In this document: positions 1 to 64,000 of the stretch, piece after piece
Layout: each line of letters starts with the position of its first letter
Numbering within the stretch: the stretch's first letter is position 1
Source: an uncultured Actinomycetota bacterium
GTDB lineage: Bacteria > Actinomycetota > Actinomycetes > Prado026
Direction of reading: 5' to 3'
Assembly: GCA_963849365.1 (NCBI GenBank)
Contig: CAWKHA010000004.1
Coordinates: 1,430,227-1,494,226 of the forward strand
Length of the DNA: 64,000 nt
Program-made: the position numbers and the translations under genes
Notes under the pieces: generated by a model
Databases searched by the model: none
Seen by the model: the letters and a program-made list of their open reading frames with translations, nothing else
What the model was told of the DNA's origin: nothing

Positions 1-1025
1 GCCACGACCTGGTCCGGTGGGATCAGTGCACCGGAGACCGCGACGACGCGCAGTGCGGAGAGGTCGAGAGTCTCGCGGACCGCCGCGGGCACTTCGAGCA
101 TCCTGTGCAGCACGACCGGTGTCGCGACGACGACCTCGGCGCGGTGCTCGGCCGCGAGACGGAGCACGCGCTCACCGTCGGGGCGGCGGACGAGGACCTC
201 GGTGGTGTCGTAGAGCGGGCACATCCGGTGGTTGAGCCAGCCCCAGGCATGGAAGAGCGGCGCCGCCACGACATGCGTCGCCCGCTGGCGCAGGGGCAGC
301 GCGTCCAGCAGCGCGATCGCGCCCTCGATCGGGGCGTTGTCGCGGGCCACGCCGCGCGGTGTGCCGGTCGTACCGCTGGTGAGGATCACGTGCCGGGACG
401 GCCGCTCGAGGTGGGGTGGGCGGCCCGGCCGGCTGGATGCCAGCTGGGCCAGCGCCAGCGTTGCCCGGTCCCCGCCGCCGTCCAGGCTGAGCAGCGGCAG
501 CCGGTCGGGTACCCGGTCGGCCAGGTCGTCGTCGCAGAAGACCCATTGGATGCCCTCTCGGGTGGCGATCTCGTCGATCTGGTCGCGGGTGAAGCCGGTG
601 TTGAGGTACACCACGTCGGCACCGGTCCGGGACGTCGCTGCGATGGCCTCGGCGTAGCCGCGGGAGGTGCGGCCCAGGAGGCCGACCGACGTCCCCGCGA
701 CGATCCCCGCGTCCACCAGGCCGGTCGCGATCGCGGCGGTCCGGCGCTCGGCCTCGCGGAAGGTGACCACCGGCAGAACGTCGTCATCGGCGTCGATGAC
801 GGCGGGGGAGTCCGGGTGCCGCGCGGCACCCGTGGACCAGCCCAGGGCAGGCGTCGTGCCCCACTGGACGAGGGCCCGGACGAGCTGTGCGGTCCGAGCC
901 GCGTCGACCGGTGGGAACAGCCGGGCGCGAACTCCGCCACGCACGGCGACGCCGGCCAGCCTCGCCGCGCCGACGAGGTCCAGCGGGTCCAGGGCGCGCA
1001 CCACGTCCCGCGGATCCAGCCTCAC
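1..1025 (-). CDS. AMP-dependent synthetase/ligase (acyl-CoA ligase family); partial, C-terminus lies beyond the window start
   Basis: Minus-strand translation (frame absent from the ORF track because it has no stop inside the window) reads ...REGIQWVFCDDD...HLERPSRHVILTSGTTGTPRGVARDN..., containing the adenylate-forming TSGTTGxPKG-type motif. The GTG start (complement of 1023-1025) overlaps the rarD stop as GTGA. Confidence 0.75.
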   Translation of the reverse strand, partial: MRLDPRDVVRALDPLDLVGAARLAGVAVRGGVRARLFPPVDAARTAQLVRALVQWGTTPALGWSTGAARHPDSPAVIDADDDVLPVVTFREAERRTAAIATGLVDAGIVAGTSVGLLGRTSRGYAEAIAATSRTGADVVYLNTGFTRDQIDEIATREGIQWVFCDDDLADRVPDRLPLLSLDGGGDRATLALAQLASSRPGRPPHLERPSRHVILTSGTTGTPRGVARDNAPIEGAIALLDALPLRQRATHVVAAPLFHAWGWLNHRMCPLYDTTEVLVRRPDGERVLRLAAEHRAEVVVATPVVLHRMLEVPAAVRETLDLSALRVVAVSGALIPPDQVV

Positions 1026-1960
1026 TGCACCTCGGGCACGAGTGTCGCCTCCAGGCCTGCGTCCGGCCGACGCTGGGCCCGACCGGCCCGCAACGAGTCG
1101 ACGGAGAACAGCACCAGCGCCGTCCACACGAGCGCGAACCCCACCCAGCGCGACGCCGGCATCGACTCGTGCACCACGAAGACGCCGATCACGAGCTGCA
1201 GGATGGGGGTGATGTACTGCAGCAGTCCCATCGTCGACAGCGGAGTTCGGGCCGCAGCCCCCGCGAACAGCAGCAGCGGGATCGCGGTCACCGCGCCCAC
1301 GCCGACGAGCAGTGTGGTCACGCTGGCACCCGCGTGCCCGAAGGCCGCCGTCCCGTTCACCTGCAAGACCACCAGCAGCGCGGTCGCCGGGACGAACAGC
1401 AGCGCCGTCTCGACGCTCAGGCTCTCGACCGCCGGCATGTCGACCTTCTTCTTCATCAGCCCGTACGTCGCGAACGACAGCGCCAGCACGAGCGCGATCA
1501 CCGGGGGCCGGGCGTACGCGGCGGTGAGCACCACGACCGCGAGCGTCGCGAGTCCGACGGCCGCCCACTGGGCACGCCGGAGCCGCTCGTGCAGCAGCAC
1601 GACCCCGAGCAGCACGGTCACGAGCGGGTTGATGAAGTAGCCGAGCGCTGCCTCGACGACGCGGTCGGAGTTGACGGCCCAGATGTACACGCCCCAGTTG
1701 ACGGCGATGACGACGGACGCGACGGCCAGGATGAGCAGCCGCCGACGGTCAGTGACGATCGACCGCACCCAGGCCCAGCGCCTGCGCATCAGCAGGAGGA
1801 TCACGACGAACAGCAGGGTCCACACGACGCGGTGCGCGAGGATCTCGATCGGCGTGGCCGGCTCGAGCAGCGGGAAGTAGAGCGGGAACAGACCCCAGCA
1901 GGCGTATGCGGCGACGCTGAGCAGCACGCCGCGCCGGTCCTCCGACATCGCCGCGCGCAC
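1022..1960 (-). CDS. rarD: RarD-type EamA/DMT family transporter
   Basis: 312 aa polytopic membrane protein. YACWGLFPLYF, GYFINPLV and LSTMGLLQYITP blocks match E. coli RarD. GTG start 1 nt downstream of the GNAT stop. Confidence 0.8.
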   Translation of the reverse strand: MRAAMSEDRRGVLLSVAAYACWGLFPLYFPLLEPATPIEILAHRVVWTLLFVVILLLMRRRWAWVRSIVTDRRRLLILAVASVVIAVNWGVYIWAVNSDRVVEAALGYFINPLVTVLLGVVLLHERLRRAQWAAVGLATLAVVVLTAAYARPPVIALVLALSFATYGLMKKKVDMPAVESLSVETALLFVPATALLVVLQVNGTAAFGHAGASVTTLLVGVGAVTAIPLLLFAGAAARTPLSTMGLLQYITPILQLVIGVFVVHESMPASRWVGFALVWTALVLFSVDSLRAGRAQRRPDAGLEATLVPEVQ

Positions 1961-1961
1961 G

Positions 1962-2497
1962 TCAGCGGACGCCGTCGGGAGGGCCCATGGCGATGATGGC
2001 GTCCCGGGTGGGCCGCCGGTCCAGCTCCATCCAGCGCCAGACCCCTTCGAGCGGGGCGAAGCCGGCCTGGGCGTAGACGGCGTGCGCGTCGCGGGTGGCG
2101 AGCAGGAGCCGCAGGATGCCGCGGCGCTCGAGCAGCTCGGTGACGCACTCGCGCATCAGCCAGGAGCCGACGCCACGCCCGCGCCAGGCCTCGTCGACGA
2201 ACACGTCGCAGATCCAGGCGAACGTGGCGTCGTCGGTGACGACGCGCGCGAACGCGACCTGCTCCGTCGCGCCATGGGGACCGGGCGCGTACACCCCGAG
2301 GTTCAGCGACCCGCCGACCGAGCGCTCGACGACGTCCCTTGCGCGACCGGCGGCCCAGTACGACTCCTCGGAGAGCCAGCGGGCGATCCGGTCCAGGTCG
2401 AGGCGGTCGCGGTCGGTGGAGATCTCCAGGCCGTCGTCGCGGCGCGCGACGGTCCCGCCCTCGGTGCCGGCCGCGCTGACCCTGCTGCCTCCAGCGG

Positions 2498-2501
<4 letters not shown>
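1962..2501 (-). CDS. GNAT family N-acetyltransferase
   Basis: 179 aa with an acetyl-CoA-binding-like WRGRGVGSWLM block. GTG start overlaps the korB stop (GTGA, plus strand tcac 2498-2501). Confidence 0.7.
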
Positions 2502-3566
<1,065 letters not shown>

Positions 3567-3574
<8 letters not shown>

Positions 3575-5471
3575 GGTCGATCACGTCCTGGATGGCGCCG
3601 GCGAGCTCGGCGGCCTTGAACGGCATCCCGCGGACCCGGTTGTAGCCGATCGCGTCGATGAGGTACTTGGAGCGGATCAGCAGCGCGAGCTGCCCGCCGT
3701 AGCCGTAGCCCAGGTTCATCTCCGGGATGAGCACCTTGTCGTATCCCTTGAGGATGTCGCCGAGGTTGGTCGGGAACGGGTTCAGGTGGCGCAGGTGCAC
3801 CCGGGCGACCTGGCCACCGGCCGCGCGCACGCGCCGGCACGCCGCGGCGATCGGCCCGTAGGTGGATCCCCACCCGAGCACGAGCACCCGCGCCGCGCCG
3901 GACGGGTCGTCGACCTCGATCAGGGGGATGGTGGCCGTGATCGCGTCGATCTTGGCCTGGCGCAGCCGGACCATCAGGTCGTGGTTGTCCGGGTCGTAGG
4001 AGATCTGTCCGGTCCGGTCGGCCTTCTCGATCCCGCCGACGCGGTGCTCCAGCCCGGCCGTGCCGGGGACCGCCCATGGCCGCGCCAACGTGTCCGGGTC
4101 GCGCACATAAGGCAAGAACTGCGGTGCTCCGTGCTCGTCGGTGGCGTTCGGGCCGGTCGCGAAGCCGGGCTCGATCACCGGCAGGGTGGCGACGTCCGGG
4201 ATCTTCCACGGCTCCGAGCCGTTGGCGAGGTACCCGTCCGACAGCAGGTACACCGGGGTGCGGTAGGTGACCGCGATCCGGACCGCCTCGATCGCCGCGT
4301 CGAAGCAGTCCGACGGGGACGCCGCCGCCACGATCGGCACCGGGGCCTCCCCGTTGCGCCCGAACATGGCCATCAACAGGTCGGCCTGCTCGGTCTTGGT
4401 CGGCAACCCGGTCGAGGGTCCGCCGCGCTGGATGTCGCAGATCACCAGCGGCAGCTCCAACGAGACCGCCAACCCGACCGTCTCGGCCTTCAGCGCGATA
4501 CCCGGCCCGGAAGTGGTGGTGACCCCCAGCGACCCGCCGAACGAGGCCCCCAGGGCGGCGCCGATCCCGGCGATCTCGTCCTCGGCCTGGAAGGTGCGCA
4601 CCCCGAACCGCTTGTGCCGGGCCAGCTCGTGCAGCACATCGGAGGCCGGGGTGATCGGGTACGCCCCCAAGAACAGCCCCAGCCCGGCCTGCTGCGCGGC
4701 GGCGACCAGCCCGTACGCCAGCGCCAGGTTCCCGGAGATGTTCCGGTACGTCCCGGCCGGCATGGTCGCCGGCGCCACCTCGTACGACACCGAGAAGTCC
4801 TCGGTGGTCTCCCCGAAGTTCCAGCCCGCGGTGAACGCCGCCAGGTTCGCCGCCAGGATCGCCGGGTTGTTCGCGAACTTGGCCTGCAGGAACGCCTGCG
4901 TGCCCGCCGTCGGCCGGTGGTACAGCCAGCAGAGCAGACCCAACGCGAACATGTTCTTGGCCCGCTCGGCCTCCTTCTTGGACACCTCGATGTCCTTGAG
5001 CGCCTGCACCGTCATCGACGTCAACCCGATCGGGTGCACGTTGTAGGCCTCGAGCGTGCCGTCCTCCAACGGGTTCGAGGCATACCCCACCTTCGCCAAC
5101 GCCCGCGCCGAGAACTCGTCGGTGTTCACGATCAGATCCGCCCCCCGCGGCAGATCCCCCAGGTTCGCCTTCAACGCCGCCGGGTTCATCGCCACCAGCA
5201 CGTTCGGCGCATCCCCCGGCGTCAACACATCATGATCGGCGAAGTGCAGCTGGAACGCCGACACCCCCGGCAACGTCCCGGCCGGCGCCCGGATCTCGGC
5301 GGGGAAGTCCGGCAACGTCGACAGGTCGTTCCCGAACGCCGCCGTCTCCGACGTGAACCGGTCCCCGGTCAGCTGCATCCCGTCGCCCGAGTCCCCGGCG
5401 AACCGGATGATCACCCGATCCACATGGACGACCTGCTTGCGCGCCACGAACGCCACCTCTTTCCTGTTCAA
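3567..5471 (-). CDS. korA: 2-oxoglutarate/2-oxoacid:ferredoxin oxidoreductase alpha subunit
   Basis: 634 aa. Conserved KorA/PorA-gamma fusion architecture (..GYPITPASD.., ..LGWGSTYG..). Confidence 0.88.
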
Positions 5472-5628
5472 CGAGTCTAGGCCGGGTCCCCGAATGCGAC
5501 CGTGCTGCCCGCCATGCGGACTCGTCGCGTCGTCCCGGCCCGGTCCGGACCGACTCGTGGCCGACCTGTGTCCAGGTCGTTGCCCACCGCGACCCGGTCC
5601 GGACGGCCGCCGCGGTTACGGTCGACGG

Positions 5629-6678
5629 GTGGCGTCCGGCAGCAGGTCGATCCTGGGCGCCGCCTTGCTGGTCGCGGTGGCGGTCCTGGCCGCGGGCTGC
5701 GCCTCGTCCCCCGATCGAGCCCCCTCGGCCAGCGCTTCCGCGCCGGTGCCGTCGGGTGGCTCCGACGGGTCGGGCCCGGCGTCGGACCTGACCGGGATCG
5801 GCGGCTCGCCGGTCGGTCTGGCGTTCACGCAGGGCTCGGTCTGGGTGGCCGTCGCGTCGTCCAACCAGCTGACCCGGCTGGACGCGGCCACGGGCGAGAT
5901 CCTCGGCACCTTCGCCGTCGGCGACACGCCGCTGCGGTTGGCCGCCACCCCGCGCGGGATCTGGGTGAGCGAGTTCAAGGCCGGCACCGTCGCGCTGGTC
6001 GACCCGGCGACCGGCGCGATCTCCGCCCGGGTCAAGGTCGGCGCGCAGCCCGAGGGCCTGGCGTCGGACGGCAAGCGGCTGTGGGTCGTCCTGCAGCAGG
6101 AGTCGAAGCTGGTCGAGCTGGACGCCGCCACCGGCGCGGCGGGCCGGACGGTCCGGCTGCCGGCCGGTGGTGAGCCGCGGCTGGCTGCCTACGCCCCGGC
6201 GGCTGCCGGCCGGGCGGCGACGGTCTGGGTGCTGGACTTCGGTGCCGACCGCGTCGTGCCGGTGGACGCGGCCACCGGCAAGGTGGGGAGCCCGGTCGCG
6301 GCCTGTCCCGGCCCGCAGGCGCTGTTCGCCGACGGCGGCACCTTGTGGGTGGCCTGCCTGTCCGGCCGGCTGGTGGCCGTGGACCTCACCACCAGGAAGG
6401 TGCGCGGCTCGGTCGACCTGACCGCGACGGACGGTCCGCCGGACGCCGTGACCGTCTCCGGGGGGAAGGTCTGGGTCGGCCTGTCGACGGGTCCGGCCGT
6501 GCTGGCCGTCGACCCGGCGACGATGAAGGTCACCGGCTCGAGCACTGTGGGCGACGCGGGCGCGCTGCCCAACGCGGACATCGACGTGCTGGTCGCCGGG
6601 GGCCAGGTGTGGGTCTCGTCGTGGAACGAGCAGGGCGTGCACCACGACCCCGTGGGGTGGCTCGGGCCGCCCCCCTAG
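5629..6678 (+). CDS. Secreted lipoprotein with a 7-bladed YVTN/NHL-type beta-propeller
   Basis: Signal peptide plus lipobox (LLVAVAVLAAGC). About seven ~40-aa repeats, each with D(A/P)ATG...VG...P and W/V-rich strands. Start chosen as in-frame GTG 5629; the ORF-track ATG at 5353 lies in the korA promoter region, so the start is uncertain. Confidence 0.6.
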   Translation: MASGSRSILGAALLVAVAVLAAGCASSPDRAPSASASAPVPSGGSDGSGPASDLTGIGGSPVGLAFTQGSVWVAVASSNQLTRLDAATGEILGTFAVGDTPLRLAATPRGIWVSEFKAGTVALVDPATGAISARVKVGAQPEGLASDGKRLWVVLQQESKLVELDAATGAAGRTVRLPAGGEPRLAAYAPAAAGRAATVWVLDFGADRVVPVDAATGKVGSPVAACPGPQALFADGGTLWVACLSGRLVAVDLTTRKVRGSVDLTATDGPPDAVTVSGGKVWVGLSTGPAVLAVDPATMKVTGSSTVGDAGALPNADIDVLVAGGQVWVSSWNEQGVHHDPVGWLGPPP

Positions 6679-6738
6679 ACTGCCGCCTGACCGAGCCCGG
6701 AGCGAGGACCGAGCCGGGAGGCGAAGGGTCGAGCGACC

Positions 6739-7128
6739 ATGAGTCCTGCGGCAGCGACGCGTGACTACTTCGGTGCGTGGGGCGTCGTCGGACTGCTCTT
6801 CGCCGTCGCCGTCGGCTTCGTGGTGGTGGCGTTCGCCGCGAACCGCCTTCTGCGGCCCGACCACCCAACCCGCGAGAAGCTGCTGACGTACGAGTGCGGC
6901 GTGGACCCGGTCGGGACCGGCTGGGCCCAGGTGCACGTCCGCTACTACCTCTACGCGTACCTGTACGTCGTGTTCGCCGTCGACGCGGTGTACCTGTTCC
7001 CGTGGGCCACCGTCTTCGCGGCGCCCGGCTTCGGCACCGTGACGCTCGTCGAGATGGGCGTCTTCGTCGGGTTCCTGGCCGTCGGCCTCCTGTACGCCTG
7101 GCGGCGGGGGGTGCTGCGATGGGTGTGA
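6739..7128 (+). CDS. nuoA: NADH-quinone oxidoreductase (complex I-like) subunit A
   Basis: 129 aa, 3 TM helices, YECG motif. Confidence 0.88.
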
Positions 7129-7688
7129 CGGATCTGCCGTCGCCCACCCTCGGTCCGGTGCAGCGGCTCGCACCGCGACCGCTGCGGCTGGTGCTGAACT
7201 GGGGCCGGCGCTACAGCCTCTGGGTGTTCAACTTCGGGCTCGCCTGCTGCGCGATCGAGTTCATCGCGACGTCGATGGCGCGGCACGACTTCATCCGCCT
7301 CGGCGTGATCCCGTTCGCACCGGGGCCGCGGCAGGCGGACCTGATGATCGTCTCCGGCACGGTCACCGACAAGATGGCCCCGGCGGTGCGCCGGCTCTAC
7401 GAGCAGATGCCCGAGCCCAAGTACGTCATCTCGTTCGGTGCCTGCTCGAACTCCGGCGGGCCCTACTGGGACTCGTACTGCGTGACGAAGGGTGTCGACC
7501 AGGTCATCCCGGTGGACGTGTACGTCCCGGGCTGCCCGCCCCGCCCGGAGGCCTTGCTGCAGGGCATCCTCAAGCTCCAGGAGAAGATCGCCACCGAGGA
7601 CCTCCGCGCCCGCTACCGCCCCGGGGAGCTCGGCGCCGACGTGCTGCGCCGGCCGCTGCTCCCGCCGCCGGCCGAGGCCGCCCGGTGA
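7119..7688 (+). CDS. nuoB: Complex I-like subunit B (20 kDa, N2 cluster-binding)
   Basis: CCAIEF...GACSNSGG...VPGCPP motifs. ATG 7119 overlaps nuoA by 10 nt. Confidence 0.9.
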
Positions 7689-8353
7689 GCCCTCGTCCGG
7701 ACGGCGCAGGCACGCGGGCCGCCGAGGCCGCCGGGCTGTTGGCCGGCCGCATGGACGGCACCGCGTCGGAGAGCTTCGGCCAGTGGACGGTCGACGTCCC
7801 CGCCGGTCGCTGGGCGCAGGCGCTCGAGCTGGCCAGGGACGAGCTGGGGCTGGCGTTCTTCGACTGGCTGTCCGCCGTGGACGAGCTGGCCGACGGGTTC
7901 TCGGTCGTCTGCCACCTGGCCGACCCGGACACGCACGCGCACCTGCTGGTCCGGACCCGCGTGGCCGCGGACGCGCCATCGGTCGGCACCGCGACCGGGG
8001 TCTTCCGCGGTGCCTCGTGGCACGAGCGCGAGACACACGAGATGTTCGGCATCGACTTCGCCGGGCACCCGGACCTGCGGCCGCTGCTGCTCCCGGACGG
8101 CTTCGAGGGCCGGCCGCTGCGCAAGGACTTCGTGCTCGCCGCCCGGGTCGCCAAGCCCTTCCCGGGCGCCAAGGAGCCCGGGGAGTCCGAGCGGGACTCG
8201 GCGCCGGCACGGCGCAAGACGCTGCCGCCCGGCGTGCCCGACCCGCAGACCTGGGGACCGCGGCCTCCGGGCGACCGCGGCGGGGACGCGGCAGCCCCGG
8301 CAGTGACGCCGGGCGTCGCCGAGCCTGGCAGCCCGACGCAGGAGGAGCCGTGA
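7685..8353 (+). CDS. nuoC: Complex I-like subunit C (30 kDa) with a P/G/A-rich C-terminal tail
   Basis: [33 protein letters not shown] = complex1_30kDa signature. GTGA overlap with nuoB. Not fused to NuoD. Confidence 0.85.
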
Positions 8354-9309
8354 GCACGGCACTGGACGTCGCGCTGCGCCTGGCCGGCGTGATGGTCGCG
8401 TTCCTGGTGCTCCCGCTGCTCGTCGGCCAGACCGAGCACAAGGTGATGGCCCACATGCAGGCGCGGGTCGGACCCATGTACGCCGGTGCCTTCCACGGCT
8501 GGGCCCAGCTGGTCGCCGACGGCGTGAAGTTCGCGCAGAAGGAGGAGGTCGTCCCGGCGGCCGCGGACCGCACGGTGTTCCGGCTCGCGCCCGCAGTCGC
8601 GCTCGTGCCGTACCTCATCGCGCTGGTGGCGATCCCGCTCGGCCCCGGCCAGGTCGCGCAGGAGCTCGACCTCGGCCTGTTCTTCGTGCTGGCGGTCCTG
8701 GCGATCGGCGTGCTCGGACAGCTGATGGCCGGCTGGGCGAGCGCGAGCAAGTTCGCGCTGATCGGCGGGATCCGGACCGCCGCCCAGCTGATGGCGTACG
8801 AGCTCCCGCTCGTCCTGGCCGCCGCCTCGGTGGCGATGGCCGCGGGCACCCTCTCGCTGACCGGCATCGTGCAGGCGTGGCGGCCGTGGTGGCTGGCCTG
8901 GCAGGCGCTGGCGATGGTGGTGTTCTTCGTCGCCGCGCTGGCCGAGCTCGCCCGGCCACCGTTCGACATGCCGTACGCCGACTCGGAGATCATCTTCGGG
9001 CCGCTGACCGAGTACACCGGGCTGCGGTTCGCGCTGTTCCTGCTCGCCGAGTACGCCGGGATCGTCGTCTTCTCGGCGCTGACCGCGGTGCTGTTCCTGG
9101 GCGGCTGGAAGGGTCCGCTGCCGGAGACGCTCGGCTGGCTCTGGACGCTGCTCAAGACCTTCGCGGTGTCCTTCGTCGTGATCTGGGTGCGGGTCACGTA
9201 CCCGCGGCTGCGCGAGGACCAGCTGCAGCGGCTGGCCTGGCAGCTGCTGGTGCCGCTGGCGCTCACGCAGCTCGTGCTGACCGGCGTGGTGCGGGTGGTG
9301 ACCGCGTGA
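8350..9309 (+). CDS. nuoH: Complex I-like subunit H (membrane, quinone channel)
   Basis: Internal GTG 8350 in the frame of ORF 7492..9309, overlapping the nuoC stop (GTGA). The NuoH/ND1 conserved ELPLV..AAGTLSL..EYAG blocks are present. Confidence 0.88.
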
Positions 9310-9851
9310 GCGCCGAGCCGGCCGAGCCGCCCCCCGCCGGGACCGGTCTGGTGCAGGGGCTGGCGACGACGCTCAGAGCGCTGACCCGCCGCGCGGTGAC
9401 GAACCAGTACCCCGACGTCGAGCCCGAGCTGCCCCCGCGCAGCCGTGGCGTCATCGCGCTGCTGGAGGAGAACTGCACGGTCTGCATGCTGTGCAGCCGC
9501 GAGTGCCCGGACTGGTGCATCTACATCGACTCGCACAAGGAGGTGGTCCCGGCCAAGGAGGAGGGCGCCCGGGACCGCACCAAGAACGTGCTCGACCGGT
9601 TCGCCATCGACTTCTCGCTGTGCATGTACTGCGGCATCTGCATCGAGGTGTGCCCGTTCGACGCTCTGTTCTGGTCGCCGGAGTTCGCGTACTCCGAGTT
9701 CGACATCCGGGACCTCACGCACGAGCGGGACCGGCTCGGACTGTGGATGGCCACCGTCCCGCCGCCGGCCCCCGTCGATGCCGCCGCCGAGGAGCCCAAG
9801 GAGGTGGCCGCAGCCGGCAAGGCCGCTGCGGCGGGCGAGGAGCCGGAATGA
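9306..9851 (+). CDS. nuoI: Complex I-like subunit I (2x[4Fe-4S] ferredoxin)
   Basis: Two CxxCxxCxxxCP motifs ([18 protein letters not shown]). GTGA overlap with nuoH. Confidence 0.9.
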
Positions 9852-10516
9852 CGCTCCCGCTCTGGCTGCCCGCGGCGGCGCTGCCGGGTCCGCCCGGCGC
9901 CGTGCCCGCGCCGGCGTACCTGTCGCCGACGGGCGCCGAGATCGTGCTGCTGCTGCTCGGGGTCGTCGCGGTCGCCTCCGCGCTGCTGGTGGTCACCACC
10001 AGGCAGCTGGTGCACGCGGCGCTGTGGCTGGTCGTCACGCTTGGTGCGGTGGCCGGCTCGTACCTGGTCCTGACGGCCGAGTTCATCGCCTGGGTGCAGG
10101 TGCTCGTGTACGTCGGCGCGGTAGTCGCCCTGCTGCTGTTCGGGCTGATGCTGACCCGGGCGCCGATCGGCGTGTCGCCAGACCTGGACACCCGCAACCG
10201 CCCGCTGGCAGCGGTGGCCGCGCTAGGCACCGCTGCCGCGCTCGTGGCGCTGGTCGTGGACGGCCTGCGGTCGGCGTACGTGGACCTGTCCGTGCACTCC
10301 GGCGGCGGCTCCGCGGAAGCGGCCGGTGCGGCGCTGTTCCGCACCTGGGTGCTGCCGTTCGAGGTCCTGTCGGTGCTGCTGCTGGCCGCCCTCGTCGGCG
10401 CGATCGTGCTGTCCAGGTCGCCGGCCGGCGCCGCGGACGGGACGGACTCCGCTGCCGGCGCCGACCTTCCGGCCGGCCGGCCGCGGCCCCCGTCGCGGTT
10501 CGGGGGAGCCGGCTGA
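9848..10516 (+). CDS. nuoJ: Complex I-like subunit J
   Basis: Hydrophobic 222 aa with ND6/NuoJ-like N-terminal TM block. ATGA overlap with nuoI. Confidence 0.8.
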
Positions 10517-10926
10517 TGCACATCGTGTACCCGGCGGTCGTCTCGGCCCTGCTGTTCTCGATCGGCGTGTACGGCGTGCTCGCCCGGCGCAACGCCATCC
10601 TGGTGCTGATGGCGGTCGAGCTCATGCTCAACGCCGCCAACCTCGACCTCATCGCGTTCGACGTGTGGCTGCGTGACGCCCTGCACTCCGGCCAGGCGAT
10701 GACCCTGTTCGTCATCACGCTCGCCGCGGCCGAGATCGGGCTGGGGCTGGCCATCGTGCTGCTGGTCTACCGGACCCGGTCGACCATCGCGGTCGACGAC
10801 CTCACCGAGATGGGCGAGGGAGCCGCACGGACGCCCGTCGAACCCCGGGAAGCCGCCGAGGCGGCCGAGGCGGCCGATGCGGTCGATGCGGCCGATGCGG
10901 CGGAATCCGCCGGGCCGGCGCGGTGA
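10516..10926 (+). CDS. nuoK: Complex I-like subunit K with an acidic Ala/Glu/Asp-rich C-terminal tail
   Basis: [43 protein letters not shown] = ND4L/NuoK. 1-nt TGATG overlap with nuoJ. Confidence 0.88.
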
Positions 10927-12779
10927 CCGGCTTCTGGCTGCCGGCCGCCCCGCTGGTCGCGGCCGTGGCCGGGTTCGCCGTGCTGCGCCGCGGGCCGCGC
11001 ACGGCGGGCGTGCTGGGCGTGGCCGGCAGCGGGCTCGCCCTGCTCGCGGCCGCAGTGGCCCTGTTCGGGTCGCCCTGGCTGACTCCGGTCCTGACCGATC
11101 TCGCGACGGTGCAGACCGGCGGCCCGCCGGTGCACCTGGCCGCCACCCTCGACGGGCTCGCCGTCGTCGTGTCGGTGATGGTCGGGGTCGTGTCGCTGCT
11201 CGTGCAGCTGTACTCGGTCGAGTACCTGCGCGGCGACCCGCGCTACCCCACGTACGCCGCCTTCGTGTCGCTGTTCACCGCCGCGATGCTGCTCGTGGTC
11301 GTGGCCGGCGACCTGGTGGTGCTGCTGGTCGGCTGGGAAGTCATGGGCCTGTGCTCGTACGTGCTCATCGGGCACCACCGCGAGCTGCCGGAGGCCCGGG
11401 CCGCGGCGCTCAAGGCGTTCCTCACCACGCGCCTGGGTGACGCCGGCTTCGTCGTCGGCGTGATCGTGCTCGGCTGGGCGGCCGGCAGCTTCCGGATCGC
11501 CGACGTGCTCGCCGCCGTCCCGCACCTGCCGGCGGCCACCGTCACCGCGGCCGGGCTGCTGCTCGGCGCGGGCGTGGTCGGCAAGTCCGCGCAGTTCCCG
11601 CTGCACGTCTGGCTGCCGGACGCGATGGCCGGGCCGACTCCCGTGTCGGCGCTCATCCACGCGGCCACGATGGTCGCGGCCGGAGTGTTCGCGGTGGCCC
11701 GGCTCTACCCGGTCTTCGTGGCGTCGCCCGCGACGCTGGCGGTGCTCGGAGTGGTGGCGGCGATCACCATGCTCGGGGCGGCGCTGGCCGCTGTCGCCCA
11801 GGACGACATCAAGCGCGTCCTGGCCTACTCGACGGTGAGCCAGCTGGCGTACATGGTCGGCGCGCTGGCGTGCGGCGGCCGGGACGCCGCGATCTACCAC
11901 CTGCTGGTGCACGCGGCGTTCAAGTCGCTGGGGTTCCTGGCCGCCGGCGCGGTGATCCACGCGGTCGGGTCGAACCTCATGACCCGGATGGGCGGCCTGG
12001 CCCGCTCGATGCCGGTGACGACCGTGACGATGACGATCGCGCTGGCGTCCGGCGCGGGGGTCGTCCCGCTCGCCGGCTTCTTCTCGAAGGAGTCGGTGGT
12101 GTCCGCGGCCGAACGCGCCGCGCGCGGCGAGGTGCCGTCCACCGCGTCCTGGGTCGGCTGGCTCGTCCTGGTCAGCGCGCTGGTGACCGTGGCGGTGACC
12201 GCGGCGTACAGCGCGCGGCTCCTGCTGATGACGTTCGCCGGGCGCTACCGCGGGACGCGCGTCCCGCACGAGGCACCGGCGCTGATGCGGTGGCCGCTGG
12301 TGGTGCTGGCGGTCCCGGCGGCGGCGCTCGGTGTGCTCGGGCTCTCGGCCGGCTGGCTGCCCACCTGGCTGGGAGAGGCCCGGGCCGCCGCCCTGACCCC
12401 CGGCGCCGCGACCGCGGTGGTCTCGCTGGCGCTGGTCGTGCTCGGCGCCGGCGCGGTCTGGCTGCGCTGGCGACCGGCCCCCGACGCCGACCCGGCGGCC
12501 GCCCTCGGTCGGCTGCGTCCGGCGTTCGACAGCGGCTTCGGCGTGGACACGGTCTACGACCGGGTGCTGATCAGGCCGCTGCGCGCGCTCGCCGCCGGCG
12601 TCGTCCGCGCCGACGACGAGGTGGTCTCGGCCGCCGTCCAGGGCAGCGGCGGAGCGACGGTTCGGGCCTCGGTCGGCCTGCGCCGGTTCCAGACCGGCAA
12701 CCCGCAGACGTATCTCACCGGCGCGCTGGCCGGGGTCACGGTGCTGCTGGTCGTTACGGCCGTGGTGGTGTGGACGTGA
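10923..12779 (+). CDS. nuoL: Complex I-like antiporter-like subunit L
   Basis: 618 aa, ND5/NuoL family (..[22 protein letters not shown]..). GTGA overlap with nuoK. Confidence 0.9.
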
Positions 12780-14278
12780 ACGGGCTCGCCGTGCTCGTCC
12801 TGGCCCTGCTGGTGCTGCCGGCCGGGGGAGCGCTCGTGCTGCTGCTGGCCGGCAGCCGGGCCGACGTCTGGGCGCAGTGGTTCGGCGTCGCCGTCTCCGG
12901 TGCGGTGCTGGCGGTGGCGGCCGCGCTGGCCGGTGGCTTCGACCGCGCCGACCCGCGACGCCTGCAGGGCGTCGTGGACACCGCCTGGGTGCCGCAGCTG
13001 GGGCTGCGGTTCCACGTCGGCGTCGACGGGATCTCGCTGCCGCTCGTCGTCCTCACCGCGTTGCTGACCGCGCTGTGCGCCGCGTACACCGTCCGGCACC
13101 TGCCGGACCCGGGCCGCCCGCGCGCGCTGGTCGGCCTCCTGCTGCTGCTCGAGGTCGGGCTGCTCGGGACCTTCGTGGCGCAGGACCTGCTGCTGTTCTT
13201 CGTGTTCTTCGAGGTCGTGCTCGTCCCCATGTACTTCGTCATCGCAGTCTGGGGTGGGCATCGCCGGGTCCCCGCGGCGACGACGTTCATCCTCTACACC
13301 GTCATCGGCTCTGTCGTGATGCTGCTCGGCTTCCTGCTGGTGTGGGTGCGCACCGGGACCACCGACATGGTCGCGCTCTCGGTGCGCGGCGGAGCCGGGA
13401 TGCCGCGGACGGTGCAGGTCGTCGCCATCGTGGCGATCGGCCTGGGCCTGGCGGTGAAGGCGCCCATGTGGCCGCTGCACACCTGGCTGCCCGACGCGCA
13501 CACGGCGGCGCCGACCGTCGGCTCGGTGCTGCTGGCCGGGGTGCTGCTCAAGATGGGCACGTACGGCATGGTGCGGATCGCCGTTCCGGTCCTGCCGCAG
13601 GGCGCGTCCGCGGTCGCGCCGTACCTGGGCGCGCTCGGCGTGGTCGGCATCGTGTACGGCTCGCTCGCCTGCCTCGCCCAGCGTGACCTCAAGCGGCTGG
13701 TCGCGTTCTCCTCGGTCGGCCACATGGGGTTCGTCCTGCTCGGGATCGCGACGCTGACTCCGATCGGCCTCAACGGGGCTCTGTACGCCAACATCGCCCA
13801 CGGGGTCATCACCGGGCTGCTGTTCTTCCTCGTCGGCGGCGTCAAGGACCGGTACGGGACCACCGACCTGGGCGAGCTGCCGCGGTCGCTGTACGCGCGG
13901 GCGCCACGCCTCGGCGGGCTGCTGGCGCTGGCCGCCGTGGCCAGCCTCGGCCTGCCCGGCCTGGCCGGGTTCTGGGGAGAGTTCCTCGCGATGGCGGGTG
14001 CGTTCCGGCCGGCCGCAGGTCTGCACCGGGCGCTGTTCCTGGTGCTGCTGGGGGTGGCCGCCGCCGGCACTGTGCTGACGGCCTACTACCTGCTGCGGGT
14101 CGTGCGCCGCGTCGACCAGGGCGACGGGACCGGGCCGGCCGTGCACGACGTCGACGTCGCCGAGGCCACGGCATGGCTGCCGCTGGCCGCGCTCGCCGTG
14201 CTGCTCGGAGTGCTGCCGGGCGTTCTGCTCGGCCTGTCCGGGCCGGCGGTGGCCGCGCTGCTGGGGGTGGGGTCGTGA
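12776..14278 (+). CDS. nuoM: Complex I-like antiporter-like subunit M
   Basis: ND4/NuoM family (..WLPDAHTAAPTVGSVLLAGVLLKMGTYG..). GTG 12776 overlaps nuoL stop. Confidence 0.9.
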   Translation: MNGLAVLVLALLVLPAGGALVLLLAGSRADVWAQWFGVAVSGAVLAVAAALAGGFDRADPRRLQGVVDTAWVPQLGLRFHVGVDGISLPLVVLTALLTALCAAYTVRHLPDPGRPRALVGLLLLLEVGLLGTFVAQDLLLFFVFFEVVLVPMYFVIAVWGGHRRVPAATTFILYTVIGSVVMLLGFLLVWVRTGTTDMVALSVRGGAGMPRTVQVVAIVAIGLGLAVKAPMWPLHTWLPDAHTAAPTVGSVLLAGVLLKMGTYGMVRIAVPVLPQGASAVAPYLGALGVVGIVYGSLACLAQRDLKRLVAFSSVGHMGFVLLGIATLTPIGLNGALYANIAHGVITGLLFFLVGGVKDRYGTTDLGELPRSLYARAPRLGGLLALAAVASLGLPGLAGFWGEFLAMAGAFRPAAGLHRALFLVLLGVAAAGTVLTAYYLLRVVRRVDQGDGTGPAVHDVDVAEATAWLPLAALAVLLGVLPGVLLGLSGPAVAALLGVGS

Positions 14279-15807
14279 CCGGCGCGGTCCTGGGAGCGGC
14301 GACCGCGGCGACAGTGCCGGGGACCCCGGGGGTGCAGAGCCTGGACTACGTTGCGCTCGCCCCCGTCCTGGTGCTCGCCGCCGGCGCGCTCCTCGTCCTG
14401 CTCGTCGATCTCGCCGCGCCGCGCCGGCCGGCGCTCGTCGGAGGCGTGTCGATCGGCTGCGTCGTCGTGGCGCTCGCCTGCCTCGTCCCGCTGCGCGACG
14501 GGTCACGGGCGACCTTCTGCGTCGCGCCCTCCCCGCCGCTGCCGCCGGCCTGCTCGTACGTCGCCGACCATCTCGCGGTGTCCGTCCAGCTGGTGCTGCT
14601 CGCCGGGGCCGGCGTCGTGGTGCTCCTGTCGATGGCCGAGCGGTCGCTGCCGCCCGGGGAGCTGCACTTCCTGCTGCTGTCGTCGGTGGCCGGGGCGACG
14701 ACGGTGGCGGCGGCCCGTGACCTGGCGACGCTGGTCGTCGCCCTCGAGCTGGTGTCCCTGCCCTCGTTCGCGCTGGTGGCGCTGCGCCGCGACGCCCGAG
14801 CGGCCCAGGCCGGGCTGACCGTCTTCCTGGTCTCGGTGGTGGCCACGGCGGTCACCGTGCTCGGGGTCGCGTTCGTCTACGCCGGGACCGGCACGCTGTT
14901 CCTGCAGCGGACCGCGGTGGCCCTGGCGGGCGCGGGGGTGCGGCAGCCGCTGGTCCTGGCCGGGCTGGTGCTCGTCCTGGCCGCACCCGCGTTCAAGCTG
15001 GCGGCCTTCCCGCTGCACGCCTGGGCCCCCGACACGTACCTGGGTGCGCCCCTGCCGGTGGCCGCCTACCTGTCGGTCGTGTCCAAGGGCGCCGGGCTGG
15101 TCGCGCTGCTGGCGATCACGCTCGGCGGGTTCGCGCCGGCGGCGGGAACCTGGGCGCCGGCCGTCGCGGTGCTGACGGCGGGCACCCTCGTGGTCGGCAA
15201 CCTGGGTGCGTTGCGGCAGCGTTCGGCGGTGCGGCTGCTGGCGTGGTCGTCGGTGGCGCAGGCCGGCTACCTGCTGCTGCCGGTCGCCGCGGCCGGCACC
15301 GCGGGCGTCGGGGGGCTCACCGGGCTGGCCGCGGCCGCGGCCGTCGCGTACCTGGCGGCGTACGCCGCGATGAACCTCGGGGCGTTCGCCGTGGTGGCGG
15401 CTGCCGCACCACCCGGCCGTACGACCGCGTCCCTCCGGCTGGACGACCTGCGCGGGCTGGCCAGGACGCGCCCGGCGCTGGGGCTGTCGCTGGCGTTCTT
15501 CCTCGCCTGCCTGGCCGGGCTGCCCCCGGGGCTGGTCGGGCTGGTCACCAAGGTCCGGGTGCTCGAGCTGCCGGTCCGGTCGGCGAGCGGGTGGCTCGCG
15601 GTCCTGGCCGCCGTGGCGACGGTGGTCGGCCTGGCCTACTACCTGCGGTTCGCGGCGATCCTGTTCGCGCCGCCGGAGGGCTCGGCCGTCGCCGGCCCCG
15701 CCGCCGCGTCGCGGGCGACCACGGGCTGGGCGGTCGGGCTGACCCTGGCCACGACGGTCGTCCTGTCGGCGGCGCCGGCCCTGGTGCTCGGGCTGCTCGG
15801 GCCCTGA
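14275..15807 (+). CDS. nuoN: Complex I-like antiporter-like subunit N
   Basis: ND2/NuoN family hydrophobic protein. GTG 14275 overlaps nuoM stop (GTGA). Confidence 0.85.
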   Translation: MTGAVLGAATAATVPGTPGVQSLDYVALAPVLVLAAGALLVLLVDLAAPRRPALVGGVSIGCVVVALACLVPLRDGSRATFCVAPSPPLPPACSYVADHLAVSVQLVLLAGAGVVVLLSMAERSLPPGELHFLLLSSVAGATTVAAARDLATLVVALELVSLPSFALVALRRDARAAQAGLTVFLVSVVATAVTVLGVAFVYAGTGTLFLQRTAVALAGAGVRQPLVLAGLVLVLAAPAFKLAAFPLHAWAPDTYLGAPLPVAAYLSVVSKGAGLVALLAITLGGFAPAAGTWAPAVAVLTAGTLVVGNLGALRQRSAVRLLAWSSVAQAGYLLLPVAAAGTAGVGGLTGLAAAAAVAYLAAYAAMNLGAFAVVAAAAPPGRTTASLRLDDLRGLARTRPALGLSLAFFLACLAGLPPGLVGLVTKVRVLELPVRSASGWLAVLAAVATVVGLAYYLRFAAILFAPPEGSAVAGPAAASRATTGWAVGLTLATTVVLSAAPALVLGLLGP

Positions 15808-15934
15808 CGTTCAGCCATCTCTCAGCGCCAGGGGGAACACTGGTGCCGGTCCGGCTCGTTCAGCGGGTACGCCACCTCGACGGTGGCGAGGCGACCGGTC
15901 GCTCCTGCGACCGGCACGGGAGGCAGGGACGTTC

Positions 15935-16807
15935 GTGCACCGCTACCACAACGGGCTCAAGACCGCCGTCCTGATCGCGTCGCTCTCGGCGCTGATCATG
16001 GTCGCCGGGGCGCTGATCGGCGGGACCAGGGGTCTGGTCATCGCGTTCGTGATCGCGCTGGCGACCAACGGCTACGCGTACTTCAACAGCGCCAGGCTCG
16101 CCCTGCGCTCGATGAAGGCGTACGAGGTCGACTCGCACCAGCAGCCGGTCATGTACCGGGTCGTGCAGCAGCTGTCGTCGGCAGCCGGGCAGCCCATGCC
16201 GCGCCTGTACGTCTCCCCGACCGACGCGCCGAACGCGTTCGCCACCGGCCGCAACCCCGAGAACGCAGCGGTCTGCTGCACCGAGGGCATCCTCGCGCTG
16301 CTGGACGAGCGCGAGCTACGCGGCGTGCTCGGTCACGAGCTCGCGCACGTCTACAACCGGGACATCCTCATCTCCTCGGTCGCCGCCGCGCTGGCGACGG
16401 TGATCATGTTCCTCGCGCAGCTGGCGTACTTCCTGCCGTTCCTCGGTGGCGGCAACCGTGACAACCGGGACGGGAACGCGCTCGGCGTGCTGCTGGTCGC
16501 GATCCTCGGGCCGGTGGCCGCCGGCCTGATCCAGCTGGCGATCAGCCGGTCCCGCGAGTACCAGGCCGACCAGTCGGGCGCGATGCTCACCCACGACCCG
16601 CTCGCGCTGGCGTCGGCGCTGGCCAAGCTCGACGCGGGCACGGCCCGGAGGCCGCTGAAGCCCACGCCGGACGTGCAGACGACCTCCGCACTGATGATCG
16701 CGAACCCGTTCAACGCGCAGGGGATGTCGCAGCTGTTCTCGACGCACCCGCCGATGGCGGAGCGGATCGCCCGCCTGCAGGAGCTGGCCCGCCAGCTGCA
16801 GGCCTGA
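15935..16807 (+). CDS. htpX: Zinc metalloprotease HtpX (M48 family)
   Basis: HELAH zinc-binding motif, N-terminal TM helices, C-terminal ...HPPMAERI. Confidence 0.88.
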   Translation: MHRYHNGLKTAVLIASLSALIMVAGALIGGTRGLVIAFVIALATNGYAYFNSARLALRSMKAYEVDSHQQPVMYRVVQQLSSAAGQPMPRLYVSPTDAPNAFATGRNPENAAVCCTEGILALLDERELRGVLGHELAHVYNRDILISSVAAALATVIMFLAQLAYFLPFLGGGNRDNRDGNALGVLLVAILGPVAAGLIQLAISRSREYQADQSGAMLTHDPLALASALAKLDAGTARRPLKPTPDVQTTSALMIANPFNAQGMSQLFSTHPPMAERIARLQELARQLQA

Positions 16808-16840
16808 CCCAGCGGGGCACCGACCCCCTGTTCCGCGCGG

Positions 16841-17329
16841 TCAGCGGTAGTTGGTGAACTGGAGCGCGTACTCCAGGTCCTTGTCCTTGAGCAGCGCGAT
16901 GACCGCCTGCAGGTCGTCGCGACTCTTCGAGGAGACCCGCAGCTCGTCGCCCTGGACCTGGACCTTCGCGTTCTTCGGCCCCTCGTCCCGGATGATCTTG
17001 CCGATCTTCTTGGTCGCCTCCTGGGACAGCCCCTGCTTGAGATCCGCGGCGATGCGGTACTCCTTGCCCGACACCTGGGGCTCGCCCGCGTCCAGCGCCT
17101 TCAGCGAGACACCGCGCTTGACCAGCTTGTCCTTGAAGACGTCCAGCACCGCCTTGACCCGGTCCTCCGACGAGGCGCTCATCTGCACCCGCTCGCCCGA
17201 CCAGGCGATCGACGCGCCGACGTTCTTGAAGTCGTAGCGCTGCGCGATCTCCTTGGCGGCCTGGTTCAGTGCGTTGTCGACCTCCTGACGGTCCACCTTG
17301 GAGACGATGTCGAAGCTGGAGTCGGCCAT
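16841..17329 (-). CDS. yajQ: YajQ family (UPF0234) nucleotide-binding protein
   Basis: Minus-strand ORF. The real start is ATG (complement of 17327-17329), giving [36 protein letters not shown]... The longer ORF-track extension runs across the tRNA genes and is an artefact. Confidence 0.8.
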
Positions 17330-17385
17330 GGTTCCCTCGTTTGGGACGGCTGTACGGGCGTGCGCTATTGTTCCACCCGCTCCGC

Positions 17386-17467
17386 GGCGGGTTGCCCGAG
17401 TGGCCAATGGGAGCGGACTGTAAATCCGTCGGCTTAGCCTACGAAGGTTCGAATCCTTCACCCGCCA
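17386..17467 (+). tRNA. tRNA-Tyr (anticodon GTA), type II with long variable arm
   Basis: Cloverleaf read by eye: acceptor ggcgggt/acccgcc, anticodon loop cuGUAaa, T-loop ggttcgaatcc. Confidence 0.85.
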
Positions 17468-17587
17468 CGCGCCCGGTCCCGGGCCCTGGTACGAGTCCTC
17501 GTCCGGGGTCCGGGACCCCCGCTGTGCAGGGCCGGCGCTTTCCACCACGCGGGCGGCTCCGTGTACCCTCTGGACGGTTCTCGCCGC

Positions 17588-17660
17588 GCCCCTTTAGCTC
17601 AGTCGGCAGAGCGTCTCCATGGTAAGGAGAAGGTCTACGGTTCGATTCCGTAAAGGGGCT
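17588..17660 (+). tRNA. tRNA-Thr (anticodon GGT)
   Basis: Acceptor gcccctt/aaggggc, D-arm agctcagtcggcagagc, anticodon loop cuccauGGUaagg, T-loop ggttcgattcc. Confidence 0.85.
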
Positions 17661-17666
17661 CCCACG

Positions 17667-18446
17667 ATGTCGTCCGCGCCATCCGCGTCCCCCGCGTCGC
17701 CCGCCCGCCCAGCGGTGCGGATCGCGATGTGGTCGGGCCCGCGGAACATCTCCACCGCGATGATGCGCTCGTTCGGCAACCGGCCGGACACCGCCGTGGT
17801 CGACGAGCCGCTGTACGCCGCCTACCTGCGCGAGACCGGCCTGGACCACCCCGCTCGCGACGAGATCCTGGCCGCGCAGGACGACGACTGGCGCCGGGTG
17901 ACCGCCGCCCTGGTCGGGCCGGTGCCCGGCGGCCGCCGCGTGTTCTACCAGAAGCACATGACCCACCACCTGCTCCCCGGAACCGGGCGCGACTGGCTCG
18001 GTCAGGTGACCAACGCCTTCCTGGTCCGCGACCCCGCCGGCGTCGTCGCGTCGTACGCGCGGGTGCGCGGCGAGCCCACGCTGGAGGACCTGGGGTTCCC
18101 GCAGCAGGTGGAGATCTTCCGGATCTGCGCCGACGCGTCGGGGACGGCCCCACCGGTCGTGGACGCGGCCGACGTGCTGGCCGCGCCGGGACCGGTCCTG
18201 GCCGAGCTGTGCAGCCGCGTCGGCATCGACTTCGACGACCGGATGCTGTCCTGGCCGGCCGGCCGGCGGCCGACCGACGGGGTCTGGGCGCCGTACTGGT
18301 ACGCAGCCGTGGAGGCCTCGACCGGCTTCGGCCCGCCGAGCCGGCGACCCGCCGAGGTCCCCGACCACCTGCTCGGGCTGCTGGAGAGCTGCCGGCCCTA
18401 CTACGACGAGCTGTGGCAGCACCGCATCGAGCCGCCGCCGTCCTAG
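17667..18446 (+). CDS. Conserved hypothetical protein, sulfotransferase-like P-loop fold (tentative)
   Basis: ATG 17667 lies immediately after tRNA-Thr. Carries a ...RIAMWSGPRNISTAMMRSF... PAPS-binding-like P-loop. Homology is inferred from memory only. Confidence 0.4.
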   Translation: MSSAPSASPASPARPAVRIAMWSGPRNISTAMMRSFGNRPDTAVVDEPLYAAYLRETGLDHPARDEILAAQDDDWRRVTAALVGPVPGGRRVFYQKHMTHHLLPGTGRDWLGQVTNAFLVRDPAGVVASYARVRGEPTLEDLGFPQQVEIFRICADASGTAPPVVDAADVLAAPGPVLAELCSRVGIDFDDRMLSWPAGRRPTDGVWAPYWYAAVEASTGFGPPSRRPAEVPDHLLGLLESCRPYYDELWQHRIEPPPS

Positions 18447-18456
18447 GCTGCCCGCC

Positions 18457-19359
18457 ATGCTGCAGACCTTCGACGAGCGCAACCGCGACCTGATGGTGAA
18501 CGTCGACGGCGTGCTCCGGCACCGCGACGAGCCGCACGTTTCGGCCTTCGACTCAGTGGTGCAGGGCGGCGACGCCGTGTGGGAGGGGCTGCGCGTCTAC
18601 GACGGCCGGGTGTTCCGGCTCACCGAGCACCTCGCCCGGCTGCGCCGCTCGGCCCGGGCGCTGGCGTTCGCGCAGGTCCCCGACGACGCCGCCATCACCG
18701 CTGAGATCACCCGGACGCTGGCGGCGAACGGGATGCGGGACGGCGTCCACATCCGGCTCACGCTCACCCGCGGGGTCAAGATCACCAGCGGGATGGACCC
18801 CCGGCTGAACCGGTCCGGCCCGACGCTGATCGTGCTCGCCGAGCACAAGCCGCCGGTGTACGACAGCGCCGGCATCACCCTGGCGACGGCGTCGGTGCGC
18901 CGGCCCGGGCCCGACGTCCTGGACCCCAAGATCCACCACAACAACCTGATCAACTCGATCCTGGCCAAGATCGAGGCGAACGCCGCAGGCGCCGACGACG
19001 CCCTGCTCCTGGACGGTCGAGGATTCGTGGCCGAGACCAACGCGACGCACGTGTTCACGGTCGCCGGGACGGTCGTGCGGACGCCGACCACCCGGGCCTG
19101 CCCGGAGGGGATCACGCGCGCGGTCGTCCTGGAGCTGCTCGCCCGGGAGGGCATCCACTGCGAGGTCGACGACGTGTCCCCGGCCGAGCTGCGCCGGGCG
19201 GACGAGGTGTTCGTGACCGGGACGATGGGCGAGCTCGTCCCCGTCCTGTCCGTGGACGGCTGCCCGGTCGGCGACGGCCGGCCGGGCGAGGCGACCGCGA
19301 GGATCACCACGGCGTTCCGCGTGCTGACGGAGACCGAGGGCACCCGGGTCGTGGACTGA
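18457..19359 (+). CDS. Class IV (fold type IV) aminotransferase, BCAT/D-AAT/ADC-lyase family
   Basis: 300 aa with ...VFVTGTMGELVPV... C-terminal block typical of fold-type IV PLP enzymes. Confidence 0.7.
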   Translation: MLQTFDERNRDLMVNVDGVLRHRDEPHVSAFDSVVQGGDAVWEGLRVYDGRVFRLTEHLARLRRSARALAFAQVPDDAAITAEITRTLAANGMRDGVHIRLTLTRGVKITSGMDPRLNRSGPTLIVLAEHKPPVYDSAGITLATASVRRPGPDVLDPKIHHNNLINSILAKIEANAAGADDALLLDGRGFVAETNATHVFTVAGTVVRTPTTRACPEGITRAVVLELLAREGIHCEVDDVSPAELRRADEVFVTGTMGELVPVLSVDGCPVGDGRPGEATARITTAFRVLTETEGTRVVD

Positions 19360-19470
19360 CCGCCCCAGCCCCGCTTCACCCGGCGGAGTGCGCCGGTGGC
19401 GCCCGATATGTCCGCTTCCAGCGACCGTTCGCGAGGTGAAGCGCGGGGGAAGGTATCGTGACCGGCCTGC

Positions 19471-19544
19471 GGCGGAGTAGCTCAGGTGGTCAGAGCAAGC
19501 GGCTCATAATCGCTGTGTCGCCGGTTCGAGTCCGGCCTCCGCTA
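19471..19544 (+). tRNA. tRNA-Met (anticodon CAT), elongator type
   Basis: Acceptor ggcggag/ctccgct, anticodon loop cuCAUaa, T-loop ggttcgagtcc. Lacks the three consecutive G-C pairs of an initiator anticodon stem. Confidence 0.8.
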
Positions 19545-19630
19545 CCGGCACCGGATTTCCCCTCGTCGTCAGGCCGCGGCTACCCTGCTGCGGTTGTCCC
19601 CGCCGTGCACGTAGTGACCAGGAGCTTCCC

Positions 19631-19798
19631 GTGGCTGCCAAGACCGACGTCCGTCCCAAGATCACCTTGGCGTGCCAGGACTGCAAGCACCGCAACTACA
19701 TCACCAAGAAGAACCGGCGCAACGACCCGGACCGCATCGAGCTGAAGAAGCACTGCCCGTTCTGCAACAAGCACACGGTGCACCGCGAGACCCGCTGA
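19631..19798 (+). CDS. rpmG: 50S ribosomal protein L33
   Basis: Not in the ORF track (55 aa). [55 protein letters not shown] with a C4 zinc ribbon. AGGAG Shine-Dalgarno 7 nt upstream of GTG. Confidence 0.85.
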
Positions 19799-19916
19799 CC
19801 CCGGCGCGGCCAGGCCGCGCCCCCGAGGCCGTCCCCGATGATCGGGGGCGGCCTTCGTGCGTTAGCGTCGCCCCGCGGTACGGGTGCAGGCGAGCGGGCG
19901 AGGAGAGGGGACGGGG

Positions 19917-20729
19917 ATGCGACGGCTCGAGGACAGGGTGGCCATCGTCACCGGCGCCGGCCGGGGCATCGGCCGGGCGACCGCGCTGCGGCTGGCGGCC
20001 GACGGCGCGGTCGTGGTGGTCAACGACGTCGACGCCGAGCCGGCGCACGAGACGGCCGAGCTGATCGGTGCCGCCGGTGGCCAGGCCTCGGTCGGGATCT
20101 TCGACACCGTCGACCTGGCCGCCGCCCGCGAGCTCGTCGGCTCCACGGTGCAACGGCACGGCAAGGTCGACATCCTGGTCAACAATGCCGGCATCACCCG
20201 GGACAAGATGTTCCACAACCTCGACGACGACCAGTTCACGCTCGCCTTCGACGTGAACTTCAAGACCGGCTTCCACACCACGCTGGCGGCGATGCCGTAC
20301 ATGCGTGAGGTGGCCAAGGCCGAGATCGCCGCCGAGGGGCAGCCCCGCTACCACCGCAAGATCACGTTCACCTCGTCCGTGGTGGCGTTCACCGGTAACC
20401 CGGGGCAGTACAACTACACGGCCGCTAAGGGCGCCATCATCTCCACGACCAAGACCCTGGCCCGCGAGCTCGGCCCGTTCCGGATCAACGTGAACGCGGT
20501 CGCGCCCGGGTTCGTGGAGACGCGGATGACCGCCGCCAAGCAGCCCGGCGCCGATGTGGGCATCCCCGAGGAGATGCGGCAGATGTCGCTCGCGCTGATC
20601 GCGCTCGGGCGCTTCGGGCAGCCAGAGGACATCGCCAACGTGCACGCGTTCCTGGTCTCGCCCGACGCCGACTTCGTCTCCGGCGTCACCGTCCCGGTGA
20701 CCGGCGGGCAGCTGGGAGGGATGGGCTGA
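19917..20729 (+). CDS. SDR family oxidoreductase (FabG-like 3-oxoacyl reductase)
   Basis: Rossmann TGAGRGIGRA and catalytic YNYTAAK motifs. Internal ATG 19917 chosen, preceded by GAGGAGAGGGGA. Confidence 0.8.
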   Translation: MRRLEDRVAIVTGAGRGIGRATALRLAADGAVVVVNDVDAEPAHETAELIGAAGGQASVGIFDTVDLAAARELVGSTVQRHGKVDILVNNAGITRDKMFHNLDDDQFTLAFDVNFKTGFHTTLAAMPYMREVAKAEIAAEGQPRYHRKITFTSSVVAFTGNPGQYNYTAAKGAIISTTKTLARELGPFRINVNAVAPGFVETRMTAAKQPGADVGIPEEMRQMSLALIALGRFGQPEDIANVHAFLVSPDADFVSGVTVPVTGGQLGGMG

Positions 20730-21187
20730 TGCCGCTCGACCCGGCCTTCGTTGGGCGCACGTACCCGCCGACCACGCCGTACCTCGTCAGCCGCGAGAAG
20801 ATCGGCGAGTTCGCCAACGCGGTCGGCGACGCCAACCCGGCGTACCACTCGGTCGAGGCGGCCAGGGCGCTCGGGCACCCCGACGTCGTCGCCCCGCCCA
20901 CGTTCGCCGTGGTGCTCACCTCGCGCGCCTCGGCCCAGGTGATGTTCGACCCCGAGCTCGGGCTGGACTACTCCAAGGTCGTGCACGGAGAGCAGTCGTT
21001 CGCGTACGAGCGTCCCGTGGTCGCGGGGGACCGGCTCGTCGTGGTCGCCGCCGTGGAGAACATCCGGTCGGCGGCCGGCAACGACCTGCTGACGCTGCGC
21101 GCCGAGGTCTCCACCGTCGAGGGCGAGCTGGTGTGCACCGCCCGGTCGACCGTCGTCGCGCGCGGTACCGCCGCGCCGGAGGGCTGA
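20729..21187 (+). CDS. MaoC-like/hotdog (3R)-hydroxyacyl dehydratase subunit, HadA-like
   Basis: 152 aa hotdog fold lacking the catalytic His-containing half. ATGA overlap with the SDR gene. Same position as hadA in the Mycobacterium rpmG-hadABC-secE locus. Confidence 0.7.
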   Translation: MPLDPAFVGRTYPPTTPYLVSREKIGEFANAVGDANPAYHSVEAARALGHPDVVAPPTFAVVLTSRASAQVMFDPELGLDYSKVVHGEQSFAYERPVVAGDRLVVVAAVENIRSAAGNDLLTLRAEVSTVEGELVCTARSTVVARGTAAPEG

Positions 21188-21190
21188 GCC

Positions 21191-21619
21191 GTGCCGGCGA
21201 CCGTGCGCTACGACGACGTCGAGGTGGGCACCGAGCTCCCGGCCCGCTCCTTCCCGCTGACCCGCCTGCGCCTGGTGATGTACGCCGGCGCCTCCGGGGA
21301 CTTCAACGTCATCCACTGGAACGAGCGGGTGGCCCGCTCGGTGGGCCTGCCGGACGTGATCGCGCACGGGATGCTGACCATGGCCGAGGCGGTCCGCGTG
21401 GTCACCGACTGGGCCGGCGACCCGGGCGCCGTCGTCGAGTACGGCGTGCGGTTCACCCGGCCGGTGGTGGTGCCGGACGACGACGCCGGTGCGTCGCTCG
21501 AGGTGACCGGCACGGTCGGCGCCAAGCTGGACGGGGGCCTGGTCCGGGTCGACCTCGTGGCCCGTTCCGGCGAGGACAAGGTCCTCGGGCAGGCCCGCGC
21601 GGTGGTCCGGCTGGTGTGA
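21191..21619 (+). CDS. MaoC-like dehydratase catalytic subunit, HadB-like
   Basis: 142 aa with hydratase-2 motif DFNVIHWNERVARSVGLPDVIAHG. Confidence 0.75.
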   Translation: MPATVRYDDVEVGTELPARSFPLTRLRLVMYAGASGDFNVIHWNERVARSVGLPDVIAHGMLTMAEAVRVVTDWAGDPGAVVEYGVRFTRPVVVPDDDAGASLEVTGTVGAKLDGGLVRVDLVARSGEDKVLGQARAVVRLV

Positions 21620-22599
21620 GCGAGCGGGCCGGGCCGGCCGGGGCGGCACAAGCACCGCCCGCGTCCGTCGCCGACCTGGCCCGGGAGCGGGCGGCCGCAC
21701 GGGCCAGGCGGGACTTCGTTGCCGCAGACGCCCTGCGCACGCGGATCGAGGCCGCCGGCTGGCGGGTCGCCGACACCCCGGCGGGCACGGACGGGTTCGT
21801 GCTGACCCCGGCCCCGCCGTTCGAGGTGCTCGCCGGCCTGGACGACCTGCGGCCGACCGCTGCGCAGGGAGCCGGCGAGCGCCGCGCGACGGTCGGGCTG
21901 CTGGTCGAGGGCTGGCCCGACGACGTCCGCCGTTGCCTCGGCGCCCTGCTGCGGCACCTGCCGCCCGACGTGTCCGTGTCGGCCCTGGACCTCGGGGACG
22001 TGGACGGTGCCGGGCTGGTGCTGCACGAGCTGACGCTCGCCCACCCAGGCCGGGTCGCGGCGTGGCACGTGGCGACCGGCCCGCTGCAGACCGGCTGGGG
22101 GCCGGCGCGCACCGCCCTGCTGCGGCTCGACCCGGCCCCGGTGCACGTCGTGATGGACGTGTCCACCGTTCTCGACGGCGACGCGGTCACGCCGCTGCTG
22201 GCGGCGCTCCTCGGCGACCCCTCGGCGGTGGCGGCGGGGTGGCAGGGCGTGCTCGTGGACACCGACGACGCCTGGCGCTCGGTCCACCCGGCGGCGCCCG
22301 GCGAGGTCGACGCGCTGCTCGGCTACCTCTTCGCAGTCCGCACCGCCGTGGCCCTGGCCGCCCCGCCGCACCCGCGCGCGGCTTTCTACCGCAACGCCGA
22401 CCTGGAGTGGTCGCTGGCCCTGCGCGCCCACGGCGGGCGGCTCGTCGTGCCCGACGTCGTCCTGCCCTGCCACAGCGAGCGCCACCGTGGCTACCACGAC
22501 ACCGACCCGGCCGTGCGCGACCGCGAGTCCCGGCGGACGTACGAGCGGATGCTGCGTCGCTTCCGCGGCAGACCGGGACTGCTGGCACCTCGGCCCTAG
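21616..22599 (+). CDS. Hypothetical two-domain protein: CysRS-C-terminal-like N-domain fused to a GT-A (glycosyltransferase family 2)-like C-domain
   Basis: GTG 21616 overlaps the hadB-like stop (GTGA). N-terminus ERAAARARRDFVAADALRTRIEAAGWRVADTPAGTDGF resembles the conserved C-terminal tail of cysteinyl-tRNA synthetase/MshC. C-terminal part ...FYRNADLEWSLALRAHGGRLVVPD resembles the GT2 C-terminal region. Both from memory. Confidence 0.4.
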   Translation: MSERAGPAGAAQAPPASVADLARERAAARARRDFVAADALRTRIEAAGWRVADTPAGTDGFVLTPAPPFEVLAGLDDLRPTAAQGAGERRATVGLLVEGWPDDVRRCLGALLRHLPPDVSVSALDLGDVDGAGLVLHELTLAHPGRVAAWHVATGPLQTGWGPARTALLRLDPAPVHVVMDVSTVLDGDAVTPLLAALLGDPSAVAAGWQGVLVDTDDAWRSVHPAAPGEVDALLGYLFAVRTAVALAAPPHPRAAFYRNADLEWSLALRAHGGRLVVPDVVLPCHSERHRGYHDTDPAVRDRESRRTYERMLRRFRGRPGLLAPRP

Positions 22600-22608
22600 G
22601 CTCGGCGC

Positions 22609-23658
22609 GTGCGGGAGAACAGCGACGTGCGGCTCGCCGAGCTGACGACGCTGCGGCTGGGTGGCCCGGCGCGGACGGTGCTGTGGCCCGACACCGAGTC
22701 CGAGCTGGTCGAGGCCGTGGTCGCCCTCGACCGAGCCGGCACTGCCGTGCTCGTGATGGGCGGCGGCTCGAACCTCGTCGTCAACGACGAAGGCTTCGAC
22801 GGCACCGTCGTGGTCGTCGGGACCCGCGGCATCCGTAAGCGCTTCTCCGGCGACGGTGCGCTCGAGCTGACCGTCGCCGCGGGGGAGCCCTGGGACGAGC
22901 TGGTGGCGGGCACGGTCGAAGGCGGCTTCGGCGAGCTCGCCGCTCTGTCGGGCATCCCGGGCCTGACCGGGGCCACTCCGATCCAGAACGTCGGCGCCTA
23001 CGGACAGGAGGTGTCCGCCGTCATCCGTACCGTGCGCGCCCTCGACCGGCGCACCGGCGCGGTGACCGAGATCGCGGCGGCCGACTGCGGGTTCGGCTAC
23101 CGGGACAGCCGGTTCAAGCGGGATCCCCGGTTCGTCGTCCTGGCGGTCACGGTGCGCCTGACCCCCGGCGACCAGCCCGTCCGGTACGCAGAGCTCGCCC
23201 GCAGCCTCGGCGTCGACGTGGGGGCCGGCGCCCCGCCGGCCGACGTCCGGTCGGCGGTGCTCGCGCTGCGCCGCGCCAAGGGCATGGTCGTCGAGCCCGG
23301 TGGCACGGACCCGGACACCCGCAGCGCCGGCTCGTTCTTCACCAACCCCGTGCTTCCGGTCGACTCGCCGGCCCTGCGCGCGCTGCCGGCGGACGCGCCG
23401 CGCTACCCGGCGCCCGCGGGGCAGGTGAAGGTCTCGGCCGCCTGGCTCATCGAGCAGGCCGGCTTCACCAAGGGGTACGGGCACGGCGACGCGCGCATCT
23501 CGACAAAGCACACGCTCGCGCTCACGAACCGGGGGGCCGCGTCGGCGGCCGGGCTGCTCGCGCTGGCCGCCGAGATCGTCGCCGGGGTCCGGGACCGCTT
23601 CGGCATCACCCTGACCCCCGAGCCGGTCCTGGTCGGCTGCGCCCTCACGCCCGGCTGA
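22609..23658 (+). CDS. murB: UDP-N-acetylenolpyruvoylglucosamine reductase
   Basis: 349 aa, FAD-binding ...LVMGGGSNLVV... and C-terminal MurB domain ...SAGSFFTNPV...AAWLIEQAGF... Confidence 0.85.
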   Translation: MRENSDVRLAELTTLRLGGPARTVLWPDTESELVEAVVALDRAGTAVLVMGGGSNLVVNDEGFDGTVVVVGTRGIRKRFSGDGALELTVAAGEPWDELVAGTVEGGFGELAALSGIPGLTGATPIQNVGAYGQEVSAVIRTVRALDRRTGAVTEIAAADCGFGYRDSRFKRDPRFVVLAVTVRLTPGDQPVRYAELARSLGVDVGAGAPPADVRSAVLALRRAKGMVVEPGGTDPDTRSAGSFFTNPVLPVDSPALRALPADAPRYPAPAGQVKVSAAWLIEQAGFTKGYGHGDARISTKHTLALTNRGAASAAGLLALAAEIVAGVRDRFGITLTPEPVLVGCALTPG

Positions 23659-23686
23659 CCGGGCTCAGCCCGGCCGCGCGGGGGGC

Positions 23687-24718
23687 TCATCCTCGCTCCG
23701 CCGGGGCTGTCAGCCATGCCTCGATGCCCGCCAGCAGCGCCGCCCGGACGGGTCCTGGGGCGGAGCTGGCGCGTACGGCCATCGCGGCCAGCCCGGCCAG
23801 CGCGGTGTCGTCGAGGCCGAGCGCGTCCCGGGCGAGCACGTACTGGTCGGTGAGCCGGGAGCCGAACAGCAGCGGGTCGTCAGCGCCGAGCGCGACCGGG
23901 ACGCCGCCGTCCAGCAGCGCCCGCAGCGGAACCGCCCGCGCCTCTGCGTACAGCCCCAGCGCCAGGTTCGACGACGGGCACACTTCGCACGTCACCGAGC
24001 GGTCCGCCAGCAGGTCGACCACCCGCGGGTCCTCGGTGGCGCGGATCCCGTGCCCGACGCGACCGGCCCCCAGCACCTCGACGCACGCCCGGACGCTGTG
24101 CGGTCCCGACAGCTCGCCCCCGTGCGGCACGGCCGGCAGGTCCGCCCGGCGGGCGATCCGGAAGGCCGCCTCGAACTCCTCCGCCCGGCCCCGGCGCTCG
24201 TCGTTGGCCAGCCCGAACCCCACCACCCCGCGCCCGGCGTACTGCGCGGCCAGCCGGGCCAGCGTGCGCGCCTCCAACGGGTGCTTGGTCCGGTTGGCGC
24301 CGATCACGACCCCGATCCCCACCCCGCTGTGCGCCGCGGCGTCGGCGGCGGCGTCCAGCACGAGGTCGGTGAACGCCGTCACGCCGCCGAACAGCCCCGC
24401 GTAGCCGCTCGGGTCGACCTGGATCTCCAGCCAGCCGGACCCGTCCGCCCGCTCGTCCGCGGCGACCTCGTGCAGCAGGCGGCGCACGTCGTCCTCCCGA
24501 CGCAGCACCGACCGGGCCGCGTCGTAGAGCCGCTGGAAGCGGAACCAGCCGCGCTCGTCCGTCGCGCTCAGGTGCAGCGGATGGTCCGAGACGAGCGCGT
24601 CGGGCAGCCGTACGCCGTGCTCCGCGGCGAGCTCGAGCAGCGTCGCGCGCCGCATGGCCCCGGTGAAGTGCAGGTGCAGGTGGGTCTTGGGGAGCGCCCG
24701 CAGGTCGCGCCCGGTCAG
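23687..24718 (-). CDS. add: Adenosine deaminase; proposed CTG start overlapping the upstream stop (ORF track starts at ATG 24655)
   Basis: CPSSN, HGGE, DDPLLFG and SLTDQY motifs identify ADA. Homology clearly continues 5' of the first ATG (…[22 protein letters not shown]…), which includes the essential HxH metal ligands. No in-frame ATG/GTG/TTG exists between that point and the upstream in-frame stop; the only candidate is CTG (complement of 24716-24718). Confidence 0.6.
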
Positions 24719-25938
24719 GCCCGCGCCTCGGCCAGCAGGCGCTGGATGCGGCCGACACCCTCGACGAGGTCCGCGTCACCCAGGGCGTACGACAGCCGGA
24801 AGTAGCCCGGCGCCCCGAACGCCTCGCCGGGAACGACGGCGACCTCGACCTCGTCCAGGATCAGCGCGGCCAGCTCGGCCGACGTCTGCGGGCGCTTCCC
24901 GCGCAGCTCGCGTCCGAGCGCCGCCTTCACCGAGGGGAAGCAGTAGAAGGCGCCGTCCGGCGTGGGGCAGGCGAAGCCTTCGACCTCGTTGAGCATCCGC
25001 ACCATGGTCTGCCGGCGCACGTCGAACGCGGCCCGCATCACGGCAACGGCGGACAGGTCGCCGGACACGGCGGCCAGCGCGGCGATCTGGGACACGTTCG
25101 CCACGTTCGAGGTGGAGTGCGACTGGAGGTTCGCGGCCGCGGCGACGACGTCTGGCGGGCCGATCATCCAGCCGACCCGCCAGCCCGTCATCGCGTAGGT
25201 CTTCGCCACCCCGTTCACGACGACGCAGCGGTCGGCCAGGTCGGGGACCAGGCTCGGCATCGACGCGAAGCGGGCCTGTCCGTAGACCAGGTGCTCGTAG
25301 ATCTCGTCGGTGATCACCCAGAGCCCGCGCGCCGCGGCCCATCGACCGATGGCCTCGACCGCCTCGGGCGGGTAGACCGCTCCCGTGGGGTTGGACGGGG
25401 AGACGAACACCAGCAGCTTGGTGGCCGGGGTGACGGCGCGCTCCAGCTGCTCGACCGACGTCAGGTAGCCCGTCGTCTCGTCGGTGGGCACCTCGACCGG
25501 GACGCCGCCGGCCAGCCGGATCGACTCGGGGTACGTGGTCCAGTACGGAGTGGGCAGGAGCACTTCGTCGCCCGGGTCGAGCAGGGCGGCGAAGGCGTTG
25601 TAGAGCGCCTGCTTGCCGCCGTTGGTGATCAGTACCTGCGCCGGGTCGACGGCGTACCCGCTGTCCCGGAGGGTCTTGGCGGCGACGGCGGCCTTGAGCT
25701 CGGGCAGGCCGCCGGCGGGGGTGTAGCGGTGCCAGCGCGGGTCGCGGCAAGCGGCCGCCGCAGCCTCGACGATCGGGTCCGGGGTCGGGAAGTCCGGCTC
25801 GCCGGCGCCGAAGACGACCACGGGGCGGCCGGCCGCCTTCAGCGCCTTGGCCCTGGCGTCGACGGCCAGCGTCGCGGACTCGGCGATGCCGCCGACCCGC
25901 GCCGAGACGCGCCGGCGCTGCCCCGCCGCGTCGCTCAC
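24715..25938 (-). CDS. Aspartate/aromatic aminotransferase (class I PLP)
   Basis: ...[45 protein letters not shown]... and ...[17 protein letters not shown]... The ORF-track version runs through tRNA-Trp and is too long. Start set to GTG (complement of 25936-25938, [14 protein letters not shown]...). An alternative GTG lies at 25983. Confidence 0.8.
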
Positions 25939-26150
25939 ACTGGGACCGGGTACGGCTGCGGTGGGCGCTGTCACGGGCCCATCCTCGCATCGCTCGCGCG
26001 GGACCGGCCACGGGTTCCGGGGCTGCGACGGCGGTTCGACCGGTGGTCGGGCAGGCCGTACACTCGACCCCCGGTGGCCTCGGCCCCCTTGCGTAAGCGT
26101 GCCCGGTGCCAGCACGGGTGGGCCCGGCTCGGGGTCGTCCGGCGCCGAGT

Positions 26151-26223
26151 AGGGCCGTAGCTCAATTGGTAGAGTCCCGGTCTCCAAAACCGGTGGTTGG
26201 GGGTTCGAGTCCCTCCGGCCCTG
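26151..26223 (+). tRNA. tRNA-Trp (anticodon CCA)
   Basis: Acceptor agggccg/cggccct, anticodon loop cuCCAaa. Canonical position immediately upstream of secE. Confidence 0.85.
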
Positions 26224-26317
26224 CGACGTGCTCGACGCTGCTGGACGCGCTGCGTGCGTCGTGCGGAAAGACCCCGACCCGGAGACGCCGGGCGGCCGAC
26301 CGGGACAGGTGAGGCGA

Positions 26318-26590
26318 GTGAGCGACACACGCGGCTCGACCGCGACGCCCGAGCGCGGCCGCTCAGGTCCCGACGGCCAGGGCGAGCGCCGGGGGCTGTT
26401 CGCCAGGCTGGGGCTCTTCTACCGCCAGGTGGTCGCCGAGCTCCGCAAGGTGATCTGGCCCACCCGGCGCGAGCTGACCACCTACACCATCGTGGTCCTG
26501 TTCTTCGTCGCCTTCCTCACCGCGTTCGTGGCCGTGCTCGACGCGGTCTTCGGCCGTGGCGTCCTGATCATCTTCGGGGGCTCCGGCTGA
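26318..26590 (+). CDS. secE: Preprotein translocase subunit SecE
   Basis: GTG 26318 preceded by AGGTGAGG. C-terminal TM helix ...[21 protein letters not shown]... Sits before nusG. Confidence 0.85.
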
Positions 26591-26669
26591 CCCGCAGCGC
26601 CCCACCGACCCGTCCTGACCTCCCGACCCCCACCCGAGCCGCCCCGCAGACCCGAGGAAGTGCCCTCCC

Positions 26670-27485
26670 GTGACCGAGCCCACCCGCACCGACGACGTCG
26701 CGCTCTCCGCCGTGCCCGGCGACGAGCCCGCCGACGCTGCAGCGAGCGAGCCGGTCGAGGTCGCCGTCGAGGAGCCCACCGCCGTCGAGGAGCCCACCGC
26801 CGTCGAGGAGCCCACCGCCGTCGAGGAGCCGGCCGAGCCGGTGGCCGGGGAGTCGGCCGCCGAGGAGTCGGCCGCCGAGGAGCCGGCCGCCGAGGAGCCG
26901 GCCGAGGTCGACCCCGTCGAGGCGTTCAAGGACACTCTGCGCGCGGCCCCGGGGGAGTGGTACGTCGTGCACTCCTACGCCGGCTACGAGAACCGCGTGA
27001 AGGCCAACGTGGAGAGCCGGACGACCTCGCTCAACATGGAGGACTTCATCTACCAGGTCGAGGTCCCGCAGGAAGAAGTCGTCGAGATCAAGAACGGCCA
27101 GCGCAAGCTGGTCCGGCGCAACAAGTTCCCCGGCTACGTCCTGGTCCGCATGGACCTCACCGACGAGTCGTGGGGTGCGGTGCGCAACACCCCGGGCGTG
27201 ACGGGGTTCGTCGGGCACGCCCACCAGCCGACCCCCCTCACCGTCGACGAGGTCGTCAACATCCTCGGCCCGACGGTCGAGAAGAAGGCCCACGAGAAGG
27301 CCGAGATCAAGGTCCTGGACTTCCAGGTCGGCGACTCGGTCACGGTCATCGACGGGCCGTTCACCAGCCTCCAGGCGACGATCCACGAGATCAACGCCGA
27401 CACACAGCGGATCAAGGGACTGGTCGAGATCTTCGGCCGCGAGACCCCGGTCGAGCTGTCGTTCTCCCAGATCCAGAAGAACTAG
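26670..27485 (+). CDS. nusG: Transcription termination/antitermination factor NusG, with a repetitive acidic N-terminal extension
   Basis: NGN and KOW domains (..[14 protein letters not shown].., ..[12 protein letters not shown]..). Confidence 0.92.
26763..26834 (+). repeat. In-frame 18-nt tandem repeat (gccgtcgaggagcccacc) x3 plus a degenerate 4th copy inside the nusG 5' coding region (EEPTAV x3)
   Basis: Three identical consecutive 18-mers read directly from the sequence. Confidence 0.9.
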
Positions 27486-27527
27486 CGCCCGCTCTCCACC
27501 GATCACGAAGCAACCCGAGGAACGGTC

Positions 27528-27959
27528 ATGCCCCCCAAGAAGAAGCTCACGGCGATCATCAAGCTCCAGATCAACGCCGGTGCCGCCACGCCCGCGCCGC
27601 CCGTCGGCCCGGCCCTGGGCCAGCACGGCGTCAACATCATGGAGTTCTGCAAGGCCTACAACGCCGCGACCGAGAACCAGCGCGGGCAGGTGATCCCGGT
27701 CGAGATCTCGGTGTACGAGGACCGTTCGTTCACCTTCGTCACCAAGACCCCGCCCGCGGCCCGGATGATCCTCGCCGCCGCCGGGGTCGAGAAGGGCTCC
27801 CCGGAGCCGCACAAGCAGAAGGTCGCCAAGATCACCCGGGCGCAGGTGCGCGAGATTGCCCAGACCAAGATGCCCGACCTCAACGCCAACGACCTGGACG
27901 CCGCCGAGCTGATCATCGCCGGCACCGCCCGCTCGATGGGGATCACCGTCACGGACTGA
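27528..27959 (+). CDS. rplK: 50S ribosomal protein L11
   Basis: [15 protein letters not shown]...[17 protein letters not shown]... Confidence 0.95.
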
Positions 27960-28105
27960 CGTAACGTCGTCCCTGGACCAGTCCCGGGCACCGCCGTGTC
28001 AGGGTGGTGGCGTTCGACCGCTGTTGCAGGATCAGCACGCGTGGGAGGGCCAGCTTCGGCCCGCGGACCACGACTCCCGAGCACGACCGACACGAGGAGC
28101 AGAGC

Positions 28106-28825
28106 ATGAAGCGCAGCAAGGCCTACGCGGCCGCCGCCGAGAAGATCGACCAGGACAGCCTCTACACCCCGCTGGCGGCCGTCCGGCTCGCCAAGGACAC
28201 GAGCACGACCAAGTACGACGCGACCGTCGAGGTCGCCATGCGCCTTGGCGTCGACCCGCGCAAGGCCGACCAGATGGTGCGCGGCACGGTCAACCTGCCG
28301 CACGGCACCGGCAAGACCGCCCGGGTGCTGGTCTTCGCCACCGGGGAGCGCGCCGAGGAGGCCAAGGCAGCCGGTGCCGACATCGTCGGGTCGGACGAGC
28401 TCATCGCCGAGGTCGAGGGCGGCCGGCTGGACTTCGACGCGGTCGTCTCGACGCCGGACCTCATGGGCAAGGTCGGCCGGCTGGGCCGCGTGCTGGGCCC
28501 GCGCGGCCTGATGCCCAACCCGAAGACCGGGACCGTCACCGCGGACGTCGCCAAGGCCGTCTCGGACATCAAGGGTGGCAAGATCGAGTTCCGGGTGGAC
28601 CGGCACGCGAACCTGCACTTCGTGATCGGCAAGGCCTCGTTCGGCGAGGGTCAGCTCGTCGAGAACTACGCGGCCGCGCTCGACGAGGTCCTGCGGCTCA
28701 AGCCGTCCGCGTCGAAGGGCCGCTACGTCAAGAAGGTGGTCGTGAGCACCACCATGGGCCCTGGCGTCCCGGTCGACCCGAACCGCACCCGCAACCTGCT
28801 CACCGAGGACGCCGAGCAGGCCTGA
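28106..28825 (+). CDS. rplA: 50S ribosomal protein L1
   Basis: Internal ATG 28106 ([15 protein letters not shown]...). L1 family. Confidence 0.93.
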
Positions 28826-29073
28826 CCGGACCGGCGGCGCCGGTGGATTTGGTGCGCGCCGCGCCGGACCCGTACGCTCACCCGAGCCACAGACCGTCGG
28901 TCGCCACCCTCCGGGGTGGTCGAAGGTCCCGCTGACGCGGGCGGCCCACGCAGGCGAGCGAGTCGCAGCACCCTCCGGGGTGCCACGCCCCGTGCGCCCT
29001 GCGCCGGGGCGTCTGTCGTTCCGGGGCCCCGACCCCCACTGGGGGGCCGCCGGCGCCGATCGGAAGGACACCC
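28826..29073 (+). promoter_or_regulatory. rplJ 5' leader, expected site of the L10(L12)4 autoregulatory leader structure
   Basis: 248-nt non-coding gap between rplA and rplJ. Established organisation of the rplJL operon in bacteria. The structure itself was not folded. Confidence 0.4.
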
Positions 29074-29838
29074 ATGGCGAGGCCGGACAAGACGGCTGCC
29101 GTCGCCGAGCTGACGGAGGGTTTCCGCAGCTCGTCCGCGGTCGTGCTGACCGAGTACCGCGGGCTCACCGTCGCCCAGCTCAAGGAGCTGCGGCGCACTC
29201 TCGGCGAGAACGTCACCTACGCCGTCGTGAAGAACACGCTGACCAAGATCGCCGCTCGCGAGGCTTCGGTCCCGGGCCTGGACGACCTGCTCGCCGGTCC
29301 CTCGGCGATCGCGTTCGTCAGCGGCGACCCGGTCGAGGCCGCCAAGGGTCTGCGTGACTTCGCCAGGGCGAACCCCATGCTCGTGATCAAGGGCGGGGTC
29401 ATGGACGGCAGGTCCCTGACCCCCGACGAGATCAGGAAGCTCGCCGACCTCGAGTCGCGCGAGGTCCTCCTCGCCAAGCTGGCCGGCGCGATGAAGGCGT
29501 CGTTGTCCGGCGCCGTGTCGCTGTTCGCCGCGCCGCTGGCCCAGACCGCCCGGCTGGTCGAGGCGCTGCGCCAGAAGGCCGAGCAGGACCCCTCGGTCCT
29601 GCGCGGGGGCGCGGGCACACCGGCGGCGACCGCCGCGGCGGAGACATCCGCGGTGCAGGTCGAGGCACCGCAGGAGCGGGGCGAAGCGGCCGCCGAGCAG
29701 ATCGAGGCTGCAGCAGAGCAGATCGAGGCTGCTGCCGAGCAGGAGGAGCCACCGTCCGCGGACGTCACGTCCGTGGAGAGCACGTCCGAGGAGAGCACGT
29801 CCGAGGAGAGCACGTCCGAGGAGAACACCGAGGGCTGA
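29074..29838 (+). CDS. rplJ: 50S ribosomal protein L10 with an extended repetitive acidic C-terminal tail
   Basis: L10 core plus an ~80-aa tail containing AAEQIEA x2 and STSEE x3. Confidence 0.92.
29776..29829 (+). repeat. In-frame 15-nt tandem repeat (gagagcacgtccgag) x3 plus a partial copy in the rplJ 3' end; an adjacent 24-nt repeat (gccgagcagatcgaggctgc..) x2 lies at ~29692-29739
   Basis: Read directly from the sequence. Confidence 0.85.
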
Positions 29839-29917
29839 GCGCCCACGGCTGACCGCAACCACCCAAGCCAGCCCCGGGTCACCTGCCCAGGGCTTTCCGT
29901 ACGGAAGGACCGCCGAC

Positions 29918-30310
29918 ATGGCGAAGCTCAGCACCGACGAACTCCTTGACGCGTTCAAGGAGATGACCCTGATCGAGCTCTCCGAGTTCGTGAAGCAGTT
30001 CGAGGACGTCTTCGGCGTCACCGCGGCCGCTCCGGTCGCCGTCGCCGCGGCCCCGGCCGCCGGTGGGGGCGCCGCCGCCACCGCCGAGGTCGAGGAGCAG
30101 GACGAGTTCGACGTCGTCCTCGAGGCGGCCGGCGACAAGAAGATCCAGGTCATCAAGGAGGTCCGGGCGCTCACCAGTCTCGGGCTGAAGGAGGCCAAGG
30201 ACCTCGTCGACGGCACCCCCGCGACTGTCCTGGAAAAGGCCAACAAGGAGACCGCGGACAAGGCCAAGGCCGCTCTCGAGGGCGCCGGCGCCAAGGTCAC
30301 CGTCAAGTAG
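29918..30310 (+). CDS. rplL: 50S ribosomal protein L7/L12
   Basis: 130 aa, Ala-rich hinge, C-terminal ...KEAKDLVDG... Confidence 0.95.
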
Positions 30311-30358
30311 CACCGCGGCCTGCGCGCCGGTCCGCTGGGCCGGTTCCGTACCGCCGTC

Positions 30359-30392
30359 CAGAGGCGGTCACCCCCGTCGGTGACCGCCTCTG
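30359..30392 (+). terminator. Perfect 14-bp stem-loop (cagaggcggtcacc-cccgtc-ggtgaccgcctctg) downstream of rplL; candidate rplL-rpoB attenuator/terminator
   Basis: Inverted repeat seen in the sequence. A partial terminator between rplL and rpoB is classical. No U-tract follows, as is common in high-GC actinobacteria. Confidence 0.5.
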
Positions 30393-30725
30393 GCACGTCC
30401 GGGCCGGGTCGCGGGCCCGTAACGGTTGTCCACAGGACGCGGCCGATCGGGTCGAGTTCCTTGACTGCGGCCCCCCTGAGCGGTCATCCTCACCGACAGC
30501 GCAGTGACCCGAGGGCTCCGAAGGCCCCGAGGGCGCGGCGCGGGCTCGAACGACAGACCGGGAGCGTGTCCGTGCGCGGGACCCGCCACTCGACAGCGGC
30601 GTGCCGAGTAGGTATGCTGCCCCTTTGCGCTGCCTATTGACGACCCGTGGCTTCCGTTCAGGTTGCTCCGGGGCGTCTCGCATGCGCGCACCGTGCCCGC
30701 GAGCCTTCGGAAGGAAGCCGCTAAC

Positions 30726-34202
<3,477 letters not shown>

Positions 34203-34280
34203 GGGCGCCGGCCGGTCCGGAACAGGCCTGGCGCACCCCACGTCCAGCGATGACGACACGACCGAAAGACAGGTAACCAA

Positions 34281-38153
<3,873 letters not shown>

Positions 38154-38650
38154 CCGGTCTGGCGGGTCGTTCCGGGCGCGAAGTCCGGCGCCCCGCCACC
38201 CGGCGGCTGGCTGGCCCTGAGCGAGCGGAGCGCTCTGGCATCGAATCGCGGCCTGTGGCTGGTGACAGGGGGACCACTTGGGCACCACTAGCGGTGCGAG
38301 CCACGATCGTCCTGTCCTTCCTGCTCGTGACCTGGTACGACCGGCCGAGACAGCCCTCCTCAGGGTGGCCGTTGCCTGCTGCATGACCGACAGGCTCCGG
38401 GGGCGACCCGGCGACCGAGCCGCTGCCGGAGCCGGGGGGTGGTGCTCAGTCGGCCTGCGACTCGAGGGTCCGCTTTGACCCACGCGAAGGCCCTGGGTAC
38501 TCTCTCCCCTTGTGCCCGGGTCCTGCCCGGGTGCTCGTGCACGCGCCGAGCGCGTCGCTCGACTGCTCCGCTCCCTACCTGCCCGTCCGAAGCGGTCAGG
38601 GGTGGTTGAGGGGCCGACACGCCCGACCCCGTGGGGCGGGGCGCCACCAA

Positions 38651-38706
38651 GAACGACCACCTCTGAACGACCACCCCTGAACGACCACCCCTGAACAACG
38701 AACAGG
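38651..38706 (+). repeat. 14-nt direct tandem repeat (gaacgaccacccct) x3 plus a degenerate 4th copy, 14-69 nt upstream of the rpsL start
   Basis: Read from the sequence: gaacgaccacctct gaacgaccacccct gaacgaccacccct gaacaacgaacagg. Confidence 0.8.
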
Positions 38707-38719
38707 ACACGGAGACGCG

Positions 38720-39093
<374 letters not shown>

Positions 39094-39094
<1 letters not shown>

Positions 39095-39564
39095 TGCCCC
39101 GCAAGGGCCCGGCCCCCAAGCACCCCGTCGTCGTCGACCCGGTCTACAACAGCCCGCTGGTGACCGCGCTGGTCAACAAGGTGCTGCGCGCCGGCAAGAA
39201 GTCGACCGCGGAGCGCATCGTCTACGGAGCGCTCGAGGGCTGCCGGGACAAGACCGGCACCGACCCGGTCGTGACGCTCAAGCGAGCCCTGGACAACGTC
39301 AAGCCGACGCTGGAGGTCAAGAGCCGCCGCGTCGGCGGTGCGACGTACCAGGTGCCGGTCGAGGTGCGCGCGGGGCGGAGCACGACCCTCGCGCTGCGCT
39401 GGCTGACCTCCTTCTCCCGTCAGCGCCGGGAGAAGACGATGACCGAGCGGCTGATGAACGAGATCCTCGACGCCTCGAACGGCCTGGGCGCGAGCGTCAA
39501 GCGCCGTGAGGACATGCACAAGATGGCTGAGTCCAACAAGGCCTTCGCCCACTACCGCTGGTAG
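39094..39564 (+). CDS. rpsG: 30S ribosomal protein S7
   Basis: 1-nt TAATG overlap with rpsL. S7 family. Confidence 0.96.
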
Positions 39565-39607
39565 TCCGGGCCCCACCCGTACGAGAAACCTGAGGGAAGA
39601 CGCTTCC

Positions 39608-41710
39608 GTGTCCATCGACGCCGACACCGGCCTGGCCCTGGTCCGCAACATCGGGATCATGGCTCACATCGACGCGGGCAAGACCACCACGACCGAGCGG
39701 ATCCTGTTCTACACCGGGATCAACTACAAGATCGGCGAGGTGCACGAAGGCGCTGCGACGATGGACTGGATGCCGCAGGAGCAGGAGCGCGGCATCACCA
39801 TCACCTCCGCCGCGACCACCTGTACCTGGGACGGCCACACGATCAACATCATCGACACCCCGGGGCACGTGGACTTCACCGTCGAGGTGGAGCGCTCGCT
39901 CCGGGTGCTGGACGGTGCCGTCGCCGTCTTCGACGGCGTGGCCGGCGTCGAGCCGCAGAGCGAGACGGTCTGGCGGCAGGCCGACCGGTACAACGTCCCC
40001 CGGATCTGCTTCGTCAACAAGCTCGACCGGGTCGGCGCCGAGTTCCACCGCTGCGTGGACATGATCGTCACGCGGCTGAACGCCACCCCGCTGGTCGTCC
40101 AGATCCCGATCGGGGCCGAGGCGGACTTCACCGGCGTGATCGACCTCGTCGGCATGAAGGCGCTCGTGTGGTCCCCGGAGGCGGCCAAGGGCGAGATGTA
40201 CGACGTCCTGGACATCCCCGCCTCCCATGCCGAGGCGGCCCGTGACTGGCGCGACCGGCTGCTGGAGACCATCGCCGAGAACGACGACGACATGATGGAG
40301 CTGTACCTCGAGGGCAAGGAGCCCGACGAGCACCAGCTCATCGCCGCGATCCGCCGCGCCACGATCGCCAACAAGCTCAACCCGGTCCTGTGCGGGTCGG
40401 CGTTCAAGAACAAGGGCGTCCAGCCCATGCTCGACGCGGTGGTCCGCTACCTGCCCTCGCCGCTGGACGTCGAGGCCATTCAGGGCCACGCGATCGGCGC
40501 CGAGGACCAGGTCCTGGCCCGCAAGCCGATGGAGACCGAGCCGTTCTCCGCGCTGGCGTTCAAGATCATGAGCGATCCGCACCTGGGCAAGCTCACGTAC
40601 ATCCGGGTCTACTCCGGCGCGCTCGAGGCCGGCACCCAGGTGCTCAACAGCACCAAGGGCCGCAAGGAGCGCATCGGCAAGATCTACAAGATGCACGCGA
40701 ACAAGCGCGAGGAGATCGACCGGGTGGGCGCCGGCCACATCGTGGCCGTCATGGGTCTCAAGGACACGACGACCGGCGACACCCTCAGCGACTCGGCCGC
40801 CCCGATCATCCTCGAGTCGATGAACTTCCCGGCCCCGGTCATCCACGTGGCGATCGAGCCCAAGACCAAGGGCGACCAGGAGAAGCTGGGCACCGCGATC
40901 CAGCGGCTGGCCGAGGAGGACCCGACCTTCCAGGTCCGGACCGACGAGGAGACCGGACAGACGATCATCGCCGGGATGGGCGAGCTGCACCTGGACGTCC
41001 TGGTCGACCGGATGCGGCGCGAGTTCAAGGTGGACGCCAACGTCGGCAAGCCGCAGGTGGCCTACCGCGAGACGATCACCAAGGCCGTGGACAAGGTCGA
41101 GTACACGCACAAGAAGCAGACCGGCGGCTCCGGGCAGTACGCGCGCGTGATCATCGCCATCGAGCCCACGGGCGGCGAGGTCGACGGCGGGTACGAGTTC
41201 GTCAACAAGGTGACCGGCGGCCGCATCCCGCGCGAGTACATCCCCTCGGTCGACGCCGGCTGCCAGGAGGCCATGGAGTACGGCGTGCTCGCCGGCTACC
41301 CGCTGGTGGACGTCAAGGTGACCCTGCTCGACGGGGCCTACCACGAGGTCGACTCCTCCGAGCTCGCGTTCAAGATCGCCGGATCGATGGCGTTCAAGGA
41401 CGCGGCCCGCAGGGCCGGACCGGTGATCATGGAACCGATGATGTCCGTGGAGGTCACCACCCCCGAGGACTTCATGGGCGACGTGATCGGCGACCTGAAC
41501 AGCCGCCGCGGCCAGATCCAGGCCATGGACGAGCGGGCCGGGACCAGGGTGGTCACCGCCCTGGTGCCGCTCTCGGAGATGTTCGGATACGTCGGCGACC
41601 TGCGCAGCAAGACGCAGGGCCGAGCCAGCTACTCCATGCAGTTCGACTCGTACGCACAGGTTCCGCAGAACGTGGCCACCGAGATCATCGCCAAGGCACG
41701 CGGCGAGTGA
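39608..41710 (+). CDS. fusA: Elongation factor G
   Basis: GTG 39608 (GAGGGAAG upstream) gives ...[22 protein letters not shown]... The ORF-track start at 39506 overlaps rpsG and is rejected. Confidence 0.95.
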
Positions 41711-41792
41711 CCTCGGTGGCCGAGGCTCGGCCCGGCACCACCCCCGACACACCCCGTCAGACGGCGCGACACACTCATTTGGAGGACCCCCA

Positions 41793-42986
<1,194 letters not shown>

Positions 42987-43018
42987 CACCGAGAAGCTCC
43001 ACCAGGCACGATTTCGCG

Positions 43019-43037
43019 TGCCGCACGCCGTGCGGCA
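43019..43037 (+). terminator. Short GC hairpin (tgccgca-cgccg-tgcggca) 30 nt after tuf; possible terminator
   Basis: 7-bp inverted repeat read from the sequence. Weak. Confidence 0.3.
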
Positions 43038-43297
43038 TACTTGCCGGACCTGTTCGGCCGGGTGACCGGGACCTGAGGGTTGCGCGAGCAGCCTCCAGGA
43101 CCCGGCCGCCCGGGCCGGGCCGATCCCCTCCGACCGTCGAAGCCACCAGCGCGGCAGTGCGCCCCCGGCCTCGACACACCCGACCCCGTGGGTCGGTCGA
43201 AGCTGCAGGGCGGCGTCCTCCTCGGGCGCCGGTCCGGGCTGCACGACCAGAGCGCTCCACCCAGGCACATCCGACAGCGAAGGACACCGAAGCCACC

Positions 43298-43606
43298 ATG
43301 GCGGGACAGAAGATCCGCATCCGGCTCAAGGCCTACGACCACGAGGTCATCGACAGCTCGGCGCGCAAGATCGTCGAGACGGTGACCCGTACCGGCGCGC
43401 AGGTCGCCGGCCCGGTGCCGCTTCCGACCGAGAAGAACGTGTACTGCGTGATCCGCTCGCCGCACAAGTACAAGGACAGCCGCGAGCACTTCGAGATGCG
43501 CACGCACAAGCGCCTCATCGACATCCTCGACCCCACCCCCAAGACCGTCGACTCGCTCATGCGGCTCGACCTGCCGGCGGGCGTCGACATCGAGATCAAG
43601 CTCTGA
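43298..43606 (+). CDS. rpsJ: 30S ribosomal protein S10
   Basis: Internal ATG 43298: [27 protein letters not shown]... Confidence 0.95.
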
Positions 43607-43643
43607 CCCCCGCCCGCGTTCAGACCCAAGGACGACTTCAACC

Positions 43644-44300
43644 ATGAGCAGCACCGTGAAGCGCGACGTGCGCGGCCTCCTCGGCGAGAAGCTCGGCATG
43701 ACGCAGGTCTGGGACGAGAACAACCGCCTCGTGCCAGTGACCGTGGTCAAGGCCGGTCCGTGCGTGGTCACCCAGGTCCGCACCGAGGACTCCGACGGGT
43801 ACAGCGCCGTCCAGCTCGGGTTCGGCGCCATCGACCCGCGCAAGGTGAACAAGCCGCTGGGCGGCCACTTCGAGAAGGCCGGCGTGACCCCGCGCCGCTA
43901 CCTCGTCGAGCTGCGCACGGCCGACGCCGCCGAGTACACCCTGGGCCAGGAGGTCACCGCAGAGGTGTTCGAGGCCGGCCAGCTGGTCGACGTCGTGGGC
44001 ACCACGCGGGGCAAGGGGTTCGCCGGCGTCATGAAGCGGCACGGTTTCAGCGGCGTCGGCGCCTCGCACGGCGCGCACCGAAACCACCGCAAGCCCGGCT
44101 CGATCGGTGGCTGCGCCACCCCGGGTCGTGTGTTCAAGGGCATGAAGATGGCCGGCCGGATGGGCCATGTCCGGCAGACCACGCCGCTGCTGACCGTGCA
44201 GGCCGTGGACGTCGAGAACGGCCTGCTGCTCATCAAGGGCGCGGTGCCCGGCCCCAAGGGCGGCCTCGTCCTCGTCCGCACCGCCGCGAAGGGGAAGTGA
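43644..44300 (+). CDS. rplC: 50S ribosomal protein L3
   Basis: ...[37 protein letters not shown]... Confidence 0.95.
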
Positions 44301-44305
44301 CCGTC

Positions 44306-45049
44306 ATGGCGACCAGCGGAACCAAGAGCGCCAAGGGCGCCGAGAACGGCGGGGCGACCGTGACCACGGTCGACGTCGTGTCGCCCGCGGGCAAGAAGAC
44401 CGGCACGGTCGAGCTCCCCGCCGAGGTCTTCGACGTGCAGGTCAACGTGCCGCTGATCCACCAGGTGGTCGTCGCCCAGCTGGCGGCCGCTCGGCAGGGG
44501 ACGCACTCGACCAAGACGCGCGGCGAGGTGCAAGGCGGCGGCCGCAAGCCGTACAAGCAGAAGGGCACCGGCCGCGCCCGTCAGGGCTCGATCCGCGCCC
44601 CCCAGTTCGCCGGCGGCGGAGTCGTGCACGGCCCGCACCCGCGCTCGTACGACCAGCGAACGCCGAAGAAGATGAAGGCCGCGGCGCTGCGCGGCGCGCT
44701 GAGCGACCGGGCCCGCGACGGGCGCGTGCACGTGGTCAGCGCCCTGGTCGACGGCGACACCCCCTCGACCCGGACCGCAGTGTCGGTGCTCGAGCACCTG
44801 TCCGAGGGGCGCCACGTGCTGGTCGTCCTGGAGCGTGCCGACGCCGTGTCCTGGAAGAGCCTGCGCAACGTCGACCGGGTGCACCTGCTGGTGCCGGACC
44901 AGCTGAACACCTACGACGTCCTGGTCAGCGACGACGTCGTGTTCACCCGCGGCGCGCTGGAGGCGTTCCTGGCCGGCCCCGCGCGTGGCAAGGGTGCCAA
45001 GGCCGTCGCGACCGAGTCAGAGGTCCTCGAGGAGGGGAGCGAGCAGTGA
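44306..45049 (+). CDS. rplD: 50S ribosomal protein L4
   Basis: Internal ATG 44306. ...[29 protein letters not shown]... Confidence 0.93.
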
Positions 45050-45345
45050 AGATCGCCGACCCGCGCGACATCCTGCTCGCGCCAGTGATCTCGGAGAAGA
45101 GCTACGGCCTCCTCGACGAGAACAAGTACACGTTCCTGGTCCGGCCCGACGCCAACAAGACCCAGATCAAGATCGCGGTCGAGCAGGTGTTCGGGGTCAC
45201 GGTCACGGGTGTGAACACGCTCAACAGGCAGGGCAAGCGCCGTCGCACGCGCGTCGGGTTCGGCAGCCGGCCGGACACCAAGCGCGCCGTGGTCAGCGTC
45301 GCCGACGGACAGCGCATCGACATCTTCGGCGGTCCGGTCTCCTGA
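45046..45345 (+). CDS. rplW: 50S ribosomal protein L23
   Basis: GTGA overlap with rplD. L23 family. Confidence 0.95.
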
Positions 45346-45391
45346 CGGGGGCCGGGAAGCACGGGACAGCGACGGGACGAGGACTCGAAAC

Positions 45392-46228
45392 ATGGGAATC
45401 CGCAAGTACAAGCCGACGACGCCGGGTCGCCGCGGCGCCAGCGTCGCCGACTTCGTCGAGGTCACCCGCTCGGAGCCGGAGAAGTCGCTGGTGCGTCCGC
45501 TCATCTCCAAGGGAGGGCGCAACAACGTCGGCCGGGTGACCACGCGGCACCAGGGCGGCGGCCACAAGCGCGCCTTCCGGGTCATCGACTTCCGCCGTCA
45601 CGACAAGGACGGGGTGCCGGCCAAGGTCGCGCACATCGAGTACGACCCCAACCGCACCGCGCGCATCGCCCTGCTGCACTACGCCGACGGGGAGAAGCGC
45701 TACATCCTGGCCCCGAACCGCCTGAGCCAGGGCGACCGGGTCGAGAACGGTCCCTCGGCGGACATCAAGCCTGGGAACAACCTGCCGCTGCGCAACATCC
45801 CGGTCGGCACCGTGGTGCACGCGATCGAGCTGCGGCCCGGCGGCGGTGCCAAGCTCGCCCGCTCGGCCGGTGCCAGCGTCCAGCTCGTGGCCAAGGACGG
45901 CCCGTTCGCGCAGCTGCGGCTGCCCTCGGGCGAGATCCGCAACGTGGACGTCCGCTGCCGCGCGACGGTGGGCGAGGTCGGCAACGCCGAGCAGTCCAAC
46001 ATCAACTGGGGCAAGGCCGGCCGCATGCGCTGGAAGGGCAAGCGCCCGACGGTGCGCGGCGTGGCGATGAACCCGATCGACCACCCGCACGGCGGTGGCG
46101 AAGGCAAGACCTCCGGCGGCCGCCACCCGGTCAGCCCGTGGGGCCAGCCCGAGGGCCGCACCCGCAAGGCCAACAAGTCGAGCGACCGGCTGATCGTCCG
46201 CCGCCGCAGAACCAACAAGAAGCGCTAG
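45392..46228 (+). CDS. rplB: 50S ribosomal protein L2
   Basis: ...[19 protein letters not shown]..., [21 protein letters not shown]. Confidence 0.97.
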
Positions 46229-46240
46229 GAGCCGTCGCAG

Positions 46241-46522
46241 ATGCCGCGCAGCCTGAAGAAGGGCCCGTTCGTCGACGACCACCTCATCAAGAAGGTGGAC
46301 GGGCAGAACGACAAGGGCACCCACAACGTCATCAAGACGTGGTCCCGGCGCTCGATGATCGTGCCGGCCATGATCGGCCACACGATCGCCGTGCACGACG
46401 GCCGCAAGCACGTGCCGGTGTTCGTGACCGACTCGATGGTCGGCCACAAGCTCGGCGAGTTCGCGCCCACGCGCACGTTCCGCGGGCACGAGAAGGACGA
46501 CCGCAAGGCCCGCCGCCGCTAG
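46241..46522 (+). CDS. rpsS: 30S ribosomal protein S19
   Basis: [15 protein letters not shown]... Confidence 0.96.
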
Positions 46523-46589
46523 CGGCCGCGGCACACCGAACGCGAGCCAAGACACCAGTCGTAGCCGAAGAGGAGCAAGGGGAACAGCG

Positions 46590-46985
46590 ATGGAAGCCCA
46601 GCGCACGGCCAGGGCGAGCGCGCGGTACGTCCGCGTCACGCCGCAGAAGGCCCGACGCGTCGTGGACCTCATCCGCGGGCTGCCGACCGGGGAGGCGCAG
46701 GCGCTGCTCAGGTTCGCGCCGCAGGCCGCCGGCGAGACGGTGGGCAAGGTGCTGGACAGCGCCGTCGCCAACGCCGAGCACAACCACGACCTCGACCCGA
46801 ACGCCCTGGTGATCACCGAGGCGTACGTGGACGAGGGCCCGACGCTGAAGCGGTTCCGCCCGCGCGCGCAGGGCCGTGCGTACCGCATCCGCAAGCGGAC
46901 CAGCCACATCACCGTCGTGGTCGGGCTGAAGGAGAGCACCGAGGTCGCAGCCGCGGCCTCGACCAAGAAGGGGAGGACCCGATAG
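46590..46985 (+). CDS. rplV: 50S ribosomal protein L22
   Basis: L22 family, 131 aa. Confidence 0.93.
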
Positions 46986-47794
46986 TGGGCCAGAAGGTCA
47001 ACCCGCACGGGTTCCGCCTGGGCATCACCACCGACTTCAAGAGCCGGTGGTACGCCGACAAGCTCTACAAGGACTACGTCAAGGAAGACGTCGCCATCCG
47101 CAAGATGATGACCAAGGGCATGGAGCGGGCCGGCATCTCGCGCGTCGAGATCGAGCGCACCCGCGACCGCGTCCGCGTGGACATCCACACCGCCCGGCCG
47201 GGCATCGTCATCGGCCGCCGTGGCGCGGAGGCCGACCGCATCCGTGGCGACCTGGAGAAGCTGACCGGCAAGCAGGTGCAGCTCAACATCCTCGAGGTCA
47301 AGAACCCCGAGACGGACGCGCAGCTCGTCGCGCAGGGCGTGGCCGAACAGCTCGCCAGCCGGGTCTCCTTCCGCCGGGCGATGCGCAAGTCCATGCAGTC
47401 GGCCATGAAGGCGGGCGCCAAGGGCATCCGCGTGCAGTGCTCGGGCCGCCTGGGCGGGGCCGAGATGAGCCGCTCGGAGTTCTACCGCGAGGGTCGCGTC
47501 CCGCTGCACACGCTCCGGGCGAACATCGACTACGGGTTCTTCGAGGCCCGGACGACGTTCGGCCGGATCGGCGTGAAGGTGTGGATCTACAAGGGGGACG
47601 TGATCGGCGGCAAGGCTGAGCGCGAAGTCCAGCTCCCCGGCCGCGGTGCCCCGCGCAGCAGCGCGCGCCCGGCCGGCCGCGCCCCGCGCCGCCCTGCCGG
47701 CCGCGAGGCGGGCGTCCCGAGCGCCGCCGTGGCCGGCGACGAGCCCGTCGCCGAGGTCGCCGTGGCGCCGGCCGAGCCCGGAACGGAGGCCTGA
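46985..47794 (+). CDS. rpsC: 30S ribosomal protein S3, with an Ala/Pro/Arg-rich C-terminal tail
   Basis: GTG sharing 1 nt with the rplV stop. KH and S3-C domains. Confidence 0.95.
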
Positions 47795-47799
47795 CCCCG

Positions 47800-48219
47800 A
47801 TGCTCATCCCGCGGCGGGTCAAGCACCGCAAGCAGCACCACCCGAACCGCTCCGGAGCGGCCAAGGGCGGCACCCGCGTGACCTTCGGCGAGTACGGCCT
47901 CATGGCCCTCGAGTCGGCGTACGTCACCAACCGGCAGATCGAGGCCGCCCGTATCGCCATGACCCGGCACATCAAGCGTGGCGGGAAGGTCTGGATCAAC
48001 ATCTACCCGGACCGACCGATCACGAAGAAGCCGGCCGAGACCCGCATGGGCTCCGGCAAGGGCTCGCCCGAGTGGTGGGTGGCCAACATCAAGCCCGGAC
48101 GGGTCATGTTCGAGCTGTCGTACCCGAGCGAGAAGACCGCGCGCGAGGCGCTGCTGCGCGCCGCGCACAAGCTCCCGATGAAGTGCCGGATCGTCCGGCG
48201 CGAGGCAGGTGAGATCTGA
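47800..48219 (+). CDS. rplP: 50S ribosomal protein L16
   Basis: [15 protein letters not shown]... Confidence 0.96.
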
Positions 48220-48452
48220 TGGCAGCGGGCACATCGGCCACGGAGCTGCGCGACGCCACCGCCGACGACCTGGTGGAGAAGCTGACAGAGGCCAAGAAGG
48301 AGCTGTTCAACCTCCGGTTCCAGGCGGCCACCGGCCAGCTGGAGAGCCACGGACGGCTGCGCGCGGTCCGCAAGGACATCGCCCGGATCTACACGGTGAT
48401 GCGCGAGCGCGAGCTCGGCATCACGGCCGAGCCGACGGACGGTGCGGCATGA
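48219..48452 (+). CDS. rpmC: 50S ribosomal protein L29
   Basis: 1-nt TGATG overlap. L29 family. Confidence 0.92.
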
Positions 48453-48784
48453 GCGAGAGCACCGGAAGCGCCGAGGGCGCGGAGAAGGACACCATGAGCC
48501 AGAGCACCACCGCCGCCGCGGCGGCGACCGAGCACCGCGGCTTCCGCAAGACCCGCGAGGGCCTGGTGGTCAGCGACAAGATGGACAAGACCGTCGTGGT
48601 CGCCGTCGAGGACCGCGTCAAGCACGCCCTGTACGGCAAGGTCATCCGCCGCACCAGCAAGCTGAAGGCCCACGACGAGGCCAACGCCTGCGGGGTCGGC
48701 GACCGCGTGCTGCTCATGGAGACCCGCCCGCTCAGCGCGACCAAGCGCTGGCGCGTCGTGGAGATCCTCGAGAGAGCCAAGTAA
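48449..48784 (+). CDS. rpsQ: 30S ribosomal protein S17
   Basis: ATGA overlap with rpmC. ...[31 protein letters not shown]... Confidence 0.93.
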
Positions 48785-48860
48785 CCCACCGTTCCGTCAG
48801 GCTCGGACGGCCCGGTAGCACCCGGGGCGCCGAGAACCGGCAGACAACCAGGAGACCGAC

Positions 48861-49229
48861 GTGATCCAGCAGGAGTCGCGACTTCGAGTCGCTGACAACA
48901 CCGGAGCCAAGGAGATCTTGTGCATCCGGGTGCTCGGCGGCTCGGGCCGGCGCTACGCCGGCATCGGCGACGTCATCGTGGCCACCGTCAAGGACGCCAT
49001 CCCGGGCGGCAACGTCAAGAAGGGCGACGTCGTCAAGGCCGTGGTGGTGCGCACCGCCAAGGAGCGCCGCCGGCCCGACGGCTCGTACATCCGTTTCGAC
49101 GAGAACGCCGCGGTGATCCTCAAGCCCGACGGCGACCCGCGCGGTACCAGGATCTTCGGCCCGGTGGGCCGCGAGCTGCGCGACAAGAAGTTCATGAAGA
49201 TCATTTCACTCGCCCCGGAGGTGCTCTGA
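48861..49229 (+). CDS. rplN: 50S ribosomal protein L14
   Basis: [18 protein letters not shown]... Confidence 0.97.
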
Positions 49230-49232
49230 GCC

Positions 49233-49565
49233 ATGGCGAAGATGCACGTGAAGAAGGGCGACACCGTCCTCGTGATCAGCGGCAAGGACCGCGGCGTGAC
49301 CGGCAAGGTCATCGCCGCCTACCCGCGCGAGCAGCGCGTGCTCGTCGAGGGGGTCAACCGCATCCGCAAGCACACCAAGATCGGCACGTCGACCCGTGGT
49401 GCCAAGACCGGCGGGATCGTCACCCAGGAGGCGCCGATCCACGTCTCGAACGTCATGCCCGTGGTCGAGACCGAGGGCAAGAAGGTCGGTACGCGGGTGG
49501 GTTACCGGGTCGACGACGACGGCACGAAGACGCGTGTGGCGCGCCGCACCGGTGAGGACATCTGA
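49233..49565 (+). CDS. rplX: 50S ribosomal protein L24
   Basis: KOW motif, [21 protein letters not shown]... Confidence 0.95.
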
Positions 49566-50137
49566 TGACGACGGCAACGCAGGGCGAGCGGACGCTGCCG
49601 CGGCTCAAGCAGCGCTACCGGGACGAGATCGTGTCCGGGCTGCGCGAGCAGTTCGGCTACGGCAACGTGATGCAGGTCCCCGGCCTGACCAAGATCGTGG
49701 TCAACATGGGGGTCGGCGAGGCCGCCCGCGACTCCAAGCTGATCGAGGGCGCGGTCAAGGACCTCGCCGCGATCACCGGCCAGAAGCCGTCCGTGACCAA
49801 GGCCCGCAAGTCGATCGCTCAGTTCAAGCTGCGCGAGGGCATGCCGATCGGTGCGCACGTCACGCTGCGCGGCGACCGGATGTGGGAGTTCCTGGACCGG
49901 CTGCTGACCGTCGCGCTGCCGCGCATCCGCGACTTCCGCGGGCTGAACCCCGGCCAGTTCGACGGCCGCGGCAACTACACCTTCGGTCTCACCGAACAGG
50001 CCATGTTCCACGAGATCGACCAGGACAAGACCGACCGGGTGCGGGGCATGGACATCACCGTGGTGACCACCGCCACCACCGACGACGAGGGGCGGGCGCT
50101 GCTGGCGGCTCTCGGCTTCCCCTTCAAGGAGAGCTGA
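49565..50137 (+). CDS. rplE: 50S ribosomal protein L5
   Basis: L5 family, 190 aa. Confidence 0.95.
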
Positions 50138-50140
50138 ACC

Positions 50141-50326
50141 GTGGCGAAGAAGGCACTGGTCAACAAGGCGGCGCGCAAGCCGAAGTTCGCCGTCCGCGGC
50201 TACACCCGGTGCAGCCGGTGCGGTCGACCGCACTCGGTGTACCGCAAGTTCGGGCTGTGCCGCATCTGCCTGCGGGAGATGGCCCACCGCGGCGAGCTCC
50301 CCGGCATCACCAAGAGCAGCTGGTAA
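50141..50326 (+). CDS. rpsZ: 30S ribosomal protein S14 type Z (zinc-binding short form)
   Basis: 61 aa with CxxC...CxxC ([20 protein letters not shown]). Confidence 0.93.
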
Positions 50327-50395
50327 CCACCCACGACGAAGGTCCTCGGCCCTGACGGCCGGGGAAACCACGACGAGAAAGGCCATTGGCCAACC

Positions 50396-50800
50396 ATGAC
50401 GATGACGGACCCGATCGCGGACATGCTGACCCGCGTGCGCAACGCCAACCAGGCGTACCACGACACGGTCAGCATGCCGTCCAGCACGTTGAAGACGCGC
50501 ATCGCCGAGATCCTCCAGCAGGAGGGCTACATCGCCGGCTGGCACGTCGACGACAACGAGAACGGCGTCGGGCGCACCCTCGTGCTCGACCTCAAGTACG
50601 GCCCGAACCGGGAGCGGTCGATCGCGGGAGTGCGCCGGGTGTCCAAGCCCGGTCTGCGCGTCTACGCGAAGTCGACCTCGCTGCCCAAGGTCCTCGGCGG
50701 CCTGGGCGTGGCGATCATCTCGACGTCGACCGGGCTCCTGACCGACCGGCAGGCAGCCAAGAAGGGCGTGGGCGGGGAAGTCCTCGCCTACGTCTGGTAG
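50396..50800 (+). CDS. rpsH: 30S ribosomal protein S8
   Basis: [17 protein letters not shown]... Confidence 0.96.
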
Positions 50801-50818
50801 CAGGGAGGAGGAAGAGTC

Positions 50819-51358
50819 ATGTCGCGTATCGGACGACTGCCCATCCCCGTCCCTGCGGGCGTCGACGTGGCCATCGAAGGCCAGGACGTGCGGGTCAAGG
50901 GGCCCAAGGGAGAGCTGGCGCTCACCGTCGTGCACCCGATCAACGTCGCGAAGGCCGAGGACGGCACGCTGGCGGTGACCCGTCCGGACGACGAGCGGCT
51001 GAGCCGCTCCCTGCACGGCCTGACCCGGACGCTGATCGCCAACATGGTCACCGGCGTCACGTCGGGCTACTCCAAGAGCCTGGAGATCGTCGGGGTCGGC
51101 TACCGCGTCCAGCCCAAGGGCCAGGGCGTGGAGTTCGCGCTCGGCTACAGCCACCCGATCCAGGTGGACGCCCCCGACGGCATCGCCTTCACCGTGGACA
51201 GCCCCACGAAGCTCACGGTGACCGGGATCGACAAGCAGAAGGTCGGCGAGGTGGCCGCGAACATCCGCAAGCTGCGCAAGCCCGAGCCGTACAAGGGCAA
51301 GGGCATCCGGTACTCCGGCGAGGTCGTGCGGCGCAAGGTCGGAAAGGCTGGGAAGTAG
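50819..51358 (+). CDS. rplF: 50S ribosomal protein L6
   Basis: [17 protein letters not shown]... Confidence 0.96.
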
Positions 51359-51360
51359 TC

Positions 51361-51747
51361 GTGGCAGTCCGGACGAAACTGAGCGGGAGCAAGACCGACC
51401 CGCGCATCGTGGGCCGGCGGCGCCGGCACCTTCGGGTCCGCAAGAAGGTCGACGGCTCGGCCCAGCGGCCGCGGCTGGTGGTGACGCGGTCGAGCCGGCA
51501 CGTGTTCGTGCAGGTCGTCGACGACAGCTCGGGCCGCACGCTGGCCTCCGCCTCCACCATGGAGGCCGACCTGCGTACCGTCGGCGCCGACAAGACGGCC
51601 AAGGCGCGCAAGGTCGGCGAGCTGGTCGCGGCGCGGGCCAAGGCGGCCGGCGTCGAGCAGGTCGTCTTCGACCGCGGCGGCAACCGCTACCACGGCCGGG
51701 TCGCGGCCATCGCCGACGGCGCCCGCGAGGGTGGGCTGTCGCTGTGA
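51361..51747 (+). CDS. rplR: 50S ribosomal protein L18
   Basis: Internal GTG 51361. ...[31 protein letters not shown]... Confidence 0.92.
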
Positions 51748-51805
51748 CCGCACGAGCCCGGACAGGCACGGTACGCACGATCAACAGGACTGAGAGGGAC
51801 CGGTA

Positions 51806-52414
51806 ATGGCTGCACCCCAGCGCCGCGGCGGCGGGGCCGGATCGGGCGAGCGTCGCGACTCCCGTCGCGGCGACCGCCGCGAGGCCGGCGCCGAGAAGAC
51901 CGCGTACGTCGAGCGGGTGGTCGCGATCAACCGCGTCGCCAAGGTCGTCAAGGGCGGCCGGCGCTTCAGCTTCACGGCGCTGGTCGTCGTCGGCGACGGC
52001 GACGGCACGGTCGGCGTCGGCTACGGCAAGGCCAAGGAGGTGCCCGCGGCGATCGCCAAGGGCGTCGAGGAGGCCAAGAAGGCGTTCTTCAAGGTCCCCC
52101 GGATCCAGGGCACGATCCCGCACCCGGTGCAGGGCGAGAAGGCCGCCGGCGTGGTCCTGCTGCGGCCCGCCTCGCCGGGTACCGGAGTCATCGCCGGCGG
52201 TCCGGTGCGTGCCGTGCTCGAGTGCGCCGGGATCCACGACGTGCTGAGCAAGTCGCTCGGCTCCGACAACGCGATCAACGTCGTGCACGCGACGGTCGCG
52301 GCGCTGCGCTCCCTCGAGCGGCCCGAGTCGGTGGCCAGCCGGCGCGGCCTGCCGATCGAGGACGTGGCCCCGCCAGCACTGCTGCGCGCCAGGGCCGCGG
52401 GGGGTGGCTCCTGA
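51806..52414 (+). CDS. rpsE: 30S ribosomal protein S5
   Basis: ...[33 protein letters not shown]... Confidence 0.95.
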
Positions 52415-52596
52415 TGGGTCGCCTCAAGGTCACCCAGAAGCGCTCGCCGATCGGGGGCACCCAGAACCAGCGCGACACGCTGCGCTCCCTGGGGCTCAAG
52501 CGGATGCACGACGTCGTCGTGAAGGAAGACCGCCCCGAGATCCGCGGCATGGTCAACGCCGTGGCGCACCTCGTCACGGTCGAGGAGGTCGACTAG
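52414..52596 (+). CDS. rpmD: 50S ribosomal protein L30
   Basis: 60 aa, [30 protein letters not shown]... 1-nt TGATG overlap with rpsE. Confidence 0.92.
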
Positions 52597-52598
52597 CC

Positions 52599-53039
52599 AT
52601 GGCCCTCAAGGTCCACCACCTGCGCCCGGCCCCGGGCGCCAAGACGGCCAAGAACCGCGTCGGTCGCGGCGAGGGCTCCAAGGGCAAGACCGCCGGGCGC
52701 GGCACCAAGGGCACCAAGGCCCGCTACCAGGTGCCCGACCGCTTCGAGGGCGGGCAGATGCCGCTGCACATGCGGCTGCCCAAGCTCAGGGGCTTCACCA
52801 ACCCGTTCCGCGTGGAGTACCAGGTCGTGAACCTGGCCCGCCTGGCCCAGCTGTACCCCGGCGGCGGCGAGGTCACGGTGCTCGACCTGGCGGCCAAGGG
52901 CGCGGTCCGGGCCGGCGAGCCGGTCAAGGTCCTCGGCAACGGCGAGATCTCGGTGGCGCTGCAGGTGAGCGCTCACGGCTTCTCCCGCACGGCCCAGGAG
53001 AAGATCGAGGCTGCCGGCGGATCGGTGACCCGGCTCTAG
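52599..53039 (+). CDS. rplO: 50S ribosomal protein L15
   Basis: Internal ATG 52599. ...[21 protein letters not shown]... Confidence 0.93.
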
Positions 53040-53154
53040 GCCAGCCAGACCGCCGCCCCGGCGGCTGTTATCGTCCCTTCGGCTGCCGCGACCAGCGTGC
53101 AGGCCCGTCCGACCACCCGGCACACCAGCCCGAGGTGCCGAGCAGGAGGCCCCA

Positions 53155-54465
53155 GTGCTCCGCGCGTTCGCCCAGGCGTTCCGGACGCCTGACCTGCGCA
53201 AGAAGCTGCTGTTCACGCTGGGCATCATCACGCTGTTCCGGCTGGGCTCGGTGATCCCGACCCCCGGGGTCAGCTACACCGCGATCAAGACCTGTCTGGA
53301 CGAGACGGCCAACAACTCGCTCTACGGGCTGATCAACCTCTTCAGCGGCGGAGCGCTGCTGCAGCTGTCGATCTTCGCGCTCGGGATCATGCCGTACATC
53401 ACCTCGAGCATCATCATCCAGCTGCTCACGGTGGTCATCCCGCGGTTCGAGGCGCTCAAGAAGGAGGGCCAGTCCGGCACGGCGCGGCTGACCCAGTACA
53501 CCCGCTACCTCACCGTCGGCCTCGCGGTGCTGCAGTCCACCGCGCTGATCTCGGTGGCCAAGGACCCCGGCCGCCTCTTCCAGGGCTGCAACCAGGACCT
53601 CATCCCGAACGAGTCGACCTGGGTCATCGCCACGATGGTGCTCACGATGACGGCAGGCACGGCGGTGATCATGTGGCTCGGCGAGCTGGTCACCGACCGC
53701 GGCATCGGCAACGGCATGTCGATCCTGATCTTCACCTCGATCATCGCGCGCTTCCCGGCATCGGTCTGGGCCATCTACCAGAGCAAGGGCTCGTTCACCT
53801 TCGGCGTGGTCCTGGTGCTCGGGCTGGCGCTGGTGGCGCTCGTGGTCTTCATCGAACAGGCCCAGCGCCGGATCCCCGTGCAGTACGCGAAACGGATGGT
53901 CGGCCGCCGGATGTACGGCGGCTCGTCCACGTACATCCCGCTCAAGGTCAACATGGCCGGCGTCATCCCGGTCATCTTCGCGTCGTCGCTGCTGTACATC
54001 CCGACGCTGATGGTCCAGCTGTTCTCGGACCCGAACAACCCGACGGGCTGGGCGTTCTGGGTCGACACCAACTTCGTCAGGAACGGCGGCGCGCACCCGC
54101 TCTACATCCTGTCCTACTTCGGCCTGGTGATGTTCTTCTGCTACTTCTACGTCGCGATCACCTTCAACCCGGAGGAAGTCGCCGACAACATGAAGAAGTA
54201 CGGCGGGTTCATCCCCGGCATCAGGGCGGGCCGGCCGACCGCGGAGTACCTCGACTACGTGCTGTCCCGGCTGACCTTCCCGGGGTCGATCTACCTGGGC
54301 CTCATCGCGGTCCTGCCGATCTTCGCGCTCGCCCTGCTCGGCGCCAGCGGCCAGTTCCCGTTCGGCGGCACCAGCATCCTGATCATGGTCGGGGTCGGCC
54401 TGGACACCGTGAAGCAGATCGAGAGCCAGCTCCAGCAGCGCAACTACGAAGGGTTCCTGCGCTGA
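53155..54465 (+). CDS. secY: Preprotein translocase subunit SecY
   Basis: 436 aa, 10 TM helices. ...LFSGGALLQLSIFALGIMPYITSSIIIQLL... Confidence 0.97.
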   Translation: MLRAFAQAFRTPDLRKKLLFTLGIITLFRLGSVIPTPGVSYTAIKTCLDETANNSLYGLINLFSGGALLQLSIFALGIMPYITSSIIIQLLTVVIPRFEALKKEGQSGTARLTQYTRYLTVGLAVLQSTALISVAKDPGRLFQGCNQDLIPNESTWVIATMVLTMTAGTAVIMWLGELVTDRGIGNGMSILIFTSIIARFPASVWAIYQSKGSFTFGVVLVLGLALVALVVFIEQAQRRIPVQYAKRMVGRRMYGGSSTYIPLKVNMAGVIPVIFASSLLYIPTLMVQLFSDPNNPTGWAFWVDTNFVRNGGAHPLYILSYFGLVMFFCYFYVAITFNPEEVADNMKKYGGFIPGIRAGRPTAEYLDYVLSRLTFPGSIYLGLIAVLPIFALALLGASGQFPFGGTSILIMVGVGLDTVKQIESQLQQRNYEGFLR

Positions 54466-55031
54466 TGCGCCTGGTCCTGCTGGGACCCCCCGGTGCGGGG
54501 AAAGGCACCCAGGCCAGGCAGGTGTCGCAGCGGCTGGGCGTGCCCGCGATCTCCACCGGGGACATCTTCCGGGCGAACGTCTCCGAGGGCACCCCGCTGG
54601 GCATCCAGGCCCAGCGGTACATGGACGCCGGCGAGTACGTCCCGGACTCGGTGACCAACGAGATGGTGCGCGACCGGCTGGCGAAGCCGGACTGCGAGCC
54701 CGGTTTCCTGCTGGACGGCTACCCGCGGACGCCGGCACAGGTCGACGAGCTGGACGGGATGCTGGCCGCCCAGGGCCAGTGCCTGGACGCCGTCATCGAG
54801 CTCGTGGCCGACGTCGAGGAGGTCGTGCGGCGGCTGCTCGGGCGGGCCCAGCTCGAGGGACGGGCCGACGACACCGAGGGCGTGATCCGCCGCCGCATGG
54901 CCGTCTTCGCCGAGCACACCGCCCCGCTGGCCGACGTGTACGACCGCCGTGGCCTGCTGCACCGCGTCGACGGCATGGGTCCGGTGGACGAGGTCACCGA
55001 GCGGGTCCTCACCGTCCTGCCGGTGGGGTGA
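54465..55031 (+). CDS. adk: Adenylate kinase
   Basis: 1-nt TGATG overlap with secY. MRLVLLGPPGAGKGTQA P-loop. Confidence 0.95.
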   Translation: MRLVLLGPPGAGKGTQARQVSQRLGVPAISTGDIFRANVSEGTPLGIQAQRYMDAGEYVPDSVTNEMVRDRLAKPDCEPGFLLDGYPRTPAQVDELDGMLAAQGQCLDAVIELVADVEEVVRRLLGRAQLEGRADDTEGVIRRRMAVFAEHTAPLADVYDRRGLLHRVDGMGPVDEVTERVLTVLPVG

Positions 55032-55915
55032 GCGTGTTCCGCGCGAGGGACCGGATCCAGGTCAAGACTCCCGAGCAGATCGAGCTCATGCGGGTCGCCG
55101 GGCTGGTGGTGGCCGGGGCGCTCGACCTGCTGAGGGCGCGCATCACCCCGGGGGTCACGACCGGGGAGCTGGACGCGCTCGCCGAGACGTACATCCGCGA
55201 CCAGGGCGGGGTCCCCTCGTTCCTGGGCTACCCGTACAGCGGCGACAACGACTTCCCGGCCACGATCTGCGCCAGCGTCAACGACGAGATCGTGCACGGG
55301 ATCCCGGGCGCACGGGTGGTCCAGGACGGCGACCTGGTCTCCATCGACTGCGGCGCCATCGTGGACGGCTGGCACGGGGACGCTGCGTTCACCGTCGCCG
55401 TCGGGACGGTGCCCGCGGAGCACGCCCAGCTGCTGGAGGCCACCGAGGAGGCCCTCTGGCACGGTCTGGCCGCGGCCGGGGTGGGCGCCAGGCTCAGCGA
55501 CATCTCCCACGCCGTCGAGGCGGTCCTGCGCAGCCGCGGCACCTTCGGGATCATCGAGGAGTACGTGGGCCACGGCATCGGGACCGAGATGCACATGGAC
55601 CCCCAGGTGCCCAACTTCGGGCCGCCCGGGCGCGGTCCCCGGCTGCAGGCCGGGATGGCGCTGGCGGTCGAGCCGATGGCCACCCTCGGGAAGCGGTACA
55701 CCCGTGTGCTGGACGACGACTGGACCGTCGTGACGGCGGACGGCAGCCGGGCCGCCCACTTCGAGCACACCGTGGCGATCACCCCGGACGGGCCCTGGGT
55801 CCTGACTGCGCCGGACGGGGGCGCCGCGCGCCTGGCCGGGCTCGGCGTCGCCTCCCCGGCGGCCGCTCGGGCCAGGGTCGCGCCGGGTTTCCCAGCACCC
55901 CCTGCGGTGCCGTAA
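55028..55915 (+). CDS. map: Type I methionine aminopeptidase
   Basis: GTGA overlap with adk. ...VHGIPGARVVQDGDLVSIDCGAIVDGWHGD... metal ligands. Confidence 0.92.
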   Translation: MSVFRARDRIQVKTPEQIELMRVAGLVVAGALDLLRARITPGVTTGELDALAETYIRDQGGVPSFLGYPYSGDNDFPATICASVNDEIVHGIPGARVVQDGDLVSIDCGAIVDGWHGDAAFTVAVGTVPAEHAQLLEATEEALWHGLAAAGVGARLSDISHAVEAVLRSRGTFGIIEEYVGHGIGTEMHMDPQVPNFGPPGRGPRLQAGMALAVEPMATLGKRYTRVLDDDWTVVTADGSRAAHFEHTVAITPDGPWVLTAPDGGAARLAGLGVASPAAARARVAPGFPAPPAVP

Positions 55916-56113
55916 CATAGCGGCTCGGCCCGCTTGCGGTCCGTTCTCGCGCGCCCACGGCTGGGGAGGCATCCTCCCGGCGCTCGGACCGGTCACGCAG
56001 GCACCCCAGGGCCTGAACCACACCGATCGAAGCACCACGGCACCGCGACGGCGAGCCTGCGCCCGCCGGATCGGGGCCGGTCAGATCTGCACCGACGAGA
56101 GACAGCGGAGTTC

Positions 56114-56335
56114 ATGGCGAAGAAGGACGGCGTCCTCGAGCTCGAGGGCACGGTGGTCGAGTCGCTTCCGAACGCCATGTTCCGGGTCGAGCTGGAGAAC
56201 GGTCACAAGGTCCTGGCGCACATCAGCGGAAAGATGCGCCAGCACTACATCCGCATCCTCCCCGAGGACCGGGTGGTGGTCGAGCTCTCGCCGTACGACC
56301 TGAGCCGTGGCCGCATCGTCTACCGCTACAAGTAG
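56114..56335 (+). CDS. infA: Translation initiation factor IF-1
   Basis: [42 protein letters not shown]... Confidence 0.96.
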
Positions 56336-56404
56336 CACCACCGGCAGCACCAGCAACACGCACACCCTTCGACTGAAGCAGTCCGACGACGTTCCGGAGA
56401 GATC

Positions 56405-56518
56405 ATGAAGGTCAAGCCGAGCGTCAAGCCCATGTGCGACAAGTGCAAGGTGATCCGCCGTCACGGGCGGGTCATGGTGATCTGCGAGAACCTGCGCCAC
56501 AAGCAGCGCCAGGGCTGA
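56405..56518 (+). CDS. rpmJ: 50S ribosomal protein L36
   Basis: Too short for the ORF track. [37 protein letters not shown]. Confidence 0.9.
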
Positions 56519-56705
56519 CCACCGGACCGAGCGCTCGTCGCCCGGCTCGACGCACGACCAGCAGCACCAGCAGCACCAGCAAGGCGCACCCCGACCCGTC
56601 CGGTCCGTCCGGGCGGGAGACCCCCGGCACGGAGGCCGGGGCCCTTCCGTCGGGCGGAGGGGAGGGGCCGCGCGAGAACCTCCGCGAACGGAAGGACCAG
56701 CCCGG

Positions 56706-57086
56706 ATGGCACGCCTCGTCGGCGTCGACCTCCCCCGCGACAAGCGGGTCGAGGTGGCGCTCACCTACATCTTCGGCATCGGCCGGACCCGAGCCCAGGA
56801 GACCCTGGCGCAGACCGGGGTGAACCCCGACATGCGGGTCAAGGACCTCGGCGACGAGGAGCTGGTCAAGCTCCGCGACTGGATCGAGGCCACGTACAAG
56901 GTCGAGGGCGACCTGCGCCGCGAGGTCGCCGCGGACATCCGCCGCAAGGTGGAGATCGGCTGCTACCAGGGGCTGCGGCACCGTCGCGGCCTGCCGGTGC
57001 GCGGTCAGCGCACCCACACCAACGCACGGACCCGCAAGGGCCCGCGTCGCGCGATCGCCGGCAAGAAGAAGGTCGGCAAGAAGTAG
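56706..57086 (+). CDS. rpsM: 30S ribosomal protein S13
   Basis: [26 protein letters not shown]... Confidence 0.96.
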
Positions 57087-57157
57087 TCCGTCCCCATCGC
57101 CTCGCAGGTCCCGACGACCGGACGGACCGACCACCTCCCCCAGGAGCCTTCCCGCTT

Positions 57158-57565
57158 ATGCCTCCCAAGAGCCGCACTGCCCCGGCCGCCAAGAAGGTGC
57201 GCCGCAAGGAACGCAAGAACGTGGCCCACGGCCATGCCCACATCAAGAGCACGTTCAACAACACCATCGTCTCGATCACCGACCCGTCCGGTGCGGTGAT
57301 CGCGTGGGCCTCGGCCGGCCAGGTCGGTTTCAAGGGCTCGCGCAAGTCGACCCCCTTCGCCGCGCAGATGGCCGCCGAGGCGGCCGCCCGCCGGGCGATG
57401 GAGCACGGCATGCGCAAGGTCGACGTGTTCGTCAAGGGTCCCGGCTCCGGCCGCGAGACCGCCATCCGCTCTCTGCAGGCCACCGGCCTGGAGGTCGGGT
57501 CGATCCAGGACGTGACGCCGGTCCCGCACAACGGGTGCCGCCCGCCCAAGCGCCGGCGCGTCTGA
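57158..57565 (+). CDS. rpsK: 30S ribosomal protein S11
   Basis: S11 family, 135 aa. Confidence 0.95.
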
Positions 57566-57599
57566 GGCCGAGAGAGCGGAAGAGGAGAGAAGAAGACTG

Positions 57600-58226
57600 A
57601 TGGCCCGATACACAGGCGCCGACTGCAAGCGCTGCCGCCGCGAGAAGATGAAGCTGTTCCTCAAGGGCGCCAAGTGCGAGTCGCCGAAGTGCCCGATCGA
57701 GATCCGCCCGTACCCCCCGGGCGAGCACGGTCGCGGCCGGACGAAGGACAGCGAGTACCTCCTGCAGAAGCGCGAGAAGCAGAAGTGCGCGCGCATCTAC
57801 GGCGTGCTCGAGAAGCAGTTCCGCGGCTACTACGAGGAGGCCGTGCGCCGGCCCGGCAAGACCGGCGAGAACCTGCTGGTGATCCTCGAGAGCCGGCTGG
57901 ACAACGTGGTGTTCCGCGCCGGTCTGGCCAAGTCGCGCGACATGGCCCGGCAGTTCGTCCGCCACGGCCACATCACCGTCAACGGCCACAAGGTCGACAT
58001 CCCGTCGTACCGCGTGAGCGCGTCGGACATCGTCGAGGTGCGCGGCTCGTCGCGGGACCTGACCCCGTTCGTGATCGCGCGCGCCGAGGCCGGGGAGCGG
58101 ATCGTCCCGGCCTGGCTCGAGGTCATCCCGAACCGCATGCGCGTGCTCGTCCACAACCTCCCGGCCCGGCAGATCATCGACACGCCGGTCCAGGAACAGC
58201 TGATCGTCGAGCTCTACTCCAAGTAA
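57600..58226 (+). CDS. rpsD: 30S ribosomal protein S4
   Basis: MARYTGADCKRCRREKMKLFLKGAKC... Confidence 0.96.
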   Translation: MARYTGADCKRCRREKMKLFLKGAKCESPKCPIEIRPYPPGEHGRGRTKDSEYLLQKREKQKCARIYGVLEKQFRGYYEEAVRRPGKTGENLLVILESRLDNVVFRAGLAKSRDMARQFVRHGHITVNGHKVDIPSYRVSASDIVEVRGSSRDLTPFVIARAEAGERIVPAWLEVIPNRMRVLVHNLPARQIIDTPVQEQLIVELYSK

Positions 58227-58318
58227 GACCCGGTACGGCCGGCCCGCACGGGTCGGCCGGGACCGGTCCGTGTCCAGTCGGCGTCAAATAGCGGGCGCCC
58301 GACCCAGGAGGAAACACC

Positions 58319-59335
58319 TTGCTCATCGCCCAGCGTCCTACCCTGGCCGAAGAGGTCGTCGACGAGTTCCGCTCGCGGTTCGTCGTCGAGCCGCTCGAGC
58401 CCGGCTTCGGCTACACCCTCGGCAACTCCCTGCGGCGCACCCTGCTGTCCTCGATCCCGGGCGCCGCTGTCACGTCCATCCGGGTGGACGGGGTCCTGCA
58501 CGAGTTCACCACCGTGCCGGGCGTCAAGGAGGACGTCACCGACCTCATCCTGAACATCAAGCAGCTGGTCGTCAGCTCCGAGCACGACGAGCCGGTCGTG
58601 ATGTACCTGCGCAAGCAGGGTCCCGGCGTCGTCACCGCCGCCGACATCGCGCCTCCGGCCGGTGTCGAGGTGCACAACCCCGAGCTGCACCTGGCCACGC
58701 TCAACGGCAAGGGCAAGCTGGAGATCGAGCTGACCGTGGAGCGCGGTCGCGGCTACGTCTCGGCCGCCCAGAACAAGCAGGTCGGCCAGGAGATCGGCCG
58801 CATCCCGGTCGACTCCATCTACTCGCCGGTCCTGCGGGTCACATACAAGGTCGAGGCCACCCGCGTCGAGCAGCGCACCGACTTCGACCGGCTGATCGTC
58901 GACGTCGAGAGCAAGCCGTCCATGCGTCCGCGCGACGCGGTGGCCAGCGCCGGCAAGACCCTGGTCGAGCTGTTCGGACTGTTCCGCGAGCTCAACGTGG
59001 ACGCCGAGGGCATCGACATGGGCCCGTCGCCCACCGACGCGGCGCTCGCGGCCGACCTGGCCCTGCCGATCGAGGACCTCGAGCTGACGGTCCGTTCGTA
59101 CAACTGCCTCAAGCGCGAGGGCATCCACAGCGTCGGCGAGCTGGTCTCGCGCAGCGAGGCCGACCTGCTGGACATCCGCAACTTCGGTGCGAAGTCGATC
59201 GACGAGGTGAAGGCGAAGCTGGCCACCATGGGCCTGGCCCTCAAGGACAGCCCGCCCGGGTTCGACCCGCAGCTCGCGGTCGACAACTACGACGACGACG
59301 ACTACCAGGGGTACGCCGAGGACGAGCAGCTCTGA
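58319..59335 (+). CDS. rpoA: DNA-directed RNA polymerase alpha subunit
   Basis: TTG start. ...[30 protein letters not shown]... Confidence 0.96.
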
Positions 59336-59395
59336 CGCTGGTCCGACCCGCCCGTACCCACTGAGCCAGACCCACACAGACCAGGAGAGCGAACC

Positions 59396-60085
59396 ATGCC
59401 CACGCCCACCAAGGGCCCGCGTCTGGGTGGCGGTCCGGCGCACGAGCGGTTGATCCTGGCCAACCTGGCCACGGCGCTGTTCGAGCACGGCCGCATCACC
59501 ACGACCGAGGCCAAGGCCAAGCGGCTGCGTCCGCTCGCCGAGCGGCTCATCACCAAGGCCAAGCGCGGTGACCTGCACGCGCGGCGGCAGGTCCTCGCCG
59601 TCATCCACGACAAGGGTGTCGTGCACGAGCTGTTCACCGAGATCGGTCCGAGGTACGCCGAGCGTCCAGGTGGCTACACGCGGATCACCAAGGTGGGGCC
59701 GCGCAAGGGCGACAACGCGCCGATGGCGGTCATCGAGCTGGTCGAGGCGCTGACGGTCCAGCAGTCCGCGGTCCGCGAGGCCGAGGCTGCGACGAAGCGG
59801 ACGGCGAAGAAGGCACCCGCCCAGAAGTCGACGACCGCGGCCGCCCCGGCGGCGGACGTCGAGGCCGAGGACGTCGAGGCCGAGGACGTCGAGGCCGAGG
59901 ACGCGGTCGAGGCCGACGTGGCAGCGGCCGGCACGGCAGAGCTCGAGGACTCCGAGGTGGACGTGACGTCCGAGCAGGTCGAGGACGCCGCCGAGGAGGA
60001 GCCGGTCGAAGGCGGCGACACCGAGGCCGAGGACACCGAGGGCGAGGACGCCGGCGCCGGCGGCAAGGCCGACGACGCCGGCTGA
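59396..60085 (+). CDS. rplQ: 50S ribosomal protein L17 with a ~100-aa repetitive acidic C-terminal extension
   Basis: L17 core plus a tail containing DVEAE x3. Confidence 0.93.
59855..59917 (+). repeat. In-frame 15-nt tandem repeat (gacgtcgaggccgag) x3 plus a variant 4th copy in the rplQ tail
   Basis: Read from the sequence. Confidence 0.85.
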
Positions 60086-60089
60086 CCTC

Positions 60090-60950
60090 GTGACTGCAGA
60101 ACGGACGAGCGACGAGCCCGCCTCCCCGCAGGGGGAAGGCGGGCTCGTCCGCGTCCGGCTGGACCTCGCCTACGACGGGTCGGACTTCGCCGGCTGGGCC
60201 ACCCAGCCGGGCCTGCGCACAGTGCAGCAGACCGTCGAGGACGCGCTCACGCTCGTGCTGCGGCTGGCGGTACCGGCCCGGCTGACAGTGGCCGGGCGCA
60301 CCGACGCCGGCGTGCATGCCCGTGGGCAGGTCGCCCACTTCGACGTCCCGGTGGCGTCCTGGGCGGCGGTGGCCGACCCCGTCCGGGCCCTGGCCGGCCT
60401 GCTCCCCCAGGACGTACGGCTGCGCGCCGCCGCGCCGGCTCCGGCCGGCTTCGACGCCCGCTTCTCGGCCCTGTCCCGCCGGTACGCGTACCGGATCTGC
60501 GACGACCCGGCGGGACCGGACCCGCTGCGCCGGCACGAGGTGCTCTGGCACCGGCGGGGCCGGCTGGACACCGGCCGGCTCGGCGAGGCCTCGGCGGCGC
60601 TGGCCGGCCTGCACGACTTCGCGGCCTTCTGCCGCTCGCGGGACAGCGGGACCACCATCCGGACGCTGCTCGCGCTCTCGTGGTCCCGGGAGCCCGACGG
60701 GGTGGTGGTGGCGACCGTCGAGGCGGACGCGTTCTGCCACTCGATGGTGCGCTCGCTCGTCGGGGCGCTGGTCCCGGTGGGGGAGGGGCGGCGTCCGGTG
60801 TCCTGGCCCGCCGAGCTGCTGGCCGGGGCGGCGCGCGATCCGTCCGTCCACGTGGTCGGCCCGCACGGGCTCACCCTCGAGGAGATCCGCTACCCGGCGG
60901 ACGACGAGCTGGCGACGCGGGCCGACGCCACCCGCCGACCACGTCGCTAG
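60090..60950 (+). CDS. truA: tRNA pseudouridine(38-40) synthase TruA
   Basis: ...LAYDGSDFAGWATQPG...RTDAGVHARGQVAHFD... catalytic Asp motif. Confidence 0.9.
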   Translation: MTAERTSDEPASPQGEGGLVRVRLDLAYDGSDFAGWATQPGLRTVQQTVEDALTLVLRLAVPARLTVAGRTDAGVHARGQVAHFDVPVASWAAVADPVRALAGLLPQDVRLRAAAPAPAGFDARFSALSRRYAYRICDDPAGPDPLRRHEVLWHRRGRLDTGRLGEASAALAGLHDFAAFCRSRDSGTTIRTLLALSWSREPDGVVVATVEADAFCHSMVRSLVGALVPVGEGRRPVSWPAELLAGAARDPSVHVVGPHGLTLEEIRYPADDELATRADATRRPRR

Positions 60951-60965
60951 CGCCGCCGTCCCGGA

Positions 60966-61014
60966 AACCTACGGGCAGGTAAGGTCGAAATCTGGTCTTA
61001 CCTGCCCGTAGGTT
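60966..61014 (+). terminator. Perfect 18-bp stem / 13-nt loop hairpin (aacctacgggcaggtaag...cttacctgcccgtaggtt), lower GC than its surroundings. Lies between truA and arcC, ends 6 nt before the arcC ATG and buries the only purine-rich SD-like element (AGGT)
   Basis: Inverted repeat read directly from the sequence. Function (truA terminator versus arcC translational control) not resolved. Confidence 0.5.
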
Positions 61015-61020
61015 CGAGTC

Positions 61021-61953
61021 ATGCGGGTCGTGGTGGCACTCGGTGGCAACGCCCTGCAGCGTCGTGGCGAGCCGATGACCGTCGAGAGCCAGCGTGCCAA
61101 CGTGCGTACGGCGTGCGAGGCCCTCGCCCCGGTCGCGCTCGAGCACGAGCTCGTCATCAGCCACGGCAACGGCCCGCAGGTCGGGCTGCTCGCCCTGCAG
61201 GCGGCGGCGTACGGCGACCTCGAGTCCTACCCGTTCGACGTCCTCGGAGCCCAGACCGAGGGGATGATCGGCTACCTCATCGAGCAGGAGCTGGGCAACC
61301 TGCTCCCGTTCGAGAAGCCGCTCGCGACCGTCCTGACGATGACCGAGGTCGACCCGGAAGACCCCGCGTTCGCGGACCCGTCCAAGTTCGTCGGCCCCGC
61401 GTACGACGAGGCGGAGGCGCGCGAGAAGGCCGCCGCCAAGGGCTGGGTGGTCAAGCCGGACGGAGCGGTGTGGCGGCGCGTGGTGCCCTCGCCGATCCCC
61501 CGGCGCATCTTCGAGATCCGTCCGGTGCGCTGGCTGCTGGACCAGGGGACCGTGGTCGTCTGCACCGGTGGCGGCGGCATCCCGACGATGTACGAGCCCG
61601 GCACGCGCCATCTCGTCGGTGTCGAGGCCGTCATCGACAAGGACCGGTCCAGCGCCGTGCTGGCGCACGACGTCGGCGCGGACCGGCTGGTCATCGTGAC
61701 GGACGCGCCTGGCGTGTGCATGGACTGGGGGACACCGTACGAGCGGATCATCCGCTTCGCGCACCCGGACGCGCTGTCCGAGCTGCCGTTCCCGGCCGGG
61801 TCGATGGGCCCCAAGGTCGAGGCGGCGTGCATGTTCGCCCGCGAGTCCGGCCAGATCGCCGCCATAGGCGCGCTCGGCGACCTGACGGCGCTGCTGGCCG
61901 GCACTGCTGGTACGCACGTGTCCACCGGTTACGAGGGGATCGAGTACGCCTGA
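61021..61953 (+). CDS. arcC: Carbamate kinase
   Basis: [18 protein letters not shown]...[11 protein letters not shown]... amino-acid kinase family with carbamate kinase signature. No arcA/arcB nearby. Confidence 0.85.
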
Positions 61954-62082
61954 GCGCGACGCCGACAGCCGCGACGTCCGAGGCGGCGCCGGCGGTCGCC
62001 GTGGCGGACTCGGCGATACCGGACACGGCGAGCGCGACGCCGTTCACGCTTTCCGCAGATGGTGTACGCAACCCCTCGCACC

Positions 62083-62116
62083 GCCCGCCGCGGGCAAACC
62101 GTTTGGGGCGGCGGGC
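62083..62116 (+). terminator. GC-rich hairpin (gcccgccgc-[16-nt loop]-gcggcgggc), 25 nt upstream of the ABC-F start
   Basis: 9-bp inverted repeat read from the sequence. Candidate arcC terminator. Confidence 0.35.
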
Positions 62117-62140
62117 CCGGGGCGGCCACACTGTCGGCCC

Positions 62141-63748
62141 GTGGGACACGTCGACGTCAGCAGGCTCGGGCACGTCCTCCCGGACGGCCGGGTCCTGCTG
62201 GACGAGGTCTCGTTCCGGGTCGGCGACGGCGCGAAGGTGGCGCTGGTCGGGGCCAACGGCGCGGGCAAGACCACGTTGCTGCGCCTGGTCGCCGGCGACG
62301 ACGTCCCGCAGACGGGCACGATCACCCGCAGCGGTGGCCTGGGGGTGATGCGGCAGTTCGTCGGCTCGGTGCGGGACGACTCGACCGTCCGCGACCTGCT
62401 CGTCTCCGTCGCCCAGCCGCGCATCCGGACGGCCGCGCTGGAGCTCGAGGCCGCCGAGCTCGCGATGATGGAGCACGACGACGAGCCCACCCAGCTGGCG
62501 TACGCCCAGGCGATCGCCGACTGGGGCGACGCCGGCGGGTACCCAGCCGAGGTGGTCTGGGACGTCTGCTGCACGCAGGCGCTAGGCACCCCCTGGGAGC
62601 GGGCGCAGTGGAGGGCGGTGCGCACCCTGTCCGGAGGTGAGCAGAAACGGCTCGTGCTGGAGGCGTTGCTGCGCGGTCCGGACGAGGTGCTCCTGCTGGA
62701 CGAGCCGGACAACTACCTGGACGTCCCGGGCAAGCGTTGGCTGGAGGAGGCGCTGACCGCCGCGCCCAAGACCGTCCTGTACGTCAGCCACGACCGGGAG
62801 CTGCTGGCCAGGACCGCCGACCGTGTGGTCACGCTCGAGGGCGGCTCGGCGTGGACGCACGGCGGTGGCTTCGCGACCTACCACGAGGCGCGCCGCGAGC
62901 GCCACGAGCGGCTGGAGGAGATGCTGCGGCGCTGGGACGAGGAGCACGTCCGGCTCAAGGAGCTGGTCCGGACCCTTCAGCAGCAGGCGGCGATCTCCCC
63001 GGACATGGCCAACCGTTACCACGCGATGCAGACCCGGCTGCGCAAGTACGAGGAGGCCGGGCCACCGCAGGCGCCGCCGAAGCCGCAGAACGTACGGATG
63101 CGGCTGTCCGGCGGCCGTACCGGAGTGCGGGCGGTGACCTGCGCCGGACTGGAGCTGACCGGGCTGATGCGCCCGTTCGACCTCGAGGTCTTCTACGGCG
63201 AGCGGGTCGCGGTGCTGGGCAGCAACGGCTCGGGCAAGTCGCACTTCCTGCGGCTGCTCGCGGGTGGCGCGGTGGCGCACACCGGCGAGTGGAAGCTGGG
63301 GGCGCGGGTGGTCCCGGGACACTTCGCCCAGACGCACGAGCACGCCGAGCTGATCGGCCGCCCGCTGCTGGAGGTCCTGTGGGAGCACCGCTCGCTGCAG
63401 ATCGGCCCCGCCATCGCGGCGCTGCGCCGCTACGAGCTGGACGAGCAGGCGGAACAGGCGTTCGACACGCTCTCGGGCGGGCAGCAGGCGCGGTTCCAGA
63501 TCCTGCTGCTGGAGCTGGACGGCGCCACGCTGCTGCTGCTCGACGAGCCGACCGACAACCTCGACCTGGCCAGCGCGGAGGCGCTCCAGGACGGTCTGGA
63601 CGGCTACGACGGGACGGTGCTGGCGGTCACGCACGACCGGTGGTTCGCCCGGACGTTCGACCGTTTCCTGGTCTTCGGGTCCGACGGGCAGGTGTACGAG
63701 GCCCTCGAGCCGGTCTGGGACGAGGGCCGGGTCGACCGCGTCCGCTGA
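62141..63748 (+). CDS. ABC-F family ATPase (tandem ABC domains, no transmembrane domain)
   Basis: Two Walker A sites (GANGAGKTTLL, GSNGSGKSHFL) and two signature motifs (LSGGEQKR, LSGGQQAR). ~75-aa inter-domain linker. Confidence 0.85.
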   Translation: MGHVDVSRLGHVLPDGRVLLDEVSFRVGDGAKVALVGANGAGKTTLLRLVAGDDVPQTGTITRSGGLGVMRQFVGSVRDDSTVRDLLVSVAQPRIRTAALELEAAELAMMEHDDEPTQLAYAQAIADWGDAGGYPAEVVWDVCCTQALGTPWERAQWRAVRTLSGGEQKRLVLEALLRGPDEVLLLDEPDNYLDVPGKRWLEEALTAAPKTVLYVSHDRELLARTADRVVTLEGGSAWTHGGGFATYHEARRERHERLEEMLRRWDEEHVRLKELVRTLQQQAAISPDMANRYHAMQTRLRKYEEAGPPQAPPKPQNVRMRLSGGRTGVRAVTCAGLELTGLMRPFDLEVFYGERVAVLGSNGSGKSHFLRLLAGGAVAHTGEWKLGARVVPGHFAQTHEHAELIGRPLLEVLWEHRSLQIGPAIAALRRYELDEQAEQAFDTLSGGQQARFQILLLELDGATLLLLDEPTDNLDLASAEALQDGLDGYDGTVLAVTHDRWFARTFDRFLVFGSDGQVYEALEPVWDEGRVDRVR

Positions 63749-63777
63749 CCCCACCCGCCCGAGCCCCCTCTTGCGTT

Positions 63778-63832
63778 GATCATGAGAGATGTACACGGAA
63801 TCAGCTCCAGGACGTGCACATCTCTCATGATC
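63778..63832 (+). terminator. Near-perfect 20-bp stem / 15-nt loop hairpin, AT-rich for this genome (gatcatgagagatgtacacg...cgtgcacatctctcatgatc), 30 nt after the ABC-F stop
   Basis: 19 of 20 positions pair. Read from the sequence. Confidence 0.45.
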
Positions 63833-63838
63833 ACGGGG

Positions 63839-63886
63839 GTGGTCGGGGGCGGGGCGGGGATGGTCGGGGGCGGGGCGGGGGCGGGT
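63839..63886 (+). repeat. G-rich 21-22-nt tandem repeat (tggtcgggggcggggcgggg[a/g]) x2, followed by TTTT
   Basis: Read from the sequence. Runs of G4-5 separated by 1-2 nt are compatible with G-quadruplex formation. Confidence 0.6.
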
Positions 63887-64000
63887 TTTGACCCTCCGGA
63901 GGGGCGCCGGGTAGCCTGACCATTCGTTGTGCGCCCGGCCAGGCCTCCGGCCCGGCCCGCACCCCGCGTTCCACCGGAGACATTTCACCGCGACCAGAGG

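What the first reader, a model, noticed from the sequence alone, without database searches (positions are those of the whole stretch)
6739..15807. Ten-gene complex-I-like operon (nuoA-B-C-H-I-J-K-L-M-N) lacking both the NADH-dehydrogenase module (NuoE/F/G) and the quinone-site subunit NuoD
Seen in the sequence: nuoC (7685-8353, a stand-alone 30-kDa subunit) is followed directly by nuoH (GTG 8350), and nuoN is followed by htpX, so D, E, F and G are absent from the operon. All nine junctions are start/stop overlaps: 10-nt nuoA/B, GTGA x6, ATGA at I/J and TGATG at J/K. This implies obligate translational coupling. Established knowledge: NuoD carries the quinone-site His/Tyr residues and the NuoB-NuoD interface forms the Q pocket, so 11-subunit Fpo/NDH-1-like complexes keep D even when E/F/G are absent. 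A D-less 10-subunit set cannot form a canonical Q site unless D is supplied from a second nuo locus. A similar nuoA2..N2 paralogous cluster is annotated in Streptomyces genomes but is functionally uncharacterised. The operon sits directly beside korAB, a reduced-ferredoxin-generating enzyme, which raises the possibility of a ferredoxin-linked rather than NADH-linked module. Either it borrows NuoD(EFG) from the main complex or it is a distinct ion-translocating assembly.
Basis: partly seen in the sequence, partly recalled or inferred. Interest (0 to 1): 0.7.

Follow-up and report, generated by a model that had tools for sequence, protein, structure and literature searches.

The report
Actinomycete second complex I operon (nuo2)
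This is the known "nuo2" operon of Streptomyces-like bacteria, a second respiratory complex I lacking the NADH-binding module, whose missing NuoD subunit is encoded elsewhere in related genomes, so the gap is real but largely explained.

Summary
Window 6739-15807 (+) carries ten tightly packed genes, nuoA-B-C-H-I-J-K-L-M-N, followed by htpX. No NuoD, E, F or G coding capacity exists in any frame of the locus or anywhere in the 64-kb window.

It is an orthologue of the Streptomyces nuo2 operon (SCO4599-4608), which is described in the literature with its function called unclear. The same D-less order occurs in 69 of 83 related actinomycete loci, so it is not an assembly error.

All Fe-S ligands in NuoB2 and NuoI2, and all proton-pumping residues checked in subunits H to N, are conserved. 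A redox-driven pump is therefore expected.

The missing subunit exists in relatives as an unlinked orphan gene, nuoD2 (380-400 aa, PF00346). I found it standing alone in conserved synteny near the folate/ftsH genes in three genomes. I could not test whether the window's own genome has it.

NuoD2 has an unusual quinone site: the canonical Tyr is always Trp. korAB lies upstream in most genomes, which gives moderate support to a ferredoxin-linked enzyme.

Verdict: a new member of a known but functionally uncharacterised kind. Interest is modest.

The parts
6739..7128 (+). nuoA2 (129 aa), membrane subunit A/ND3
   Evidence: PF00507 E=8e-33. An acidic residue is present in TM2 (D82), although E. 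coli D79 aligns to Ala80. 62-78% identical to orthologues in related loci.
7119..7688 (+). nuoB2 (189 aa), carrier of Fe-S cluster N2
   Evidence: PF01058 E=1e-29 and TIGR01957. The four N2 Cys ligands are present (C43, C44, C109, C139) and kept in 83/83 orthologues. Best matches among solved structures are complex I PSST/NuoB chains.
7685..8353 (+). nuoC2 (222 aa), stand-alone 30-kDa subunit with a conserved C-terminal tail
   Evidence: PF00329 E=2e-34. The family alignment A3 shows a conserved tail, [11 protein letters not shown]...RR..PPGVPDP.TWGP. No D domain is fused or follows.
8350..9309 (+). nuoH2 (319 aa), Q-tunnel/E-channel membrane subunit
   Evidence: PF00146 E=6e-101 and NF004741 above its cutoff. 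Conserved E29, D57, E65, E151, E213, E221, R281, R288 and D290, aligned to E. coli NuoH.
9306..9851 (+). nuoI2 (181 aa), 2x[4Fe-4S] ferredoxin-like subunit (N6a/N6b)
   Evidence: Fer4 families and TIGR01971. Two CxxCxxCxxxCP motifs are present and kept in 72/72 orthologues.
9848..10516 (+). nuoJ2 (222 aa)
   Evidence: PF00499 E=8e-35. The TM3 Tyr (Y88) is conserved.
10516..10926 (+). nuoK2 (136 aa)
   Evidence: PF00420 E=5e-26. The two membrane Glu residues (E35, E73) are conserved. It has an Ala/Glu/Asp-rich C-terminal tail.
10923..12779 (+). nuoL2 (618 aa), antiporter-like subunit
   Evidence: PF00361 plus PF00662; TIGR01974 is matched end to end above its cutoff, while NF005141 scores 509 bits, below its 556 cutoff. 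E139, D173, K221, H246, H326, H330, K334 and K389 are conserved.
12776..14278 (+). nuoM2 (500 aa), antiporter-like subunit
   Evidence: PF00361 and TIGR01972 E=4e-151. E146, K228, K259, H316, H342 and E402 are conserved.
14275..15807 (+). nuoN2 (510 aa), antiporter-like subunit
   Evidence: PF00361; best NCBIfam match TIGR01770 (NDH_I_N) at 263 bits, below its 332.6 cutoff. E158, K241, K271 and K426 are conserved.
15935..16807 (+). htpX-like M48 protease, conserved downstream neighbour
   Evidence: PF01435 E=4e-36. It follows nuoN2 directly in 60 of the 69 complete related loci.
2498..5471 (-). korB (2498-3574) and korA (3567-5471), 2-oxoacid:ferredoxin oxidoreductase; divergent, conserved upstream neighbour
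   Evidence: TPP_enzyme_C; POR, POR_N and PFOR_II. KorA lies within 10 kb upstream of nuoA2 in 59-66 of 83 related loci, and is directly divergent (144-418 bp) in six.
5353..6678 (+). Intervening beta-propeller-like ORF (true start probably about 5630-5850), specific to this lineage
   Evidence: GC3 of 0.9-1.0 from about 5620 to 6678. Weak PQQ_2 hit just below the Pfam cutoff. No counterpart in the 83 related loci.

Best explanation
The locus is the actinomycete nuo2 operon. It encodes ten of the eleven core subunits of a complex-I-type, N-module-less, redox-driven proton pump: the full membrane arm (A, H, J, K, L, M, N) plus the Fe-S/connecting subunits B, C and I.

The eleventh subunit, the 49-kDa/NuoD homologue that builds the quinone pocket with NuoB and NuoH, is not borrowed from the canonical enzyme. 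In relatives it is supplied in trans by a dedicated, unlinked paralogue, nuoD2. This step is inferred for this genome.

Electrons would enter from a donor other than NADH. The most likely donor is a reduced ferredoxin, for example one produced by the neighbouring KorAB. They would pass through the two 4Fe-4S clusters of NuoI2 to cluster N2 of NuoB2. From there they would reach menaquinone at an atypical NuoD2/NuoH2 site. That reduction would drive proton translocation through H2/A2/J2/K2 and the antiporter-like L2/M2/N2 subunits.

Shown here: the gene content, the conservation of cofactor ligands and pump residues, the conserved D-less architecture, and the existence and synteny of orphan nuoD2 in relatives. 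Inferred: that NuoD2 assembles with Nuo2, the identity of the donor, the quinone acceptor, and the presence of nuoD2 in this particular genome.

My sub-probabilities are: it is the nuo2 orthologue, about 0.95; NuoD2 is its partner, about 0.7; ferredoxin is the donor, about 0.35.
For: - Family assignments for all ten genes.
- Orthology with a conserved order A2-B2-C2-H2-I2-J2-K2-L2-M2-N2 in 69 of 83 loci. These come from Streptomyces, Kitasatospora, Streptacidiphilus, Embleya, Actinomadura, Nonomuraea, Streptosporangium, Microbispora, Actinoallomurus, Actinopolymorpha, Nocardioidaceae and uncultured MAGs.
- N2 Cys ligands kept in 83/83 NuoB2, and both 4Fe-4S motifs in 72/72 NuoI2.
- All pump residues checked in H, J, K, L, M and N are kept; in NuoA2 one of the two TM2 acidic positions is Ala.
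- Published descriptions of the Streptomyces nuo2 cluster with nuoD2 encoded apart (PMC3765725, PMC8388888, PMC9239103).
- Nuo2 proteins detected by proteomics in S. coelicolor (PMC9739823).
- Orphan PF00346 genes of 380-393 aa, standing alone in conserved synteny (Methyltransf_28, bPH_2, nuoD2..., folate genes; folK-folB-folP-folE-ftsH-hpt-tilS in two of the three). They occur in S. venezuelae, a MAG contig and GCA_044224695.1.
- NuoD2-type proteins occur in Streptomyces, Kitasatospora, Streptacidiphilus, Embleya and Actinoallomurus, genera that also have nuo2.
- korAB is a conserved upstream neighbour.
- KorA (SCO4594) and SCO4599-4608 show the same abundance pattern in one proteome data set (PMC8981147, PMC9739823).
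Against: - nuoD2 could not be looked for in the genome the window comes from. The source contig was not retrievable, and the top-120 hit lists held no protein from it.
- No experiment shows that NuoD2 binds Nuo2.
- NuoD2 lacks the canonical quinone-ligating Tyr, which is always Trp. It also has a variable region where Asp139 sits in T. thermophilus Nqo4. Canonical quinone chemistry is therefore not assured.
- No ferredoxin gene and no ferredoxin-docking subunit (NdhS-like) was identified in the locus.
- korAB is separated from nuoA2 by a two-component system in most Streptomyces and by an unrelated ORF here.
- No KorA hit lies within the retrieved upstream sequence in 17-24 of the 83 loci, some of which have shortened flanks.
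Confidence: 0.7

Rival explanations
1. Hybrid enzyme. Nuo2 subunits do not form their own complex. Instead they swap into the canonical 14-subunit complex I, using its NuoD1 and the NADH module NuoEFG. This would give alternative NADH dehydrogenases with different membrane arms, as with the NdhD/NdhF isoforms in cyanobacteria.
For: The idea has been proposed in the literature (PMC3765725, PMC8388888, PMC9239103). The canonical nuoL/M/N genes lie only 5-8 kb upstream of nuo2 on related contigs (L001, L057). Kribbella keeps only B2-C2 and H2 at this locus, which would need partners from elsewhere.
Against: Nuo2 duplicates not just the antiporter-like subunits but also B, C, H and I, that is, every subunit that contacts NuoD. 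A dedicated nuoD2 exists in genera that also carry nuo2. Nuo2 subunits are only 31-38% identical to the canonical L/M/N encoded on the same contigs, as distant as from E. coli. Interchangeable interfaces are therefore unlikely.
Confidence: 0.15
2. The enzyme is a separate 11-subunit complex with NuoD2, but its donor is not ferredoxin. The donor could be F420H2 through an unlinked FpoF-like protein, flavodoxin, or an unknown module. Alternatively it runs in reverse, using the proton gradient and menaquinol to reduce a low-potential carrier.
For: Other N-module-less relatives use F420H2 (Fpo) or flavodoxin (Campylobacter), as established knowledge and PMC4453560 describe. Actinomycetes make F420 (established knowledge). 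No ferredoxin-docking subunit was seen in the locus.
Against: No FpoF-like or flavodoxin gene lies in the window or within 10 kb in the 83 loci, though this was only indirectly surveyed. The conserved neighbour is a ferredoxin-reducing enzyme.
Confidence: 0.2
3. A truly D-less assembly. The ten proteins form a distinct ion-translocating or Mrp-like module without a quinone site, or the operon is a decaying relic.
For: No D gene lies in cis in any of 83 loci. Presence of nuoD2 in this genome is not shown. The Kribbella locus is visibly eroded.
Against: Fe-S ligands in B2 and I2 are invariant across 83 and 72 orthologues, which would be pointless without electron transfer. All ten ORFs are intact with very high GC3. 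The order is complete in 69 genomes spanning at least nine named genera plus MAGs. The proteins are detected in S. coelicolor (PMC9739823). In every solved complex I, B, C, H and I fold around D (established knowledge; matches).
Confidence: 0.05

Closest known systems
Streptomyces coelicolor / S. venezuelae / S. ambofaciens nuo2 operon (nuoA2-N2, SCO4599-SCO4608) with unlinked nuoD2
   Same: Same gene order, A2-B2-C2-H2-I2-J2-K2-L2-M2-N2 followed by htpX. korAB lies upstream. There is no D/E/F/G in cis. Mean identity of B2, C2, H2, I2, L2, M2 and N2 to Streptomycetaceae loci is 63-69%. The cluster is described in PMC3765725, PMC8388888 and PMC9239103.
   Different: The window comes from a different, apparently uncultured actinomycete lineage that is roughly equidistant from all named genera. 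A beta-propeller ORF replaces the AbrC-type two-component system between korA and nuoA2. Presence of nuoD2 is unverified for this genome.
Cyanobacterial/chloroplast NDH-1 (11 core Ndh subunits, ferredoxin-dependent)
   Same: It also lacks NuoE/F/G. It has the same 11 core subunit families and uses a low-potential donor. NuoB2 and NuoD2 match NdhK and NdhH strongly.
   Different: NDH-1 keeps the canonical Tyr in NdhH and needs extra subunits (NdhS/V/O) for ferredoxin docking (established knowledge). None of these was seen here. In cyanobacteria the ndh genes are scattered, and plastoquinone is the acceptor.
Archaeal Fpo (F420H2:methanophenazine oxidoreductase) and Fpo-like ferredoxin-dependent complexes
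   Same: It is an N-module-less complex I relative with A, B, C, D, H, I, J, K, L, M and N homologues. NCBIfam Fpo models give secondary hits.
   Different: Fpo keeps fpoD in the operon and has FpoF/FpoO. All Fpo model scores here are far below cutoff.
Canonical bacterial 14-subunit NDH-1 (NuoA-N; E. coli, T. thermophilus, M. smegmatis)
   Same: The membrane arm and Fe-S subunits are homologous, with identical cofactor ligands and pump residues.
   Different: There is no NADH module. D is encoded elsewhere, is shorter (about 24-aa deletion) and has Tyr87 replaced by Trp. Identity to the canonical paralogues encoded on related contigs (L001, L057) is 31-38%.

Membership tests
Complex I / NDH-1 superfamily, 11-subunit core (A,B,C,D,H,I,J,K,L,M,N) | Seven membrane subunits A, H, J, K, L, M, N with conserved charged pump residues | tested here: met
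   Pfam and NCBIfam matches. All key Glu/Lys/His residues checked in H, K, L, M and N and the TM3 Tyr in J align with E. coli; in NuoA2 E. coli D79 aligns to Ala80 and E81 to Asp82.
Complex I / NDH-1 superfamily, 11-subunit core (A,B,C,D,H,I,J,K,L,M,N) | NuoB with four Cys ligands of cluster N2, and NuoI with two 4Fe-4S motifs | tested here: met
   C43, C44, C109 and C139 in NuoB2; two CxxCxxCxxxCP motifs in NuoI2. Invariant in 83 and 72 orthologues respectively.
Complex I / NDH-1 superfamily, 11-subunit core (A,B,C,D,H,I,J,K,L,M,N) | A 49-kDa/NuoD subunit encoded with the other core genes | tested here: not met
   No PF00346 or NiFe large-subunit similarity in six frames of the locus, in the 64-kb window, or within 10 kb of 83 orthologous operons.
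Complex I / NDH-1 superfamily, 11-subunit core (A,B,C,D,H,I,J,K,L,M,N) | A NuoD subunit available somewhere in the same genome | not testable with these tools
   The source contig (2,028,939 bp) could not be retrieved. Relatives have orphan nuoD2 and canonical nuo genes just upstream.
NADH-oxidising 14-subunit complex I (Nuo14) | N-module NuoE/F/G (FMN and NADH site) | tested here: not met
   No 24/51/75-kDa family hits. E. coli NuoE/F tblastn was negative in the window and in 83 loci.
Streptomyces-type nuo2 operon | Gene order A2-B2-C2-H2-I2-J2-K2-L2-M2-N2 with htpX downstream and korAB upstream | tested here: met
   The window matches the order seen in 69 of 83 loci. htpX follows in 60, and korA is upstream in 59-66.
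Streptomyces-type nuo2 operon | Orthology of the subunits (closer to Nuo2 than to canonical Nuo1) | tested here: met
   50-91% identity to Nuo2 subunits of named genomes, against 31-38% to canonical L/M/N on related contigs.
Streptomyces-type nuo2 operon | Unlinked nuoD2 paralogue (380-400 aa, NRHDWLS motif) in the genome | not testable with these tools
   Verified only in relatives.
Ferredoxin-dependent NDH-1 (cyanobacterial type) | Ferredoxin-docking accessory subunits (NdhS/NdhV/NdhO) or demonstrated ferredoxin oxidation | tested here: not met
   No additional ORFs lie inside the operon because all junctions overlap. The Pfam scan of the locus gives only core Nuo families. Enzyme activity is not testable here.
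Fpo (F420H2 dehydrogenase) | Matches to Fpo-specific NCBIfam models above cutoff; FpoF/FpoO present | tested here: not met
   FpoC/H/I/J/K/L models score far below their cutoffs. No extra genes are present.

The most novel reading that the evidence does not exclude
Nuo2 plus the orphan NuoD2 forms a distinct respiratory entry point of filamentous actinomycetes. It would be a proton-pumping ferredoxin:menaquinone oxidoreductase coupled to the 2-oxoglutarate:ferredoxin oxidoreductase KorAB. Its acceptor site is remodelled: the canonical quinone-ligating Tyr is invariably Trp, the Asp139 region is variable, and there is a 24-residue deletion. It might therefore bind menaquinone or another acceptor in a way not seen in any characterised complex I.
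Probability: 0.3. Interest if true: 0.65.

Novelty: new member of a known kind. Interest (0 to 1): 0.3.

Why it matters
Streptomycetes and their relatives are major antibiotic producers, and their energy metabolism shapes production. The role of their second complex I has been "unclear" since the first genomes were sequenced.

This analysis shows four things:
- The D-less operon is an intact, widely conserved unit.
- Its cofactor ligands and nearly all its pump residues are kept.
- It has a dedicated but atypical NuoD2 encoded elsewhere.
- It is persistently linked to korAB.

Together these turn a vague annotation into a testable hypothesis: a ferredoxin-driven proton pump with a modified quinone site. 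For this window itself, the finding is an orthologue of a known operon and not a new system.

Tried and rejected
- Fused or hidden NuoD domain: rejected by the six-frame Pfam scan and by tblastn with E. coli and NuoD2-family probes.
- Assembly error or loss of D-G: rejected because the same order occurs in 69 independent genomes.
- Retrieving a Streptomyces nuoD2 through E. coli NuoD against plasmids: 247 records, none from Streptomyces among those shown, so of no use.
- Fishing probe: a 383-aa sequence written from memory was used only to fish. It recovered real Streptomyces proteins at 89-95% identity. All conclusions rest on those real proteins, not on the probe.
- Finding the window's own nuoD2: three routes all failed. 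They were a representative search, then a profile of 11 diverse NuoD2 proteins, then looking for the source contig length of 2,028,939 in the hit lists. No such hit appeared among the 120 listed.
- Extending the window leftwards through EamA and KorB look-ups: not on record. The NuoC2 look-up returned only a 927-bp Logan contig.
- Rex operator (TTGTGAA-N4-TTCACAA, up to 3 mismatches): none in the window.
- Sigma-70 promoter and terminator scan of 5300-17000: nothing above chance.
- The published antisense RNA opposite nuoL2/nuoM2 (PMC3765725) could not be assessed from sequence.
- "Obligate translational coupling": not adopted, because orthologous operons have gaps at several junctions.

Full report
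**Observation.** The window is high-GC (about 71%) actinomycete DNA. Between 6739 and 15807 on the plus strand lie ten ORFs:

| Gene | Coordinates |
|---|---|
| nuoA2 | 6739-7128 |
| nuoB2 | 7119-7688 |
| nuoC2 | 7685-8353 |
| nuoH2 | 8350-9309 |
| nuoI2 | 9306-9851 |
| nuoJ2 | 9848-10516 |
| nuoK2 | 10516-10926 |
| nuoL2 | 10923-12779 |
| nuoM2 | 12776-14278 |
| nuoN2 | 14275-15807 |

They tile the region without gaps. Each matches the expected complex I family in Pfam and NCBIfam with E-values from 1e-26 to 1e-151, apart from NuoI2's Pfam Fer4 hit at 7e-11.

**Absence of D, E, F and G.**
- I translated every stop-to-stop segment of at least 60 aa in all six frames of 5301-17000. There were 86 segments totalling 20,244 residues. 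All were scanned against Pfam. Only the ten Nuo families, Peptidase_M48 and weak beta-propeller families appeared. There was no Complex1_49kDa, no NiFe hydrogenase large subunit and no 24/51/75-kDa family.
- tblastn with E. coli NuoD, NuoCD, NuoE and NuoF against the full 64 kb found only the NuoC domain at 7889-8263.
- Nine diverse members of the NuoD2 family, described below, also found nothing in the window.
- The rest of the window is ordinary. It holds EamA, GNAT and korBA upstream. Downstream come DUF520, a sulfotransferase, aminotransferases, SDR, MaoC dehydratases, murB, adenosine deaminase, then secE-nusG-rplKA-rplJL-rpoBC-rpsLG-fusA-tuf and the ribosomal protein operons.

**One correction.** korAB (2498-5471, minus strand) is divergent and is not directly adjacent. 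The 1.27-kb gap before nuoA2 holds a coding-looking ORF (GC3 0.9-1.0) with weak beta-propeller similarity.

**What it is.** The literature describes this cluster in Streptomyces.
- Moody et al. (PMC3765725) and a later S. ambofaciens study (PMC8388888) state that streptomycetes have a complete nuoA-N operon plus extra copies nuoA2, B2, D2 and H2-N2. These are contiguous, except that nuoD2 is encoded elsewhere.
- Du et al. (PMC9239103) call SCO4599-4608 "nuo2", say its function is unclear, and suggest hybrids with the canonical enzyme.
- The proteins are detected in S. coelicolor proteomes (PMC9739823).

**Distribution and architecture.** A search with the window's NuoC2 found thousands of relatives. 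The exact protein sits on one 2.03-Mb contig from NCBI/ENA. One scan of species-representative genomes with a NuoC2 family alignment returned 80 loci. They come from Streptomyces, Kitasatospora, Streptacidiphilus, Embleya, Wenjunlia, Actinacidiphila, Actinomadura, Actinoallomurus, Nonomuraea, Microbispora, Streptosporangium, Kribbella, Actinopolymorpha, a Nocardioidaceae MAG and several uncultured Actinomycetota MAGs.

I mapped the window's proteins onto these 80 loci plus three metagenomic loci:
- The full order A2-B2-C2-H2-I2-J2-K2-L2-M2-N2 appears in 69 of 83.
- htpX lies immediately downstream in 60 of those 69.
- korA lies upstream in 59-66 of 83.
- Most other loci are cut by contig ends.
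- No E. coli NuoD/E/F probe and no NuoD2 probe hits any of these loci, even at E = 0.1-1.

The D-less architecture is therefore a conserved property of the operon, not an assembly artefact.

The window's lineage is about equally distant from all named genera. Mean identity is 62-69% over seven subunits. It is probably an uncultured actinomycete of the kind seen in long-read soil MAGs.

**Is it functional?**
- NuoB2 has the four Cys ligands of cluster N2, and NuoI2 has both CxxCxxCxxxCP motifs. These are invariant in 83/83 and 72/72 orthologues.
- Aligned to E. coli, all residues of the proton-pumping machinery that I checked in these subunits are present:

| Subunit | Conserved residues |
|---|---|
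| NuoL2 | E139, D173, K221, H246, H326, H330, K334, K389 |
| NuoM2 | E146, K228, K259, H316, H342, E402 |
| NuoN2 | E158, K241, K271, K426 |
| NuoK2 | E35, E73 |
| NuoJ2 | Y88 |
| NuoH2 | E29, D57, E65, E151, E213, E221, R281, R288, D290 |

- In NuoA2, E. coli D79 aligns to Ala80 while E81 aligns to Asp82, so only one of the two TM2 acidic positions is kept.

- All ten ORFs have GC3 of 0.93-0.98.

This is the signature of a working redox-driven pump, not of a relic or a pure antiporter.

**The missing NuoD.**
- To fish for the reported nuoD2 I used a 383-aa probe written from memory. It served only as bait. It recovered real Streptomyces proteins of 380-383 aa with PF00346, at 89-95% identity.
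- One of these, from S. venezuelae CP029189.1, is a lone gene with no nuo neighbour within 10 kb.
- A search of 1.84 billion cluster representatives showed deeper branches of the same short NuoD type, at 45-77% identity and 370-417 aa.
- Two of these, on a MAG contig and in assembly GCA_044224695.1, are again lone genes in the same neighbourhood. The order there is Methyltransf_28, bPH_2, nuoD2, then DUF3180-folK-folB-folP-folE-ftsH-hpt-tilS; the S. venezuelae locus shares Methyltransf_28, bPH_2 and folP.
- A profile of eleven such proteins retrieves named members from Streptomyces, Embleya, Yinghuangia, Kitasatospora, Streptacidiphilus and Actinoallomurus. Five of these genera also appear in the nuo2 list.

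An orphan, syntenic nuoD2 is thus an old and conserved feature of genera that also carry nuo2. It is the natural eleventh subunit.

I could not show that the window's own genome has it. Its contig could not be retrieved, and no hit from it appeared in the capped lists.

**NuoD2 is not a typical NuoD.** Alignments to real T. thermophilus Nqo4 and cyanobacterial NdhH sequences show three differences:
- His38 is kept.
- The quinone-head-group Tyr87 is replaced by Trp in every family member examined (motif NRHDWLS).
- About 24 residues (Nqo4 314-336) are deleted, and the segment around Nqo4 Asp139 is variable.

The acceptor site is therefore remodelled.

**Relation to the canonical enzyme.** On related contigs the end of the canonical nuo operon (nuoL/M/N) lies 5-8 kb upstream of korAB-nuo2 (L001, L057). 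Nuo2 L/M/N are only 31-38% identical to those paralogues. That is no closer than to E. coli, at 32-36%. Nuo2 also has its own B, C, H and I, and there is a dedicated D2. Together these points argue against simple subunit swapping with the canonical complex. The hybrid idea in the literature is nevertheless not excluded.

**Electron donor.** No N-module is present, so NADH is unlikely to be the direct donor. The only recurrent neighbour with redox meaning is KorAB, a 2-oxoacid:ferredoxin oxidoreductase.
- It is directly divergent from nuoA2 (144-418 bp) in six loci, including MAG relatives.
- It lies within about 2-8 kb in most others.
- In one proteome data set KorA (SCO4594) and SCO4599-4608 share the pattern [quoted passage not shown] (PMC8981147, PMC9739823).

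By analogy with cyanobacterial NDH-1 and Fpo-like complexes, a ferredoxin:menaquinone proton pump is the best mechanistic guess. It remains an inference. No ferredoxin gene or docking subunit was found, and no Rex operator or promoter signal was detectable.

**Other points.** The overlapping junctions are typical of high-GC operons and are not conserved in detail. Orthologous operons have gaps of 3-207 nt at several junctions. "Obligate" translational coupling is therefore not supported. Kribbella genomes keep only nuoB2-nuoC2 and, after inserted GNAT and NmrA-like genes, nuoH2 at this locus.

**Verdict.** The system is an orthologue of a known, annotated but biochemically uncharacterised operon. 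The apparent paradox of a complex I without NuoD is most likely resolved by an unlinked nuoD2. Modest interest remains in the conserved korAB link and in the atypical NuoD2 acceptor site.

Noticed in passing
outside the window: P0200, P0241, P0392, P0248, P0250, P0252, P0253, P0256-P0260 (alignment A4); loci L085, L087, L088: The orphan NuoD2 family (370-417 aa) always has Trp where canonical NuoD/NdhH has the quinone-binding Tyr (T. thermophilus Nqo4 Y87), in the motif NRHDWLS. It keeps His38, lacks about 24 residues (Nqo4 314-336) and is variable around Asp139. The gene always stands alone, next to Methyltransf_28/bPH_2 genes and near folate genes (the full folK-folB-folP-folE-ftsH-hpt-tilS run in two of three loci).
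   Followed up: partly
L013, L016, L019 (Kribbella spp.), e.g. L019 9444-13851: Kribbella keeps only nuoB2-nuoC2 and a separated nuoH2. These are intact and 58-78% identical to the window's proteins. GNAT and NmrA/SnoaL genes are inserted between them, and there is no A2 or I2-N2 nearby. This is either an eroded or split nuo2 locus, or evidence that B2/C2/H2 can work with other partners.
   Followed up: partly
window 8147-8350 (NuoC2 residues 155-222) and alignment A3: NuoC2 proteins share a conserved C-terminal tail after the 30-kDa domain: [12 protein letters not shown]...RR..PPGVPDP.TWGP. M. smegmatis NuoC aligns only as far as query residue 171 in the PDB search. The role of the tail is unknown.
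   Followed up: no
window 5353-6678 (+): A coding-looking ORF (GC3 0.9-1.0) with weak PQQ_2/beta-propeller similarity sits between korA and nuoA2. It has no counterpart in the 83 related loci. There, the gap is either under 420 bp or holds a two-component system.
   Followed up: partly
window 10816-10926 (NuoK2 tail), 9738-9851 (NuoI2 tail), 10413-10516 (NuoJ2 tail): Several Nuo2 subunits end in low-complexity Ala/Glu/Asp/Pro-rich tails that are absent from the E. coli homologues. An example is the NuoK2 tail ...[25 protein letters not shown].
   Followed up: no
window 10923-14278, minus strand: Published work reports a conserved antisense RNA opposite nuoL2-nuoM2 in three Streptomyces species (PMC3765725). 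The simple promoter scan found no minus-strand signal here, so its presence in this lineage is unknown.
   Followed up: partly
window 1-1021 (-): The left edge of the window is the 3' part of an AMP-dependent synthetase/ligase-like gene (motif TSGTTGTPRGV) running off the window. The canonical nuo operon, which lies 5-8 kb upstream of korAB on related contigs, is therefore not within the window.
   Followed up: partly
P0026 (metagenomic NuoC2 homologue): One metagenomic NuoC2 homologue carries an internal duplication of the WHERETFEMFG...PLRKEF segment. This is probably an assembly or gene-call artefact.
   Followed up: no

Follow-up and report, generated by a model that had tools for sequence, protein, structure and literature searches.

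What could be the function of a protein in which the anticodon-binding tail of a cysteinyl-tRNA synthetase (CysRS) precedes a glycosyltransferase (GT) domain, and which is encoded between dehydratase-like genes and murB? This question is raised by gene X, located in the window, i.e., the whole stretch of 64,000 nucleotides of actinomycete DNA that was analyzed. We describe the structure of this gene and its operon, the two domains of its product, and related fusions to complete synthetases, and weigh the functions that these features suggest.

Gene X and its operon

Gene X lies in a co-directional cluster with the following features:

19631..19798, + strand: rpmG (ribosomal protein L33), which opens the cluster
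19884..20729, + strand: FabG-like SDR, the stop of which overlaps the hadA-like ATG by 1 nt
20729..21187, + strand: hadA-like hot-dog dehydratase subunit (129 bits versus the cut-off of 180)
21191..21619, + strand: hadB-like MaoC dehydratase subunit (145 bits versus the cut-off of 203)
21616..21619, + strand: GTGA, in which the hadB-like TGA stop and the GTG start of X overlap (translationally coupled)
21616..22599, + strand: gene X, stop codon included, encoding a 327-aa CysS_C + GT-A protein
22609..23658, + strand: murB (UDP-N-acetylenolpyruvoylglucosamine reductase), which begins 9 nt past the X stop

The open reading frame (ORF) of X has 984 nt, that is, 327 codons plus the stop. Its start codon is GTG 21616-21618, the hadB-like TGA occupies 21617-19, and direct reading of the sequence found no alternative in-frame ATG, GTG or TTG between the X GTG and P15, the first conserved residue. 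The same 327-aa product is encoded beside murB in independent gene calls from two other assemblies. Among 67 related loci with adjacent genes, the 4-nt start/stop overlap is possible in 40, and the remaining hadB-X gaps range from -8 to +48 nt. Thus, gene X is real and the GTG start assigned to it in an earlier, sequence-only reading of this DNA is upheld, since the same product is found in independent calls and the overlap with hadB recurs across related loci. It could be argued that high G+C content has produced a spurious ORF, start or domain resemblance, given that Pfam matches nothing in the window protein by itself and that the opposite strand carries long spurious ORFs. This explanation, to which we assign a negligible probability, is refuted by more than 1000 homologues (to E = 1e-138 and better), a high-confidence AF2 model, the conserved synteny and hadB coupling, and the identical product of the independent calls.

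The two dehydratase-like neighbors contain MaoC/FAS1_DH Pfam domains; because both score below the NCBIfam equivalog cut-offs, "HadAB-like" is the correct wording. Nearly all of 80 actinomycete loci have the order hadA-hadB-X-murB, short X-murB gaps are common among related loci, and the order rpmG-SDR-hadA-hadB-X is kept around a homologue of 32% identity. The physical and translational linkage of X to hadA/hadB-like genes, noticed earlier in the window, is therefore conserved. The operon belongs to a housekeeping region, rpmG...secE-nusG, that is itself conserved, so that the synteny may reflect inheritance and not pathway membership; a metabolic connection of glycosyl transfer to the SDR and hydratase genes would be a possible reading of this synteny. 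The window contains no cysS, and neither a tRNA-Cys gene nor an Rfam element was found near X.

The two domains of protein X

Scanned by itself, the window protein has zero Pfam matches; therefore, the domains of X were placed through homologues and profiles, with the following result (all on the + strand):

[quoted passage not shown]
21814..21879: variable linker, residues 67-88
21880..22596: predicted GT-A / GT2-like glycosyltransferase domain, residues 89-327
22156..22164: D181-V182-S183, the clade-specific D/E-x-S at the GT-A DXD position
22387..22401: Y258-R259-N-A-D262, the invariant YRxxD
22483..22485: H290, an invariant His and, judging from its conservation, a candidate metal ligand

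Residues 16-58 of X match positions 443-485/490 of the cysS model (E = 9.6e-5; NCBIfam, local). The full score against this model, TIGR00435, is 12.4 bits relative to the cut-off of 340, the match being confined to the first ~60 residues. Homologues of X score 28.9-34.8 bits against PF23493 (CysS_C; gathering cut-off 23), and the X family profile matches the last 45 residues of the solved CysRS structures 3tqo (E = 4e-8), 1li5/1u0b (E = 3.5e-7) and 3sp1 (E = 8.5e-5). The initial impression that the N-terminus of X resembles the tail of CysRS is thus confirmed by cysS, PF23493 and PDB profile matches. The same impression had included MshC, and this part did not hold: the tail is a feature of CysRS only. 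X does not match the MshC model TIGR03447, no MshC structure is found among the PDB matches of the X family profile, and in the CysRS-GT fusions described below the match to the MshC model ends at residue ~398-413, ahead of the ABD. Because MshC has no ABD, an MshC partner for X would be pure speculation.

In the profile alignment, R25, R29, F34, D38, R41 and D53 of X are equivalent to R423, R427, W432, D436, R439 and D451 of E. coli CysRS. R423, R427, W432 and D436 contact the anticodon base G34 (PMC12684709), and R427, W432, D436 and R439 are the anticodon-domain residues mutated for re-targeting of CysRS (PMC13449415). Conservation was assessed in 173 loci, comprising 84 stand-alone proteins and 89 sequences of the distant type, the latter mostly full CysRS fusions. 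The positions of R25, R29, F34, D38 and R41 are kept in 81-83 of the 84 stand-alone and 87-88 of the 89 distant-type sequences, and position 34 is always F, W or Y; D53 is conserved as well. The ABD of X shares with that of E. coli CysRS (~406-461, PDB 1U0B/1LI5) the profile homology, the contact residues and the helix/hairpin layout, modelled by AF2 as two helices and a beta-hairpin. Unlike CysRS, X is not a synthetase, carries this domain N-terminally and contains no Rossmann catalytic domain, DALR/helical bundle or zinc site. Judging from sequence, the ABD of X most likely still recognizes tRNA-Cys through its GCA anticodon. The proposal that a CysRS tail targets X to tRNA-Cys is strengthened by the invariance of the equivalents of the G34-contacting residues, while binding itself is something that we infer.

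In homologues from Streptosporangiaceae, the linker is disordered and has grown to about 100-170 residues, and an ABD held on such a long tether suggests the behavior of an independent binding module. The long homologues (416-547 aa) were also considered as HadB-X fusions, and this was ruled out: P0124, P0126 and P0131 are expanded in the linker, with the ABD at the N-terminus. Two other long homologues, P0127 and P0144, have no Pfam match.

The C-terminal domain of X is, according to the AF2 model (pLDDT 93.5), a confident GT-A fold, and its closest structural match is a polyprenyl-phosphate-type mannosyltransferase. The model has no transmembrane segment in its secondary structure. The GT2 enzymes of GT-A fold SpsA (1H7L), PcManGT (6YV7), GlfT2 (4FIX) and K4CP (2Z86) are 10-17% identical to X and share with it acidic residues at the nucleotide-binding and catalytic-base positions; X differs from them in having D/E-x-S for DXD and in being fused to a tRNA-recognition domain. 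The window protein does not match the Pfam GT2 models at E <= 1. Its homologue P0012 (~66% identical) scores 38.4 against PF13641 (cut-off 27) and 33.8 against PF00535 (cut-off 23.3), and distant CysRS-GT fusions reach 72 bits against Pfam GT2. The earlier description of a GT2-type fold is thus supported for GT-A by the model; at the Pfam GT2 thresholds, homologues pass and X itself falls below.

The canonical DXD is absent from this GT clade, and D/E181-x-S183 is found instead, S183 being present in 84 of 84 stand-alone and 81 of 89 distant-type sequences. D125, D/E181, S183, Y258, R259, D262, H290 and S305 were scored as invariant across the 173 loci, which argues for a conserved active site. 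D262 aligns by eye with the catalytic-base Asp (xED region) of GT2 enzymes and may have a catalytic role. With DXD missing, the glycosyl-transfer activity of X is putative.

Fusions to complete cysteinyl-tRNA synthetases

The same GT clade is found fused to the C-terminus of complete CysRS, which is a new observation. P0203, P0207, P0222 and P0231 have the architecture tRNA-synt_1e + CysS_C + GT2, and in at least 70 metagenomic loci the KMSKS core and the ABD-GT part share a single uninterrupted frame. Against TIGR00435 (cysS; cut-off 340), P0231, P0222 and P0203 score 422, 404 and 369 bits, respectively, and the same three proteins fail the MshC model. P0231 is HEU5012563.1, a protein of 818 aa annotated as cysteine--tRNA ligase [Roseiflexaceae bacterium]. 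The fusions occur in Chloroflexota and in many uncultured lineages.

Over the ABD plus GT, the fusions are 26-33% identical to X, with identical domain order (ABD, then GT) and shared D-x-S, YRxxD, H and S. They retain the whole synthetase, whereas X does not, and they have the canonical nucleotide-binding motif DNGSxD, compared to LDLG(D/N)VDGAG in the window type; some end in His-rich C-terminal tails. The ABD is present in every complete member of the GT clade examined, so that the fusion of two domains first seen in X turns out to be a conserved architecture. Origin of MshC and X by fission of a thiol-synthesis CysRS-GT paralogue was considered and is not favored: by their scores, the fusions are CysRS rather than MshC, and X occurs in only some actinomycete lineages.

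Near some of the fusions (L090, L117, L118), hadAB-like and SDR genes are located within a few kb. The recurrent neighbors are YqeY-like, GFO/IDH/MocA oxidoreductase, MeaB, CoA-transferase and Lon-N genes; these look like lineage synteny that gives no clue to a pathway. In a single Chloroflexota lineage, represented by three near-identical contigs, the gene lies directly 3' of a FemAB-family gene.

To our knowledge, few bacterial aminoacyl-tRNA synthetases carry an appended catalytic domain, and the literature searched yielded no case in which such a domain is a glycosyltransferase. Searches for CysRS/GT fusion, PF23493 and the CysS C-terminal domain returned nothing relevant, and reviews of synthetase diversity are silent on the subject. 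Pieces of class I synthetases are re-used outside aminoacylation for translation in Glu-Q-RS (YadB) and MshC (PMC9437257). X is their mirror image in this respect: of the synthetase it has the ABD alone, while YadB and MshC have the catalytic body and no ABD.

Possible functions of the ABD-GT proteins

We tentatively favor, at somewhat less than even probability, the reading of X as a glycosyltransferase directed to the anticodon of tRNA-Cys. It starts from the observed domain homologies, fold, fusions, residue conservation and operon structure. The retention of X in streamlined Nanopelagicales genomes counts in its favor, too. X would be a cytoplasmic enzyme of two modules, an ABD without the synthetase body followed by a GT-A nucleotide-sugar transferase. 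The ABD would dock on the GCA anticodon and bring the transferase to tRNA-Cys, and the transferase would either attach a sugar to a nucleotide of the anticodon loop or its vicinity, or be active only with tRNA-Cys bound. In the Chloroflexota type, with the transferase directly behind the ABD of a complete CysRS, a single tRNA-bound enzyme would combine charging with GT activity. In Actinomycetes, where the synthetase body is absent, X would be expressed from the rpmG-SDR-hadA-hadB-X-murB operon, coupled to hadB. That the tRNA is the glycosyl acceptor is speculative, as is the identity of the donor. A stronger version, which we regard as decidedly unlikely, sees in X and the CysRS-GT fusions the first tRNA glycosyltransferases of bacteria, which are guided by the ABD and place a sugar on an anticodon-loop nucleoside of tRNA-Cys, such that one Chloroflexota-type polypeptide would both charge and glycosylate this tRNA, and the enzyme of Actinomycetes would have split off and been wired into an rpmG/fatty-acid/peptidoglycan operon. 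We know of no glycosylated nucleoside in bacterial tRNA-Cys. A precedent for glycosylation of the tRNA anticodon (wobble) position, likened to X by function alone, is provided by the vertebrate enzymes QTGAL and QTMAN that attach sugars to queuosine at tRNA position 34 (PMC12518689). Unlike X, they are eukaryotic, act on Q34 of tRNA-Tyr and tRNA-Asp, and have no synthetase-derived targeting domain.

Several observations run against a tRNA-directed function. The conserved neighbors of X are lipid and cell-wall genes (hadAB, SDR, murB, with FemAB in one Chloroflexota lineage) and not tRNA-modification genes; the GT domain lacks DXD and resembles most closely an enzyme of the polyprenyl-phosphate type. 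The X family proteins are acidic (median pI 5.1, net charge about -13), which is unexpected if they bind RNA over a large surface, although acidic synthetases also exist.

The main rival, unlikely in our estimate but the most serious of the alternatives, is that X is a cell-envelope or lipid GT. X would be a peripheral GT2 enzyme that partners the co-transcribed SDR/HadAB-like FAS-II enzymes and MurB, with polyprenyl-phosphate, a hydroxy-fatty-acyl group or a peptidoglycan precursor as the acceptor, and the ABD, having lost RNA binding, would be inherited as a module for structure, oligomerisation or protein interaction. The near-universal hadA-hadB-X-murB synteny, the common hadB coupling and short murB gaps, the linkage with rpmG and SDR that persists at 32% identity, and the hadAB-like and SDR genes near some of the fusions all agree with this reading, as do a conserved basic C-terminal helix and the overall acidity of the protein. 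However, the location of the operon in the rpmG...secE-nusG region means that the synteny is perhaps inherited, the other neighbors of the fusions are unrelated housekeeping genes, and the model of X has no transmembrane segment. Furthermore, an envelope function leaves unexplained both the five invariant anticodon-contact positions in stand-alone proteins of 26-33% overall identity and the loci, at least 70 in number, where the clade is fused to a genuine CysRS.

The remaining two alternatives retain a role for tRNA-Cys. X might be a sensor or regulator, with a GT-A domain that binds nucleotide sugar and an ABD that binds tRNA-Cys, coupling cysteine/tRNA-Cys status to the supply of envelope precursors or, in the fusions, modulating CysRS; we give this a small probability. 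Regulatory domains are often appended to synthetases, and the addition of a GT domain to an essential synthetase, the clade-wide loss of the canonical DXD, and the presence in the operon of murB, which acts on a UDP-sugar, are compatible with sensing. Conversely, the invariance of D125, D/E181, S183, YRxxD, H290 and S305 would be expected of a catalyst more than of a domain that simply binds a ligand. Less probable still is an action of X on charged Cys-tRNA-Cys, selected by the ABD, in which X would attach a sugar to the cysteinyl moiety or draw on Cys-tRNA as the donor in the chemistry of cell-wall precursors. The logic would resemble that of the Fem transferases, and the FemAB family uses aminoacyl-tRNA; a FemAB-family gene lies directly upstream in one Chloroflexota lineage, and murB adjoins X in actinomycetes. 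This adjacency, however, comes from one lineage with three near-identical contigs, and we know of no aminoacyl-tRNA chemistry in the GT-A fold. In the E. coli CysRS-tRNA complex, the ABD is located at the anticodon end of the tRNA; a GT placed behind it would probably sit at this end, distant from the aminoacylated 3' end.

If the ABD indeed delivers a GT to tRNA-Cys, this would be a new bacterial tRNA modification or tRNA-dependent metabolism in which the recognition module of a synthetase is recycled as a targeting device, and a function would be assigned to a gene that many Actinomycetes conserve in their rpmG-hadAB-murB operon. If the acceptor is a lipid or wall precursor, a missing envelope enzyme would be identified, together with an unexplained tie to CysRS. 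In either case, the X family is real and widely conserved, the clade is not confined to one genome, and the synthetase fusions hint at a link between tRNA-Cys and glycosylation. Homologues from cultured strains of Nonomuraea, Sphaerisporangium, Acrocarpospora and Streptosporangium (RefSeq/UniRef) are labelled "CysS/YqeB C-terminal domain-containing protein", "glycosyltransferase family A protein" or "hypothetical protein"; these labels are at the level of domains, each covering one half of X only, and assign no function. The clade is represented in at least 412 species-level genomes of the genome collection and in more than 540 metagenomic loci among the matches listed, and X is kept, within the housekeeping operon, in the streamlined genomes of the abundant freshwater Nanopelagicales (acI).

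Gene X and its conserved neighbourhood

[quoted passage not shown] It belongs to a co-directional run of genes, and no terminator-like sites were found on the + strand across the stretch from rpmG to murB.

Genes of the run, with coordinates and strand
19631-19798, +, rpmG, first in the run
19884-20729, +, FabG-like SDR, 1-nt overlap with the hadA-like gene
20729-21187, +, hadA-like gene, 3-nt gap to the hadB-like gene
21191-21619, +, hadB-like gene, 4-nt overlap with X
21616-22599, +, gene X, ORF of 984 nt, 327 aa
22609-23658, +, murB, 9 nt after X

The GTG start of X (21616-21618) and the TGA stop of the hadB-like gene (21617-21619) have three bases in common, and GGTGG lies 10 nt upstream. 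This overlapping start, proposed in the sequence-only reading, holds: gene callers on two independent assemblies gave the same 327-aa product, followed by murB, and past GTG 21616 the sequence contains no alternative in-frame start codon before P15, the first residue to be conserved. Homologues of the + strand product number more than 1000, the nearest non-identical ones at E ~1e-138. The reading of X as an artefact was excluded, and the long opposite-strand ORFs are chance products of a G+C-rich genome.

A genome scan detected relatives in at least 412 species-level genomes, and neighbourhoods were taken from the best 80 of these, which represent Frankiales/Frankiaceae, Sporichthyaceae, Acidothermaceae, 'Mycobacteriales' MAGs and many Nanopelagicales (acI). 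Orthologues keep the linkage to hadAB: the order hadA-hadB-X was found in almost all of the best 80 loci, with murB directly 3' of X in about three quarters, and with an opposite-strand aminotransferase gene and then nusG (secE was also seen) further downstream. In 40 of the 67 loci where both genes are adjacent, a 4-nt overlap between the start of X and the hadB stop is possible, and most X-murB gaps measure 5-54 nt. A homologue 32% identical to X is found in the order rpmG-methyltransferase-SDR-hadA-hadB-(glyoxalase)-X, and at a few CysRS-GT fusion loci, hadAB-like and SDR genes lie no more than a few kb away. The hadA-like and hadB-like genes score below the NCBI HadA and HadB equivalog cut-offs, so "HadAB-like" is the right term.

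The anticodon-binding domain and its fusions

A Pfam scan of the window protein alone gave no match, the protein being too divergent. Residues 16-58 align to positions 443-485 of the 490-position NCBIfam cysS model (E 9.6e-5), and homologues 58-67% identical to X exceed the gathering score of PF23493 (CysS_C, the "cysteinyl-tRNA ligase anticodon binding domain"). A family profile (A1), built from 45 members and searched against solved structures, matched the last ~45 residues of CysRS from Coxiella (3tqo, E 4e-8), E. coli (1li5/1u0b, E 3.5e-7) and Borrelia (3sp1, E 8.5e-5); no MshC structure was matched in this search, and the MshC model, as it matches CysRS-GT fusions, stops short of the ABD. 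The N-terminus had been described as a "CysRS/MshC tail"; judged by these profile matches, it is a feature of CysRS and not of MshC.

An exhaustive search of cluster representatives found relatives of 725-818 aa, in which the last ~310 residues align with the window protein over its full length (26-33% identity) and the N-terminal parts are full CysRS (tRNA-synt_1e, E ~1e-90 to 1e-97). CysS_C was detected in three of the four fusions scanned (P0203, P0207, P0222 and P0231). The three fusions checked pass the NCBI cysS equivalog cut-off of 340 bits (P0231, 422; P0222, 404; P0203, 369) and fail the MshC model (207-220 bits versus a cut-off of 485). They pass the cysS cut-off notwithstanding altered signatures: class I HIGH is replaced by HIGN in P0207, P0222 and P0231 and by HLGN in P0203 (columns ~30-45 of alignment A2), and KMSKS by KMAKS in all four. 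One fusion carries the database name "cysteine--tRNA ligase [Roseiflexaceae bacterium]". A metagenome scan with the alignment of the distant type, i.e., mostly CysRS-ABD-GT fusions, yielded at least 600 candidate stretches, and 542 of those listed encode a relative. At least 70 metagenomic loci, counted among L081-L083, L090-L170 and other sequence-retrieved loci, carry a KMSKS-type core and ABD-GT in a single uninterrupted frame (e.g., L081:6001-8457). Complete CysRS with a C-terminal GT2-like domain is common in metagenomes. Chloroflexota also have stand-alone ABD-GT proteins (P0170, P0177). Several CysRS-GT fusions (P0207, P0231, P0190 and P0200) share a conserved His-rich stretch at their very C-terminus (…HDHPxHxxGxHxH…HTHxHQHWPDHxHEHxHYH; A2 columns ~800-850), which has the look of a metal-binding extension and which window-type proteins do not have.

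The ABD is present in every complete member of the GT clade examined. In Streptosporangiaceae, a low-complexity stretch of ~100-170 residues parts the ABD from the GT (Nonomuraea and Sphaerisporangium; probably also Acrocarpospora and Streptosporangium), and judging from these sequences the ABD in this family resembles a module on a tether more than a part of the GT fold. In P0124, P0126 and P0131 (Sphaerisporangium, Nonomuraea), this linker of roughly 100-170 aa is rich in Gly, Ala, Pro and Arg.

Aligning the A1 profile with CysRS structures maps R25, R29, F34, D38, R41 and D53 of X to R423, R427, W432, D436, R439 and D451, respectively, of E. coli CysRS. In that enzyme, R427 and D436 hydrogen-bond the anticodon base G34, W432 stacks on it, and R423 and D436 hold the surrounding water network (PMC12684709); R427, W432, D436 and R439 are the four residues of the anticodon domain at which mutations were made with the aim of re-targeting CysRS to another anticodon (PMC13449415). 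We aligned the proteins of 173 loci to the family HMM. R25, R29, the aromatic residue 34, D38, R41, G48 and D53 are kept in 81-84 of the 84 stand-alone actinomycete proteins and in 87-88 of the 89 distant-type proteins. This equal conservation indicates that the stand-alone ABD is under the same constraint as the ABD inside working synthetases.

The transferase domain and the possible role of tRNA-Cys

Some homologues 58-67% identical to X also pass PF13641/PF00535 (GT2), and the A1 profile matches GT2 structures weakly; the closest structural match of X is a polyprenyl-phosphate-type GT2. Alignments and the conservation count give a GT clade signature common to stand-alone and distant-type proteins: D125 in the nucleotide-binding loop (DNGSxD in fusions, LDLG(D/N)VDGAG in the window type), and invariant Y258-R259-x-x-D262, H290 and S305. 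DXD, a defining GT-A feature, is absent from the GT clade, and D/E181-x-S183 stands at its position. In our alignment, D262 appears to occupy the position of the GT2 catalytic-base Asp, and a role as metal ligand is conceivable for H290. That the other polar residues never vary speaks for an active site and against a dead domain.

The most economical reading, which we hold tentatively, is that the ABD of X still recognizes tRNA-Cys and, when bound to it, would direct or control the GT. This reading covers four facts: the ABD always accompanies the GT clade, its contact residues do not vary, many lineages have it joined to genuine CysRS, and in some a disordered linker tethers it. Against this count the acidity of the proteins (median pI 5.1), conserved neighbours that are lipid and wall genes rather than tRNA-modification genes, and the polyprenyl-phosphate-type structural match. 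The main rival, that X is a glycosyltransferase of the envelope or of lipids in which the ABD serves some other purpose, accounts for the synteny but leaves the conservation pattern and the CysRS fusions unexplained, and we consider it somewhat less probable than recognition of tRNA-Cys.

That the tRNA itself is the glycosyl acceptor is a more specific and unlikely proposition. Because the GT follows the ABD in fusions, it would lie at the anticodon end of bound tRNA, making the anticodon loop the most plausible target in that case; glycosylation of anticodon nucleosides exists, as by vertebrate QTGAL and QTMAN (PMC12518689). The chance of this is realistic, and X would then be something categorically new, a bacterial tRNA glycosyltransferase. 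A role of X as a sensor is improbable, and action on charged Cys-tRNA even more so. The ABD and the GT are each domains of known kinds, and database labels name the halves separately ("CysS/YqeB C-terminal domain-containing protein", "glycosyltransferase family A protein", "hypothetical protein"); our literature search found no paper on the stand-alone ABD-GT architecture or the CysRS-GT fusion.

Other observations at the loci

In one Chloroflexota lineage (L087:4902-5972, also L088 and L089), a stand-alone ABD-GT gene directly follows a gene of the FemAB family of aminoacyl-tRNA-dependent peptidoglycan transferases, and a VKOR gene lies downstream on the other strand. A YqeY-like (GatB-tail-like, PF09424) gene occurs near the CysRS-GT fusion in 22 loci with retrieved sequence, directly upstream in one (L146:6053-6532); this may reflect lineage synteny or another tRNA-related partner. 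Glyoxalase-family genes adjoin hadAB-like genes at a distant stand-alone locus (L173:4974-5345) and at a CysRS-GT fusion locus (L090:11346-12265), either by chance or as part of a conserved neighbourhood of older date.

In the window, an ORF at 16841-17330 (-) resembles a YajQ-type nucleotide-binding protein by eye and is kept beside the cluster in several related loci; a Pfam scan of its 163-aa version gave no family. The longest sulfotransferase-domain (PF19798) ORF, at 17619-18446 (+), starts inside tRNA-Thr(GGT) (17588-17662, +); since its PF19798 match sets in only at residue 34, translation probably starts beyond the tRNA. NusG has an acidic N-terminal extension of ~95 aa (26670-26950, +) before the NusG domain, with tandem repeats (EEPTAV three times, then AAEE-type).

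Follow-up and report, generated by a model that had tools for sequence, protein, structure and literature searches.

A conserved CTG codon overlapping an aminotransferase stop codon is the probable translation start of an actinomycete adenosine deaminase gene

Near-cognate start codons in bacteria include the AUU codons of infC and pcnB in Escherichia coli and the CTG codon of plasmid RepA. In Deinococcus, the CTG start of rpsL and the ATC start of dnaA have been verified by mass spectrometry (PMC2830850), and after AUG, GUG, and UUG, initiation in E. coli is best at CUG, AUA, AUC, and AUU (bioRxiv 10.1101/063800). As a leadered start in Mycobacterium smegmatis, CTG is practically unselected, accounting for 0.03% of reads (PMC4633059). 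Four-nucleotide stop/start overlaps with termination-reinitiation are established as well (PMC6728339, PMC10666635, PMC12548453), and the 515 NUGA overlaps of Mycobacterium tuberculosis include no annotated CUG start (bioRxiv 10.1101/2022.06.01.494293). Calicivirus termination-reinitiation tolerates substitutions of the restart codon (reviewed in PMC5972666). Our literature search turned up no account of bacterial restart junctions of the CUGA or AUAA type.

Here, we analyzed a 64,000-nucleotide stretch of DNA from an uncultured Actinomycetota bacterium, hereafter called the window, in which a predicted adenosine deaminase gene (ADA) follows a class I/II (AspC-like) aminotransferase gene (AAT) on the minus strand. 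AAT spans positions 24715 to 25974 and encodes a 419-amino-acid protein that matches PF00155 with an E value of 1e-75; its likely GTG start (25974-25972) is preceded by GAGGA, and the resulting gene length equals that of the orthologue at locus L082. As proposed here on the basis of its translation and of matches to PF00962 and NF006849, the ADA coding sequence spans positions 23687 to 24718, comprising 343 codons from a CTG start to the stop codon TGA at 23689-23687. The AAT/ADA junction reads GCC-TGA / CTG-ACC. The candidate CTG (24718-24716) overlaps the AAT stop codon TGA (24717-24715), as the initial annotation had noted, and stop and start thereby share the tetranucleotide CTGA (24718-24715) on one strand without intervening signals. 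The couplings of the GTGA/ATGA type to which this arrangement had been likened do occur elsewhere in the window, at no fewer than 14 such 4-nt junctions. Direct reading of the minus strand also bore out the reported lack of a canonical start: from the in-frame TGA bounding ADA on its 5' side (24778-24776) to the internal ATG (24655-24653), none of the 41 ADA-frame codons is ATG, GTG, or TTG. The further statement that the overlapping CTG is the only near-cognate codon was incorrect, as a second in-frame CTG lies at 24703-24701.

The internal ATG is the start selected by the ORF caller and yields a 322-residue product (P0001). A start at this codon would delete a 13-residue segment encoded in the ADA frame immediately 5' of it (24694-24656), in line with the initial annotation. 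This segment carries the codons for H-L-H-L-H (24682-24668), the HxH motif of strand beta-1, whose histidines bind metal in the adenosine deaminase family. In alignments with solved adenosine deaminases, its H-L-H (24682-24674) corresponds to the H-R-H of those enzymes. The N-terminal length of the CTG-start protein also fits the solved structures, with query residue 8 aligning to residue 5 of 6n9m; solved bacterial adenosine deaminases begin 4 to 10 residues ahead of the equivalent HxH. Moreover, the CTG-start protein matched Pfam PF00962 at 311.5 bits (E value of 8e-93; profile positions 1 to 329 of 330), with profile position 1 aligning at residue 10. It also scored 535.2 bits against the NCBIfam equivalog NF006849, a full-length match above the cut-off of 494.

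We compared the junction across 11 distinct sequences of the clade to which the window belongs (the window, L081/L173, L082/L083, L084, L165, L166/L167, L168, L169/L170, L171, L172, and L091). The DNA came from ENA, JGI, Logan, and NCBI assemblies and was obtained by exact-protein look-up, except for L091, which came from a metagenome scan whose listed matches were mostly distant relatives. Clade members are uncultured actinomycetes with 75 to 88% protein identity to the window. All 11 sequences encode the HxH segment in frame, lack a canonical in-frame start upstream of it, and carry a CTG 7 to 9 codons ahead of the Leu of the LPK motif with which the 13-residue segment begins. Of the near-cognate codons, this 5'-most CTG (24718-24716 in the window) alone is shared by the 11 sequences. 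Eight of the 10 other sequences likewise have the CTGA overlap, and the two sisters L084 and L171, with spacers of 37 and 9 nt, retain the CTG without the overlap. In part, the last AAT codon (GAC or GCC) together with the TGA stop holds the CTG in place, and only L084 and L171 are free of this constraint.

Selection on the protein was evaluated across the same clade. Pairwise dN/dS ranged from 0.13 to 0.36 at a dS of about 0.5 to 0.8; this purifying selection indicates a functional protein, with a predicted role as a deaminase. In the 13 codons ahead of the internal ATG (LPK..GA), clade pairs showed up to 6 synonymous differences versus 0 to 2 nonsynonymous ones, and differences in the H-L-H-L-H codons were nearly all synonymous. 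The segment is therefore translated, and the gene has long been functional without a canonical start. These data bear on a start at the internal ATG, which would leave 322 residues without the HxH strand, that is, a degenerate or noncatalytic deaminase homologue. This codon is the first canonical start, and automated callers picked it in 12 of the best 120 database relatives. The closest relatives are nearly all called short (316 to 329 amino acids, 91 to 94% query coverage) and begin at the Met after HLHFTGA. Orthologues that start at the internal Met and lack HxH had been named as evidence against a CTG start; the 12 matches do begin there, yet in every one whose DNA was fetched, the HxH segment is encoded in frame just upstream, so these short models represent gene-caller truncations. 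Besides the strong selection on the 13 upstream codons, the same Met recurs in nearly every orthologue, even where a canonical start lies upstream, and the ATG has no Shine-Dalgarno (SD) motif. Furthermore, the shortened protein scored 492.4 bits on NF006849, under the cut-off of 494, beginning at profile position 25 and missing positions 1 to 24. We therefore regard initiation at the internal ATG as very improbable.

The clade comparison also delimits the start from the 5' side. L171 has its AAT stop in frame with ADA and just 12 codons ahead of LPK, which confines the start to the codons GGC GGC GGG CTG ACC GCG CGC GAC CTG CGG GCG. Among overlap architectures, the distances from the AAT stop to LPK are 20, 23, 26, 35, 38, and 41 nt, all equal to 2 modulo 3, and their differences correspond to real codon insertions and deletions in the N-terminal tail of ADA. 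Upstream of the CTG, by contrast, L171 and L084, the two sequences that acquired a spacer between the AAT stop and this codon, show length changes of 13 and 28 nt, which are not multiples of 3. Between the two candidate CTGs lie the conserved Arg-Asp codons CGC GAC (24709-24704). Here, GAC is invariant in all 11 sequences, and the Arg codon shows synonymous CGC/CGG variation in most of them; conservation of the pair with synonymous variation points to a translation start upstream of it. Taken together, the comparison shows a gene without a canonical start and a CTG conserved clade-wide, with upstream codons that are translated and a reading-frame constraint that begins at the CTG.

A start at the second in-frame CTG (24703-24701), with the overlap at the AAT stop being coincidental, would also yield a protein that retains HxH from a near-cognate codon. 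NF006849 hardly separates the two versions (535 bits for the first CTG and 530 for the second), and CTGA junctions arise by chance. However, this position, three codons ahead of the Leu of LPK, reads CTC in L168, L155, and L159 and GTC in L166. That Leu itself is encoded by CTC in the window, L081, L082, and L165. The Arg-Asp codons 5' of the second CTG, conserved with synonymous variation, and the uniformly in-frame indels between the two codons also speak against it, as does its SD-like energy of merely -2.8 kcal/mol. A start at the second CTG is thus unlikely. For the first CTG, a Shine-Dalgarno-like GAGG (24729-24726) lies within the 3' end of AAT, 7 nt 5' of the codon, with a calculated energy of -5.9 kcal/mol with the anti-SD sequence. 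All clade members have an SD-like motif upstream of this CTG, with energies from -4.0 to -7.6 kcal/mol in the 11 sequences. Most of the rival codons had energies of about -2 kcal/mol, and the values 5' of the internal ATG and of the second CTG were about -2 to -3 kcal/mol. The background median was -3.2 kcal/mol, and the GAGG of the window falls in approximately the top 20% of background positions.

We also considered whether CTGA is a meaningful motif in itself and rejected this idea, as AAT ends most often in NNC-TGA even at loci with ADA >100 nt downstream, including those of Streptomyces and Kitasatospora, in which ADA has an ATG. The 8-mer of the AAT/ADA junction, GCCTGACC, is found again in the window between rpsC and rplP, the latter gene having a regular ATG. 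By itself, the CTGA overlap is thus at chance level, and what exceeds chance is the absence of a canonical start at ADA loci.

Abutting genes could alternatively be joined by recoding, through a frameshift or stop readthrough at the AAT stop, into an AAT-ADA fusion that needs no separate start. The two frames abut, and L171 even shares one frame between the AAT stop and ADA, but the frame relation varies among members, with offsets of -1 (window), 0 (L171), and +1 (L084). No slippery heptamer of the form X XXY YYZ is present at CGG GCC TGA, nor is a stimulatory RNA structure evident at the junction, whose RNA does not fold more stably than shuffled sequence (z = +0.34). With this lack of a heptamer and these differing frame offsets, a programmed -1 frameshift fusion was rejected, and we consider recoding of any kind highly unlikely.

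The initial annotation had left room for a GTG-to-CTG sequencing error. One G-to-C change would indeed give the pattern, and metagenome-assembled genomes carry errors, such as the split AAT gene of L081. However, 11 distinct sequences, generated by different projects on different sequencing platforms, show the same state, and the finding of the same CTG in independent assemblies, at 75 to 88% identity and at the synonymous divergence given above, refutes a sequencing error. The open reading frames are intact, and the dN/dS values rule out a pseudogene. An assembly error or recent inactivation thus has a negligible probability. Consistent with a start at the first CTG, the NCBI record MFI5099093.1 (338 amino acids; Actinomycetes bacterium metagenome-assembled genome, GCA_044447145.1) is annotated from the same CTG, read as Met. 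Its start, at positions 1229 to 1231 of the sister locus L173, overlaps the AAT stop at 1230 to 1232. This record represents the same gene as that of the window (88% identical) with the same CTGA junction; its CTG call is automated and homology guided, whereas the window's genome and most sister records carry the short ATG model.

We also surveyed the orthogroup (173 fetched loci, 166 distinct proteins). A canonical start was absent within 30 codons of LPK for 23 of the 166 distinct proteins. Under a strict test, it was absent at 12 of 159 ADA loci, compared to 1 of 91 for AAT and 0 of 66 for MurB in the same stretches. Outside the window's clade, L111, L127, L140, and L164 have an ATA in an ATAA overlap with exactly the geometry of the window, and the SD-like energy at this ATA is -9.5 kcal/mol. 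Relative to canonical relatives that are 5% divergent, a deletion of approximately 19 nt took both the spacer and the ATG in this lineage. L062 and L163 have ATC where their sisters have ATG, and L155/L159 and L109 provide further CTGA overlaps, L109 having ACG where its sister has ATG. In these other start-loss groups, dN/dS was 0.14 to 0.29, the same as in canonical relatives. Sequence comparison hence indicates that the canonical start was lost independently in other actinomycete lineages and that purifying selection was kept in at least four independent lineages.

Start loss coincides with compact junctions: where the AAT stop lies within 26 nt of LPK, a canonical start is absent from 12 of 14 distinct junctions. 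A true 4-nt overlap was found in only three canonical orthologues, namely L018 (TTGA) and L080 and L104 (GTGA). Given this scarcity and the origin of the ATAA lineage by the deletion described above, a GTGA ancestor is unsupported. The mutation of GTG to CTG that had been offered as an alternative to sequencing error is accordingly probably not the origin of the CTG, since CTGA represents the ancestral end of AAT. The most economical explanation would be that spacer loss repeatedly put a preexisting C-TGA or A-TAA in the ADA frame, where the near-cognate codon was co-opted. For the window's clade, the likely event is loss of the spacer along with the previous start codon, for which the ATAA lineage provides a direct example.

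Altogether, the conservation of the codon, the frame-preserving indels, selection on the upstream codons, the SD-like motif, and the NCBI annotation of the sister support genuine CTG initiation, one of the alternatives put forward originally, and we conclude that translation of ADA probably starts at the CTG at 24718-24716. The initiator tRNA would read this codon as Met, presumably with fMet, giving a 343-residue enzyme that keeps the HxH metal ligands. Ribosomes would probably be recruited through the GAGG in the last AAT codons. In the window, ribosomes finishing AAT at the overlapping TGA are probably also reused, by termination-reinitiation at CTGA. Coupling of ADA to AAT translation is plausible from the geometry of the junction; the retention of the CTG in L084, despite its 37-nt spacer, means that no overlap is needed and that coupling may be dispensable. 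ADA expression would be expected to be low compared to that from an ATG or GTG start: CTG is a poor start in M. smegmatis, so expression is probably low unless the junction context helps. The arrangement suggests that ADA output is deliberately kept to a small fraction of that of AAT.

A broader and more tentative proposal, which we consider possible though somewhat less likely than its opposite, is that at very compact Actinomycetota junctions a terminating ribosome may restart largely regardless of the overlapping codon, with CUGA and AUAA working as restart sites. If such codon-tolerant restart is true, the AAT-ADA junction constitutes a naturally replicated experiment. The conservation of a CTG start throughout a deep clade is unusual, given how poorly CTG initiates in the single actinomycete that has been tested. 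Together with the independent ATA and ATC starts, the CTG of this clade opens a comparative approach, cheap and testable at these compact junctions, to how far start-codon stringency is relaxed where stop and start overlap in high-GC bacteria. The practical value lies in annotation. Prodigal-type callers cut 21 residues, including the catalytic histidines, off ADA; the truncation is carried by 12 of the best 120 database relatives, and function prediction and structure modelling inherit the broken protein.

The ADA case joins two established phenomena, a near-cognate start and a 4-nt overlap. As at known near-cognate starts, an essential, conserved N-terminal segment precedes the first canonical start, the codon is conserved among relatives, and a low initiation efficiency is expected. 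The replacement codons CTG, ATA, and ATC all fall within the E. coli near-cognate set of four. Unlike those starts, the ADA codon lies within a 4-nt overlap and its N terminus is predicted from sequence, and the orthogroup exhibits several independent losses of the canonical start, to CTG, ATA, and ATC. ADA shares with NUGA overlaps the N-TGA geometry, co-oriented genes, and an SD-like motif inside the upstream coding sequence; however, in the overlaps studied or annotated, N is A, G, or rarely T, whereas here N is C, or the junction is ATAA in another lineage. Caliciviruses set a precedent for Met restart at near-cognate codons by a ribosome held at a stop/start overlap, but their system is eukaryotic viral and needs an upstream 18S-binding element, and its resemblance to ADA is mechanistic only and not one of homology. 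With respect to the start itself, one automated annotation that agrees with ours (MFI5099093.1) is already public; the recurrent loss of canonical starts at this junction is the more interesting lead.

Absence of a canonical ATG, GTG or TTG start from the deaminase gene is not confined to the clade of the window. A second such lineage comprises the orthologues at four fetched loci (L111, L127, L140, and L164), in which the deaminase ATA overlaps the TAA stop of the aminotransferase gene as ATAA, about 24 nt upstream of the Leu codon of the conserved N-terminal LPK motif (e.g., L111 1500-1503); the geometry is the same as in the window. Judged against the orthologous locus L093, this junction arose when about 19 nt, including the spacer and the ATG, were deleted. 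Among the four loci, dN/dS was 0.14 to 0.23.

Further orthologues without a canonical start were found, here described by codon positions counted from the LPK Leu codon. L062 and L163 have ATC at codon −7, where their sisters have ATG, and L109 carries an ATG-to-ACG change preceded, two codons earlier, by a CTGA overlap (codons −14 and −12 are concerned). L094 shows TTG-to-TCG at codon −9; this locus is known from one short contig, whose quality is uncertain. With kinship ignored, the median strength of Shine-Dalgarno-like motifs was about −5.9 kcal/mol at orthologues with near-cognate starts versus −3.0 at those among L001 to L164 with ATG or GTG starts; the stronger motifs may represent compensation.

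The mechanically called aminotransferase ORF (537 aa; window 24715-26328, minus strand) crosses a tRNA-Trp gene on the plus strand (26151-26224). The true start is probably the GTG at 25974-25972, which is preceded by GAGGA and gives a protein of 419 aa. The aminotransferase gene of L081 is interrupted, probably because of a frameshift in the assembly, and is read as two ORFs. The closest sister genomes also carry a gene of about 620 aa between the deaminase gene and murB (L081 3465-5327; L173 2254-3745); it is missing from the window, and its product had no Pfam match. The relative P0003 (409 aa, from an ENA contig of 1474 nt) has about 90 N-terminal residues of the deaminase duplicated internally, which could be an assembly artifact or a tandem duplication.

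Elsewhere in the window, the 8-mer GCCTGACC of the deaminase junction recurs identically at the rpsC-rplP junction (47785-47802, plus strand), ahead of an ordinary ATG start of rplP at 47800, which shows that CTGA after gene ends is common in this genome. Moreover, at least 14 ordinary 4-nt GTGA or ATGA stop/start junctions were counted at the level of high-GC3 reading frames, with stops at 7126, 7686, 8351, 9307, 9849, 10924, 12777, 14276, 21617, 44298, 45047, and 55029 on the plus strand and at 2500 and 1024 on the minus strand. Thus, dense gene packing appears to be the norm in the window.
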